From: a virus
UHGV virus genome: UHGV-0224761
Length of the DNA: 41,003 nt
Strand: one strand, 5' to 3'
In this document: positions 1 to 41,003 of the stretch, in pieces
How the letters are laid out: each line of letters opens with the position of its first letter
Numbering within the stretch: position 1 is the first letter of the stretch
Program-made: the position numbers and the translations under genes
Notes under the pieces: model-generated
What the model was told of the DNA's origin: nothing
The model's database searches: none
The model's input: only the letters and a program-made list of their open reading frames with translations

Positions 1-555
1 GCCGCCCTGTGTCAGCAGGGTAATTGCGTCATCCACCGGATGCATCAGGTACCAGGTTTTATTGCTCTGCTTGGTGATCTTAAATACACCCTCTGACAAC
101 TGAATTCCGCCATTCTTAATGCTCCAGCCCTGCGCAGCAGCGTCTCCGGCTGTCGGCAACAGGGAGATTGTGCGTACGGATGCATCTTCAGACGGCCCCG
201 ATGGCGTGTCGCCACCGGGCGAGGGTTTGATTTCCGGTGCCTTACCACTGATGAAGGCTGAGGTGCGCCCGGCTGCGTTCAGAATAGCGGTTGCCATACG
301 ATCCGGAATAATGCTCCTGCGCGCCCATGAACTGAAATGTGTCGGGCGGTTTGATGATACCTGGTTTCCATTCGTTCTCGATGCCGCACCGTAATATCCT
401 GATGCCGGAATATCCGGATCTTCTGCCGGTGCGTTAGTGGCGGTATTGACGCCGTTACCGTCTGTCATGAAGGGCACAAAATAAACGCCCTCACTCTCCC
501 TGTTTTTATACCCGCCGTACACGGTGTCGTACTGGGTAGCGTATGTATTTTTCCA
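1..555 (-). pseudogene. 3' fragment of a host SGNH/sialate-O-acetylesterase-like gene cut by the prophage; continues past the left edge of the window
   Basis: Minus-strand frame with no start codon reads ...WKNTYATQYDTVYGGYK...FVPFMTDGNG...HFSSWARR..., collinear with the C-terminal half of the 684-aa paralogue at 35366..37420. It joins in frame with the 5' fragment at 39779..40631 once the prophage is removed. Confidence 0.7.
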
Positions 556-560
556 GTAAT
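556..560. repeat. Left copy of a putative 5-bp target-site duplication (GTAAT)
   Basis: Lies immediately outside the TG-initiated prophage end; matches ATAAT at 39774..39778 in 4 of 5 positions, and either copy restores the codons TAT-TAC/TAT-TGG of the interrupted gene. Confidence 0.55.
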
Positions 561-740
561 TGTAACCAGGTGAATCATTTGATACCGACAAGGGTTTTAG
601 TGAAAGGAGGTGAAATCACCTGTAAGATGCTGAAATAAAACAGGTGATGTATACTTCGGACGGAAAACTCTTTTTGATACCGACTGCTCAACAAATAGTC
701 AAAAGATCAAAAAACGGCGACACATTTGATACTGCTAATT
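561..740 (+). repeat. Left end (attL) with three putative transposase-binding repeats
   Basis: Direct copies of TTTGATACCGA at 578..588 and 673..683 and a degenerate TTTGATACTGC at 726..736; the same motif occurs inverted at the right end. Confidence 0.6.
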
Positions 741-916
741 TACCCTTAAAATCTTCTTCAAAACATCTTCAAACTGCCAAAATGCTCACATAATCGATCT
801 AACTATAATCAGTATGATAATCATCATGAATTACTATTCAATAGCGTGATTATCTTGGGATGAGTCATATGATCTCTATATGTATTTACAGCACCACCTC
901 ATGATAGCGATGGCGC

Positions 917-1528
917 TTAACCAACAACATTTTTCTTTACTGTCACTGCCCCTGATTCCTGGGTGGCGTTATTGCTCGAGTTGTACTTCTCAATAACGCG
1001 CAAAATCTCTTTGTCTGTTTCTTCACTTCCCGCCATTCCTATCTTTATTGCATTTTTTAGTACGGGACGTAATGGCAAGGCATCAATGATGCTTTCTACC
1101 GCATCCTGGCTGATTGTAGATGTATTCATTGCTGCCAGCCTGACAAGGTTGTTAGTACCTTCTCGCCTGATGAATGTAAGGATTAATTGCTTCTCTTGGG
1201 GGCTTAGAGAGCTAAGCGCCTGATCAATACCCGAACCTGAATCGCAATTTTTTCCGATTTTTCCGCATTCATCTTCGTTCTTGCCTGTGGCCAACCAGTC
1301 GAGTGAACAATTACAGGCTTTAGCTATTAAGGCCAGTTTATCCAAAGGAGGGAAGTTTTTCCCCTTCCTGTAATTTCTTACTGTGGCTTCAGATAGTCCA
1401 CAAAGGGTCGCCAGTTCGACGTTTGTCATGTTTCCCATAGCCATAGCTAAGCGTTCTGAAAATCGGTTTATTCCTTCCATATCAATAAACCGTTCCGCAC
1501 TGGATACGGTTTTTTCTGCCTTATCCAT
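917..1528 (-). CDS. c: Mu-type repressor (c-like), helix-turn-helix
   Basis: 203-aa ORF divergent from ner at the left end, as in Mu; HTH-like segment ...NVELATLCGLSEATVRNYRKG.... Confidence 0.6.
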   Translation of the reverse strand: MDKAEKTVSSAERFIDMEGINRFSERLAMAMGNMTNVELATLCGLSEATVRNYRKGKNFPPLDKLALIAKACNCSLDWLATGKNEDECGKIGKNCDSGSGIDQALSSLSPQEKQLILTFIRREGTNNLVRLAAMNTSTISQDAVESIIDALPLRPVLKNAIKIGMAGSEETDKEILRVIEKYNSSNNATQESGAVTVKKNVVG

Positions 1529-1684
1529 ATAACCCCCTATAAAACAAAGAAATTATCGACATCGCATTTAATTTCGATATGCTCGCAAAAAACCGTTGAT
1601 ATCGAATTATTTTGCGATTATGATTTACCTAAATCGATAACCGGTTTTGATTATCGGTTCAGGTAAACATGAGAGGATCACACA
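1529..1684. promoter_or_regulatory. Divergent c/ner operator-promoter region with repeated TCGATA/TATCGA motifs
   Basis: 156-bp AT-rich intergenic region between divergent c and ner, with at least five copies of ATCGA(T/A)A-like half-sites (ttatcgacatcg, ttcgatatg, gatatcgaa, aatcgataac, gattatcgg). Confidence 0.5.
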
Positions 1685-1951
1685 ATGAGGGTATCCAGAC
1701 AAGCATCGAATAATTTGTTTGTTCGAGAGGGGTGTGACTGGTCTGCTAAAGCGGTATATGCAGCCCTTGAAAACAAAGGCACAGACCTCCCTGAACTGGA
1801 AAGGGAGTTAGGATTAAAAAGCGGATCAATGCGCAATGTGTTTTACCGCCAGTGCCGTAAATACGAAGCCGCCATCGCCGAAAAAATAGGGGTTGAACCT
1901 GCTGTAATCTGGCCCAGCAGATACCAGGTGGACGCCAGAGAAGTGGCTTGA
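1685..1951 (+). CDS. ner: Ner-like DNA-binding regulator
   Basis: C-terminal ...PAVIWPSRYQ... matches the conserved Ner/Nlp signature; sits between the repressor and the transposase; RBS agagga upstream. Confidence 0.85.
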   Translation: MRVSRQASNNLFVREGCDWSAKAVYAALENKGTDLPELERELGLKSGSMRNVFYRQCRKYEAAIAEKIGVEPAVIWPSRYQVDAREVA

Positions 1952-1961
1952 TGGGGGATGT

Positions 1962-4052
1962 ATGTGGGTAACAGCAAAAGAATGTGTTGGTCTTCCTGAT
2001 TTACCAATGATGGAACATAACATTCGCCATCGACTCACAAAAGCAGCTGCGGGAAATGCAGCCATGTTACGCAAACGTAAGGGGACAAAAGCAATCGAAT
2101 TTAATATCGATTGTTTGCCTTCTGGCGCGCAACAAGTATTGCGTGAACGTTATGCCCTTCAACTGATGACGCAAAAAGCTGATGAATCACCGGCTCCGGT
2201 GGTGACAAAGGCCAGACGCTCATCTGCCGTGGTTGATGCGGTGGAGGCATATCGCGGATCACCACAACTGATGCTCGAACGCCTCAATGCCCTGACTGAA
2301 AACCAGCGCCAGGTGGCTGATGCACGAATCGCGATCGTCAGCGAAGTTCTGAAAGTCGCGCAACAACCTGGTTTCAGCTGTGCGAAGGCTATCCGGTTTA
2401 TCGTTGACAACCTGGCACGTTCGCAACTGGACGAGCGCATTGTGGCAATGGTTGAGACGGCGAACGCCAAAAAGGGAAACAGCCGTGCGTTGAGTGAAAT
2501 CACGCTGAAACGCTGGATTGCGGCCTTTAACAAGGCACAGAACGCCGCTGAACGCCTGCTTTTACTGGCACCGGGTAAACGCCAGGAAATAAAAGCCGAA
2601 GATATTAACTGGCTGCCCGAATTTCTGGCGCAGTATCGCCAGTCAAACGGCCGACCAATGACCGAGGCTTACGAGGATTTTGTTGCTGAATGGCAGCACC
2701 GGCACGCTGATGAGCCTTATATGCTCGATATCATGCCCTCTTATGACACCATTCGCCGCGCAATGAAGAAACTGCCGGAAGTGGTGAAACAAAAAGGCCG
2801 GGTAACTGGCAGTGAATACCGTCAGCTTGAGGGATTCACGCGCCGCGACTGGTCCAGAATGCCGGTGAATTATGTCTGGATTGGTGACGGTCACGGCATG
2901 AAGCTGAAATGCGCGCACCCGGTTCACGGGCGGCCATTCGCACCGGAAGTGACCTTTGTTATCGACGGTGGCACGCGCTTTGTGGTGGGCTGGAGCCTTG
3001 ACCTGGCTGAAAATGTTTTCGCCGTAGCCGGTGCCATACAGCACGGTATTCGCCATCATGGCAAACCGTTTCTGTATTACTCGGATAATGGCTCCGGGGA
3101 AACCGCCGACGTCCTGGATAAGGAGATTGTGGGGATACTGCCACGACTGGGGATTAATCACCCGACAGGGATTGCCGGTAATCCGCAGGGACGGGGCATT
3201 ATCGAACGGCTTAACCGCACATTACCGATGCGCATAGCCCGTAAATACCGCACCTATTTCGGGAAAGGAGCAGATCGCGAGACGTTACGTAAAACCAACC
3301 GCGATTTACGCTCGGCATTCAGTGCCCTGCAACAGGGCAAACGGCTGAACGCCCGGCAGCAGTCAGCGATGCGTGATTTACCGTCCTGGTCTGAACTGAT
3401 TGATGCCATTCGTGACGGTGTTGAGTGGTACAACAACCGGCCGCACGATGAATTACCCATGAAGCCGAACGGTAAACATTACAGCCCGGCGGAGTTCAGA
3501 AAAAAACGCCTGGCGGAAGAGGACACGGAAATTGAATGGCTGTCCGATGTTGAACTGCGGGATATGTTCCGGCCGATGGTGGAGCGCCCTGTAAGACGCT
3601 GTGAAATACGCTGGCTGAATAATATTTACTACGCGCCCGAGCTGCGTGACGAGCATGGCCGTAAGGTACTTATCAGCTATGACATTCATGATGCCGAACG
3701 AATTACCGTGCGCCGCCCGGATGGCAGCGTGATTTGCGAGGCGGTATGGGACGGCAATAAACGCGAAGCCTTCCCTGTCAGCGCGGAATACTACAAACAG
3801 CAGCAGCGCCTTAAAGGCATGCGTAAACGCGCAGAGGAAAAAATCCGTGATGCCGAGGATGAGGTTGTCAACGTGCTGGAGCACAAGCCGCAGGAGCCCT
3901 GGCTGGAAAACATATACCGCCCTGTGGGTAATACGGTGACCGTTCAGCAACCGGTCGCTGACGATGAACCTGATGAAGAATACGAGCGTAATTTCCAGCG
4001 GGGATTGCAACTGCTCGAAGCGAAATTAAAAGAAAGTGATCCGCTGGCCTGA
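1962..4052 (+). CDS. A: MuA-type DDE transposase
   Basis: 696 aa; N-terminus MWVTAKECVGLPDLP resembles the MuA N-terminus; central ...WIGDGHGMKL... DDE-core-like region; Mu position. Confidence 0.9.
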   Translation: MWVTAKECVGLPDLPMMEHNIRHRLTKAAAGNAAMLRKRKGTKAIEFNIDCLPSGAQQVLRERYALQLMTQKADESPAPVVTKARRSSAVVDAVEAYRGSPQLMLERLNALTENQRQVADARIAIVSEVLKVAQQPGFSCAKAIRFIVDNLARSQLDERIVAMVETANAKKGNSRALSEITLKRWIAAFNKAQNAAERLLLLAPGKRQEIKAEDINWLPEFLAQYRQSNGRPMTEAYEDFVAEWQHRHADEPYMLDIMPSYDTIRRAMKKLPEVVKQKGRVTGSEYRQLEGFTRRDWSRMPVNYVWIGDGHGMKLKCAHPVHGRPFAPEVTFVIDGGTRFVVGWSLDLAENVFAVAGAIQHGIRHHGKPFLYYSDNGSGETADVLDKEIVGILPRLGINHPTGIAGNPQGRGIIERLNRTLPMRIARKYRTYFGKGADRETLRKTNRDLRSAFSALQQGKRLNARQQSAMRDLPSWSELIDAIRDGVEWYNNRPHDELPMKPNGKHYSPAEFRKKRLAEEDTEIEWLSDVELRDMFRPMVERPVRRCEIRWLNNIYYAPELRDEHGRKVLISYDIHDAERITVRRPDGSVICEAVWDGNKREAFPVSAEYYKQQQRLKGMRKRAEEKIRDAEDEVVNVLEHKPQEPWLENIYRPVGNTVTVQQPVADDEPDEEYERNFQRGLQLLEAKLKESDPLA

Positions 4053-4125
4053 AATAAAAAAATAACCCGAGGGGTGACTCAGGTTATTTGAGGTTTCAGT
4101 CTCGGAGAATGCTGTCTCAAGCGAG

Positions 4126-5067
4126 GTGAATAATATGACCGATATTAACGATGTAATCAAGACCATTGATGAACTTATTGATGGCGGCGTACTGACGCAG
4201 TATGCCATCGCCAGAGAGGCGGGAATTTCCGACGGCACATTATCGGCTTTCCGTAAGGGAAAATATAAAGGCGATAACGCTGCTGTGGCTGCTTCCCTGC
4301 GCTCCTGGTATGAGAACTGGAATAAACAAAGCGCACTGCCGGAACCGCCGCAGTTTGTGGAAACTCAGACAGTCCAGGAGCTGCGCGCACTGTTTCAGGC
4401 GGTTCGCCTGATGGGCTGTATTAACGTTATTGTGGGCGTACCGGGTGTGGGTAAAACGGCCACTGCCCGTAATTACTGCCAGGAGCAACCAAACACCTGG
4501 ATGATCACCCTGTCACCCGCGCACTCCAGCGTCACGGAGTGTCTGCTGGAGCTGGCCGATGCGCTGGGGATTGATTACACCCGCGCGAACAAAGGGGCAT
4601 TATCCCGCGCCATCCGCCGTCGCCTGATGGGAACGCGTGGACTGGTGATTGTGGATGAGGCGGATCATCTTGGTATTGACGGTCTGGAGCAACTCCGGGC
4701 AATTCAGGACGCCACGGGGATCGGGATGGTGCTTATTGGTAACCCGCGCGGATTGTTTAAAGGTGGACGCCGCGCCTTTGATGATTTATCGCGCCTGTTC
4801 AGCCGTCTTGCCCGTACAAAACAACTTCGCAAGGCCAAAAAGGCGGATGTGCTGGCCATTGCCATGGCGTGGGGGATCAGTGGTGAGGCTGAGCTGGCCG
4901 TCATGCAGGCTATCGCTGAAAAGCCGGGAGCGTTACGCGTTCTGACACATACGCTTAACCAGGCGTGGCTCACCGCCAGCGGTGAAGGCGCGGCGCTGAC
5001 AGAAAAACATATTAATGCGGCCTTTAAAGAGGTTTATACCAACCCTGAATTACTCTCACAGGTGTGA
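4126..5067 (+). CDS. B: MuB-type AAA+ transposition target-DNA activator
   Basis: 313 aa; N-terminal HTH (ISDGTLSAFRKGKYKGDN), Walker A GVPGVGKT, Walker B VIVDEADHL; collinear with Mu B. Confidence 0.9.
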   Translation: MNNMTDINDVIKTIDELIDGGVLTQYAIAREAGISDGTLSAFRKGKYKGDNAAVAASLRSWYENWNKQSALPEPPQFVETQTVQELRALFQAVRLMGCINVIVGVPGVGKTATARNYCQEQPNTWMITLSPAHSSVTECLLELADALGIDYTRANKGALSRAIRRRLMGTRGLVIVDEADHLGIDGLEQLRAIQDATGIGMVLIGNPRGLFKGGRRAFDDLSRLFSRLARTKQLRKAKKADVLAIAMAWGISGEAELAVMQAIAEKPGALRVLTHTLNQAWLTASGEGAALTEKHINAAFKEVYTNPELLSQV

Positions 5068-5069
5068 TT

Positions 5070-5291
5070 ATGGCGGTATTTAATATTCCTGATATTTACG
5101 GACGCTTTTACCTGGTTAATTTCGATAACGTGAAGGTGATTTCACTGGCCGAAAATAAAGAATGTGGCGATTTACTTTTTGAATTTAATGACCGCACACG
5201 AATGGTGATATCTGCCGGACTTGATCGCGAAGGTGCGACAGAAGTTTACAGCGGAATATGCCGTTCTGTTGGTGCGAAACAAGTCAGCTAA
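5070..5291 (+). CDS. Hypothetical small early protein (kil position)
   Basis: ORF overlapping the B stop codon; assigned by position only. Confidence 0.4.
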   Translation: MAVFNIPDIYGRFYLVNFDNVKVISLAENKECGDLLFEFNDRTRMVISAGLDREGATEVYSGICRSVGAKQVS

Positions 5292-5303
5292 ATGAGGTGT
5301 TAT

Positions 5304-5558
5304 ATGAATATGCAATCCTGCGGTAACAAAATGAATTTATTCGACTCCCTGAACAGCGCGCGCCGTCTGACCGAACTTGCCGGTGCGGTACTGGAACGCA
5401 GTAAGCGCTATCCGCAACGTTTTGCACTGAAAACCACGCCGCCGGTAGGCAACGTGCAGGGAACCGGTGAAATTGAAATCACCATACAGACCAACGGCCT
5501 GCGCCGCCGTGTGAAGGCCACCCGCATCAGCGGCTGCACGGTTTACTGGGAGGTGTGA
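5304..5558 (+). CDS. Hypothetical early protein
   Basis: ORF with RBS gaggtg; compact early operon. Confidence 0.4.
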   Translation: MNMQSCGNKMNLFDSLNSARRLTELAGAVLERSKRYPQRFALKTTPPVGNVQGTGEIEITIQTNGLRRRVKATRISGCTVYWEV

Positions 5559-5559
5559 G

Positions 5560-5841
5560 GTGAAAAAAAATCTCATTGCATGGGCGTGGTCGAGTGGTCT
5601 TATTGAGTTTGGTTACGTCCTGCCGGAAGGTGCATTGCCGATAGTTGCCGGAAAGCCTGCCACGGTACGGCATGTGATTGAGGTTATGGCGCGTCATGGA
5701 CGTGATGAACAGGAGCAGTTACTGGTTCCGGGGATACCGGAAGCGGTGACGGAGGAAGAAGCCTTTAATGCCATGATTCGGTTCTGCCGTGAGGTTAGAC
5801 GCCGGGTCAGTTATCCAAACAGAACGAGGACCAGAGGATGA
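5560..5841 (+). CDS. Hypothetical early protein (GTG start)
   Basis: ORF with RBS ggaggtg; start codon overlaps the upstream stop. Confidence 0.4.
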   Translation: MKKNLIAWAWSSGLIEFGYVLPEGALPIVAGKPATVRHVIEVMARHGRDEQEQLLVPGIPEAVTEEEAFNAMIRFCREVRRRVSYPNRTRTRG

Positions 5842-6110
5842 GTAAAGTCGTACGCATTATTTTCGAATATAAGGAGCACGTTATCCATAAAAACGCTGAT
5901 GGAACAGTGCGCATGGGGGTAAGTCTGGACATACGTTCAACCGGGATAAAGCAGAAAGGTGATGGACCCGCCATGATTTTTGGGGTGGTTATGCTGGCAG
6001 AAAGCAGAAACTTCGCAGAGTTTGTGGCAATGAAAGCCAGTGCATTCATGAAAGACAGAGGCATGACTTCCGGGGTTATTAACGGTAATGAATTTAATCA
6101 ACAGGGGTAA
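5838..6110 (+). CDS. Hypothetical early protein, paralogue 1 (MSKVVRIIFEY...)
   Basis: ORF with RBS agagg; N-terminus similar to the next gene. Confidence 0.45.
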   Translation: MSKVVRIIFEYKEHVIHKNADGTVRMGVSLDIRSTGIKQKGDGPAMIFGVVMLAESRNFAEFVAMKASAFMKDRGMTSGVINGNEFNQQG

Positions 6111-6114
6111 TTCC

Positions 6115-6408
6115 ATGAGCAAAGTACGCGTTATTTTTGAATTTAATCATGTTTCGCATGACGAAAAGTTGGCAGGCAATGACTGTGTTGAAGTGCATGA
6201 AAAGATTGGAGTGGATGTGAAAACAGAACGTGATACGGATAACAGGCCGACGTCACTCTGTGACGTTTATGCAAGTATTCTCCAGTATCACAGTCCTGCA
6301 ATTATTCAGTTTCTCTCAGCGGAATTTCAGGCATCTGCACAGTCTTTTGGAGCGGATGCCATCATTAAACGCCACCGCGTGCATAAAGCATCAGGCACAC
6401 TGCAATAA
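6115..6408 (+). CDS. Hypothetical early protein, paralogue 2 (MSKVRVIFEF...)
   Basis: Internal ATG of the 6088 ORF gives an N-terminus paralogous to the preceding gene. Confidence 0.45.
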   Translation: MSKVRVIFEFNHVSHDEKLAGNDCVEVHEKIGVDVKTERDTDNRPTSLCDVYASILQYHSPAIIQFLSAEFQASAQSFGADAIIKRHRVHKASGTLQ

Positions 6409-6419
6409 GGAAAAACAAA

Positions 6420-6950
6420 ATGGCTAAACGCGTTACAAAATTAAAGGCCGCAGCCGAGGCGGCACCGCAGACCCGGGAAGAAGTCAGCCGTGATATCCGC
6501 ACCCTGGGAGATATTCAGCGAGAGGCGCTGCGCCTGGAAACGGCGATGAATGACGAAGTGGCAGAAATCACCGCCCGTTATACGCCGCAGATTGAAAATC
6601 TTAAAAAGCAAATCAAAGTGCTTTTTAAAGGGATTCAGGACTGGTGCAAAACCAACCGTGATGAGCTGACGAACGGCGGCAAAACCAAAACAGCCAATCT
6701 GACCACCGGAACGGTGTCATGGCGGCTGGGAACGCCATCATGCAGCGTCAGCCGTGATGTGGAAGGTGTGATTGAAATGCTGCGCCGTATGGGGCTTGAG
6801 CGTTTCATCCGCACGAAAGAGGAAGTGAACAAGGAAGCCGTCCTGGCGGAGCCGGATGCTGTGAAAGGCATTGCCGGTATCAAGGTGAATAAAGGCGCTG
6901 AAAGTTTTTATGTCGAGCCTTTTGAACAGGACGCCGGACTGAATAAATAA
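6420..6950 (+). CDS. gam: Gam host-nuclease inhibitor (Ku-like DNA-end-binding)
   Basis: 176 aa; ...GDIQREALRLETAMNDEVAEIT... and ...NRDELTNGGKTKTANLTTGTVSWR...RFIRTKEEVNKEA... closely parallel Mu Gam. Confidence 0.9.
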   Translation: MAKRVTKLKAAAEAAPQTREEVSRDIRTLGDIQREALRLETAMNDEVAEITARYTPQIENLKKQIKVLFKGIQDWCKTNRDELTNGGKTKTANLTTGTVSWRLGTPSCSVSRDVEGVIEMLRRMGLERFIRTKEEVNKEAVLAEPDAVKGIAGIKVNKGAESFYVEPFEQDAGLNK

Positions 6951-7095
6951 CACCGCATTAATCAATTAAATATCACTTCATTTTAATTATGGCGCTCGCG
7001 TCAGGGGACTGCTTGCGCCTGAAAACAGAAAATAAGGGTTAAGAAATATGAAATACGTTTATATCGTCATTAATAATGTGGTGGGGAAATAAATC

Positions 7096-7629
7096 ATGAT
7101 TGATGCAAAAGTGCTTGAAGGGGTTAAAAACTGGCTGCGTATTTATGGCCGCCTGACCTGCGGTGTACTGGCTGAAAAAATGAATATGCCGCCATCCTCC
7201 ATGGTTTATTTTCTGCGTGATGCGGTTGATGCAGGCGTGCTGACGGAATGTAACGGTTTTTATGATATTCCGCGCCCCCGCCCGGTGCAGCCGGTTCGTC
7301 GCAAATGCAGCCAGGAATCTGCGGCTGATGATGTTCAGTGGTGCAGCTTCAGAAAATCCCTGCCATGGATTGAGGGGCATGATATTCCGTCGATGGCGTG
7401 GGAATTTGCTCAGGGCGTTCTGACCTGTGAAACCGTTTATGTGGTGGCTGAAGTTGATGAGCAGGCCATGAAAGAAGGCGTGCCCCAGTTTGTGATGGCG
7501 TATATCGACATACGCCTGGGCGTCATTATCTGCGGTTTAAGCGGCTGGAATATCACTGAACATGTTCTGCGCTACCTGATTGTTGACCGGACAGCAGCGC
7601 CTGCCGGGATATCTGCGGAGGTGGCGTAA
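7096..7629 (+). CDS. Hypothetical early protein
   Basis: 177-aa ORF with RBS. Confidence 0.4.
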   Translation: MIDAKVLEGVKNWLRIYGRLTCGVLAEKMNMPPSSMVYFLRDAVDAGVLTECNGFYDIPRPRPVQPVRRKCSQESAADDVQWCSFRKSLPWIEGHDIPSMAWEFAQGVLTCETVYVVAEVDEQAMKEGVPQFVMAYIDIRLGVIICGLSGWNITEHVLRYLIVDRTAAPAGISAEVA

Positions 7630-8144
7630 TGTTCTTTAAAACATCAAACCCTTCCGCGCTGGCTGCGTGGCAAAAATACCAGCAGGACTGCCAGAAAGTT
7701 AAGGATGAGGCAAAACGCCTTGAGGCCGTGCTGAATGTTGCGTGCCGGTCGGTATTTGTATCCGGTATCAGTGGATTTTGCTTTAAGGGACTGCGTTTTA
7801 CGGAGGACAAATATCCTTTTCATCGCGACTTATGGCGAAAACCGACTGCGTCGAATGGCTGGAGCTGCACACCGCGCACATCACGTATCCCTAAAACCCT
7901 GCGTGTTGCCTCTGATGAACTGAACAGTCTGTGGCGTGAATATTCGCCCGTCACGTATGCCAGAACCGATGCGCTGTTGTTCTGGCTGGGTATTGATTTC
8001 TCGGCAATCCTGTTTGGCCCTGTGAAGTGGTTCTGCGTTGACGATGTGATTTACCTTCAGTGCGGCGTAAAACCCGCAAAACAGAAAATGACCGAAATAC
8101 TGTCTGATGAGTTTTATGCTGCTGAAAAGCGAGTCAGGGGGTGA
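7629..8144 (+). CDS. Hypothetical early protein
   Basis: 171-aa ORF, translationally coupled (start overlaps upstream stop). Confidence 0.4.
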   Translation: MFFKTSNPSALAAWQKYQQDCQKVKDEAKRLEAVLNVACRSVFVSGISGFCFKGLRFTEDKYPFHRDLWRKPTASNGWSCTPRTSRIPKTLRVASDELNSLWREYSPVTYARTDALLFWLGIDFSAILFGPVKWFCVDDVIYLQCGVKPAKQKMTEILSDEFYAAEKRVRG

Positions 8145-8147
8145 TGT

Positions 8148-8699
8148 ATGATGATTTTACAACCCATGGGGCGAAAAGGTCGCGCCCCCGCTCATGTCCG
8201 TCCGTGGACACCTGAAGAAGATGCGCTGCTGATTGCGCTTTATTCATCCCCCCCGGTTAAGGATATTGCTGCCAGAATAAAAAGAACTGTCTGGGCTGTA
8301 TATAACCGGACTGGTGTATTGCGCAGTTCATACCCGGAGTTACTGAAATATAAACACCCAAGATTTACACCTGATGAAGATAAGTTTATTCGAAAAAATG
8401 CCAGAGCAATGACCTGCCAGCAAATGGGAGAATATCTCGGACGTAATAAAGATTCTGTCAGATGTCGGGCAGGAATGATTGGTGCTGGATTAACAAAGTG
8501 CGGAGAGTTACGCCCCGGCACGCGCATATCTGATGATGATGTACGTCTTATACGTGCGCTGCGTGATTCCGATTACCCACGCCGTCTGTCATTCCGGGAA
8601 ATTGGCGAAAAGTTTGGAATATCTGAACATTCTGCTCACGCAGTTTATTACCGTCGCCGGACTGCCGAGGACGCTGTATTACGGGAGTTAACGCCATGA
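8148..8699 (+). CDS. Hypothetical protein with three tandem HTH-like repeats
   Basis: Three roughly 45-aa modules begin WTPEEDALL..., FTPDEDKFI..., ISDDDVRLI..., each followed by a helix-turn-helix-like stretch. Confidence 0.45.
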   Translation: MMILQPMGRKGRAPAHVRPWTPEEDALLIALYSSPPVKDIAARIKRTVWAVYNRTGVLRSSYPELLKYKHPRFTPDEDKFIRKNARAMTCQQMGEYLGRNKDSVRCRAGMIGAGLTKCGELRPGTRISDDDVRLIRALRDSDYPRRLSFREIGEKFGISEHSAHAVYYRRRTAEDAVLRELTP

Positions 8700-9025
8700 T
8701 AACGACCTTATTTGTTGAATCAGATGAACCTCTTGTGTGTGCCGCCGGAATGCCGCTCTGTGGCGGAACGCTGACCGGTGTTTATTTCGGGGATTTACGC
8801 GGTTATCCCTGGCATTCACTGAATGATGCTTTCCCACCTGATATGGAGGCTGTCGTGCTGATTGTTCAGTATGGTCACCGTCAGGAGCTGCGCATCGGCC
8901 ATATGGGGTATGAAGGCTTTTTTGTTGATGAAGAAACCGGAGCCTGCCTTGAAGATGAAGACGGACAGGTGACGCACTGGTGTCATATTTCGGCTTTACC
9001 GGAATTACGGGAGGTGAATGCGTGA
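8696..9025 (+). CDS. Hypothetical early protein
   Basis: 109-aa ORF, coupled start. Confidence 0.4.
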   Translation: MITTLFVESDEPLVCAAGMPLCGGTLTGVYFGDLRGYPWHSLNDAFPPDMEAVVLIVQYGHRQELRIGHMGYEGFFVDEETGACLEDEDGQVTHWCHISALPELREVNA

Positions 9026-9372
9026 GAAGTTATATTGATAATGAAAAGCTGGAGACAATAAGCGACTGTCTTAGCTTGCTGGCAAAAATCAAAGAAACTA
9101 TTGAAGAGATTAAATTTCAGCTTGAATACGCACCATGTGGCGATGATGCATGGCGTAATGCTGCCAGAAAAGCACTGGCTGTCTTTCAGAAACAACGCCG
9201 GGCTGTTGAATACCGCCTTGCTGTATTGCGCCAGGAGGAAAAGGAAAGAAATATAAGACGTCATGAACGCGTTAATGACTTCCTTGTTCGTGAATTAAAA
9301 GGGCGCGTGCCGGAGTCGGTATTTTTTGAATGTGAGGCTATAGCCCGTAGCAAAGCACTGGAAACAGATTAA
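9022..9372 (+). CDS. Hypothetical coiled-coil protein (GTG start)
   Basis: GTG start preceded by gggagg, overlapping the upstream stop; the track ORF 8980..9372 shares this frame. Confidence 0.4.
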   Translation: MRSYIDNEKLETISDCLSLLAKIKETIEEIKFQLEYAPCGDDAWRNAARKALAVFQKQRRAVEYRLAVLRQEEKERNIRRHERVNDFLVRELKGRVPESVFFECEAIARSKALETD

Positions 9373-9387
9373 GCAGGCTGGTGAATA

Positions 9388-9696
9388 ATGAGTATTGAAT
9401 TAAGATCGTCTTATGAATATCGCAAAATCCTTATCGCCGGAGGCATGAAACCGGAAGATGCAGAGAAATTCGTTTCTTTTATGGATAAAGAATGTGACAA
9501 GCGGGATATGCCAGAAATTATTATGGATGACATGATTCTGGATTCAGCCGTGGCGTTAAGTCCGTTATGGATTGTGCATACTCTTGCGGAAATAGCTAAA
9601 AGAAGTGACAAGCAGGCGGCTGTCGCCGCCCTGCGATTACTGGCTGAATTAAGTTGTTCAGTCAATCCCAATACGTTCTTTGACGAACCTGGTTAA
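9388..9696 (+). CDS. Hypothetical early protein
   Basis: 102-aa ORF with RBS. Confidence 0.4.
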   Translation: MSIELRSSYEYRKILIAGGMKPEDAEKFVSFMDKECDKRDMPEIIMDDMILDSAVALSPLWIVHTLAEIAKRSDKQAAVAALRLLAELSCSVNPNTFFDEPG

Positions 9697-10068
9697 CATT
9701 GATTTGGTAACTTCTTTAATTAGATCAAATGGTGCGTCTGTAAACTCCTTTTTGATTCTTTCAAGGATTGGTTTTTTTCTCAGGGCGTTAGCTAAATCAT
9801 GCCCCTGCTGGGTAAGCATAATGGGCGTGTTTCTGAAACCAACGCCCAGAGAATGGAAAAAGAAACCAATATATTTGGGTGTTTCTGACTGCATATCACC
9901 ATTAACAATTGAGCCATTATCAGCGAGAAGCATAAGATGAAAAACTTTTTTATCCTTTTCCTCTCCTTCTGCCTCAGCCATGCCCAGATCCTGTAGTGTA
10001 AGGAAAGGTGTTTCAGCATCCTGAAAAGTTGTGAGAATACTTAATACTTCATCGTAATCTATTTTCAT
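9658..10068 (-). CDS. Reverse-oriented hypothetical protein (moron candidate)
   Basis: 136-aa ORF on the opposite strand inside the otherwise unidirectional early operon; the locus is visibly AT-rich compared with its flanks; converges on the upstream gene with a 39-bp overlap. Confidence 0.5.
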   Translation of the reverse strand: MKIDYDEVLSILTTFQDAETPFLTLQDLGMAEAEGEEKDKKVFHLMLLADNGSIVNGDMQSETPKYIGFFFHSLGVGFRNTPIMLTQQGHDLANALRKKPILERIKKEFTDAPFDLIKEVTKSMLTRFVKERIGID

Positions 10069-10132
10069 ATCGATACCTTTAGTTTTATCCGGGCGGCGTT
10101 GCCATGCCGCCTGTTGTTACGGAGACACGATA

Positions 10133-10645
10133 ATGAATCGCGCTTCCCTGATTACCTTAATACATGTCGCAAAACGCGATCTACAGCTTGACCATGAGAC
10201 CTACACATCCGTACTACTGGCAGCCACCGGCAAACCCAGTTGCCGGGATATGTCACCGGATGAGTTATCCCGCGTGCTGGATGTTTTCAAAAAACGCGGT
10301 TTTAAAGTGCGTCAGAAGCCGGTTAACCGGGCCTTAAAACCGGGTACGGTGACCGCCAAAATTCGCGCCATCTGGAAGGTGATGCACCGGCAGGGCTTTA
10401 TCTCTGATGGCGGGGAAACAGCCCTTAACCGCTGGGTGAAATCGCAGACGGCCGCTCAGAACGGCGGCGAAGGTGTGGCTAACTGGCAGTGGCTGGAACA
10501 ACACCCCGCGCTGGCCTCTGATGTGCTGGAGCGTCTCAAACGCTGGCACCGCCGCAAGATGCTGGATGTGCTGGGGATGCCAGCGCGTACAGTGATGAGT
10601 TATGAGCGCGTTTGCAGGCTGTATGAAGAATCCTCCCCCTTTTAA
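10133..10645 (+). CDS. gemA: GemA-like protein (Mu gp16 / DUF1018-like)
   Basis: N-terminus MNRASLITLIHVAKRDLQLDHETY is typical of GemA/gp16-family proteins; sits just upstream of the Mor/C-family gene. Confidence 0.65.
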   Translation: MNRASLITLIHVAKRDLQLDHETYTSVLLAATGKPSCRDMSPDELSRVLDVFKKRGFKVRQKPVNRALKPGTVTAKIRAIWKVMHRQGFISDGGETALNRWVKSQTAAQNGGEGVANWQWLEQHPALASDVLERLKRWHRRKMLDVLGMPARTVMSYERVCRLYEESSPF

Positions 10646-10652
10646 CCCCAAA

Positions 10653-10680
10653 CCCCGCCACAGCGCGGGATTTTTATTTT
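10653..10680 (+). terminator. Rho-independent terminator after gemA
   Basis: GC stem cccgc...gcggg followed by atttttatttt. Confidence 0.6.
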
Positions 10681-10715
10681 AAACTTGCCCTGTGTAATGA
10701 TGACCGGAGGCGGGT

Positions 10716-11138
10716 ATGGCTGAAACACAGATGAGCATGTTTGGTGACAGCGAACAGCTGCACGCGCTGATTGACCGTCTGGATGATATTCCTGATGATG
10801 AGCTGAAAAAGAACTGGCCCGGCACGCTGCGGGACCTGGTTGATGTGATCAGTGCTGAACTGCACCGTCAGGGGATTGAACCTGCTCAGGCGGGAATGCT
10901 TGCCCGTAAGGTTGCAGCCGCACAGGCCGGGTACATGGGCGGGCGTGGTTATTATCTCCCGGTCGGTGAATCCCTTTTCACCGAACTGCGCAATAATGAA
11001 ATTTTTTCCCGCTGGAGCCAGGGCGAAAAAATTGAAACCCTGCGCCGCCACTACCAGATGTCAGAGACGCAGATTTACTCCGTTATCCGCAACCAGCGTC
11101 GCCTGCATCAGGAACGCACGCAGCCACGGCTTTTCTGA
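10716..11138 (+). CDS. mor: Mor/C-family transcriptional activator
   Basis: 140 aa; acidic N-terminus and C-terminal HTH (...ETLRRHYQMSETQIYSVIRNQRR...) resemble Mu Mor/C; sits between gemA and lys. Whether it is the Mor or the C equivalent cannot be resolved. Confidence 0.7.
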   Translation: MAETQMSMFGDSEQLHALIDRLDDIPDDELKKNWPGTLRDLVDVISAELHRQGIEPAQAGMLARKVAAAQAGYMGGRGYYLPVGESLFTELRNNEIFSRWSQGEKIETLRRHYQMSETQIYSVIRNQRRLHQERTQPRLF

Positions 11139-11209
11139 TATTCCGCAAATCCTGCCCACTTTTTCCCACGGTTACGCTGACTCAGAGAACACCATGAGAC
11201 AGCGTAACA

Positions 11210-11710
11210 ATGCCAAAACTCCCCGCACCCCTGCGTAAAAAGCTGATTGCCCTTGTTCTGGCCGGAGCCGGGACGTTCACCATTGCCACGCACTACACCG
11301 GCTACTGGGAAGGGAAAGAAAACACCACGTACATTGATCCCACCGGCACCCCCACCATCTGTTACGGCCATACCGGCCCGGATGTGAAACCGGGGATGAC
11401 AAAAACTGATGAAGAGTGTCTGGAGCTGCTGGAAAAGGACATGAAATGGGCCTTTGCGGCTATCGATCGTCATGTTCAGGTGCCGCTTACCCGTGGCCAG
11501 ACGGTGGCGCTGGCCTCCTGGATTTTCTGGGCCGGTGAAACGAACTTTCGCAACTCCACGCTCCTGCGCCTTATCAATGCCGGGCAGATGCCCGCGTCCT
11601 GTAAGCAGTATATCCGCTGGATTTATTCAAAGGGGGTAAAACTCCCCGGTCTTGAGGCCCGCCGTTCGGCGGATGAATGGTTATGTCGTTACGATTTGCC
11701 GAAAGTCTGA
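11210..11710 (+). CDS. lys: SAR endolysin (T4-lysozyme-like glycoside hydrolase)
   Basis: N-terminal weakly hydrophobic signal-anchor (LIALVLAGAGTFTIATHY) followed by a lysozyme catalytic E...D...T spacing (YWEGKENTTYIDPTGTPTICYGHT). Confidence 0.8.
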   Translation: MPKLPAPLRKKLIALVLAGAGTFTIATHYTGYWEGKENTTYIDPTGTPTICYGHTGPDVKPGMTKTDEECLELLEKDMKWAFAAIDRHVQVPLTRGQTVALASWIFWAGETNFRNSTLLRLINAGQMPASCKQYIRWIYSKGVKLPGLEARRSADEWLCRYDLPKV

Positions 11711-11822
11711 ACCGCTTCTGGCGACCGCTCATGATTGCGCTGCTGTGTGCCGTTGTGCTGCTGCGGGGTGTGCTGTGTCTGCGGTGAACAATCCCTTACC
11801 GGCCCTGATTGCCGGAGGCTGT

Positions 11823-12173
11823 ATGGCGGCGCTGGGGGTGATGAGCGTGCTGGCTGCCGTGGTATGGGGAATGCACCAGAAGACGCAGCGCCTTGAGGAC
11901 AATAATCATGTGCTTGTGCGTGAACGGGACGAAGCCCGTCTGGTGCTGGCAAACCAGCAACGCACCCTGCAACTCATTTCACAAATCAGCAAGGCGGCCA
12001 CGAATGAAAAACAGCAGAACATGCAGCACAGCGAGGAACAGCAGAGCATTGTCCGCCGGTCGCTGGCAACGGTGCCTGCGGCCTCTGTTCCTGTGCCTGA
12101 TGATGTGGCTGACCGGGTGCGGCGGGCCGTCTGTGAAATACGTGCCGGTGAAGCCGGTGCCGATCCCCGCTGA
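11823..12173 (+). CDS. Putative i-spanin (Rz-like)
   Basis: N-terminal transmembrane segment (MAALGVMSVLAAVVWG) then a charged coiled-coil-like periplasmic domain, immediately after the endolysin; start could instead be the GTG at 11784. Confidence 0.5.
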   Translation: MAALGVMSVLAAVVWGMHQKTQRLEDNNHVLVRERDEARLVLANQQRTLQLISQISKAATNEKQQNMQHSEEQQSIVRRSLATVPAASVPVPDDVADRVRRAVCEIRAGEAGADPR

Positions 12174-12375
12174 ATGGCTGGCTGACTGTCTGGTCCCTCC
12201 TGTGCCGCAGCCGTTCACATTTGGCGCATCGGTCACTTACAACCTGCAACTGCTGGCGGTGATTAAAAACTGCAACGTGGACAAGGCCAGCATCCGCCGT
12301 CTGGAGGCACAGCGACAGCATGAATTTACTGATATGGCCGGAACGACTGCTGTTCCGGCAGGAAAGACGAAGTAA
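12004..12375 (+). CDS. Putative o-spanin (Rz1-like lipoprotein) in the +1 frame over the i-spanin
   Basis: Lipobox LTG|C after a hydrophobic stretch, then a proline-rich mature region (GGPSVKYVPVKPVPIPAEW...PPVPQP); start codon uncertain. Confidence 0.5.
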   Translation: MKNSRTCSTARNSRALSAGRWQRCLRPLFLCLMMWLTGCGGPSVKYVPVKPVPIPAEWLADCLVPPVPQPFTFGASVTYNLQLLAVIKNCNVDKASIRRLEAQRQHEFTDMAGTTAVPAGKTK

Positions 12376-12385
12376 GGAAAAAGGT

Positions 12386-12613
12386 ATGGATGATTCAGAT
12401 TGTGCTCAGGCAGTCGTGGAGCGGGCAACAGAACGCGCCCTTTGTGACCGGCTGACACGTAAGCGCCGGGTGGCGGAGACACCGGGCAGGCGTGCATGCG
12501 CGGACTGCGGGGGTGACATTCCGGCCGCCCGTCTGGTTGCCGTGCCGGATGCCATCCGTTGTGTGAACTGCCAGAACATCATGGAGGCCGGTCATGTGGG
12601 TCAGTATCGTTAA
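12386..12613 (+). CDS. TraR/DksA-family C4 zinc-finger protein
   Basis: CADCGGDIPAARL...IRCVNCQ four-cysteine motif; internal ATG with RBS aggaaaaaggt. Confidence 0.7.
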   Translation: MDDSDCAQAVVERATERALCDRLTRKRRVAETPGRRACADCGGDIPAARLVAVPDAIRCVNCQNIMEAGHVGQYR

Positions 12614-12902
12614 AGATTATGTCGTGCCGATCCTGTCGGCCACGGCCACGGCCGGGGGGATCTTTATGGCGCTGATGCGCAAAACCTTTGTCCCCCGCGA
12701 GGCCTTTGAAAAACTCTCCGACCGGGTTGAGCGGGTGGAGAGCCGGATTTCCGGCCTGCCCACGCAGCAGGAGGTGAACAGACTCAATATCGAAATCACC
12801 ACCCTGCGCGGTGAGCTTAAGGCCACCAATGCCACCCTGAAATCCGTCTCCCACCAGAACGAACTGCTGCTGGAGCAGGCTGTAAGGAAAAAAACACAAT
12901 GA
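12594..12902 (+). CDS. Small membrane protein, possibly the Mu gp25 (releasin) equivalent
   Basis: Single N-terminal transmembrane helix then a coiled-coil region; located in the lysis/late-leader cluster. The releasin assignment is by position and topology only. Confidence 0.4.
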   Translation: MWVSIVKDYVVPILSATATAGGIFMALMRKTFVPREAFEKLSDRVERVESRISGLPTQQEVNRLNIEITTLRGELKATNATLKSVSHQNELLLEQAVRKKTQ

Positions 12903-13189
12903 GTGATTTCATTACTGAAGATCAGCGTCTTGTCATTCTGCGGTCGCTGGCGGATTACAACGGCGAACTGGGCGAATCCGTGCTTCAGGACTGCCTGGAT
13001 GATTACGGCCACCGTGTGTCCCGCGACACCGTTCACACCCACATTGCCTGGCTTGCCGAGCAGGGACTGGTGCGTAAGCGCACGCTTGTTAACGGTTATT
13101 TCATCGCTGAACTGACCGGCCGGGGTCAGGATGTGGCGGAAGGTCGTGCCACTGTTCCGGGTGTGAAGAAACCACGCGCAAGGGGGTAA
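12899..13189 (+). CDS. Hypothetical protein with winged-helix-like segment
   Basis: 96-aa ORF, coupled; ...SRDTVHTHIAWLAEQGLVRK.... Confidence 0.4.
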   Translation: MSDFITEDQRLVILRSLADYNGELGESVLQDCLDDYGHRVSRDTVHTHIAWLAEQGLVRKRTLVNGYFIAELTGRGQDVAEGRATVPGVKKPRARG

Positions 13190-13191
13190 CG

Positions 13192-13773
13192 ATGGATAAG
13201 CCAACGCGTGGCCGTGTACGCAAGGTGGATTTGCTCCCCGACAGCATCCGTAAGCCGCTGCTGGAAATGCTGCGTGAAAAACGCCTGACGCAGGTCCAGA
13301 TCCGCGAGGAAATCAACCGTCTGATCCGTGAAGCAGGTCTGCCGGAAGAGCAGCAGCTCTCACCGGCGGCCATCAGCCGGGAAGCCTCCCGTAATGAGCT
13401 GATTGCCCGTAATCTGCGTGATTTACGCGAGCAGACAAAAGCCATGATGGCCGAACTGGGGGATAAGCCGACCGGTGAAACCACGGCACTGATTCTGGAG
13501 ATGTCCCGTGCCCTGATGTACCGCCGTCTGCGTGCCGCCACCGAATCCCTGAACAGCGACAGCGATGTGGATATGCGCCTTATTAAGGACATCCTCCTGT
13601 CGGCACAGCGTGCAGAAAGTGCCGCCGAGCGCAGCATTAAGCGTGAAAAAGAAATCCGGGCCGCATTTGCTGAAGAGATGGCGAATGCGGTCACCGATGA
13701 GTTGCGCGGCGTGGATGGCATGAGCGAGCAGATCGAATTCCGTATCAGGCAGATGCTGCTGGGTAAGGCGTAG
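13192..13773 (+). CDS. Putative terminase small subunit (Mu gp27 / DUF3486-like)
   Basis: 193 aa, N-terminal ...RKVDLLPDSIRKPLLEML... resembles Mu-like gp27 proteins; lies upstream of the large terminase. Confidence 0.5.
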   Translation: MDKPTRGRVRKVDLLPDSIRKPLLEMLREKRLTQVQIREEINRLIREAGLPEEQQLSPAAISREASRNELIARNLRDLREQTKAMMAELGDKPTGETTALILEMSRALMYRRLRAATESLNSDSDVDMRLIKDILLSAQRAESAAERSIKREKEIRAAFAEEMANAVTDELRGVDGMSEQIEFRIRQMLLGKA

Positions 13774-13783
13774 GAGGTGAATC

Positions 13784-14032
13784 ATGGCAACAGATAACCG
13801 CTCACTGATGAGCAGTGCCCATCAGAAAGCATTCAGTCTTGCAACACAGTTACCTCCTGAAACCATAAAGGTATGTCGTGAGTTGACTGAACTCAGCATT
13901 GCCGGGGAAATATCCCTGGAACAACTGCATTCGCTGCTGGCAGAGGCTGCCACTGATGAGTTGAGCGGCGTGGACGTGATGACTGAAGAGCTTGAGTCCC
14001 GAATCAAAAGCATTCTGACAGGTAAAGCATGA
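13784..14032 (+). CDS. Hypothetical protein whose C-terminus repeats that of the preceding gene
   Basis: C-terminal ...ATDELSGVDVMTEELESRIKSILTGKA parallels ...AVTDELRGVDGMSEQIEFRIRQMLLGKA of 13192..13773. Confidence 0.45.
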   Translation: MATDNRSLMSSAHQKAFSLATQLPPETIKVCRELTELSIAGEISLEQLHSLLAEAATDELSGVDVMTEELESRIKSILTGKA

Positions 14033-15696
14033 TGAACAAAGCCAGAGAAACGTCGCCTTCACTGATGCAAATGACGCCTCCCCGCAAAATTGATCTGTCA
14101 GGTGAAAAAGCCCTGCTGGGCGTGGATGTGCCGGACAGCCTTGATTTGCCCGGTGATATGCCGGTGTTTCTGGATTATCAGGCCCGCTGGTTTGCAGATG
14201 AAAGTCAGGTCTGCATCGCGGAGAAATCCCGCCGCACCGGTCTTACCTGGGCGGAAGCCGGGCGTAACGTCATTACTGCTGCAAAACCGAAGCGTCGTGG
14301 TGGCCGCAATGTGTTTTATGTGGGATCAAAGCAGGAGATGGCGCTGGAATATATTTCTGCCTGCGCGCTGTTCTCCCGTGCCTTTAACCAGCTGGCAGAT
14401 GCTGATGTGTATGAGCAGACATTCTGGGATCGGGATAAAAAAGAAGAAATTTTGACCTACATGATCCGCTTTCCGAACAGTGGATTCAAAATTCAGGCAT
14501 TGTCTTCCCGTCCGTCAAACCTGCGCGGCCTTCAGGGGGATGTGGTGATTGATGAAGCCGCGTTCCACGAGTCACTGGATGAGCTTCTCAAGGCGGCAAT
14601 GGCGCTCACTATGTGGGGCGCGCGCGTGCGTATTATCTCCACGCATAACGGCGTCGATAATCTGTTTAATCAGTACATTCAGGAAGCCCGCGAGGGGCGC
14701 AAGGATTACAGCGTCCACCGCATAACCCTGGATGATGCCATTGCGGACGGGCTGTACCGTCGTATCTGTTACGTCACCGATCAGGAATGGTCACCGGAAA
14801 GCGAGCAGAAATGGCGTGATGTTCTCTACAAAAACGCCCCGACCCGTGAGGATGCCGACGAGGAATACGGCTGTATCCCGAAAAAATCCGGCGGTGCCTA
14901 TATCCCCCACGCGCTTATTGAAATGGCGATGATCCGCGACATCCCGATTCTGACGTTTGAAGCCCCGGACAACTTCATCAGCCGTGCCGCATGGCTGCGT
15001 GAATCGGAAGTTTTAACCTGGTGTGAAGAACATTTAAAACCGCTTTTAGAGAAATTAAATCCCCGTTCCCGCTTCAGCTTCGGGGAAGACTTTGCCCGCA
15101 CCGGTGACCTGTCCTGCTTTGTGCTGCTGGAAATCACCGAATCCCTGGCAAAGCGCGAGGTGTTTCGCGTGGAGCTGCGCAACCTGCCGTATGCCCAGCA
15201 GGAACAGGTGATGATGTACATCCTGACCCGCGTTCCGGCGCTGGTCGGTGCGGCGTTCGACGCCACCGGTAACGGCGGCTATCTGGCAGAGGCCGCACTG
15301 CTGGCCTTTGGCCCGGATATCATCGACTGCGTGATGTTGTCGCCGAAGTGGTACGGCGAGTGGATGCCAAAACTGAAAGCCGAGTTTGAAGATCAGAATA
15401 TCCTCGTCGCCCGCCATCAGACCACGCTTGATGATTTGCGCCATGTGAAGGTAGTGAATGGTATCCCGCAAATCGACAAGGGGCGCACGAAGGACCAGAA
15501 CGCAACGGCTGCGAACGCCCGCCGCCATGGTGATTTTGCCGTGGCGCTCTGTATGGCAAACCGGGCGTCATACATGGAGGGCTTCATCCTGGATGAATCA
15601 GCCTGTCAGGCGCTACCGGAGCGGTCGCGGGCAATGGAGGGCGGTTATCGTGATGACGATGAGGCATATCATGAATTTGATCGGGGGGGCTGGTAG
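14029..15696 (+). CDS. Terminase large subunit (Mu-like)
   Basis: 555-aa ORF immediately upstream of the portal gene; Walker-B-like VVIDEAAFHE; size and position match the Mu large terminase. Confidence 0.65.
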   Translation: MMNKARETSPSLMQMTPPRKIDLSGEKALLGVDVPDSLDLPGDMPVFLDYQARWFADESQVCIAEKSRRTGLTWAEAGRNVITAAKPKRRGGRNVFYVGSKQEMALEYISACALFSRAFNQLADADVYEQTFWDRDKKEEILTYMIRFPNSGFKIQALSSRPSNLRGLQGDVVIDEAAFHESLDELLKAAMALTMWGARVRIISTHNGVDNLFNQYIQEAREGRKDYSVHRITLDDAIADGLYRRICYVTDQEWSPESEQKWRDVLYKNAPTREDADEEYGCIPKKSGGAYIPHALIEMAMIRDIPILTFEAPDNFISRAAWLRESEVLTWCEEHLKPLLEKLNPRSRFSFGEDFARTGDLSCFVLLEITESLAKREVFRVELRNLPYAQQEQVMMYILTRVPALVGAAFDATGNGGYLAEAALLAFGPDIIDCVMLSPKWYGEWMPKLKAEFEDQNILVARHQTTLDDLRHVKVVNGIPQIDKGRTKDQNATAANARRHGDFAVALCMANRASYMEGFILDESACQALPERSRAMEGGYRDDDEAYHEFDRGGW

Positions 15697-17285
15697 TGGG
15701 ACGCATCATTGATACTGACGGAAAACCTTTCTCCTTTGACCCGGAGATGCAGAGTGCCGCGCTGGATATTCCGCAGATTGCCAGCCGTTATATTGAACAT
15801 CCGGCTTCGGGTATCACCCCGAACCGGGCGGCGCAGTGCCTTCGCGGGGCTGAACGTGGCGATCTGATTGCCCAGTCCGATCTGGCCGCTGATATTGAAG
15901 AAAAGGACACCCACCTTTTTGCGGAGCTGGGCAAGCGACGTCTTGCCATTCAGGGGGTGCCATGGAGTATTGAGCCGCCACCGAACGCCAGCGCGAATGA
16001 GAAAAAGGACGCGGAAATGCTCGACGAATATCTGCATTCCGCAGACTGGTTTGATGCCATGCTGTTTGACGCCACGGATGCCATCCTGAAGGGCTATTCC
16101 TGCATGGAAATTGAGCACGGGATGCTCGGTAAAATGCACATCATCCGCGCCATCCGCTGGCGTGACAGCGGGCATTTCTGCCTTAACCCGGATGATTTGA
16201 GCGAACTGCGGCTGCGTGACGGCAGCCATGCCGGGGTGGCGTTTCAGCCTTTTGGCTGGATAGTGCATCAGTCACGTTCACGGACCGGTTACGGTGGCGC
16301 AACGGGGCTTGTCAGGACGCTTGTCTGGCCGTTCATTTTCAAAAACTATTCCGTGCGCGATCTGGCCGAATTTCTGGAGGTGTACGGACTGCCGATGAAG
16401 GTCGGGAAATACCCGTCCGGGGCAACACCGGAGCAGAAAAGCGCCCTGATGCGGGCGGTGATGGATATCGGGCGACGTACAGGCGGGATCATCCCGGCCG
16501 GGATGTCGCTGGAATTTCAGGCGGCAGCAAACGGTCAGGCCGATCCATTTGAAACCATGATTTCGTGGGGGGAGCGTTCCATCTCCAAAGCAATACTCGG
16601 CGGCACGCTGACCACGGAAGCCGGAGACAAAGGCGCGCGCTCGCTGGGTGAGGTGCATAACGAGGTGCGCCGGGAAATCAGGGATTCTGATTTACGGCAG
16701 CTGGCTGCAACCCTGAACCGCGATCTGGTGTATCCGCTGTACGCCCTGAACACCACGCACACTATTGATATCCGCCGTCTGCCACGTATCTGCTTCCAGA
16801 CCAAAGAACCAGGTGATATCACCAAAATCACCAGTGCGGTGATGCAGCTCAGTACGGGGATGGATATTTCTGATCCCTGGATACGGGAGCAGACCGGTAT
16901 TCCGCAGCCCACGCCCGGTGAAGCCATATTCCGTGTCCGTCAGAGTGGCAATGAACCGGCTCAGACCGACAGGGAAACACCACCGGAAAAACAGGAAAAA
17001 ACAGAGCAGACGGCGCTGTCAGCCAGACTGCCGGAAGCGAAAAGCACGCCGCGTGATGAACTGGATGATATGGGGGACGCGGTGCCTGCCCGCCGCTTAC
17101 AGGAGGCCATCGACCCGGTACTGGAGCCGGTCATTGATGCCATCAGAACGCGGGGGCTGGCGGATGCGCTGGCAGACCTGCCTGCCCTTTATCGTGAAAT
17201 GGATGATTCCCGCCTGATGACGCTGCTCAGTGATGCCATGTTTGCTGCGGAAATGAAGGGGATGCTGGATGACACAGGGGATTGA
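15696..17285 (+). CDS. H: Portal protein (Mu gp29/H-like)
   Basis: 529 aa; position between terminase and the F-like protein. Confidence 0.7.
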   Translation: MGRIIDTDGKPFSFDPEMQSAALDIPQIASRYIEHPASGITPNRAAQCLRGAERGDLIAQSDLAADIEEKDTHLFAELGKRRLAIQGVPWSIEPPPNASANEKKDAEMLDEYLHSADWFDAMLFDATDAILKGYSCMEIEHGMLGKMHIIRAIRWRDSGHFCLNPDDLSELRLRDGSHAGVAFQPFGWIVHQSRSRTGYGGATGLVRTLVWPFIFKNYSVRDLAEFLEVYGLPMKVGKYPSGATPEQKSALMRAVMDIGRRTGGIIPAGMSLEFQAAANGQADPFETMISWGERSISKAILGGTLTTEAGDKGARSLGEVHNEVRREIRDSDLRQLAATLNRDLVYPLYALNTTHTIDIRRLPRICFQTKEPGDITKITSAVMQLSTGMDISDPWIREQTGIPQPTPGEAIFRVRQSGNEPAQTDRETPPEKQEKTEQTALSARLPEAKSTPRDELDDMGDAVPARRLQEAIDPVLEPVIDAIRTRGLADALADLPALYREMDDSRLMTLLSDAMFAAEMKGMLDDTGD

Positions 17286-18600
17286 TTTAGGTTATGCCGC
17301 CACGCTTCCCTCAAAAGAGGCGGTAGCATACTTCCGTGTCAAAGGGGCGCATATCAGCTGGAACTGGTTCGAAACAGCCGCGGATGTTCATGCCCGCTCA
17401 TTCACGGCAGCAAAAGCGGCACGCCTGGATGTGGTGACCACGTTACAGGCCGAAGTGCAGCGGGCCATTGATGAGGGAATTTCACAGAAAGCATTTATCC
17501 GCACGCTGACGCCACGCCTGCAAAAGCTGGGATGGTGGGGAAAGCAGATTGTGGTGGACAGCGACGGTAACGCGGAAGAAGTGCAACTGGGCAGTCCCCG
17601 TCGTCTGGCGCTGATTTACAACGTGAACACCCGTGTGGCTTACAATGCCGGGCGTTACACGCAGATGATGAACAACACGGACACGCATCCGTTCTGGCAG
17701 TATGTGGCGGTCATGGACAGCCGTACCCGCCCGTCGCATTCCGCCCTTAACGGTCTGGTATTCCGCTATGACGATCCGTTCTGGAAAACACACTACCCAC
17801 CTAATGGCTGGAACTGCCGCTGCCGTGTGCGGCCATTGTCTCAGGCTCGTCTGGATGCAATGGGGTTATCCGTTTCATCCGGTGAGGATCATCTCTCCAC
17901 CCGCAATGTTGAGGCTGGCGTGGATAAACAGACCGGAGAAGTCAGAGAAATGCCGGTGACCACATATTCAGATGGCACCAGAACCATGACACCGGATGTG
18001 GGCTGGTCATATAACCCCGGCTCGGCAGCGTTCGGCACAGACCAGGCGCTGATCCGCAAACTGATCGAGGTGAAAAGCCCGGCGTTACGGGAAATGGTGG
18101 TTCAGGAGATGAACAACAGCCCGGAGCGGCAGCTGGCGTTCCGCATCTGGGCAAAAAACATCATGCAGACCCGGCGAGGTGGTAACGATATCCGCACGCT
18201 GGGCTTTATGACTGAAAGCATTGCGCAGGCAGTGGAAAGCCGGACGGGAACGCCACCGGCCCGCCTGCTGGCGATGAGCGGTAAAAATGTGCTCCATGCA
18301 GACAGTGTGAAACATCAGAATGACGGCATCGCCCTGATGCCAGAGGACTTCGGGCGCTTACCGGCAATGCTGGCAAAGCCAAAAGCGGTGCTGTGGGACA
18401 AACGGCACAAAAATCTGATGTATATCGTGGAAAATAAGGATGGCAGTGTGCAGATTGCCGTTAATGCACCGTACAGTCTGAAACGTCAGCCCGACAAACT
18501 GGATGTGATTGTGAATGCTTACCGGGTTATCAATATGGATAAGCTGAAATCGGATATCCGGGGCGGAATGCTTGAGGTGCTGGAAGGACAAATTGATTAA
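17269..18600 (+). CDS. F: Mu F-like head morphogenesis protein
   Basis: Conserved ...YPPNGWNCRCRVRP... motif typical of the Phage_Mu_F family. Confidence 0.8.
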   Translation: MTQGIDLGYAATLPSKEAVAYFRVKGAHISWNWFETAADVHARSFTAAKAARLDVVTTLQAEVQRAIDEGISQKAFIRTLTPRLQKLGWWGKQIVVDSDGNAEEVQLGSPRRLALIYNVNTRVAYNAGRYTQMMNNTDTHPFWQYVAVMDSRTRPSHSALNGLVFRYDDPFWKTHYPPNGWNCRCRVRPLSQARLDAMGLSVSSGEDHLSTRNVEAGVDKQTGEVREMPVTTYSDGTRTMTPDVGWSYNPGSAAFGTDQALIRKLIEVKSPALREMVVQEMNNSPERQLAFRIWAKNIMQTRRGGNDIRTLGFMTESIAQAVESRTGTPPARLLAMSGKNVLHADSVKHQNDGIALMPEDFGRLPAMLAKPKAVLWDKRHKNLMYIVENKDGSVQIAVNAPYSLKRQPDKLDVIVNAYRVINMDKLKSDIRGGMLEVLEGQID

Positions 18601-18683
18601 CGGTCAGTGGCGGGGGTCGAACCCGCATACATGATCCACCCGGAGGCAGGCACCGACTTTACCAGTTAAGCGTACACTGACCG
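18601..18683 (-). other. tRNA-like hairpin element (not a canonical tRNA)
   Basis: Perfect 9-bp terminal inverted repeat (CGGTCAGTG/CACTGACCG) enclosing a T-arm-like GCGGG-TTCGACC-CCCGC when read on the minus strand; no convincing anticodon arm and no CCA. Confidence 0.3.
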
Positions 18684-18721
18684 CCTGTTTATTTTATATT
18701 CATCCTTTATGCGGAGGCAAT

Positions 18722-19195
18722 ATGTCATCCATTGATGCCGCTGTCGTTGTTGACGTTACGCGTCTCCAGCGGGTGTTTGCCCGGCTTCAGTTTGTGGGCG
18801 GCGGAAAAGACCTGGCCCGCAGTGTGGCGGAGAGTCTTCTGTCATCGTCAGAAATGGCGTTTGAACAGGAAAAAGAGCCGGACGGCGAACGCTGGCATGA
18901 CTGGTCAGATCCTTACCGCAAGTGGCGTACCCGTAAGGGATACACGCCCGGCAAAATCCTGACACTGAACGGCGATCTGGCCCGCCGCCTGACCACGGAT
19001 TATGGCGATACCTGGGCGCTGATTGGATCAAATGAACCTTATGCGGCCATTCATCAGTGGGGTGGCCTGCCTGGTATGCCACCGGGACCGGCGGCCATTG
19101 GCGCACGTCCGTATATGGGCTTTGATCAGGTGGCAGAACAGGAGATCATGGACGAAATCAGAAAACGCTTTAAAAAGGCCACAGAAACGCCGTAA
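18722..19195 (+). CDS. G: Mu G-like virion morphogenesis protein
   Basis: 157-aa ORF at the Mu G position between F and I. Confidence 0.5.
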   Translation: MSSIDAAVVVDVTRLQRVFARLQFVGGGKDLARSVAESLLSSSEMAFEQEKEPDGERWHDWSDPYRKWRTRKGYTPGKILTLNGDLARRLTTDYGDTWALIGSNEPYAAIHQWGGLPGMPPGPAAIGARPYMGFDQVAEQEIMDEIRKRFKKATETP

Positions 19196-19372
19196 TGGTT
19201 TAAGGTATACAAACGCATTACCTTACCCTCTTCAGGCGCGTGTCGTGATTTTCTAACCTGTATTTAACGGGCTTTAAAATCTGCGTGAAGCGCCTTTCTC
19301 ATTTTCCCCCTGTCAGCACTTTCTGAAGTCCCGCAAAACCGGCCCCGAAAAACACCGGCTTATGCTGCCGGA

Positions 19373-20497
19373 ATGAAGACGAAAAACACGCCCAAACTTG
19401 CTTATGCCATTCTGAATGCCATCAGCCTGTCCGCAGACGGGGACGGTGACTGGTGTCAGATCATGCCAGCCGGTCGGGTAAAGGCCCGTGACGGTCGCCC
19501 GGAAAAACCGGCGGAAGGCTGGCTGATTAACCATGCGGCCGTTGAGCGCATGGTATCCCGGGTTGTGGCGCTCAATCAGCCGGTAAAAATTGACTACAAC
19601 CACCAGACCCTGATTAAGGGGCATCCGGCACCGGCTGCCGGTTTTGTCATGGCCTCACCGGAAAACTTCCGCTTCAGTGAAGAGCGGGGTTTTGAAGTGC
19701 GTCCGGACTGGAACCCTCCGGCCATTGAACACCTGCGCAATAACGAATTTCCCTGGTTTTCCCCGGTGATTGGTTATGACGAAATCACCGGTGAACCTGT
19801 TGAGCTTCGGATGCTGGCTATTACCGGTGACCCCGGTCTGACTGGCATGAATCCTGTCGCCGCACTGTCGGCGGATGACCTTTATAACGCCTTAAACCCT
19901 CCTTTAAAGGACACCTCCATGAATGAGCAATTACGCCAGTTGCTGACGGCGCTCGGTCTGACCGTGGCCGACGGTGACGAATTTACACCGGAACTGGGCA
20001 CGGCGGCGCTGTCTGCCCTTACCGGGATCAAAACCCGTGCGGATGCGCACGACACCCTGAAAACGCAGGTTGCCAGCCTGTCGGCAGAGCTGGAAACCGC
20101 AAAAGGCACACCAACTGGCGGCACTATTGATCTGACGAAATACGTGCCCGTTGAGACGTATAACGCCCTGCGTACCGAATATGTCGCGTTGTCGGCACAA
20201 CACGGCAGCACCACGCTGGAGCAGTTGCTGGATAAGGCCGAGTCCGAAGGACGCATTTTCAAAAGCGAACGCGGATACATGGAAGGACTCGGACAACAGA
20301 TTGGTGTTGCGGCACTTTCTGCACAGCTTGACGCCCGCCAGCCGGTTGCGGCTCTGACCACTCTTCAGACCGACACCGTAACCGTGCCGGATAAAAAGAC
20401 CGCCACCGCTGCGCTGTCGGCTGAAGATATCGCCGCCGCCCATCTGCTGGGTAAAACCGAAGCCGAGTTCCTGAAAATGAAAGAGGAAATGCAATAA
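19373..20497 (+). CDS. I: Mu I-like prohead protease / scaffold
   Basis: 374 aa; N-terminal ...LSADGDGDWCQIMPAGRVKARDGR... region typical of Mu I; immediately upstream of the major head gene. Confidence 0.75.
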   Translation: MKTKNTPKLAYAILNAISLSADGDGDWCQIMPAGRVKARDGRPEKPAEGWLINHAAVERMVSRVVALNQPVKIDYNHQTLIKGHPAPAAGFVMASPENFRFSEERGFEVRPDWNPPAIEHLRNNEFPWFSPVIGYDEITGEPVELRMLAITGDPGLTGMNPVAALSADDLYNALNPPLKDTSMNEQLRQLLTALGLTVADGDEFTPELGTAALSALTGIKTRADAHDTLKTQVASLSAELETAKGTPTGGTIDLTKYVPVETYNALRTEYVALSAQHGSTTLEQLLDKAESEGRIFKSERGYMEGLGQQIGVAALSAQLDARQPVAALTTLQTDTVTVPDKKTATAALSAEDIAAAHLLGKTEAEFLKMKEEMQ

Positions 20498-21444
20498 TGC
20501 CTACCCCGATCACACCGGCGATGATCACCGCCCTGATGACGGGCTACCGTTCTGATTTTCAGGCCGGGATGTCCATGGCTCCGTCTCAGTACCAGAAAAT
20601 TGCGATGACCGTACCGTCCACGTCGAAATCCAACACCTACGGCTGGCTGGGGCAGTTCCCGCAGTTCCGTGAGTGGATCGGCTCCCGCGTCATCGAGAAG
20701 ATGAAAGCCTATGGCTACGCCATCGTGAACAAAACCTTTGAAGGCACCGTTGCCATTAGCCGCGATGACTTTGAAGACGACAATCTTGGCATCTACTCCC
20801 CGTTGTTCCAGGAGATGGGGCGCGCTGCGGCGGCACAACCGGATGAACTGGTCTTTGCTGCACTGCGTGATGGTCTGAATGCGGCCTGCTATGACGGCCA
20901 GAACTTCTTTGATACCGAACACCCTGTTTACCCCAAAGTGGATGGCTCCGGTGATGCACAGATGGTCAGCAATATGTTTGTGGCAAAAACCGGCTCTGTC
21001 GGTGCACAGGCGGATTACAGCGGCCCGGCCTGGTATCTGCTTGACTGCTCCCGCGCGGTAAAACCGCTGATTTATCAGGATCGCCGCAAGGCCGAACTGG
21101 TTGTCCAGACAAAAGTCGATGAAGGCCGTGCGTTTACTGATAACGAGTTTGTGTTCGGTGCTTCCGCCCGTCGCAATGTGGGCTACGGCTTCTGGCAGAT
21201 GGCCTACATGATGCAGTCACCGCTGACGCTGGATGCGCTGTGGCACGGCTGGTCAGCCATGCGTGACTTTAAGGCTGACGGTGGCCGCAAACTCGGCATC
21301 AAACCCACCCATATTGTTGTCCCCACCTCGCTGGAAAAACAGGCGGTGCAGCTGCTGGAGCGCGAGCTGTTCGCGGACGGTAACACCACCGTCTCTAACG
21401 AGATGAAGGGCAAGCTGGAGCTGGTTGTCGCGGATTATCTGTAA
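20497..21444 (+). CDS. T: Major head subunit (Mu T-like)
   Basis: 315 aa; position and size match Mu T; followed by a strong hairpin. Confidence 0.7.
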   Translation: MPTPITPAMITALMTGYRSDFQAGMSMAPSQYQKIAMTVPSTSKSNTYGWLGQFPQFREWIGSRVIEKMKAYGYAIVNKTFEGTVAISRDDFEDDNLGIYSPLFQEMGRAAAAQPDELVFAALRDGLNAACYDGQNFFDTEHPVYPKVDGSGDAQMVSNMFVAKTGSVGAQADYSGPAWYLLDCSRAVKPLIYQDRRKAELVVQTKVDEGRAFTDNEFVFGASARRNVGYGFWQMAYMMQSPLTLDALWHGWSAMRDFKADGGRKLGIKPTHIVVPTSLEKQAVQLLERELFADGNTTVSNEMKGKLELVVADYL

Positions 21445-21451
21445 ACGGTGA

Positions 21452-21470
21452 GCCGGGCTTACGGCCCGGC
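21452..21470 (+). promoter_or_regulatory. GC-rich hairpin after the major head gene
   Basis: gccgggc-ttacg-gcccggc, a 7-bp perfect stem without a T-run. Confidence 0.5.
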
Positions 21471-21487
21471 CCCTGCGGAGGGCAAAT

Positions 21488-21841
21488 ATGAATGAACATC
21501 ACACTGTGGCAGCAACAGATGATTCAGGCCTTCAGGTCAGTGGTGACAGTCCTGTCACGGTACTGGCAGAAGTGCGTTGCAGTCGTGCGCAGTTTCGTCG
21601 TGCGGGGTTCCTGTTCATGCGGGGACGCCAGCAGGTTGACGTCACCCCGGAGCAGCTTGCCCGACTGGAAGCGGAGCCATGCCTCACTGTACGAATACTA
21701 CAGACGCCTGGTGATGATGCGGGAGCCGTGGCGGGTGTGGTTCATGCAGAGACCGGTGCAGATTTAGCCGAAGCCGGACAGGATGCTCCCCGGAAAAAGA
21801 CCGGCAATAACGCCAGACAGGCGAAAAAGGCTCGCGCATGA
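21488..21841 (+). CDS. Hypothetical head-associated protein
   Basis: 117-aa ORF coupled to the next gene (ATGA overlap); the alternative frame 21492..21767 is less likely. Confidence 0.4.
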   Translation: MNEHHTVAATDDSGLQVSGDSPVTVLAEVRCSRAQFRRAGFLFMRGRQQVDVTPEQLARLEAEPCLTVRILQTPGDDAGAVAGVVHAETGADLAEAGQDAPRKKTGNNARQAKKARA

Positions 21842-22257
21842 ATTACGCCACCGAAACCGATATGCGGGCACGTTACCGCGAGGATTTGCTCAGGCCATTA
21901 CTGGCCGTGCCCCGTTCGGATGAGCCGGACGCGCGCAAGCTGAACCGGGCACTGACGGACGCGTCTGCCCTTATCGACAGTTACCTGTCTGCCCGTTACA
22001 CGCTGCCGCTGGCGGTGGTTCCGGCGGTCCTTGTTCAGCATTGCTGCACGATTGCCTTTTATTACCTGTGCGATCAGCGGGCATCCGATCAGGCGCGTGA
22101 CCGTTACCGTGAGGCGCTGGCCTGGCTGAAAGATGTCATGAACGGTAACGTGCCGGTCGGCGTGGATACAGACGGTGCGGCCCCTGAATCCGGGGATTTA
22201 CCGCAGGTGCAGTCTGATGCGGCGGTGTTCGGGCGCAACCAGAAGGGCTTTATATGA
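21838..22257 (+). CDS. Mu gp36-like protein
   Basis: 139 aa; position between the head and tail gene blocks. Confidence 0.5.
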   Translation: MNYATETDMRARYREDLLRPLLAVPRSDEPDARKLNRALTDASALIDSYLSARYTLPLAVVPAVLVQHCCTIAFYYLCDQRASDQARDRYREALAWLKDVMNGNVPVGVDTDGAAPESGDLPQVQSDAAVFGRNQKGFI

Positions 22258-22817
22258 TTACGGAAACCGAGCAAGCGTACATCGCCCGTATCCGTGAGTA
22301 TTTCGGGAATGAACTGGTGTCAGTTGACACGCATCCCGGCGACTGGAGCGACAGTGTGCTGCGCACCATGCTGATTAGCGCCCCGGCGATCTACGTTGCC
22401 TGGCTGGGTGCCGGTGAAGGCCGTACCCGTGGGCGTCTGGTCAGCCACTGGGTGTTCTACGTCATCGGCGACATGCTCAATGGCCGTGAGGTCAGCCGTC
22501 CCGGGCTTTATCAGATTGTGGCCCGCCTGATTACCGTGCTGGACGGCTTCAGAACCGAAAAAACCTCACCGCTTTACTTTGAAAAGGCGGTCAACGGTTA
22601 CACCGAAACGCAGGCCGACAGTGGCGCGGTGATGTATGCGCTTTATTTCTCCTGCGAGGAAATGATCGCACCGCTGACTGATATCAGCTCGCTGGATGAT
22701 TTCCTGCGCCATTACGAAACCTTCACCGAACCGGAAGGCACACCGGAATTTAAGGCGCACATCAGCCTGCCAGGTGCAACCGCCGCCGGTGAAAAAGCCG
22801 GACCGTCAGAGGAATAA
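22254..22817 (+). CDS. Mu gp37-like protein
   Basis: 187 aa; coupled; position. Confidence 0.5.
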   Translation: MITETEQAYIARIREYFGNELVSVDTHPGDWSDSVLRTMLISAPAIYVAWLGAGEGRTRGRLVSHWVFYVIGDMLNGREVSRPGLYQIVARLITVLDGFRTEKTSPLYFEKAVNGYTETQADSGAVMYALYFSCEEMIAPLTDISSLDDFLRHYETFTEPEGTPEFKAHISLPGATAAGEKAGPSEE

Positions 22818-22820
22818 CAG

Positions 22821-23108
22821 ATGACAACCATTTTTATCAAACCCGCGCCGGGATGCCTGATCCGCGATCCGGACACCATGAAACCGCTGGCGCAGGAGGG
22901 AGAGGAAAAACCCTTCACCCCGTTCTGGTGCCGCCGTCTTAATGACGGGGACGTCATTGTGGTGGAAAAAGCGGCTGAAGCAGCACCGGCAGCAGCGTCT
23001 GCAACGACTGATGCCGCCGGAAAACCCGCGGGAGCGGCAGCAGAAAAACCTGCGACTGAAAAAACCGCGACTGAAAAACCCGCAGCATCAGACAAGGGGA
23101 CGTCCTGA
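22821..23108 (+). CDS. Small protein with Ala/Thr/Glu/Lys-rich repetitive C-terminus (gp38 position)
   Basis: C-terminal ...AAEKPATEKTATEKPAASDKG... encoded by short direct DNA repeats. Confidence 0.45.
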   Translation: MTTIFIKPAPGCLIRDPDTMKPLAQEGEEKPFTPFWCRRLNDGDVIVVEKAAEAAPAAASATTDAAGKPAGAAAEKPATEKTATEKPAASDKGTS

Positions 23109-24610
23109 TGATTAACTTTGATTATATCGGCGATAACAATCGCATTCCGCTGGTACAGATTGAAATCAATAATTCAATGGCCGTGACCGGCACTCCACCA
23201 CAGCGTCAGGCGGTACTGTTGTTTGGTCAGGCTGCAATGAAAGACACCACCATTCAGGGGCGCGGTCAGCTTGATGTACCAGTACGTATTACCCGAGCTT
23301 CACAAGCAAGAGAACTCTGGGGGCGAGGTTCCATGATTGCACTGATGGTAGAGGAATTTATCGCCATTAACCCTGACACAGAGTTATATGCCATTGCACA
23401 GGGGGCTGGAACAGGTCAGTCCAGGGCATGCGTGATGAATATCATTGGAACAGCATTGGCAGACGGGGTGTTAAGTGTTTACATCGGCGGTCGCCGTTAC
23501 CTCCTGCCCGTCAGTAAGGGGAAAAAAGGTAAAGAGCTTGTGGAAGAGCTGGCTAAGGTCATTAACGCTGACACTGATGCGCCATTCACTGCTATCGCAG
23601 CTGAAGTCAGTGGTGATAATGCTGAAGGACTTAAAGGGAGCATGGGGGTTAACGCCCGCTTTATCGGTGAATGCTCAGCTCATGATTTACGGGTGAACTA
23701 TTATGACGGTGAAACTACACCGGCCGGTCTTACGCTGGAGCTCGTCGCGCCAACACAGAAGGCAACAAACCCCGATATCACCCGTAGCGTCTCAGGGATG
23801 GGGAATCGTCAGTACAACTACATCGTCATGCCCTATAAGGATGCGGCAAATCTCAAAATTCTGGCGGATGAACTGCTGAAACGCTGGGGACCGGTAAAAA
23901 TGTCGGACGGTATGGTCTGGATGGCGCATACCGGCACCTTCGGTACGGCAACCAGTTTTGGTGAATCCCGTAATGACTTCCTGTTTACCTGCACTTCTAT
24001 TCCTAAAGCACCAGAGCCGGATTATGTCTGGGCGGCCTCCATTTGTGCGGTCTGTGCGCCCTCCCTGTCAACGGATCCGGCCCGACCATTACAGACACTG
24101 GCGCTGCCTGCCCGTATGGCACCTGAAGCACCGGCTCGTCTGACGCGGGAAGAGCGAAACAGCCTGCTTTATACCGGCATGTCCACGGTGACCGTTGCGG
24201 CCGCTGATGTGGTGCAGATTGAACGTCAGGTGACGATGTACCGTCAGAATGCATACGGCGAAAGCGATCCCAGCTATCTGGATGTAGAAACCATCTACAC
24301 CCTGTCATATCTGCGTTATTCCCTGCGCACCTTTATCACGCAGCGTTTCCCGCGCCACAAACTGGCCGATAACGGTACTCCCGTCCGGCCCGGTCAGAAT
24401 ATCGTGACGCCGGAGATTATGACGCTCCAGCTGATTGCACTGGGGGAAGAATGGGTGGAACTCGGGCTGGTCGAAAATCTGGACACCTTTAAAAAGAATC
24501 TGCTCGTGGAGCGCAACACAAAAGACCGTAACCGTCTGGATGTGATGTGTACACCGGATCTGGTTAACCAGTTCCGCTTCATGGCCGCGCAGATCCGTTT
24601 CATTTTGTGA
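23108..24610 (+). CDS. L: Contractile tail sheath protein (Mu L-like)
   Basis: 500 aa; size and position match Mu L. Confidence 0.75.
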   Translation: MINFDYIGDNNRIPLVQIEINNSMAVTGTPPQRQAVLLFGQAAMKDTTIQGRGQLDVPVRITRASQARELWGRGSMIALMVEEFIAINPDTELYAIAQGAGTGQSRACVMNIIGTALADGVLSVYIGGRRYLLPVSKGKKGKELVEELAKVINADTDAPFTAIAAEVSGDNAEGLKGSMGVNARFIGECSAHDLRVNYYDGETTPAGLTLELVAPTQKATNPDITRSVSGMGNRQYNYIVMPYKDAANLKILADELLKRWGPVKMSDGMVWMAHTGTFGTATSFGESRNDFLFTCTSIPKAPEPDYVWAASICAVCAPSLSTDPARPLQTLALPARMAPEAPARLTREERNSLLYTGMSTVTVAAADVVQIERQVTMYRQNAYGESDPSYLDVETIYTLSYLRYSLRTFITQRFPRHKLADNGTPVRPGQNIVTPEIMTLQLIALGEEWVELGLVENLDTFKKNLLVERNTKDRNRLDVMCTPDLVNQFRFMAAQIRFIL

Positions 24611-24618
24611 GGTAAGGC

Positions 24619-24984
24619 ATGAGCGGAAAACAGCATCAGGGCACGGCCACCATCCGTGTGAACGGACAGGAGTACGCCACCCTTGAGGGAGCCACGTTCT
24701 CCCCGTCCGGCTTTGAGCGTGAAGTGGTGAAAGGCGCGAAAGTCTATGGCTATCGTGAGAAACCCCGTGAGGCGACGCTGGACTGTAAATTTCCGGCTGG
24801 CGGAGAAGGTTCACCGGCTGCCGATGAAATCAACACCTGGACTGCGGTCACGATTGAGTTCGTGGCCGATACCGGTGAAGTCCATATGATGACGAAGGCC
24901 TGGAGCAGTGAACCGGCCTCGCTTGACGGTGGCGGTGATATCTCCGCGAAGTTCGCCAGCGCCACCAGTACCCGTGTCCAGTAA
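24619..24984 (+). CDS. M: Tail tube protein (Mu M-like)
   Basis: 121 aa, immediately after the sheath gene. Confidence 0.65.
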   Translation: MSGKQHQGTATIRVNGQEYATLEGATFSPSGFEREVVKGAKVYGYREKPREATLDCKFPAGGEGSPAADEINTWTAVTIEFVADTGEVHMMTKAWSSEPASLDGGGDISAKFASATSTRVQ

Positions 24985-24998
24985 TCAGGAAAAATGCA

Positions 24999-25478
24999 AT
25001 GACCACACGTAAGAAAAAAACGGCGGTTTCTGACGAGGCCGTGATGGAGGCTATCCGGGATGTACTTGAAGACGGCGATCCCCGCACCGCCGGGCTGGCT
25101 GAACAGCTGGCGAACGGCTATGTGGATCTGCTCGACGGTCTGCCGTTCGGGGAATCCCGTGAATACCGCGTCACCTTCCGCGAACTGACGGCGAAAGACA
25201 GCATTGACGCGGAAACCGAGGCCGAGCGTCTTATGGAAACCCGAAATGGCGGCCCGGTTCTGATAGCCTCGCCGGCACTGCGCGGCATTGCACTGCTGCG
25301 CCGTCAGATTGCCGCTGTTGGCCAGATTGAGGGGCCATTGTCTCCGCGTCAGATCGGACAGCTCAGCGAGCGCGATCTCTCCCGTCTGATGGCGGCGGTA
25401 AGCCTGCTTGATTCCGCGATGGCCGGAAAGCTGGTCGTTGAACGGGGGCGACCAGATGCAGTGCCGGGATCAGATTGA
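24999..25478 (+). CDS. Putative tail assembly chaperone
   Basis: 159-aa ORF between tube and tape measure; its 3' end overlaps a +1-frame ORF. Confidence 0.5.
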   Translation: MTTRKKKTAVSDEAVMEAIRDVLEDGDPRTAGLAEQLANGYVDLLDGLPFGESREYRVTFRELTAKDSIDAETEAERLMETRNGGPVLIASPALRGIALLRRQIAAVGQIEGPLSPRQIGQLSERDLSRLMAAVSLLDSAMAGKLVVERGRPDAVPGSD

Positions 25479-25602
25479 AGAAGCCGCAATTGTGCTGGGG
25501 ATGGTGACAAAAAGCGGCCCGGAGTGGGCGCTTAACCTCCCCTTATCGCAGCTTTACCGGCACTGCCGACAGACCGAAAAAATTCTCAGAACGAAGCAGT
25601 AA
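25456..25602 (+). CDS. Small overlapping ORF before the tape measure gene (possible chaperone frameshift extension)
   Basis: +1-frame ORF overlapping the end of 24999..25478 and ending 4 nt before the tape measure start; has its own ATG with RBS gggggc. Confidence 0.35.
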   Translation: MQCRDQIEEAAIVLGMVTKSGPEWALNLPLSQLYRHCRQTEKILRTKQ

Positions 25603-25605
25603 CCC

Positions 25606-27663
25606 ATGGCAAAAAACCTGAAAGCCTCCCTGATTGTCGATTTACTCGGCAATATTTCTGCCAAATCCCGCCAGTGGTCACAGGAGCTGGGGGCATTCTC
25701 CCGTTCCGGCAGGACGGGGCTGGGTGGTCTTGGAAATGCAGCACGTCGTGCCGGTCAGGAGACAGAACTTGTCGGCTCCCGTATGCAGCGAACGCTTGCC
25801 GGTGTTCGTGGCAGTATCCGCACGGTGACGTCAGATTTTGACCGCCTTCAGGGCAGCATTACCGGCACCATCGGGCGGATAAGCAACCTTTACGGGATGC
25901 TGGCGGGAGGGGCTGCGGTCTACGGGTTTAATAAAGCCTTTATCCGCCCGGCCGCAGAGATGGAGAACTATATTCTGCGTCTCAACGCCATTAATCATGG
26001 CGATACGGCAAAAACGGAAGCAGTGAAAGCCTGGGCGGTACAGAACGCCAAAGACACCACCTGGGGGCTGGCGGGGGTTATGCAGGAATACGCCTCCAGT
26101 CGCGGGTTCGGTATGAGTGACAGGGAAGCCCGTCGCTTTATTACCATGCTTCAGGATCAGGGCGGCTATCACGGCTGGTCACTGTCAGATGCACAGGGTG
26201 CGTCCCTGCAACTCAAACAGATGTTTGCCCGCCAGAGTATCCAGGCAGCGGACGCCAATATTCTGACCGGATACGGGATTAACGTTTACCAGTTGCTGGC
26301 CGATAAGCTGGGTGTAAACCAGAAGATCATCCGTGAGAAAGGCGAGAAAGGAAAACTGGGACCGGACAGCATTCGCCTGTTATTTCAGGTGATGGCCGAA
26401 CAGGCAAAAGGTGCCCAGAAAAACGCCATGAATTCCTGGACGGGAATGACGTCCATGATGGGCGATGTCTGGGACGGATTTGCCCGCGAGGTGATGGCAA
26501 AGGGACCGTTTGACAGCCTGAAAAAGAGCCTGAAAGGCTTTCTGGATTATACTGATGCGGCACAGAAAAGCGGCTTACAGGATAAGCTGGCCACACAGAC
26601 GGCCTCAGCCCTGAATCAGGGATTCGAGTATGCCAGAGACGCTGCAACCGGCTTTTACCGGGCCATTCAGAAAGTCAGGGAAACGCTTCAGGCACTGCGC
26701 GACGCCGGTTATGGCGATGCACTGGATCGTATTGGTCAGGGTGCGCAGACCGCCGCAAAGTACCTGATGTATATGTATCTCGCCTCCCGTGCGCTGAAGG
26801 TGCTCAGGTTTGCGGGGACGGGGGCATTACGTCTCGGCGCAACCCCCTTACGCTATGGCATGGCGATGACCTCCGTGCTGACGTCGCCCTTCCGCAAACC
26901 GCAGACCACTGTACCGGGAACGCAGCCCGGACGCGCTGGCCGGTTCCTGAATTTCCTTACCGGGGTAAATCCGGCTGCCGTTCAGCCCGTGCTGGTCACC
27001 AACTGGCCTGCGGGTGGCCTGGCCTCAGGTGGCGGGGATGTGGTGGTCAGCGGTGACGGCAAAACCGTGCGCGGCCGTAAAAAACGCGGCCCCGGACGTG
27101 GACGGGGTGTCACGACCGTCGTGACTGCCGGTGAGCAACTGGCGGAGAGTGCCGGTAAACAGGGCTTCTTCGGTCGTATGATGAGCCGTGCCGGTGGTCT
27201 GCTAACGGCGGCCGGAAACCGCATGGGGCTGGGGCGTTTTGCCGGGCTGTTCCGTGGTGCCGGTCGGCTGGGTGGTGGTGCCCTGTGGGCCGGTGCCATG
27301 GCGGCTCCTGTACTGCTGGACAGCAGCGCCAGTGCAGCCGATAAAGCCGGTGCCGTGGGTTCTCTTGCCGGAAGTATCGCCGGTGGCGCGCTGGGGGCGG
27401 CTGCCGGTCCGGTCGGGGTTGCCATTGGTTCCACGGTGGGCAGCTATCTCGGTGATTATCTGGGGGGCTGGCTGACGCAGGCCTGGCAGAAACTGCGTGG
27501 CGGCAGTGACGAAAACGGCGGACAGGCCACCGCGAAAACCGCCGCACGGGTGGAGCTTGTGGCCCCTGAAGGCTGGCGGGCGCGCAGTATTGATGTGGAT
27601 GATACCGCACAGCATGGCCTGGATGTGAACGTCTGGAACGGAGGGAACTATGGCCTCTACTGA
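25606..27663 (+). CDS. Tail tape measure protein
   Basis: 685 aa; Gly/Ala-rich C-terminal region (...GAAAGPVGVAIGSTVGSYLGDYLGG...); lies between chaperone and baseplate genes. Confidence 0.8.
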   Translation: MAKNLKASLIVDLLGNISAKSRQWSQELGAFSRSGRTGLGGLGNAARRAGQETELVGSRMQRTLAGVRGSIRTVTSDFDRLQGSITGTIGRISNLYGMLAGGAAVYGFNKAFIRPAAEMENYILRLNAINHGDTAKTEAVKAWAVQNAKDTTWGLAGVMQEYASSRGFGMSDREARRFITMLQDQGGYHGWSLSDAQGASLQLKQMFARQSIQAADANILTGYGINVYQLLADKLGVNQKIIREKGEKGKLGPDSIRLLFQVMAEQAKGAQKNAMNSWTGMTSMMGDVWDGFAREVMAKGPFDSLKKSLKGFLDYTDAAQKSGLQDKLATQTASALNQGFEYARDAATGFYRAIQKVRETLQALRDAGYGDALDRIGQGAQTAAKYLMYMYLASRALKVLRFAGTGALRLGATPLRYGMAMTSVLTSPFRKPQTTVPGTQPGRAGRFLNFLTGVNPAAVQPVLVTNWPAGGLASGGGDVVVSGDGKTVRGRKKRGPGRGRGVTTVVTAGEQLAESAGKQGFFGRMMSRAGGLLTAAGNRMGLGRFAGLFRGAGRLGGGALWAGAMAAPVLLDSSASAADKAGAVGSLAGSIAGGALGAAAGPVGVAIGSTVGSYLGDYLGGWLTQAWQKLRGGSDENGGQATAKTAARVELVAPEGWRARSIDVDDTAQHGLDVNVWNGGNYGLY

Positions 27664-29008
27664 CACGCCGGGGCGTGGCTCCTTTCGTGGTGTACCGTTC
27701 CTGGTTTATCAGGAGCAGCGGGAACGGGGCGGACGTAACATTGTGCGCCGTGAATACCCACTGCGTGAAAGCGGCGGTGCGGATGATCTGGGGCCAAAAC
27801 TCCCGGAGTTCACATTCACGGTTCTGGTGACCGGAGACGATCTTCAGACACAGCGAAGCCGCCTGCGTGATGCGCTGCGTGCACCCGGTGCCGGTGAACT
27901 GATGCACCCGGATTACGGCACGTTAAACGTGCTGATAAACAGCTTTGAAAGCCGTTATAACGCCAGCGAGCAGGGAACGGTTGAGTTCACGATCAACGTG
28001 ATCCCCGCCAGTGACGATACCGCCCCTGCGGTGGCAGAAGATACGGCAGCTGCGCTGGAGCAGAAAAGCGGCTCAGCAATGAATCAGCTGTTTAACACGC
28101 TTTCAGACGGCTGGACGGTGATTTCAGACGGTCTGCATGATGTACAGGCCATGACCGACACCATCAGCGATAAGATTGATGCACTGGAGAATGCCGTTTC
28201 GGGGATGGGGATTGTGCAGGATATCAGTGCCTTTACGGCCAGTTTTACTGCCCTGAAAGGCAATGCCGCCGCCCTGATTAATGCGCCCCGTCGCATGGCT
28301 GAATCGCTGGCCGGAATGTTTGCCGTGCTGACCGGGCTGCCCGGCGATCCTTCCCTGTCTCTGACCGGAAAAGCCGGAACGCCGTCCGGCAGCCTGACCA
28401 CAAACCGTGACAGCATGGCAGAGCAGGCCATGCCGCAGCTGTACCGCACACTTTCCTCCCTGCGTTACACCCTCAGCGAACAGGATGATCCACAGCGCCT
28501 GATTGGCCTGACGCCTGCGGCACAGAAAAATATCCGTCTGCTGCGGAGCGTGATGCAGAGTGCAACCCTGGTGTCGCAGGCACAGACGCTCGGAAAACTG
28601 CTGGATCAGGTCATCCGGCAGAATACGACGCACGTTCAGGATACTGACCGTTCGGGCGGACTGGCCTGGCTGGAAAGTTCTGCTGATGTGCAGCGTATCA
28701 ACCGGGATTTGAGCGATGCCATGGAACAACAGGTGCTGGATCTGTCCGCACAGGGCTATACCGGGACTGCCCTTGCATTACGTGATGCAGGGCTTGCGCT
28801 GACAGAAGATTTAACCACACGGAGCGTGCATCTTCCCGGTGCTTTTCAGGTCATGGTTCGCACCACCGAACCGGCACTGGTCACGCTGTACCGTGCCACC
28901 GGCAACAGCAGTCGCTGGCAGTATTTTGTCCGCAGAAACAATATCCCCGATCCGGTTTTTGTTCCGGGTGGCCGCAGCGTGGAGGTGATCAGTGAGCAGC
29001 AGGATTGA
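27650..29008 (+). CDS. N: Mu N-like DNA circularisation protein
   Basis: 452 aa; N-terminal ...FRGVPFLV... ; directly after the tape measure gene. Confidence 0.65.
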   Translation: MASTDTPGRGSFRGVPFLVYQEQRERGGRNIVRREYPLRESGGADDLGPKLPEFTFTVLVTGDDLQTQRSRLRDALRAPGAGELMHPDYGTLNVLINSFESRYNASEQGTVEFTINVIPASDDTAPAVAEDTAAALEQKSGSAMNQLFNTLSDGWTVISDGLHDVQAMTDTISDKIDALENAVSGMGIVQDISAFTASFTALKGNAAALINAPRRMAESLAGMFAVLTGLPGDPSLSLTGKAGTPSGSLTTNRDSMAEQAMPQLYRTLSSLRYTLSEQDDPQRLIGLTPAAQKNIRLLRSVMQSATLVSQAQTLGKLLDQVIRQNTTHVQDTDRSGGLAWLESSADVQRINRDLSDAMEQQVLDLSAQGYTGTALALRDAGLALTEDLTTRSVHLPGAFQVMVRTTEPALVTLYRATGNSSRWQYFVRRNNIPDPVFVPGGRSVEVISEQQD

Positions 29009-30116
29009 ACTGTATATCGGTGGCAGTATTTTTTCCGGCTGGCTGACGGTCAGCGTCCGTCGCTCGCTGGAGCATCTGGCCGGGTCGTTTGAACTGGGGC
29101 TGATGCTGCCCGGTGAGCGCATCCCCTCAGCCCTGCGAACCGGTCAGTCCCTGACGCTCAGAATTAACGGGCAGACGGTCATCAGTGGCTGGCTGGATCA
29201 GGTCAGTCAGCGGATCAGTGCAACCCGTCATCAGATCAGCATCAGCGGTCGGGATAAAACCGGCGACCTGGTGGACTGTGCCGCCATCCATCCCGGCAGC
29301 CAGTGGCGCAACCGGACGCTGGCACAGATTGCCGCAGATTTATGTGCGCCCTTCGGGATAGCCGTGCGCTGGCAGGTTAACGACGACACGGCTGCACGCC
29401 CCTTCAGCTCTTTTACGCTGGAAAACTCAGAAACCGTGGCGGATGCGCTGACCCGTGCTGCCCGGCATCGCGGGGTGCTGGTGACCAGTAATGCTGACGG
29501 CGATCTGGTGTTCACCCAGGCAGGAAGCCAGCAGACGGACAGACTGGTGCTGGGAGATAACCTGCTTGATGCCGATTACAACACGGACTGGCGAGGACGA
29601 TACAGCGAATACCGTGTCCGGGGACACGGGCGCGGTGGTGGCAAACGGGGAGACAGCGAATCCGCCGCCCGTCTGGCAGCACCTGTGGGCGTCATCAGTG
29701 ATGAGCAGATCGGCCGCTACCGGCCGAAAATCATCCTCGCCGATCAACAGACAGACACCACCGGTGCACGGCAGCGTGCCCTGCGTGAAATGCGCCGTGC
29801 GATTGCCCGTTCAGAACGGTTTTCTGCCACCGTGCGTGGCTGGTTCCGGGATGATGGTCGGTTATGGGATGTCAATCTGCTGACCGGTGTTTCAGCCCTG
29901 CGTTTCGGTATAGAACAGACTGAACTGCTGGTCTGTCAGGTGGAGTTTTTACTTGATGAACATAACGGGGAAGTCACCCGGCTGGTACTGGCACCGCGTG
30001 ACGGCTTTATCGTTCCGGCAGAGCCGGACAGTAAGGGCCGGGGTGGTTCCGGTGACGATGTTGATGCCTTTATTCGCCAGCAGATGAAAAAACAGGGGAT
30101 CAGCTTTGATGAATGA
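28992..30116 (+). CDS. P: Mu P-like tail/baseplate hub protein
   Basis: 374 aa; position and size. Confidence 0.6.
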   Translation: MSSRIELYIGGSIFSGWLTVSVRRSLEHLAGSFELGLMLPGERIPSALRTGQSLTLRINGQTVISGWLDQVSQRISATRHQISISGRDKTGDLVDCAAIHPGSQWRNRTLAQIAADLCAPFGIAVRWQVNDDTAARPFSSFTLENSETVADALTRAARHRGVLVTSNADGDLVFTQAGSQQTDRLVLGDNLLDADYNTDWRGRYSEYRVRGHGRGGGKRGDSESAARLAAPVGVISDEQIGRYRPKIILADQQTDTTGARQRALREMRRAIARSERFSATVRGWFRDDGRLWDVNLLTGVSALRFGIEQTELLVCQVEFLLDEHNGEVTRLVLAPRDGFIVPAEPDSKGRGGSGDDVDAFIRQQMKKQGISFDE

Positions 30117-30720
30117 TGAAGTGTTCAGCCGCCTGATTGCCCCGGTAACGCGCGGTATTCGCCTGTTGTTTGGCCGGGGCGTTCTGACCGGCACACATGA
30201 CGAACTGAAAATGCAGAATGTGCAGCTCACCGGCATGGACGGCGAAACCTTTGATGATGTGGAGCGTCCCCAGCAGTACGGGCAGATCAGCGTTCCCCTG
30301 CCGGGTGCGGAAACCTTTTTTGCCTGTCTGGGCGGACAGCGGGATCAGACTGTGGTGCTTGTGGTGGAAGACCGGCGCAGCCGCCCGACCGGACTCACAG
30401 CCGGAGATACGGGGGTGTATCACCATGAGGGGCACCGGATACGGTTAACAAAGGATGGTCGCATTATTGTGACATGCAAAATGCTGGAGATTTACGCCGA
30501 TGAGGGGATGCGGGTGGATACGCCGGAGGCCACCTTTACGGGCAATGTGACGGTGGATAAGAACCTGCATGTTAAGGGTAATTTCGCGCTTGAGGGCACG
30601 GGGAAATCTCAGGGACTGTTCACAATGTCGGATGCCGTTATTGCAGGGATACGGTATTCCGGCCATGTGCATCATGATAACGGCGAAGGCAGTAAGACAG
30701 GAGTGCCGGAGAATGGCTGA
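30106..30720 (+). CDS. Q: Mu Q-like baseplate spike protein
   Basis: 204 aa; position. Confidence 0.55.
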   Translation: MMNDEVFSRLIAPVTRGIRLLFGRGVLTGTHDELKMQNVQLTGMDGETFDDVERPQQYGQISVPLPGAETFFACLGGQRDQTVVLVVEDRRSRPTGLTAGDTGVYHHEGHRIRLTKDGRIIVTCKMLEIYADEGMRVDTPEATFTGNVTVDKNLHVKGNFALEGTGKSQGLFTMSDAVIAGIRYSGHVHHDNGEGSKTGVPENG

Positions 30721-31150
30721 TATTGCAATTGTGTGGGATCAGGGATGCGGTTCGCTGCAACTGAACGGTGCCGACCTGCTGACGGATGACAGTCTGCTGA
30801 CGGCCGTTCTGATTTCGCTGTTTACTGACCGCCGGGCGCTGGCATCGGATGAAATCCCTGACGGTACGCGTGACCGCCGGGGATGGTGGGGAGACAGTTT
30901 TCGCCCGCGTCCCATTGGCTCCCGTCTGTGGCTTCTCCGCCGGGAAAAAACGCTGGCCTCCGTGATAAGCCGTGCCCGTGCCTATGCGGATGAGGCGCTG
31001 GGCTGGCTCAGTCAGGATGGCGTGGCGTCATCCGTGGTCTGTCATGCAGAACGTGTGGGGCACGCGCGGCTGGCGCTTTCGGTGCGCATAACCCTGCCTG
31101 ATGGTTCAGTGAGGCCCATGATTTTTTATGCTGATCTTAAGGGGGAGTAA
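30713..31150 (+). CDS. V: Mu gp46/V-like baseplate protein
   Basis: Internal ATG (MADIAIVWDQG...) overlapping the Q stop as ATGGCTGA; about 145 aa. Confidence 0.55.
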   Translation: MADIAIVWDQGCGSLQLNGADLLTDDSLLTAVLISLFTDRRALASDEIPDGTRDRRGWWGDSFRPRPIGSRLWLLRREKTLASVISRARAYADEALGWLSQDGVASSVVCHAERVGHARLALSVRITLPDGSVRPMIFYADLKGE

Positions 31151-32232
31151 TGCCTTATCAGCCTTTACCGCTGGCACAGTTAATCACGCAGACACAGCAG
31201 GATATCAGCCAGCGCCTGCCCGGCTCGCAGCCGGGTGTGAATGAAACCACCCTGAATGCCATTGCTTACGCTCAGGCAGGGTTATCTGCTCAGGAGCATG
31301 AGCATCTGGCCTGGATTGCGCGTCAGATCATCCCGACCGAAGCCGATGAAGCCGAACTGCTGAAACACTGTGCATTCTGGGGCGTCATGCGTAAGCCTGC
31401 CTCTCGGGGGGACGGGCCGGTTCAGCTGATGCTGACCACGGATGCGGGGATCAAGGAAGGTGTGCTTCTCCAGCGAAGTGATGGCGTGGTTTACCGTATC
31501 ACCACCTCCCTGACCGGTAAGGCCGGTACGCTGAATGTCAGTGTGGAAGCCGAAAGTGCCGGTCGTGCGGGGAATGCCCCGGCAGGGACAAAACTGACAT
31601 TTATCACACCGCAGGCGGGGATCAACCAGACGGCCACGGTGACCGGAACGGGGATCACCGGTGGTGCGGATGTGGAAACCGTGCCGGAGCTGCTTTCCCG
31701 TCTGGTTTTCCGGGTGCAGAATCCACCGTCCGGCGGCACGCAGTATGATTTTGAACGCTGGGCGCGTGAAGTGCCGGGCGTGACGCGGGCATGGTGCCGC
31801 CCGGAATGGCCGCAGGCGGGCAGCGTGGGGGTAACGTTTGTTCAGGATAATAACCCGGATATTTTCCCCGGTGACGGTGATGTTCAGCGGGTGGCGGATT
31901 ATATCCGCAGTCATGATGATCCGGCGACCGGCCAGCCTGTCGGACAGCCTCTGGGGCCGACGGTGACCGTGTTTAAACTGACCAATAAGCCGGTGCCCTT
32001 CAGCATCAGGATCATCCCGAAAACACCGGAGAATCAGGCGGCCGTAAAACAGGCGCTGACCGACCTGTTGTATAACGAATCCCGGCCCGGCGGTCTGGTT
32101 CTGCCGTCGTCTTTCTGGCGGGCGGTGGCAGGGGTGAAAAATCTGGAGGATTTTGAAGTGCGCAGTCCGCTGACGTCAGTTCAGGCGGGAGACAGTGAGC
32201 TGCTGACGGTAGGAGAAATCACATGGCTGTAA
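31150..32232 (+). CDS. W: Baseplate J-like protein (Mu W-like)
   Basis: 360 aa; position. Confidence 0.65.
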   Translation: MPYQPLPLAQLITQTQQDISQRLPGSQPGVNETTLNAIAYAQAGLSAQEHEHLAWIARQIIPTEADEAELLKHCAFWGVMRKPASRGDGPVQLMLTTDAGIKEGVLLQRSDGVVYRITTSLTGKAGTLNVSVEAESAGRAGNAPAGTKLTFITPQAGINQTATVTGTGITGGADVETVPELLSRLVFRVQNPPSGGTQYDFERWAREVPGVTRAWCRPEWPQAGSVGVTFVQDNNPDIFPGDGDVQRVADYIRSHDDPATGQPVGQPLGPTVTVFKLTNKPVPFSIRIIPKTPENQAAVKQALTDLLYNESRPGGLVLPSSFWRAVAGVKNLEDFEVRSPLTSVQAGDSELLTVGEITWL

Positions 32233-32783
32233 CCCTGACCCCGCATCAGCGCGCCCTGTTGCAGTTACTGCCTGACGGGCTGGCATGGGACAAGCGTCCG
32301 TCATCCGTACTGGCATCATTATGTCTGGGCCTCAGTCATTCGACAGCGCGTGTATCCTGGACGGGTAAACAGCTGCTTGCCGAGCGTTTCCCTGACACGT
32401 CGCGCCTGCTGCTGGAAGACTGGGAGCGTTATCTCGGGCTTCCCGAGTGTGATATGGCCGGAGCCACCCTCACGGAGCGACAGCGTTATGCCGGAAATAA
32501 ATACCGGATGAAGCCCTCGCTGAACCGTGAATTTTATATCCGGTTTGCGGCGGAGTTTGGTTATCAGATTGACATTCAGCCCTCACCGGATTCGCAGTGG
32601 GTCAGTATTGTCACGATTAACAGTGAAACCGGCTACCGGAATATGAATGTGCTGGATGATATTCTCACGCCGCTGCGTATTTATGAAGGCGGTGCGCTGG
32701 AATGTATTCTGAACCGTTATAAGCCTGCATGGCAGACGTTTATTTACGTTTATGCAAACAGCCATGAAGAGGAGACTATTTAA
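32223..32783 (+). CDS. R: Mu R/gp48-like tail protein
   Basis: 186 aa; position immediately before the tail fibre gene. Confidence 0.55.
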
Positions 32784-33673
32784 TGTTTCATGTTGATAAT
32801 AATTCCGGCGTGGCGAATATGCCTGCGCTGGCACCGGCGCAGAGTAATACCACCACCTGGTTTACCGAAGGTGACGGACAAAAAGGTATCAGCTGGATTG
32901 GTCAGGACTGGCTGAATATTCTCCAGGCCGAACTGCTGAATATTCTGGCTGAAGCCAGTATTCAGCCGGATAAGGCGCAGTTAAACCAGCTTACGCTGTC
33001 CATTAAAGCCATTATCGCTGCGAATGCCTTTTCCCGGAAAAATAACCTGAAAGAAATTGCTGATGCCGGTGCGGAGGCCCAGCGTCTGGCCCGTGGTTAT
33101 CTTGGTCTGGGGACGCTTGCCACAAAAAACAGTCTTGGTCCCGCTGACGTTAATGCCCTGGCGAAGGATCAGAATCTCGCCGACCTGGAGAATAAGGGAA
33201 CCGCCCGTAATAATCTGGATGTTTACAGCAAAAGCGAAGGTGATAACCGTTACCTGCGCAGGGAGCAGAACGGCGCAGACATTCCGGATAAAGGGGCTTT
33301 TATCGATAACGTCGGTTTACGGGAAACGGTAAACAGGGCGGCGAATGCTCTGCCATCGGACGGCACCGCCGTTGCCGCGAATAGACTCGCCACCCCAAGA
33401 AATATTAATGGGGTTCCCTTTGACGGGACGCAGGACATAAACATCACTTCTGGTATAACACAGCAGGATGCGGATTCCCGATATATCCAGGATATCAGGC
33501 TGGGAGCAGAGAACAGGCAGGTAATGTACGGTGGGGCATATTACTCTGCGTACGGTAATGTTATGGCAGGCCTGCAGATTGACAGTAAAGTTGATGCTTC
33601 AAACGATTTTATAGCATTCAGACCCCTGCAAAAATTAGTCGGAGGTACATGGATTACGGTATCTCAGTTATAA
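32783..33673 (+). CDS. S: Tail fibre protein S: constant part fused to the variable part Sv in the present orientation
   Basis: 296 aa; the gix crossover site lies at about codon 177; the C-terminus ...[18 protein letters not shown] is paralogous to the alternative Sv' tip. Confidence 0.7.
33300..33325. promoter_or_regulatory. gix-like recombination site, left (TTATCGATAACG-TC-GGTTTACGGGAA)
   Basis: 26-bp site with dyad symmetry matching the Gin/Hin crossover-site pattern; an inverted copy lies at 34617..34642. Confidence 0.7.
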
Positions 33674-33724
33674 ATAGTCAGTAAATAATATATTTTAAAA
33701 CAGATTTATTTCCAGGAGGATTTT

Positions 33725-34246
33725 ATGGAACTAAAAAATATAACCCGTTATTATCCTGAAAATATGCCATATGGTAATAATGTTCAGTATTTCCAGAGTG
33801 AAGATGGTAAGGATTTCTACGAATCCCTGCCATTATTCACCAAAAAATATAAACTTTGCATAACACCTGACAGCGGCGTTATCTGCTCAATATCACAGGA
33901 CGCCTCGGCGCTGTATCCTGCGGGGTTTTCTGTGGTTGAGGTCGATGAACTCCCTGAAGGCACGGATATTTCAGGAAACTGGAAGTTTGATAATGGCATA
34001 ATCTCCCGTATTCCGGTTAACTACGCAAGAAAACTGGAAGCAATGCGCCAGTCATATCTTAATCAGGCATATGAAAAAATTAATGACTGGAGAACGGAGC
34101 TACAACTGGGCACCATCAGCGATGAAGACAGAGCAGCACTTACCCAATGGATGGCATACATCAGTCAGGTGAAGAAAATGGAACTACCCGCCATTAAAAC
34201 AGAAGCTGAATTTAACGCCATTAAATGGCCTGAGCAGCCACAGTAA
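33725..34246 (+). CDS. U: Tail fibre assembly protein (U-like)
   Basis: 173-aa ORF immediately after S with RBS aggagg. Confidence 0.6.
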   Translation: MELKNITRYYPENMPYGNNVQYFQSEDGKDFYESLPLFTKKYKLCITPDSGVICSISQDASALYPAGFSVVEVDELPEGTDISGNWKFDNGIISRIPVNYARKLEAMRQSYLNQAYEKINDWRTELQLGTISDEDRAALTQWMAYISQVKKMELPAIKTEAEFNAIKWPEQPQ

Positions 34247-34250
34247 TAAA

Positions 34251-34268
34251 GAAGGCCGGAAGGCCTTC
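34251..34268. terminator. Hairpin between convergent U and Sv'
   Basis: gaaggcc-ggaa-ggccttc, a 7-bp perfect stem, flanked by A/T-rich sequence. Confidence 0.5.
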
Positions 34269-34277
34269 TGAATATCA

Positions 34278-34628
34278 TTATATACTTGCAGCCGTCACCC
34301 ATGCTCCATTTAACAGATACTGCAACGGCCGGTAATACACGCCGCCGACGTTATCTGCCGTATTCTTACCGACATCCTGTACTTTAATTCCGGTAAGAAC
34401 ATTGCCGCCCCCCAGATTCAGATCCCAGCTTTCCCATGTTCCGGGCATATGTGCGGTCACCGACCCCAGTCTTATGGCGGTTACTGTTCCTGATGAGATA
34501 GTGATATCCTGCGTCCCGTCAAAGGGAACACCATTAATTGTGTGGGCATTTGCCAGCCTGTTCGCGGCAACGGCGGTGCCGTCCGATGGCAGGGCATTCG
34601 CCGCCCTGTTTACCGTTTCCCGTAAACC
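34278..34628 (-). CDS. Alternative tail fibre variable part Sv' (no own start; expressed after inversion as an Sc-Sv' fusion)
   Basis: Minus-strand frame open from the gix site to the stop at 34278, reading ...[41 protein letters not shown]...YYRPLQYLLNGAWVTAASI, collinear with Sv. Confidence 0.6.
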   Translation of the reverse strand, partial: GLRETVNRAANALPSDGTAVAANRLANAHTINGVPFDGTQDITISSGTVTAIRLGSVTAHMPGTWESWDLNLGGGNVLTGIKVQDVGKNTADNVGGVYYRPLQYLLNGAWVTAASI

Positions 34629-34642
34629 GAGGTTTTCAGGAA
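34617..34642. promoter_or_regulatory. gix-like recombination site, right (TTCCCGTAAACC-GA-GGTTTTCAGGAA)
   Basis: Close match to the Gin crossover-site pattern; inverted relative to 33300..33325. Confidence 0.7.
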
Positions 34643-34707
34643 AGCCAGGATTAACTCTGTTTTATTCCTCATGCGACAATTCCGGCTTTTTATAATAAGG
34701 AAATCGT

Positions 34708-35280
34708 ATGCTGATTGGGTATATCAGGGTGTCAACAAATGACCAGAATACGGCGCTACAAAGAAATGCGCTGGAATGTGCAGGATGTGAGCTGTTTTTC
34801 GAAGACAGAATAAGCGGTAAGACAAGGGAGCGTCCCGGACTTAAACGCGCATTAAAGCGACTCCGGCCAGGGGATACCCTGCTGGTCTGGAAACTGGATC
34901 GCCTTGGACGCAGTATGCAGCACCTTGTCCTTTTAACAGAAGAACTCCGGCAACGCGGCGTTAACTTCCGCAGCATTACGGACAATATTGATACATCCAC
35001 TCCCATGGGACGTTTCTTTTTCCATATAATGGGCGCGCTGGCGGAAATGGAGCGGGAACTCATTATTGAACGTACACGCGCGGGTCTTGCTGCTGCCCGT
35101 GCTCAGGGGCGTCATGGCGGCAGACCTCAGAAACTGACAGAGAAAGAGCGGGAGCAAATCGCCCGTTTGCTGGCTAATGGCGAGTCCCGTAAACAAATCG
35201 CACTGATATTTGATATTGGCCTTTCCACCCTTTATCGTTATTTTCCTGCCTCACCAGCTCCGTCACCAAAAGTACCGTGA
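34708..35280 (+). CDS. gin: Gin/Hin-family serine DNA invertase
   Basis: 190 aa; MLIGYIRVSTNDQ... with the catalytic serine in the RVST motif and a C-terminal HTH (...GESRKQIALIFDIGLSTLYRY...). Confidence 0.95.
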   Translation: MLIGYIRVSTNDQNTALQRNALECAGCELFFEDRISGKTRERPGLKRALKRLRPGDTLLVWKLDRLGRSMQHLVLLTEELRQRGVNFRSITDNIDTSTPMGRFFFHIMGALAEMERELIIERTRAGLAAARAQGRHGGRPQKLTEKEREQIARLLANGESRKQIALIFDIGLSTLYRYFPASPAPSPKVP

Positions 35281-35365
35281 CACTTTTTTGAATTTCCGCA
35301 AAACACATATTTTTCAGCGGTCGCTATTCTGACTCTGTTTAATTCAGAAACAGGCAGAAAAGACG

Positions 35366-37420
35366 ATGTCAGACTCCAAGTGGAAAATGCTCTCCGCCAT
35401 GCCCGGAGAGTTTTCAGTCAAGGTTGCCGGTGGCACGGTGGCATTTATTGAAAGCCCTTTCCGCCCTTCGGGTAATAAAGGGGGGATCACCTTCGCAGAC
35501 TGCGTGATCCGCTTCAGCACGAAAGAGCCATTATGGGTAATGCCGGTATCCGGTAATCCCAGTGCAGAAATCACCAGTTCAGGCGTGACTGGCATCATTC
35601 CAATCACATCTGACGTGGCCGGAACGCTCACGCCCTCCGACTGGAATGCACCGGATAACGCCGGGCCTTCCGGTAGCACGAATGGCAGCAGTTCAGAGCC
35701 GGAATATTACTTTGTTGTCATTCTCGCGGGTCAGTCAAATGGCATGGCCTACGGCGAGGGGCTGCCGTTACCGGATTCGTTTGACCGCCCGGACCCACGC
35801 ATTAAGCAACTGGCACGCCGCAGTACGGTAACGCCCAACGGTACGTCGTGTACATACAACGACATCATTCCGGCAGACCACTGCCTGCATGATGTTCAGG
35901 ATATGAGCGGGATAAACCACCCGAAAGCTGATCTGGCAAAAGGCCAGTACGGGACTGTCGGTCAGGGGTTGCATATTGCCAAAAAACTGCTTCCCTATAT
36001 CCCACAGAATGCCGGGATACTTCTGGTGCCCTGTTGTCGTGGCGGGTCAGCATTCACCACTGGAGCCGACGGCTCATTCAGTGAGGCCAGCGGTGCTTCC
36101 GCTGATTCTTCACGCTGGGGGGCCGGTAAACCTCTGTATCAGGACCTGGTAAGCCGCACCAAAGTCGCGCTGGCGAAAAACCCGAAAAACAAACTTCTGG
36201 CTGTGGTCTGGATGCAGGGAGAGGCAGACCTTGCCTCAGGAAGCCAGCAGCATAATAGTTTATTCACGGCCATGGTTCAGCAGTTCAGAACTGACCTGGC
36301 TCCGCTTGCTGCGCAGTGCGTGAGTGGAAATGCCACCACGGTGCCGTGGATTTGCGGTGATACCACGTATTACTGGAAAAACGCTGGCACCGATAAATAT
36401 GAGGCAGTATACGGTGGCTACAAAGGCAAGGAAGCACAGAAAATTTTCTTTGTACCGTTCCTGACGGATGAGAATGGACAGAGCACGCCAACGAATGCTC
36501 CGGCGGAAGACCCGGATATTGTGGCTGTCGGGTATTACGGTGCAGCATCCCGAACCCAGGGCAGTTTTGTTTCGACACAGCGTGACAGCCATTTCAGCTC
36601 ATGGGCACGCAGGGGCGTCATTTCAGACCGTCTGGCCTCAGCTATTATGCTCCATGCAGGGCGCACGGCTGAACTGATGCGCGGGCAGACCGTGACACCA
36701 CCGGATGAGAAGCCGTCACCTGATACACCATCAAAACCGTCCACGCCACCCGCAGACACCACGACGATGAGTACGCTATTTGCTTACCGGGCATCTGAGT
36801 CTGAAGGACGGTTGACACCACAGGGTTGGGCTGCCGGAGGTGGCAAGGCTCAAATCGTGGATGATGCCGGAGCCAGCGGGGGTAAGGCAATGAAACTGAC
36901 CAAGGAAACAGGAAGAGCCCCCTGGTACCTTGAGCATGATGCTGGTAATGGTGCGGACCTGCTGGGTAAAGGTGGTCTTGTCAGTTGTCGTTTTAAACTC
37001 GATGGCGCGCTTACGGCTAATCAGTACGCACTGGCGCTGTACTGGCCGGTTTCTGCCCTGCCGCAAGGGGTTACTCTGGAAGGAAATGCCGGTCATAACC
37101 TGCTGGCATCGTTCTACGTACAGAGCGATGCCACAGACCTTAACGTGATGTATCACAAAGGAAACACGGCGCAGAACACGAAGCTGGGGTCATTCGGCGC
37201 ATTTAATAACGAATGGCATACGCTGGGCTTCCGTTTTGCCGGTAACAACAGTATTGAGGTGACGCCGGTCATTGATGGTAAGGACGGGACACCATTCATG
37301 CTGTCGCAGTCTCCGGTCGGCACGTTTACGGCAGACAAGTTGCGCGTGACCGATATCACTAAAAATGCGACTTACCCGGTACTGATTGACAGTATCGTGG
37401 TGGAAGTGAATAACGCGTAA
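35366..37420 (+). CDS. SGNH-hydrolase / sialate-O-acetylesterase-like protein (NanS-p-like) with a long C-terminal domain; prophage cargo
   Basis: 684 aa; SGNH block I ...VVILAGQSNGMAYGEG...; paralogous to the host gene fragments at both prophage junctions. Confidence 0.7.
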   Translation: MSDSKWKMLSAMPGEFSVKVAGGTVAFIESPFRPSGNKGGITFADCVIRFSTKEPLWVMPVSGNPSAEITSSGVTGIIPITSDVAGTLTPSDWNAPDNAGPSGSTNGSSSEPEYYFVVILAGQSNGMAYGEGLPLPDSFDRPDPRIKQLARRSTVTPNGTSCTYNDIIPADHCLHDVQDMSGINHPKADLAKGQYGTVGQGLHIAKKLLPYIPQNAGILLVPCCRGGSAFTTGADGSFSEASGASADSSRWGAGKPLYQDLVSRTKVALAKNPKNKLLAVVWMQGEADLASGSQQHNSLFTAMVQQFRTDLAPLAAQCVSGNATTVPWICGDTTYYWKNAGTDKYEAVYGGYKGKEAQKIFFVPFLTDENGQSTPTNAPAEDPDIVAVGYYGAASRTQGSFVSTQRDSHFSSWARRGVISDRLASAIMLHAGRTAELMRGQTVTPPDEKPSPDTPSKPSTPPADTTTMSTLFAYRASESEGRLTPQGWAAGGGKAQIVDDAGASGGKAMKLTKETGRAPWYLEHDAGNGADLLGKGGLVSCRFKLDGALTANQYALALYWPVSALPQGVTLEGNAGHNLLASFYVQSDATDLNVMYHKGNTAQNTKLGSFGAFNNEWHTLGFRFAGNNSIEVTPVIDGKDGTPFMLSQSPVGTFTADKLRVTDITKNATYPVLIDSIVVEVNNA

Positions 37421-37428
37421 GCAGGATA

Positions 37429-37467
37429 AAAAAATGCCGCCGGTAAGGGAAAACAAGAAACCGGCGG
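37429..37467. terminator. Hairpin after the esterase gene (T-run on the minus strand)
   Basis: 9-bp stem gccgccggt...accggcggc preceded by an A7 run on the plus strand, which is a T-run on the minus strand. Confidence 0.45.
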
Positions 37468-37552
37468 CAAAAAGATCGTTATATCCAAAGCAAAAAATGC
37501 AGTGCACCTTTTTACCTAACAGATATTACCGGTGTCAACACCATGTCAATAA

Positions 37553-37747
37553 TTGGGAGGGATAATGACATTTTTACAGCTTATTTTATTGTATTTCTGC
37601 ACGGCAGTATGTGCGTTATATCTGGTGAGTGGTGGTTATAAGGCCATCAGAAATTATGTTCGCCGCAAAATTGAGGACGCAGCAGCTGAAAAACTCAGTA
37701 AAACAGCGCAGGTAACTCCGCTCCCAAAAGACCCGACCCAGCCCTGA
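37553..37747 (+). CDS. Small single-pass membrane protein (cargo)
   Basis: 64 aa; N-terminal hydrophobic helix FLQLILLYFCTAVCALYLV; strong RBS gggaggg. Confidence 0.5.
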   Translation: MGGIMTFLQLILLYFCTAVCALYLVSGGYKAIRNYVRRKIEDAAAEKLSKTAQVTPLPKDPTQP

Positions 37748-37782
37748 TTGCAGGGCTTTATTCCCGCATAAGGAGGATATAC

Positions 37783-38037
37783 ATGCCAGAAATTAAAGGC
37801 ACCGTCACTGAAGACCTGGTAAAACAGGCACTGTATTCCGGTGAAGTAAATAAGTTGCTGAAAGCGCAGGTCCGCAAGGATTTTGAGGCACAAATCGACA
37901 CTTACGTTGATGAAGTGCTGGCAAAACTTATTGGGCCAGCAGTTGCGGCCAGTGATGCTGATAATGAGCCGAAAACCGACGCGCAGCCAGAGCAACCAGA
38001 CCCGGCTCAGCCCGGAACTGACAGTACCATGATGTAA
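37783..38037 (+). CDS. Small acidic protein with a disordered Pro/Asp/Glu-rich tail (cargo)
   Basis: 84 aa; strong RBS aggagg. Confidence 0.5.
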   Translation: MPEIKGTVTEDLVKQALYSGEVNKLLKAQVRKDFEAQIDTYVDEVLAKLIGPAVAASDADNEPKTDAQPEQPDPAQPGTDSTMM

Positions 38038-38204
38038 CAATACAAACCGGTGGTGTCCTCTGCCGGTTTGACACTAATGAAAACATCTTTGCCGCTATCC
38101 AGCCATATGTAATCGCTGGATAGTATTTCGTATTCAGAAATATAGCTGCTTATGGAGCAGTCAATCCTGCTTCCCCATCCGGGCAGGCAAATGAACCGGT
38201 ATCA

Positions 38205-38498
38205 TTAGTCCGATTCACGCTTTTGTAGAATCGTTCCCAGAATGCTATACAGCTCATTAGCCTGTTGCTCCATCATTGAGACGGAGGCTATACGGTGCAA
38301 AGTGATTTCAGGAGGTGGCACACCTCCATCTTCTTGCTGTGGAGGAAAAACATAAGATTTAATAAAAAAGTTGAAGCATATGAACTCTCCCGCACTCGAA
38401 CTGTATTTGCAGGCATCTGAATAATCGGAAAAATAATCATTATAGATTTCCGCATTTTCAATCATTTTTCGATTTCTCGTCGTTACATGATTGTCCAT
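38205..38498 (-). CDS. Hypothetical protein in an AT-rich island (cargo, reverse orientation)
   Basis: 97-aa ORF on the minus strand; the surrounding 38040..38710 region is AT-rich compared with the rest of the prophage. Confidence 0.45.
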   Translation of the reverse strand: MDNHVTTRNRKMIENAEIYNDYFSDYSDACKYSSSAGEFICFNFFIKSYVFPPQQEDGGVPPPEITLHRIASVSMMEQQANELYSILGTILQKRESD

Positions 38499-38686
38499 AG
38501 CAGCCTCTTACGCTGGCAATTAACCAATTGACTTCTATAAATTAGTTGATTTGTTTGCTTTGCGGTATTCAAATGTACAATCATTCAGCACTTATGCGTT
38601 ACAGCACCGTTTAAAATTAGTGATCAAACTCATAAATTTTCGCTAATGACATTTCGTGTTATTTGTTGTATCAATTAAATAAATCA

Positions 38687-38711
38687 AATCGATCGTTTTT
38701 GTCGATCGATT
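38687..38711. promoter_or_regulatory. Perfect palindrome AATCGATCG-N7-CGATCGATT with two GATC sites upstream of com
   Basis: 9-bp inverted repeat with GATC at 38691..38694 and 38705..38708. Confidence 0.5.
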
Positions 38712-38754
38712 GAGTGATAAAGATATCAACAACAAAGCAGGAGGTTATGCGGCC

Positions 38755-38955
38755 ATGTATCGAAACATACGGTGCCGACATTGTAACAAGCTACTGGCAC
38801 GAGCCAGCTTCAGTTATCTGGAAGTTAAATGTCCGCGCTGTAAAACCCTCAATCAAATCACATCTCAGAGCGCCACAGAGCACCCCACATACACAAGGAA
38901 ATCCTGTCGTGGGGAACAGAAAGCAAGTTACATCCCGTATCATCAGCACGCCTGA
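38755..38955 (+). CDS. com: Com zinc-finger translational activator of mom
   Basis: ...[30 protein letters not shown]...EHPT parallels the Mu Com Cys4 zinc finger; the track ORF begins upstream at 38710 with a non-ATG start. Confidence 0.8.
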
Positions 38956-39646
38956 ACTTATTCACTATAACGACAATATCGTCGGTTATGGCTCCCGTGA
39001 GTTACGGGTTGAGACAATAAGTTGCTGGCTGGCCCGGCTGGTCGTCGTCAATAAACATTACAGCCATCGTTTCGTAAATAATTCCTACCTTCATCTGGGC
39101 ATATTTTCAGAACGGGAGCTGGTTGGCGTAATGCAATGGGGTTATGCCCTTAATCCAAACAATGGTGCACGCGTCGTAACTGGCACGCAGAACCGCGAAT
39201 ATATGGAGCTTAACCGGTTATGGCTGCATGACTGTATGCCGAGAAACTCCGAATCAAGGGCAATCAGTTACGCGCTCAAACTAATCAGACAACTTTATCC
39301 GCAGGTGCAGTGGGTTCAGTCGTTTGCAGATGAGCGTTGTGGCTGTCTTGGTGTCGTGTACCAGGCAAGCAATTTTGATTATGTAGGCAGTCATGAAACA
39401 ACATTCTATGAACTTGATGGCGAGTGGTATCACGAGATTTGCAAGAATGCAATCAAACGAGGAGGACAGCGAGGTGAACATCTGCGGGCTAATATCGACA
39501 GAGCCAGTGTTCATAAATTCCGTCAGTTTCGTTACATCCGGTTTCTGGACAAGAGAGCCAGAAAACGCCTTAACACAAAGCTATTCAAAGTCCAGCCTTA
39601 CCCAAAACCACAAACAGTTAAAACTGGTTTGAAAGAGAGTGAATGA
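38909..39646 (+). CDS. mom: Mom-like DNA modification protein
   Basis: Start overlaps the 3' end of com and it is the last gene before the right end, as in Mu; GTG start after RBS aagga lying inside a palindrome aggaaatcct. Start is approximate (the track ORF extends upstream to 38714). Confidence 0.55.
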
Positions 39647-39689
39647 ACGCTTAAAAACTCATTCTAAAACTCAAAAGAAAAGCGCCGAT

Positions 39690-39773
39690 TTAGTATCAAA
39701 TAAGTTGCGTATCGGCGTTTTTCAGCGGTATCAAATGAAATGCAAATCGGTATCAAAAAAATCGCCGCGCTAT
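39690..39773 (+). repeat. Right end (attR) with three inverted transposase-binding repeats
   Basis: Reverse complements of TTTGATACCGA at 39748..39758, TTTGATACCGC at 39725..39735 and TTTGATACT at 39692..39700; the terminus ...CGCCGCGCTAT resembles the Mu right end. Confidence 0.6.
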
Positions 39774-39778
39774 ATAAT
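39774..39778. repeat. Right copy of the putative 5-bp target-site duplication (ATAAT)
   Basis: Pairs with GTAAT at 556..560. Confidence 0.55.
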
Positions 39779-40631
39779 ACGTCGTGTCACCACAAATCCA
39801 CGGCACATTTACAGCACTGCCACCATGACACTGCGCGTTAAACACAGTGAGGTCAGCACGAAACTGCTTCAGCATGGCTGTAAACAGCGCAGGTTGCTGT
39901 GCGTAGGTGGCGGCGCTCATGTCAAACTCTCCCTGCATCCAGCACACCGCCAGCAACACATTTTTCGGGTTCTTCTGTAATGCAGCTTTAGTGCGCGCAA
40001 TCAGGTCCTGATATAACGGTTTACCCACCCCCCAGCGCGCCGAATCCTGGCTGGCCCCCGCGTCCGCACTGAATGTCCCCTCCGCGCCCCGGGTGAATGC
40101 CGAACCACCACGACAGCATGGTACCAGCAGGATCCCCGCGTTATTCGGGATATACGGGAGCAGTTTTTTGGCAATATGTAAGCCCTGGCCGACACAGCCG
40201 TACTGCCCTTTGCTCAGGTCTGCCTTCGGATGATTCAGCGTACTCATATCCTGCACATCATGCAGACAGTGGTCAGCCGGGATGATGTCGTTATACGTAC
40301 AACTCTCTCCACCCGGAGTTACCGTGCTGCGGCGCGCCAGCTGTTTAATGCGCGGATCCGGAGCATCGTAAGAATCCGGTAACGGAAGCCCTTCACCGTA
40401 GGCCATGCCGTTGGACTGTCCGGCAAGCACAACCACGTAGAACCAGTCCGGCTCAGATGAAGGGCCGACCTGTGGATCTCCTTCAATAGCCACCGCCTGC
40501 ATCAGTGTGTACGGCGTAATGGCAACCGGTCCGCCATATGGCTGCCAGCCCTCTTTCAGTTTGTGTGTCAGCTTTTCCGCAAGGTCTGACGGCGACGCCG
40601 CCCTGACAACATCATAGTGTTTAAATGCCAT
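39779..40631 (-). pseudogene. 5' fragment of the host SGNH/sialate-O-acetylesterase-like gene cut by the prophage
   Basis: N-terminal about 285 aa ending ...VNVPWICGDTTYY; in the track ORF (39753..40631) the last six codons (IARRFF-stop) are read from prophage-end sequence; SGNH motif VVVLAGQSNGMAYGEG. Confidence 0.7.
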
Positions 40632-40825
40632 GAATCCTCCCGGCCGGGATAATATTGTGAGTAAAATGAGGAGCGGGCTGAAGTCCGGAAGTTACAGGAC
40701 AATGGCAGAAGAGAGACAATAGCCCGCAATACGAAAAAGGCCGCGCTATTGCGCAGAGTGATTACTGTCGGATATTATTCGCCAGCTGAAATATTACTTC
40801 ACGTTTTGTTGTTTATTCCTTGCCG

Positions 40826-40857
40826 CCCGCGTCTCCCTGCGCGGGATTTTTTTGTCC
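40826..40857 (+). terminator. Rho-independent terminator-like hairpin on the plus strand
   Basis: cccgcg-tctccctg-cgcggg followed by attttttt; no convincing plus-strand CDS upstream within the window. Confidence 0.45.
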
Positions 40858-41003
40858 ATAAGAAAGCCCCTCCGGAGAGGGGCTGGAGAGTGGCGCTATG
40901 TGCCATTGCATGGTGCCGGGTGCCTCCCGGTGAATTCAGTACCAGCACCTGAATCCGCGATTATCCCATATACCTACTCGCTGATTGCCCCTCCGCACAG
41001 GGG

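What the first reader, a model, noticed from the sequence alone, without database searches (positions are those of the whole stretch)
37421..38709. AT-rich cargo island with three small uncharacterised genes between the esterase and com-mom
A small single-pass membrane protein (37553..37747), a small acidic protein with a disordered tail (37783..38037) and a reverse-oriented 97-aa gene (38205..38498) sit in a region noticeably more AT-rich than the phage backbone, at the classic moron position next to the right end. Membrane-protein-plus-partner pairs at such positions are often superinfection-exclusion, toxin-antitoxin or abortive-infection modules. Nothing in the sequences identifies a known family to me.
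Basis: inference. Interest (0 to 1): 0.5.

Follow-up and report, generated by a model that had tools for sequence, protein, structure and literature searches.

The report
Esterase cassette tail plus orphan moron
This AT-rich stretch is not one three-gene island: it is the end of a sialic-acid-esterase cassette that E. coli Mu-like and Shiga-toxin-type prophages share (a known small RNA plus two catalogued proteins of unknown function), followed by a swappable slot holding one orphan gene, so it is mostly ordinary.

Summary
All three ORFs exist, and the region is AT-rich (42.6% GC against 53.7% for the window). It is three juxtaposed units, not one island.

1. **Cassette tail.** This is the tail of a NanS-p-type esterase cassette. 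The membrane protein is DUF1378 (PF07125) and the acidic protein is DUF826 (PF05696). In every neighbourhood where the upstream DNA was available they follow the esterase. A class II holin comes next in lambdoid prophages, and com-mom comes next in Mu-like ones. The esterase–DUF1378 spacer also holds, on the opposite strand, a homologue of the Hfq-bound EHEC sRNA EcOnc33.

2. **Variable slot (38072–38645).** At least four unrelated contents, or none, occur here in related prophages. In this window it holds ORF C (97 aa). ORF C is a true ORFan confined to E. coli/Shigella Mu-like prophages, and it is under purifying selection.

3. **com-mom control region.** The conserved region starts at 38646.

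No toxin–antitoxin, abortive-infection or defence family is detectable. The moron reading fits ORF C only. The function of all three proteins remains unknown.

The parts
35366..37420 (+). NanS-p-type sialate O-acetylesterase (context, outside the finding). It has SASA and DUF6645 domains, and a Mu-lineage-specific N-terminal stretch of about 100 aa in place of DUF1737.
   Evidence: Pfam SASA 51 bits and DUF6645 226 bits. 75% aa identity to the O157 lambdoid esterase from residue ~100 onward.
37428..37503 (-). Candidate Hfq-type small RNA, a homologue of EcOnc33, about 76 nt. Its -35 box TTGACA is at 37538-37533 and its -10 box TAAAAA at 37514-37509 (18-nt spacer). It has a 10-bp GC-rich terminator hairpin followed by U7, abutting the esterase stop codon.
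   Evidence: Hairpin -23 kcal/mol, z = -4.3. 67 of 85 aligned positions are identical to the Sakai Sp6 sequence targeted by the published EcOnc33 Northern probe, and 30 of 35 within the probe site. Promoter plus terminator are present on the same strand in 24 of 27 distinct spacer variants, 55 of 61 loci. The RNA ends are predicted, not mapped.
37565..37747 (+). DUF1378 family protein, 60 aa. One N-terminal transmembrane helix (residues 3-24) and a basic juxtamembrane segment. Predicted topology is N-out / C-in.
   Evidence: PF07125 109 bits, E 9e-32, model positions 1-58 of 59; phrog_494. dN/dS 0.24. Invariant LLYF..LYL.SGGY motif.
37783..38037 (+). DUF826 family protein, 84 aa, acidic. It has a long helix followed by a Pro/Glu/Gln-rich disordered tail that ends in a conserved hydrophobic dipeptide (MM, or L in some homologues).
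   Evidence: PF05696 58.7 bits; phrog_311. AF2 pLDDT about 90 for residues 20-50 and below 50 from residue 61. dN/dS 0.16-0.40. Alignment.
38043..38070 (.). Conserved hairpin that closes the cassette. Homology among Mu-like prophages ends just after it.
   Evidence: -16.7 kcal/mol, z = -2.7 on the + strand. The first ~34 bp after the DUF826 stop are shared between prophages that then diverge.
38072..38645 (.). Variable slot, 39.5% GC. Its content differs between sister Mu-like prophages.
   Evidence: blastn between slots shows only the two flanks are shared. Alternative contents are listed. The slot is deleted in L068/L069. This version is present in 18 of 5426 complete E. coli genomes, against 233 genomes that carry the conserved com upstream region.
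38205..38498 (-). ORF C, a 97-aa soluble acidic ORFan (pI 4.7), followed on its own strand by several hairpins (38085-38200).
   Evidence: Only 14 clusters among 5.8e9 proteins, all E. coli/Shigella and at least 79% identical. Exhaustive HMMER over 1.84e9 representatives returns only those. No Pfam, PHROG, PADLOC or PDB match. No tblastn hit in 50,697 phage records. dN/dS 0.36, binomial p = 0.006. The downstream structure has z = -3.3.
38646..38754 (+). Conserved com-mom upstream (regulatory) region. It includes a GATC-containing palindrome at 38687-38711.
   Evidence: 89-92% identical across otherwise different Mu-like prophages, starting 109 bp before the com ATG. The palindrome was reported. 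Assignment as the mom control region rests on analogy with phage Mu (my own knowledge, not tested).
38755..39646 (+). com (38755-38955) and mom (38909-39646), for context.
   Evidence: Zn_ribbon_Com 48 bits and Mom 260 bits. The mom start is placed by analogy with the 47-nt com/mom overlap annotated in sister prophages.

Best explanation
SHOWN. The interval is a composite of three units.

1. Cassette tail. This is the 3' part of a mobile 'NanS-p esterase cassette' that E. coli Mu-like prophages share with lambdoid (Stx-type) prophages. It consists of an antisense EcOnc33-family small RNA gene in the esterase-DUF1378 spacer, then DUF1378 (a tiny N-out/C-in membrane protein), then DUF826 (a helical acidic protein with a disordered tail), closed by a conserved hairpin. 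The order esterase > DUF1378 > DUF826 is kept in both phage backbones despite divergence to 75%, 65% and 37% identity. Both small genes are under purifying selection.

2. Variable slot. A 574-bp slot holds different reverse-oriented genes in different Mu-like prophages. Here it holds ORF C, a lineage-restricted ORFan under purifying selection.

3. Control region. The conserved com-mom control region follows.

INFERRED, with rough probabilities.
- DUF1378 and DUF826 act as a pair at the inner membrane during phage late gene expression, as accessories of the esterase cassette. They could, for instance, tune when or how the signal-less esterase reaches the outside. They are not a defence or toxin-antitoxin module. 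Probability about 0.35; no direct evidence.
- The sRNA is made in the lysogen, like EcOnc33 and EcOnc37 in strain Sakai, and acts through Hfq on host or cassette transcripts. Probability about 0.6.
- ORF C is an independently transcribed moron expressed from the prophage, with an accessory role such as exclusion, defence or counter-defence. Probability about 0.4 for the moron status; the specific role is unknown.
For: Family membership.

Synteny:
- O157 lambdoid locus.
- 16 neighbourhoods with precomputed Pfam labels, all esterase > DUF1378 > DUF826 > Phage_holin_2_1.
- 41 IMG/VR loci. All that include the upstream DNA show the trio, followed either by the holin or by the slot plus com-mom.
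- Sakai Sp18 and Sp6.

Divergence and selection.

Narrow host range (Escherichia/Shigella plus one Citrobacter cluster).

sRNA:
- The EcOnc33 probe maps exactly to the same spacer, on the opposite strand, in Sp6. The window sequence is homologous to it.
- Tree et al. 2014 (PMC4104026, Table S2) list EcOnc33 as Hfq-crosslinked, with a Northern band of about 71 nt.
- EcOnc37, in the Mu-like prophage Sp18, falls on the equivalent terminator once the ~128-nt offset between genome versions is applied.
- The validated EPEC sRNAs PasA and PasC occupy the analogous position (PMC8550237 Table S6).

Slot.

ORF C.
Against: - No experiment or homology says what DUF1378, DUF826 or ORF C do.
- The esterase core recombines independently of the two small genes. 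For example, L062 has the esterase at 93% identity but DUF826 at 46%, and L044 has the esterase at 52% but DUF826 at 72%. Co-inheritance could therefore be positional rather than functional.
- EPEC prophages PP2 and PP5 carry a NanS-p esterase followed by PasA or PasC, and in PP2 by the holin, without DUF1378 or DUF826. The pair is therefore not required by every esterase.
- The sRNA 5' end and its expression in this strain are predictions. Its promoter lies close to the DUF1378 ribosome-binding site, which could by itself explain part of the conservation.
- No convincing sigma-70 promoter was found for ORF C.
- The AF2 model of ORF C is unusable (pLDDT 50).
Confidence: 0.7

Rival explanations
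1. The three genes form one prophage-expressed protective module (superinfection exclusion, toxin-antitoxin or abortive infection), with the membrane protein as effector and a neighbour as its partner.
For: - The region is AT-rich and lies next to the prophage right end.
- It has a small membrane protein followed 35 nt later by a small acidic protein.
- The neighbouring slot changes content between prophages and always holds reverse-oriented genes, as defence hotspots do.
Against: - DUF1378 and DUF826 are fixed partners of the esterase in lambdoid late operons as well as in Mu-like prophages.
- No PADLOC hit was found. The single 12.9-bit PbeC match (E 0.008) covers only a short internal stretch of a 643-position model.
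- No toxin or antitoxin Pfam family was found.
- ORF C is on the other strand, varies independently, and can be absent.
Confidence: 0.12
2. DUF1378 and DUF826 are lysis-timing accessories (antiholin-like or holin modulators) of the class II pinholin cassette. They were simply carried into the Mu-like lineage together with the esterase.
For: - In all 16 lambdoid neighbourhoods and all 8 lambdoid IMG/VR loci they lie directly upstream of the Phage_holin_2_1 gene, within the late operon.
- DUF1378 has holin-like gross features: a single transmembrane helix and a charged cytoplasmic tail.
Against: - They are retained under purifying selection in at least 233 E. coli genomes with Mu-like prophages. 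There they sit between gin and com, with no holin beside them.
- EPEC PP2 has the esterase and a class II holin without them.
Confidence: 0.2
3. ORF C is not a gene. It is a chance open frame in AT-rich spacer DNA, and the slot is non-coding or regulatory.
For: - No homologue exists outside a handful of near-identical E. coli/Shigella sequences.
- No family or structure match was found.
- The AF2 model is poor.
- RefSeq and this analysis disagree on the start codon.
- The upstream non-coding DNA is more conserved (93%) than the ORF's downstream flank.
Against: - The frame is open over its full length in the 80%-identical orthologue, with a conserved start and Shine-Dalgarno sequence.
- Substitutions are biased towards synonymous changes: dN/dS 0.36, p = 0.006.
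- Residues 13-90 are almost invariant, while the two termini vary.
Confidence: 0.15

Closest known systems
nanS-p region of Stx/lambdoid prophages (Q - stx - nanS-p - [DUF1378, DUF826] - S holin), e.g. phage 933W and Sakai Sp5/Sp6
   Same: Same three genes in the same order and orientation, with the same spacer sRNA. The esterase core is 75% identical, DUF1378 65% and DUF826 37%. PMC10462455 notes DUF826 and DUF1378 ORFs between nanS-p and S.
   Different: Here the cassette sits in a Mu-like transposable prophage between gin and com-mom. No holin follows it. The esterase has lost the DUF1737 N-terminal domain in favour of a lineage-specific one. A full-text search for 'nanS-p' together with 'Mu-like' returned no paper.
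EcOnc33 (Hfq-bound sRNA of E. coli O157:H7 Sakai prophage Sp6; Tree et al. 2014)
   Same: Same spacer, same strand relative to the genes, same promoter and terminator layout and similar length. 67 of 85 aligned positions are identical.
   Different: The window copy differs at 5 of 35 probe positions and has a shorter terminator loop. Its expression, Hfq binding and targets are not known. EcOnc33 itself has no described function.
PasA / PasC sRNAs of EPEC E2348/69
   Same: Both are short Hfq-dependent sRNAs transcribed antisense, just downstream of a prophage sialic-acid esterase gene. The PasC terminator abuts the esterase stop codon, as the terminator does here.
   Different: No detectable sequence similarity. 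In those prophages DUF1378 and DUF826 are absent.
Phage morons (Juhala et al. 2000 concept)
   Same: ORF C is an extra gene lying between genes that are adjacent or differently separated in related phages. It has a deviant base composition and is flanked by hairpins.
   Different: A promoter and terminator specific to ORF C have not been demonstrated, and no phenotype is known.

Membership tests
Pfam DUF1378 (PF07125) | Score above the curated gathering threshold over the full model length | tested here: met
   109.4 bits against a cut-off of 25; residues 1-58 match model positions 1-58 of 59. Also phrog_494, E 1e-32.
Pfam DUF826 (PF05696) | Score above the curated gathering threshold | tested here: met
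   58.7 bits against a cut-off of 25; residues 1-57 match model positions 1-58 of 75. phrog_311, E 5e-28, full length.
NanS-p esterase cassette (esterase > DUF1378 > DUF826) | Conserved gene order and orientation immediately downstream of a SASA + DUF6645 esterase | tested here: met
   No exception was seen among loci with enough upstream sequence.
EcOnc33 sRNA | Sequence homology to the Northern-probed RNA, at the same position and on the same strand | tested here: met
   The probe maps to L067 3240-3274. The window matches 30 of 35 positions in the probe site and 67 of 85 overall. Alignment of 11 variants.
EcOnc33 sRNA | Expression and Hfq association | not testable with these tools
   Known only for Sakai (PMC4104026 Table S2). 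Needs a Northern blot or CRAC/RIL-seq in this strain.
Rfam Esr41 (RF02676) | Covariance-model score at or above the gathering score | tested here: not met
   22.2 bits against 102, E 0.37. Esr41 is encoded on SpLE1, not in this context (PMC5286369). The match is terminator-driven.
PasA/PasC sRNAs | Sequence similarity to the E2348/69 genes | tested here: not met
   blastn-short finds nothing in the window spacer. The resemblance is positional only.
Type II toxin-antitoxin module | A recognisable toxin or antitoxin domain in either partner | tested here: not met
   Only the DUF models hit; no toxin or antitoxin Pfam family.
Type II toxin-antitoxin module | Toxicity of one partner that is neutralised by the other | not testable with these tools
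   Requires expression experiments.
Known anti-phage defence systems (PADLOC-DB v2) | Significant match to any defence-protein model | tested here: not met
   No hit for DUF1378, ORF C or the esterase. DUF826 gives a 12.9-bit partial PbeC match, E 0.008, judged to be noise. The alternative slot proteins also have no hit.
Holin / antiholin | Constant genetic linkage to an endolysin or holin cassette | tested here: not met
   Linked in lambdoid phages, but not in the Mu-like lineage.
Moron (for ORF C) | Present or absent between conserved flanks in related phages, with deviant composition | tested here: met
   Slot boundaries and alternative contents. GC 39.5% against 53.7%.
Moron (for ORF C) | Own promoter and terminator | tested here: inconclusive
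   No promoter reached the consensus threshold in the right place. Stable hairpins lie downstream. The upstream 150 bp are 93% conserved in the diverged orthologue.

The most novel reading that the evidence does not exclude
The slot between DUF826 and com would be a cargo hotspot of E. coli Mu-like prophages that collects single-gene, lysogen-expressed protective or counter-defence factors. ORF C, the 154-aa and 175-aa zinc-ribbon proteins and the 66-aa protein found there would be new, unrelated members of such functions. Alternatively, DUF1378 plus DUF826 would form a two-protein device that delivers the signal-less NanS-p esterase to the outside without full lysis.
Probability: 0.15. Interest if true: 0.6.

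Novelty: new member of a known kind. Interest (0 to 1): 0.3.

Why it matters
NanS-p esterases let pathogenic E. coli feed on O-acetylated sialic acids from gut mucus, and STEC genomes carry many copies.

This analysis shows that two tiny proteins of unknown function and an Hfq-type sRNA travel with the esterase into a completely different phage type. That makes the trio, rather than the esterase alone, the sensible unit for future genetics. It also argues against testing the two small proteins first as a defence module.

The slot next to mom is a modest new lead for accessory genes of Mu-like prophages.

None of this overturns current understanding.

Tried and rejected
- **ORF C homology.** No match in Pfam, PHROGs, PADLOC, PDB sequences or 50,697 phage records (tblastn), and none beyond its own E. 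coli/Shigella clusters in the 5.8e9-protein word-indexed search and an exhaustive HMMER run over 1.84e9 representatives.
- **ORF C structure.** The AF2 model from 7 close homologues has pLDDT 50.5. No fold search was run because the result would be meaningless.
- **DUF826 structure.** The model is essentially one long helix plus disorder. A fold search was not run for the same reason.
- **PDB profile searches.** DUF826 and DUF1378 gave only noise, with E values of 0.05 or higher.
- **Species-representative genomes.** The scan with the DUF826 alignment found no confirmed relative.
- **DUF826 protein search.** It reached only the Mu-like subtype, at 63% identity or higher.
- **ORF C as a remnant.** I tested whether ORF C is a remnant of the longer reverse genes in the same slot. 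There is no similarity.
- **Esr41.** The weak Rfam hit was followed up and rejected.
- **PasA/PasC.** Identity with these sRNAs was tested and rejected.
- **Literature.** Searches for the Sakai locus tags and for 'nanS-p' with 'Mu-like' returned nothing.
- **Rfam on related loci.** Gathering-threshold scans found STnc100 and AgvB upstream of the esterase, but no family in the esterase-DUF1378 spacer.

Full report
**What the window is.** The window holds a Mu-like prophage of E. coli, at roughly 561-39773.
- The 1.5 kb around the finding is 100% identical in 14 complete E. coli genomes.
- In those genomes RefSeq annotates, in order: a recombinase (gin), a DUF6645-domain protein, a DUF1378 family protein, a DUF826 domain protein, a reverse hypothetical protein, Com and Mom.

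**Checking the observation.**
- All three ORFs are present.
The Pfam model aligns from residue 1 of the 60-aa product.
- The interval is 42.6% GC against 53.7% for the window, in the lowest 1.6% of equal-sized windows. The low values come mostly from ORF C (39.8%) and the ORF C-com spacer (34.4%). DUF826 is 50% GC.
- DUF1378 has one hydrophobic segment (residues 3-24) followed by five Lys/Arg, with pI 9.3. DUF826 has pI 4.2.
- The AF2 model of DUF826 has a short helix and a confident long helix (residues 20-50, pLDDT about 90), then a disordered tail.

**Family assignment.**
- The membrane protein is DUF1378 (PF07125, 109 bits; phrog_494). The acidic protein is DUF826 (PF05696, 59 bits; phrog_311). 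Both families have unknown function.
- ORF C matches nothing in Pfam, PHROGs or PADLOC.
- The upstream gene is a SASA + DUF6645 esterase of the NanS-p type.

**The two small forward genes belong to the esterase cassette.**
- In an O157 lambdoid prophage the order is esterase, DUF1378, DUF826, class II holin, YdfR-family (DUF1327) protein, lysozyme.
- Sixteen neighbourhoods of diverged DUF1378 proteins, including one from Citrobacter, show the same order downstream of antiterminator Q.
- Among 41 IMG/VR loci found with a DUF826 alignment, every locus with enough upstream DNA has esterase-DUF1378-DUF826. Thirty-three are Mu-like, followed by the slot and com-mom where the contig extends that far. 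Eight are lambdoid and are followed by the holin.
- Sakai Sp18 (Mu-like) and Sp6 (lambda-like) show the two arrangements in one genome.
- Between the window and the lambdoid locus, the esterase core is 75% identical, DUF1378 65% and DUF826 37%.
- dN/dS is 0.24 for DUF1378 and 0.16-0.40 for DUF826.
- Both families are essentially confined to Escherichia/Shigella.
- One paper notes these DUF ORFs between nanS-p and S in Stx2a phages (PMC10462455). No paper links nanS-p with Mu-like phages.

**Caveats on the cassette reading.**
- Esterase alleles recombine independently of the small genes.
- EPEC prophages PP2 and PP5 have an esterase with a diverged DUF6645 domain and no DUF1378 or DUF826.

**A missed element: an antisense sRNA gene.**
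- The esterase-DUF1378 spacer has a strong hairpin (-23 kcal/mol, z about -4.3 to -4.5) whose U-tract is on the minus strand and abuts the esterase stop codon.
- Upstream on that strand lie TTGACA, an 18-nt spacer and TAAAAA.
- Rfam gave only a sub-threshold Esr41 hit (22 bits against 102). I reject it, because Esr41 is encoded on SpLE1.
- Storz-lab and Margalit-lab work places the validated Hfq-dependent sRNAs PasA and PasC just downstream of prophage sialic-acid esterase genes, on the opposite strand. They share position with this spacer but no sequence.
- The decisive match is EcOnc33 from Tree et al. 2014. Its Northern probe is the exact reverse complement of the Sp6 spacer, and the window sequence is homologous to that spacer: 30 of 35 positions in the probe site and 67 of 85 over the predicted RNA.
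- EcOnc33 was Hfq-crosslinked and gave a band of about 71 nt. The window predicts about 76 nt.
- The reported EcOnc33 coordinates differ from the current Sakai record by about 128 nt. Applying the same offset puts EcOnc37, listed for Sp18, on the terminator of the Sp18 spacer.
- Promoter-like and terminator elements co-occur on that strand in 24 of 27 distinct spacer variants (55 of 61 loci). This holds even where the sequences are otherwise unalignable, and one variant carries a compensatory stem change.

**The slot and ORF C.**
- Comparing five Mu-like prophages, homology stops about 34 bp after the DUF826 stop, just past a conserved hairpin. It resumes 109 bp before the com ATG. This defines a slot at 38072-38645.
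- Contents seen in the slot:
  - ORF C, in this window and in 18 of 5426 complete genomes.
  - A 154-aa protein with a C-terminal CPxC...CPxC motif (Sp18 ECs_4996, often frameshifted).
  - A 175-aa protein with an N-terminal zinc ribbon and a hydrophobic stretch that looks like a transmembrane helix.
  - A 66-aa forward ORF together with a truncated reverse gene.
  - Nothing, in L068/L069, where a deletion runs from within DUF826 to com.

- None of these proteins hits PADLOC or an informative Pfam family.
- ORF C has only 14 clusters in the 5.8e9-protein database, all E. coli/Shigella. An exhaustive HMMER run adds nothing.
- Against its 80%-identical orthologue, the frame, the start codon and the Shine-Dalgarno sequence are conserved. 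Substitutions are biased towards synonymous changes (dN/dS 0.36, p = 0.006), and changes cluster at the two termini.
- The RefSeq start (M12) is a Thr in the orthologue, so the 97-aa form is preferred.
- The 150 bp upstream of ORF C are 93% conserved, more than its downstream flank at 80%. This hints at regulatory sequence, but no consensus promoter was found.
- The AF2 model is unusable.

**Interpretation.**
- The 'island' is the end of the esterase cassette, plus a one-gene moron slot, plus the start of the com-mom control region.
- The defence / toxin-antitoxin reading of the membrane-plus-partner pair has no support. It is disfavoured by the pair's constant association with the esterase and its placement in lambdoid late operons.
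- A pure lysis-accessory role is disfavoured by the pair's retention far from any holin in Mu-like prophages.
- My best guess is an inner-membrane accessory pair for the esterase cassette. This is inference only.
- ORF C is a credible but uncharacterised moron.

**Verdict.** The finding is mostly explained by known, catalogued elements of unknown function. It is of low to moderate interest.

Noticed in passing
window 1-560 and 39774-40631 (minus strand): The Mu-like prophage (about 561-39773) is inserted inside a lambdoid nanS-p esterase gene. The right flank encodes its DUF1737 + SASA N-terminal 286 aa, and the left flank continues the same reading frame (YWKNTY...). The 5-bp target duplication is imperfect (GTAAT / ATAAT). 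The window therefore holds two esterase homologues in inverted orientation.
   Followed up: partly
L025 (IMGVR_UViG_2617270962_000007) 2696-6861: This is a hybrid arrangement. A lambdoid-type DUF1737 N-terminus and esterase core (93% identical) are joined to the Mu-type DUF1378, DUF826, ORF C, com and mom. This is what recombination between a prophage's own esterase and a resident lambdoid nanS-p would give.
   Followed up: no
window 35366-35680: The esterase of the Mu-like lineage replaces the DUF1737 N-terminal domain of lambdoid NanS-p with an unrelated stretch of about 100 aa that has no Pfam match. It starts 85 bp after gin. Whether the enzyme is soluble or virion-associated is unknown.
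   Followed up: no
L066 4627-5091 (Sakai ECs_4996); L051 5285-5749; L004 4359-4886: These are the alternative slot genes. One is a 154-aa protein with a C-terminal double CPxC zinc-ribbon-like motif, frameshifted or truncated in several genomes. The other is a 175-aa protein with an N-terminal zinc ribbon followed by a hydrophobic stretch that looks like a transmembrane helix. Neither has a family assignment.
   Followed up: partly
window 38499-38660 (minus strand) compared with L039: The non-coding DNA upstream of ORF C is 93% identical between copies whose ORF C proteins are only 80% identical. This is unusually strong conservation for a spacer. It could be a divergent regulatory region shared with com-mom.
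   Followed up: partly
L001 10456-10655 (JE86-ST05); window 38755-38955: RefSeq marks com as frameshifted in JE86-ST05, although it is an intact 66-aa ORF in this window. RefSeq also calls ORF C from an internal Met (86 aa).
   Followed up: no
L002 3770-4039 and other lambdoid loci: Upstream of the lambdoid esterase lie STnc100 (plus strand) and AgvB (minus strand), both at Rfam gathering level. The esterase gene is therefore bracketed by sRNA genes on both sides in lambdoid prophages. No such RNAs were looked for upstream of the Mu-like esterase.
   Followed up: no
NZ_AP022815.1 (JE86-ST05): Three separate places in one chromosome match the region, which suggests several copies of this Mu-like prophage in a single genome.
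   Followed up: no

What the first reader, a model, noticed from the sequence alone, without database searches (positions are those of the whole stretch)
38687..38955. com-mom module preceded by a Dam-site palindrome and an RBS-sequestering hairpin
A Com-like Cys4 zinc finger and a downstream overlapping mom-like ORF are present at the right end. Just upstream lies a perfect palindrome AATCGATCG-N7-CGATCGATT with two GATC sites, and the putative mom start (GTG at 38909) is preceded by an RBS embedded in the palindrome aggaaatcct. This fits the Mu model of methylation-sensitive transcription plus Com-dependent translational unmasking, but with a different site arrangement (two GATC sites in one palindrome rather than three dispersed sites).
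Basis: partly seen in the sequence, partly recalled or inferred. Interest (0 to 1): 0.4.

Follow-up and report, generated by a model that had tools for sequence, protein, structure and literature searches.

The report
Mu-type com-mom operon with Dam/OxyR-type operator
This is the DNA-modification (com-mom) operon at the right end of a Mu-like prophage of E. coli; its translational control elements match phage Mu's and its upstream site resembles known Dam/OxyR operators, so it is an ordinary, already annotated module whose promoter differs from Mu's.

Summary
An exact palindrome AATCGATCG-N7-CGATCGATT (38687-38711) carries two GATC sites. It is followed by com (38755-38955, Cys4 zinc ribbon) and an overlapping mom (GTG 38909-39646, 78% identical to Mu Mom). 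The window is a Mu-like prophage found in about 233 complete E. coli genomes, where both genes are already annotated.

The palindrome is not a new arrangement. It is homologous to Mu's GATC sites 2 and 3, which are also 13 bp apart. It has the form of the Dam-sensitive OxyR half-sites of P22 gtr and agn43 (ATCG-N7-CGAT). With the adjacent 38670-38684 it gives the joint-best OxyR consensus match in the 41 kb window (13/20, the same as Mu's site).

The real differences from Mu are these. GATC site 1 is missing. The C-activator site and T-run are missing, so the operator lies 27 bp closer to com. The operator therefore covers the -35 position of either candidate -10.

A perfect bipartite Com-binding motif (38868-38884) precedes it.

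The same cassette drives C5 or N6 DNA methylases in other prophages. OxyR/Dam control is inferred by homology and was not tested. The promoter is unmapped.

The parts
38670..38706 (.). Putative 37-bp OxyR tetramer operator: half-site ATCAATTAAATAAAT (38670-84), linker CAAATCG, half-site ATCGTTTTTGTCGAT (38692-38706)
   Evidence: Scores 13/20 against the published consensus ATAGxTxxxAxCTAT-N7-ATAGxTxxxAxCTAT. That is the joint top of 40,967 positions in the window and equals the score of Mu's site; agn43 scores 14. It is in register with Mu GACGATCGAATCAAT-TAAATCG-ATCGGTAATACAGAT.
38687..38711 (.). Perfect palindrome AATCGATCG-N7-CGATCGATT with two Dam sites (GATC 38691-94 and 38704-07, 13 bp apart)
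   Evidence: Only 1 of 25 columns varies across 16 cassette variants. The core CGATCG-N7-CGATCG is kept in com cassettes of Citrobacter and Salmonella prophages. In Mu the homologous right arm is aGATCG.
38712..38729 (+). Hypervariable stretch (38712-38727) with the two candidate -10 hexamers, GATAAA 38716-21 and TATCAA 38724-29. The promoter is not mapped.
   Evidence: 16 of 22 alignment columns vary among close relatives. No consensus sigma-70 promoter was found on the + strand. Groups B and C have TATACT or TGT-TATCAT 8 nt after the operator. For either candidate, a 17-nt spacer puts the -35 inside the palindrome.
38740..38744 (+). Shine-Dalgarno GGAGG of com
   Evidence: Read from the sequence. 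It lies 10 nt upstream of ATG 38755.
38755..38955 (+). com: 66-aa Cys4 zinc-ribbon translational activator
   Evidence: Pfam PF10122 E 7.5e-13. 44% identical to Mu Com, with all four Cys aligned. Same coordinates as the PGAP gene in an identical prophage.
38868..38884 (+). Bipartite Com-binding RNA motif GAGCGCC-ACA-GAGCACC
   Evidence: Exact match to the SELEX motif NGAGNNCC(N)2-3GAGNNCCNN reported in PMC6483171. It lies at the position of Mu's GAAUGCCUGCGAGCAUCC. It is conserved in groups A, B and C and recognisable in the distant locus L094. Within 38868-38914, 2 of 47 columns vary.
38883..38914 (+). Translation-inhibition hairpin. Outer stem CCCCAC (38883-88) / GUGGGG (38909-14) pairs the GUG start. 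Inner stem ACA.GG / CCUGU pairs the AAGGA Shine-Dalgarno (38895-99).
   Evidence: Minimum free energy -12.6 kcal/mol, z -2.2. The outer stem has the same arms in Mu (one C-G pair shorter) and in Citrobacter and Salmonella cassettes.
38909..39646 (+). mom: adenine-modifying (methylcarbamoyl) enzyme with a GTG start, overlapping com by 47 nt
   Evidence: Pfam PF25680 E 7.8e-78. 78% identical to Mu Mom. PDB 8bv8 E 2e-123. Mu residues Y49, R101, S114, D139 and Y149 (PMC7261163) are all invariant in the alignment.
39647..39774 (+). Right-end region of the transposable prophage. The prophage ends at 39774 (...CGCGCTATA).
   Evidence: Homology with three other E. coli prophage copies stops at this base, and the four flanks beyond it all differ.

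Best explanation
This is the com-mom operon of a Mu-like (Sp18-type) E. coli prophage. It most likely works as in phage Mu, with a simpler promoter.

Step 1 (inferred by homology). Transcription starts from a weak promoter whose -35 region lies inside the GATC palindrome. The palindrome is one half of an OxyR-type operator (38670-38706). When its two GATC sites are unmethylated, host OxyR binds and blocks RNA polymerase. Dam methylation prevents that binding, so transcription needs a Dam-methylated template.

Step 2 (gene and start shown; expression inferred). Com is translated from ATG 38755.

Step 3 (sequence elements shown; action inferred from Mu). The mom start GUG and its Shine-Dalgarno are locked in the hairpin 38883-38914. 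Com binds the bipartite GAGNNCC motif at 38868-38884, whose last two C are the first two bases of the hairpin's 5' arm. Binding opens the hairpin and allows Mom translation.

Step 4 (inferred from 78% identity and conserved catalytic residues). Mom modifies adenines in phage DNA and protects it from restriction.

Unlike Mu, there is no recognisable site for the late activator C. GATC1 is also absent.
For: Gene identity. PGAP annotates the same genes in about 233 E. coli genomes.

Operator:
- Base-by-base homology to Mu's GATC2/3 segment and its linker.
- The same ATCG-N7-CGAT unit with a 13-bp GATC spacing occurs in P22 gtr half-sites A and C and in agn43 GATC-II/III. PMC2909390 shows that methylation of the gtr sites abolishes OxyR binding.
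- Joint-best OxyR consensus score in the window, equal to Mu's.
- The palindrome is invariant while its flank is hypervariable.
- The CGATCG-N7-CGATCG core travels with com on different phage backbones: Mu-like prophages carrying mom or a C5 methylase, and a phage with an integrase gene nearby carrying an N6 methylase. That points to a host factor rather than a phage-specific regulator.
- In four independent spacers, consensus position 6 is always T and position 10 is A in three.
- Natural deletion variants in group C have lost the GATC repeats but keep the -10 element, as expected for a negative element.

Translation: perfect SELEX-type Com motif. The hairpin folds at -12.6 kcal/mol, z -2.2. 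The stem arms are the same as in Mu and in other cassettes. Distant com-mom loci L094 and L111 pair their Shine-Dalgarno using unrelated sequences next to the same GCCACCGAGC motif.
Against: No binding, methylation or expression data exist for this element. OxyR control is an inference from sequence similarity.

The promoter is not located. No sigma-70 consensus match was found on the + strand. The stretch where a -10 is expected is the most variable part of the cassette.

The upstream half-site matches only 6 of 10 consensus positions and has no GATC.

Position 10 of the palindromic half-site is G, not the consensus A.

The outer hairpin stem never varies, so it gives no covariation support.

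The whole-region fold (81 nt) is not significantly more stable than shuffles (z -1.3).

It is unexplained how a toxic mom would be kept silent in a dam+ lysogen without a C-type activator requirement.
Confidence: 0.72

Rival explanations
1. The palindrome is the binding site of a phage-encoded regulator, such as the prophage's C/Mor-family late activator (10716-11138) or Com itself acting on DNA. The GATC sites would be incidental or only modulatory.
For: The palindrome sits where an activator site would be expected, over the -35 of either candidate -10. Mu's Pmom depends on C, which binds a dyad at a comparable position. The window's C homologue is only 41% identical to Mu C, so it could recognise a different sequence. 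PGAP labels Com a 'DNA-binding transcriptional regulator'.
Against: The palindrome occurs nowhere else in the window. The prophage's two clear late promoters, before the lysis gene and the head-scaffold gene (Plys and PI), share a different box, CCGCAAAnCCnGCCC, 30 nt before a TAyGCT -10. That box is absent upstream of com. The same CGATCG-N7-CGATCG core accompanies com on a different phage backbone, one with an integrase gene nearby. It is nearly identical to the agn43 operator, a locus with no com. Com's selected RNA motif GAGNNCC is not in the palindrome.
Confidence: 0.12
2. The palindrome acts at the RNA level. Either it is a 5'-UTR hairpin of the com-mom transcript (if the promoter lies upstream, as in agn43), or it is an intrinsic terminator for leftward (minus-strand) transcription that insulates the region from antisense read-through.
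For: The scan calls a minus-strand terminator-like site: 9-bp stem, 7-nt loop, tail TGATTTATTT. As RNA the hairpin folds at -12.6 (+ strand) and -11.2 (- strand) kcal/mol, z -2.8 and -3.7. In agn43 the homologous GATC sites lie downstream of the annotated 5' end of the leader sRNA IsrC.
Against: No minus-strand gene lies to the right of the palindrome inside the prophage; mom is the last gene and the prophage ends at 39774. In groups B and C the inverted symmetry shrinks to the 6-bp CGATCG arms while the GATC spacing is kept exactly. That fits a protein site better than a stem. The + strand hairpin has no U-run after it. No credible promoter was found upstream of 38687, and close relatives diverge completely upstream of 38660.
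Confidence: 0.08
3. The palindrome is an inherited remnant of the Mu-type regulatory region with no present function in this prophage.
For: GATC1 and the C site of the Mu arrangement have been lost. The putative -10 region is degenerate and variable.
Against: Only 1 of 25 columns varies in 16 variants, while the adjacent 16 bp are saturated with changes. The core and its exact 13-bp spacing persist in cassettes whose com is only 57-73% identical.
Confidence: 0.05

Closest known systems
Bacteriophage Mu com-mom operon (Pmom, Dam/OxyR, C, Com and the translation-inhibition structure)
   Same: Position at the right end of a transposable prophage. com overlaps mom (47 nt here, 50 nt in Mu). mom starts with GTG inside the 3' arm of a CCCAC/GUGGG stem. 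The Com motif lies immediately 5' of that stem. Mom is 78% identical with the catalytic residues kept. The upstream ATCG-N7-(C/a)GAT unit with two GATC 13 bp apart and the adjacent AAATCG linker are homologous.
   Different: No GATC1. No TTAT-N6-ATAA C site and no T6 run. The operator ends 48 nt before the com ATG instead of 75 nt. The hairpin loop is 20 nt with an inner helix, against 11 nt in Mu. Com is only 44% identical and 4 aa longer. Mom carries 12 extra C-terminal residues. The prophage's C protein is 41% identical to Mu C, and its own late-promoter box is absent here.
agn43 (flu) Dam/OxyR phase-variation operator of E. coli
   Same: The core ATCGATCGTTTATATCGATCGATAAG is almost the same sequence as the window's ATCGATCGTTTTTGTCGATCGATTGAG, and nearly identical to the Citrobacter-type com cassettes. 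GATC-II and GATC-III are 13 bp apart. The upstream half-site sits 22 bp away with similar consensus quality. A weak sub-threshold Rfam hit to the agn43 leader sRNA (IS102/IsrC) covers 38670-38791.
   Different: agn43 has a third GATC in the upstream half-site. By the annotated IsrC 5' end, its operator lies downstream of the transcription start. It controls an autotransporter, with no Com or translational layer. Phase variation is demonstrated there and untested here.
P22 gtr operon OxyR half-sites A and C (PMC2909390)
   Same: Each half-site is G-ATCG-N7-CGAT-C with two GATC 13 bp apart (ATCGGTAACAACGAT and ATCGCTTGTATCGAT). The C half-site overlaps the promoter, with GATC4 at -33. Methylation abolishes OxyR binding.
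   Different: gtr has three half-sites spaced 32 bp apart, giving alternative activating and repressing positions. The window has one GATC-bearing half-site plus one GATC-free half-site 22 bp away.
com-methyltransferase cassettes of other prophages (FluMu, Pnme1 and B3 in the literature, PMC3299994; Escherichia phage Chuche)
   Same: A Com zinc ribbon overlaps and presumably licenses translation of a DNA-modification gene. In enterobacterial examples the same GATC operator, Com motif and CCCCAC/GUGGGG hairpin are present.
   Different: The cargo is an N6 or C5 DNA methylase instead of Mom. The Haemophilus-type cassettes lack GATC clusters upstream of com.

Membership tests
Com (Pfam PF10122 Zn_ribbon_Com) | N-terminal CxxC...CPRC four-cysteine zinc ribbon in a protein of about 60 aa | tested here: met
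   48.2 bits against a cutoff of 22.9, E 7.5e-13. C7, C10, C26 and C29 align with Mu Com.
Com (Pfam PF10122 Zn_ribbon_Com) | Gene lies immediately upstream of, and overlaps, a DNA-modification gene whose mRNA carries the Com target motif CC(N)2-3GAG / GAGNNCC next to a start-site hairpin | tested here: met
   47-nt overlap with mom. GAGCGCC-ACA-GAGCACC lies at 38868-84, directly 5' of and overlapping the hairpin.
Com (Pfam PF10122 Zn_ribbon_Com) | Binds the mRNA and activates translation | not testable with these tools
   Needs EMSA, toeprinting or reporter fusions.
Mom (Pfam PF25680; GNAT-fold adenine methylcarbamoylase) | Full-length match to the family profile and to the solved Mu Mom structure | tested here: met
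   261 bits, E 7.8e-78, profile positions 1-202 of 202. PDB 8bv8 E 2.4e-123. 78% identity to Mu Mom.
Mom (Pfam PF25680; GNAT-fold adenine methylcarbamoylase) | Functionally critical residues of Mu Mom (Y49, R101, S114, D139, Y149; PMC7261163) | tested here: met
   The corresponding window residues Y51, R103, S116, D141 and Y151 are all in the invariant-column list.
Mom (Pfam PF25680; GNAT-fold adenine methylcarbamoylase) | Modified adenine in phage DNA | not testable with these tools
   Needs nucleoside LC-MS or restriction-protection assays on induced phage DNA.
Mu Pmom regulatory scheme | OxyR operator containing Dam sites upstream of com | tested here: met
   Met at sequence level only. The site is homologous to Mu's, scores 13/20 like Mu, and is the joint top of the window. 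Binding was not tested.
Mu Pmom regulatory scheme | Binding site for the late activator C (TTAT-N6-ATAA dyad over the -35) and a T6 run in a 19-bp spacer | tested here: not met
   No such dyad lies between the palindrome and com. The only window match is at 37758, about 1 kb upstream. The prophage's own late-promoter box is also absent there. The segment is 27 bp shorter than in Mu.
Mu Pmom regulatory scheme | Translation-inhibition hairpin that pairs the GUG start, relieved by Com | tested here: met
   Met at the structure-prediction level: -12.6 kcal/mol, z -2.2, with Mu's stem arms plus one C-G pair.
Dam/OxyR phase-variation switches (agn43, gtr) | OxyR site with GATC sites in the ATCG-N7-CGAT half-site | tested here: met
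   Direct comparison with the agn43 and P22 gtr sequences.
Dam/OxyR phase-variation switches (agn43, gtr) | Operator overlaps the promoter or transcription start so that OxyR and RNA polymerase compete | tested here: inconclusive
   Both candidate -10 hexamers place the -35 inside the palindrome, but the start site is not mapped.
Dam/OxyR phase-variation switches (agn43, gtr) | Heritable ON/OFF expression states with differential GATC methylation | not testable with these tools
   Needs single-cell or colony reporters and methylation-sensitive digests.

The most novel reading that the evidence does not exclude
In this prophage lineage the com cassette (about 38660-38917) has lost the C-activator requirement. 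It would then be a self-contained, portable switch gated only by Dam/OxyR competition at the promoter and by Com at translation. Like agn43 and gtr, it could phase-vary in lysogens. Subpopulations of host cells would then carry Mom-modified DNA, or C5/N6-methylated DNA where the cargo has been swapped. That would be heritable heterogeneity in restriction and defence evasion, driven by a prophage.
Probability: 0.1. Interest if true: 0.6.

Novelty: new member of a known kind. Interest (0 to 1): 0.25.

Why it matters
Taken at face value this is a routine annotation: a Mu-family anti-restriction operon already named in hundreds of E. coli genomes.

Three points have modest value. First, the GATC palindrome is the same ATCG-N7-CGAT unit found in the Dam/OxyR-controlled regions of Mu mom, agn43 and gtr. 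Second, in this lineage it abuts the core promoter with no recognisable C site. Third, the roughly 260-bp unit (operator, promoter, com, Com site, hairpin, start codon) is exchanged as a block between different DNA-modification genes.

If the cassette proved to be C-independent and phase-variable, it would link prophage-encoded DNA hypermodification to epigenetic bet-hedging. Nothing here shows that.

Tried and rejected
1. A longer Mom isoform. In the window the mom frame is open from 38714, with an in-frame ATG at 38747 just after the com Shine-Dalgarno. Rejected: in most close relatives that frame opens only 73 nt inside com, and in Mu only 10 codons before the GTG. The ATG is also only 2 nt from the GGAGG.

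2. The palindrome as the common late-activator site. Rejected: no second copy in the window. The prophage's Plys and PI promoters share a different box.

3. A Mu-type C dyad. The only TTAT-N6-ATAA is at 37758, 12 nt before an unrelated ORF, with 0.34 expected by chance. Judged coincidental.

4. Pinning the promoter. The consensus scan found nothing on the + strand. Positional homology to groups B and C gives GATAAA (38716-21). The more conserved (T/C)ATCA(A/T) gives 38724-29. An agn43-like upstream promoter has no convincing hexamers and would lie in sequence that is not shared with close relatives. Left open.

5. Covariation for the hairpin. The outer stem is invariant in all enterobacterial cassettes, so no compensatory changes can be counted. 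Only helix-level replacement in the distant loci L094 and L111 is available.

6. Rfam. No family reached threshold. There was only a 21-bit match to IS102/IsrC.

16 oriented matches had com 45-48 nt downstream. Several AT-spacer matches without com were not resolved.

8. The original Mu OxyR papers (PMC401183, PMC147061) are not held in the library. Footprint limits for Mu come from my own knowledge and from secondary sources.

Full report
WHAT IS THERE. The window is a Mu-like transposable prophage of E. coli. The stretch 38500-39760 is 100% identical to prophages in two complete E. coli chromosomes. It is 90% or more identical in 235 records from 233 of 5,426 complete genomes. Repressor, transposase A and B, Mor and C homologues, and head and tail genes run from about 900 to 37400. 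Comparison of four copies puts the right end at 39774, beyond which all flanks differ.

- The palindrome AATCGATCG-TTTTTGT-CGATCGATT is at 38687-38711.
- GATC lies at 38691 and 38704.
- com runs 38755-38955, with Pfam Zn_ribbon_Com at E 7.5e-13.
- mom runs from GTG 38909 to 39646. Its evidence: Pfam Mom at E 7.8e-78, 78% identity to Mu Mom, and PDB 8bv8 at E 2e-123.
- Mu's mom also starts at a GTG, at the aligned codon.
- The five residues shown to be critical in Mu Mom (PMC7261163) are all conserved.
- PGAP annotates the same two genes with the same starts.
- The literature already notes that the Sp18 prophage carries Com and Mom homologues (PMC3299994).

THE PALINDROME. The exact core CGATCG-N7-CGATCG occurs once in the window. 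Looser matches are no more frequent than in shuffles. Its significance comes from comparison.

First, Mu's own regulatory region reads GACGATCGAATCAAT-TAAATCG-ATCGGTAATACAGAT-CGATTATGCCCCAATAA. The window reads ATCAATTAAATAAAT-CAAATCG-ATCGTTTTTGTCGAT-CGATTGAGTG. So Mu's GATC sites 2 and 3 lie in the homologous, slightly imperfect palindrome with the same 13-bp spacing.

Second, the unit G-ATCG-N7-CGAT-C is the form of the Dam-sensitive OxyR half-sites of the P22 gtr operon. Those are ATCGGTAACAACGAT and ATCGCTTGTATCGAT, with GATC pairs at -110/-97 and -46/-33. Methylation of these sites abolishes OxyR binding (PMC2909390). The same unit forms the agn43 operator, ATCGTTTATATCGAT, whose core is almost the same sequence as the window's.

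Third, I scored the published tetramer consensus ATAGxTxxxAxCTAT-N7-ATAGxTxxxAxCTAT at every position of the window. The site 38670-38706 scores 13/20, a score reached by 3 of 40,967 positions. Mu's site scores 13 and agn43's scores 14. If ATCG/CGAT is accepted in place of ATAG/CTAT, this site is the unique best.

Fourth, I collected about 100 com loci from genomes and viral contigs. The CGATCG-N7-CGATCG core, always with a 13-bp GATC spacing and an A/T-rich spacer, precedes com in three diverged enterobacterial groups.
- Group A is the window type.
- Group B is Citrobacter-type Mu-like prophages, whose com is about 72% identical.
- Group C is Salmonella and E. coli phages of the Chuche type, which have an integrase gene nearby. 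Their com is about 60% identical.
In all three groups the operator ends 48-49 nt before the com ATG. In the four independent spacers, consensus position 6 is always T and position 10 is A in three.

Fifth, among 16 distinct group-A variants only 1 of 25 palindrome columns varies. In the next stretch (38712-38727), 16 of 22 columns vary.

Sixth, com loci from Haemophilus, Acinetobacter, Marinomonas, Desulfovibrio and other genera show no such GATC cluster.

The only partner that always travels with the palindrome is com itself, and agn43 has the palindrome without com. A host protein is therefore the most economical ligand. By homology that protein is OxyR, with Dam as its antagonist. This is an inference. 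No binding or expression data exist for this element.

WHAT DIFFERS FROM MU. In Mu, 75 nt separate the operator from the com ATG. That segment contains the C-activator dyad TTATGCCCCAATAA, a T6 run and the -10 TAAGAT. C dependence and OxyR/Dam control in Mu are summarised in PMC4461284 and PMC3378877. Here the distance is 48 nt.
- No TTAT-N6-ATAA lies between the palindrome and com.
- The prophage's C protein is only 41% identical to Mu C.
- The prophage's two clear late promoters (Plys at 11143, PI at 19331) share the box CCGCAAAnCCnGCCC exactly 30 nt before a TAyGCT -10. That box is absent upstream of com.

The promoter itself could not be located. The consensus scan finds nothing on the + strand. 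Groups B and C have good -10 elements (TATACT; TGT-TATCAT) 8 nt after the operator. The window has GATAAA (38716-21) at roughly that place and TATCAA (38724-29) a little further on. The latter position is TATCAT in two relatives. For either choice, the -35 falls inside the palindrome. An occupied operator would therefore occlude RNA polymerase directly. That resembles the promoter-overlapping gtr site more than Mu, where the operator lies further upstream. It remains open whether the C homologue is needed, and how a toxic mom is kept silent in a dam+ lysogen.

THE TRANSLATIONAL LAYER. It is the tip of a 32-nt hairpin.
- The outer stem is CCCCAC (38883-88) / GUGGGG (38909-14), which pairs the GUG start codon.
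- The inner stem is ACA.GG / CCUGU, which pairs the AAGGA Shine-Dalgarno.
- The fold is -12.6 kcal/mol with z -2.2.

The outer stem is Mu's translation-inhibition structure (CCCAC/GUGGG) with one extra pair. It is invariant in groups A, B, C and the Mu type, so it offers no covariation. Two distant com-mom loci, whose Mom is 52% identical, pair their Shine-Dalgarno with unrelated sequences: GAGCGUC/GACGCUC in L094 and CUUCC/GGAGG in L111. In both, the pairing lies directly after the same GCCACCGAGC motif. This supports conservation of the structural principle.

Immediately 5' of the hairpin, 38868-38884 reads GAGCGCC-ACA-GAGCACC. This is an exact instance of the bipartite motif NGAGNNCC(N)2-3GAGNNCCNN selected by Com in vitro (PMC6483171). 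It is a cleaner match than Mu's own GAAUGCC-UGC-GAGCAUCC. Its last two C are the first two bases of the hairpin's 5' arm. That gives a simple picture of how Com binding would open the stem. In group A, only 2 of 47 columns vary across the Com site and hairpin.

A PORTABLE CASSETTE. Close relatives share homology with the window only from 38660 rightwards. In locus L058, com is 98% identical to the window's up to and including GTGGGGAAC. After that point the sequence switches to a C5 cytosine methylase. Group B carries a C5 methylase and group C an N6/N4 methylase behind the same elements. So about 38660-38917 (operator, promoter, com, Com site, hairpin and start codon) behaves as an exchangeable control unit for DNA-modification genes. 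Com-methylase pairs are already known from FluMu, Pnme1 and B3 (PMC3299994). The shared GATC operator in the enterobacterial cassettes is the part I did not find described.

RIVALS. There are three.
- A phage-encoded regulator binding the palindrome. This is disfavoured by its absence from the other late promoters and by its presence on a different phage backbone and at agn43.
- An RNA-level role. The scan flags a minus-strand terminator-like site, and the hairpin is stable on both strands. But there is no minus-strand gene to terminate. In groups B and C the symmetry shrinks to the 6-bp CGATCG arms while the spacing stays exact.
- A functionless relic. This is contradicted by the conservation pattern.

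VERDICT. The module is a new member of a well-known kind, the Mu com-mom operon. Its operator type is already known from Mu, agn43 and gtr. It has a shortened promoter region that apparently lacks the C site. Interest is low to modest.

Noticed in passing
window 38712-38727: A 16-bp stretch between the invariant palindrome and the conserved CAACAACAAAGCAGGAGG is saturated with differences among otherwise 95% or more identical prophages. At least five alleles exist, e.g. GAGTGATAAAGATAT, GCATGAGAAAGGCAT, AGGCGAGAAAGATAT. This is where the -10 should be. The cause (tuning of a toxic operon's promoter, or a recombination joint) is unknown.
   Followed up: partly
L058 1501-2707 (IMG/VR UViG_2671180275_000009), compared with window 38755-38920: A com gene 98% identical to the window's is fused, right after the shared GTGGGGAAC start, to a C5 cytosine DNA methylase instead of mom. 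Citrobacter-type cassettes (L010) do the same, and Chuche or Salmonella-type cassettes carry an N6/N4 methylase. The operator-com-hairpin unit is swapped as a block.
   Followed up: yes
L012, L088, L091 (com upstream regions, about 1400-1500): Natural variants of the Salmonella/Chuche-type cassette have lost two or all three GATCGAT repeats by deletion but keep the TTGTTATCAT extended -10. The deletion brings TAGGCA to 16 nt from the -10. These may be operator-less, stronger promoters.
   Followed up: no
window 11143-11178 and 19331-19366: The prophage's lysis and head late promoters share CCGCAAAnCCnGCCC placed exactly 30 nt before a TAyGCT -10. This is a candidate recognition box for its C homologue (10716-11138, 41% identical to Mu C). 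It differs from Mu's ATAACCCC-type box.
   Followed up: partly
window 39753-40631 (minus strand) and 39774: The prophage's right end abuts a DUF1737 plus sialate O-acetylesterase (SASA) gene, of the kind I recall being carried by lambdoid (Stx-type) prophages. That ORF reads 22 nt (39753-39774) into the Mu-like end. Two Stx-converting phage records annotate a 'region of the inserted Bacteriophage Mu-like phage' matching this sequence. No matching 5-bp target duplication was seen at the presumed left end (about 650).
   Followed up: partly
window 38714-39646: The mom reading frame is open across the whole of com, with an in-frame ATG at 38747. In most close relatives and in Mu that frame is closed inside com, so this looks incidental.
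   Followed up: yes
window 38670-38791: A weak, sub-threshold Rfam match (21 bits against a gathering score of 46, E 0.32) to IS102, which I take to be the same RNA as IsrC, the small RNA annotated over the agn43 leader. It is consistent with the sequence similarity between the com operator and the agn43 operator.
   Followed up: partly
L153, L156, L218 and L166, L219, L233 (viral contigs): The motif CGATCG-N7(A/T-rich)-CGATCGAT, with a third GATC close by, also occurs in phage contigs with no com downstream. These may be other Dam/OxyR-type switches on phage accessory genes. The downstream ORFs were small and not identified.
   Followed up: partly
window 38205-38498 (minus strand) and 38490-38519: A 97-aa ORF with no Pfam match lies divergent to com, with a promoter-like site TTGCCA-18-GACAAT. 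O157-type relatives carry a different, larger minus-strand gene at the same place. This is a variable 'moron' slot between the tail-fibre region and com.
   Followed up: no
window 37758-37771: TTATTCCCGCATAA is the only TTAT-N6-ATAA dyad in the window and resembles Mu's C site TTATGCCCCAATAA. It lies 12 nt before the DUF826 gene. It is probably chance (0.34 expected).
   Followed up: no
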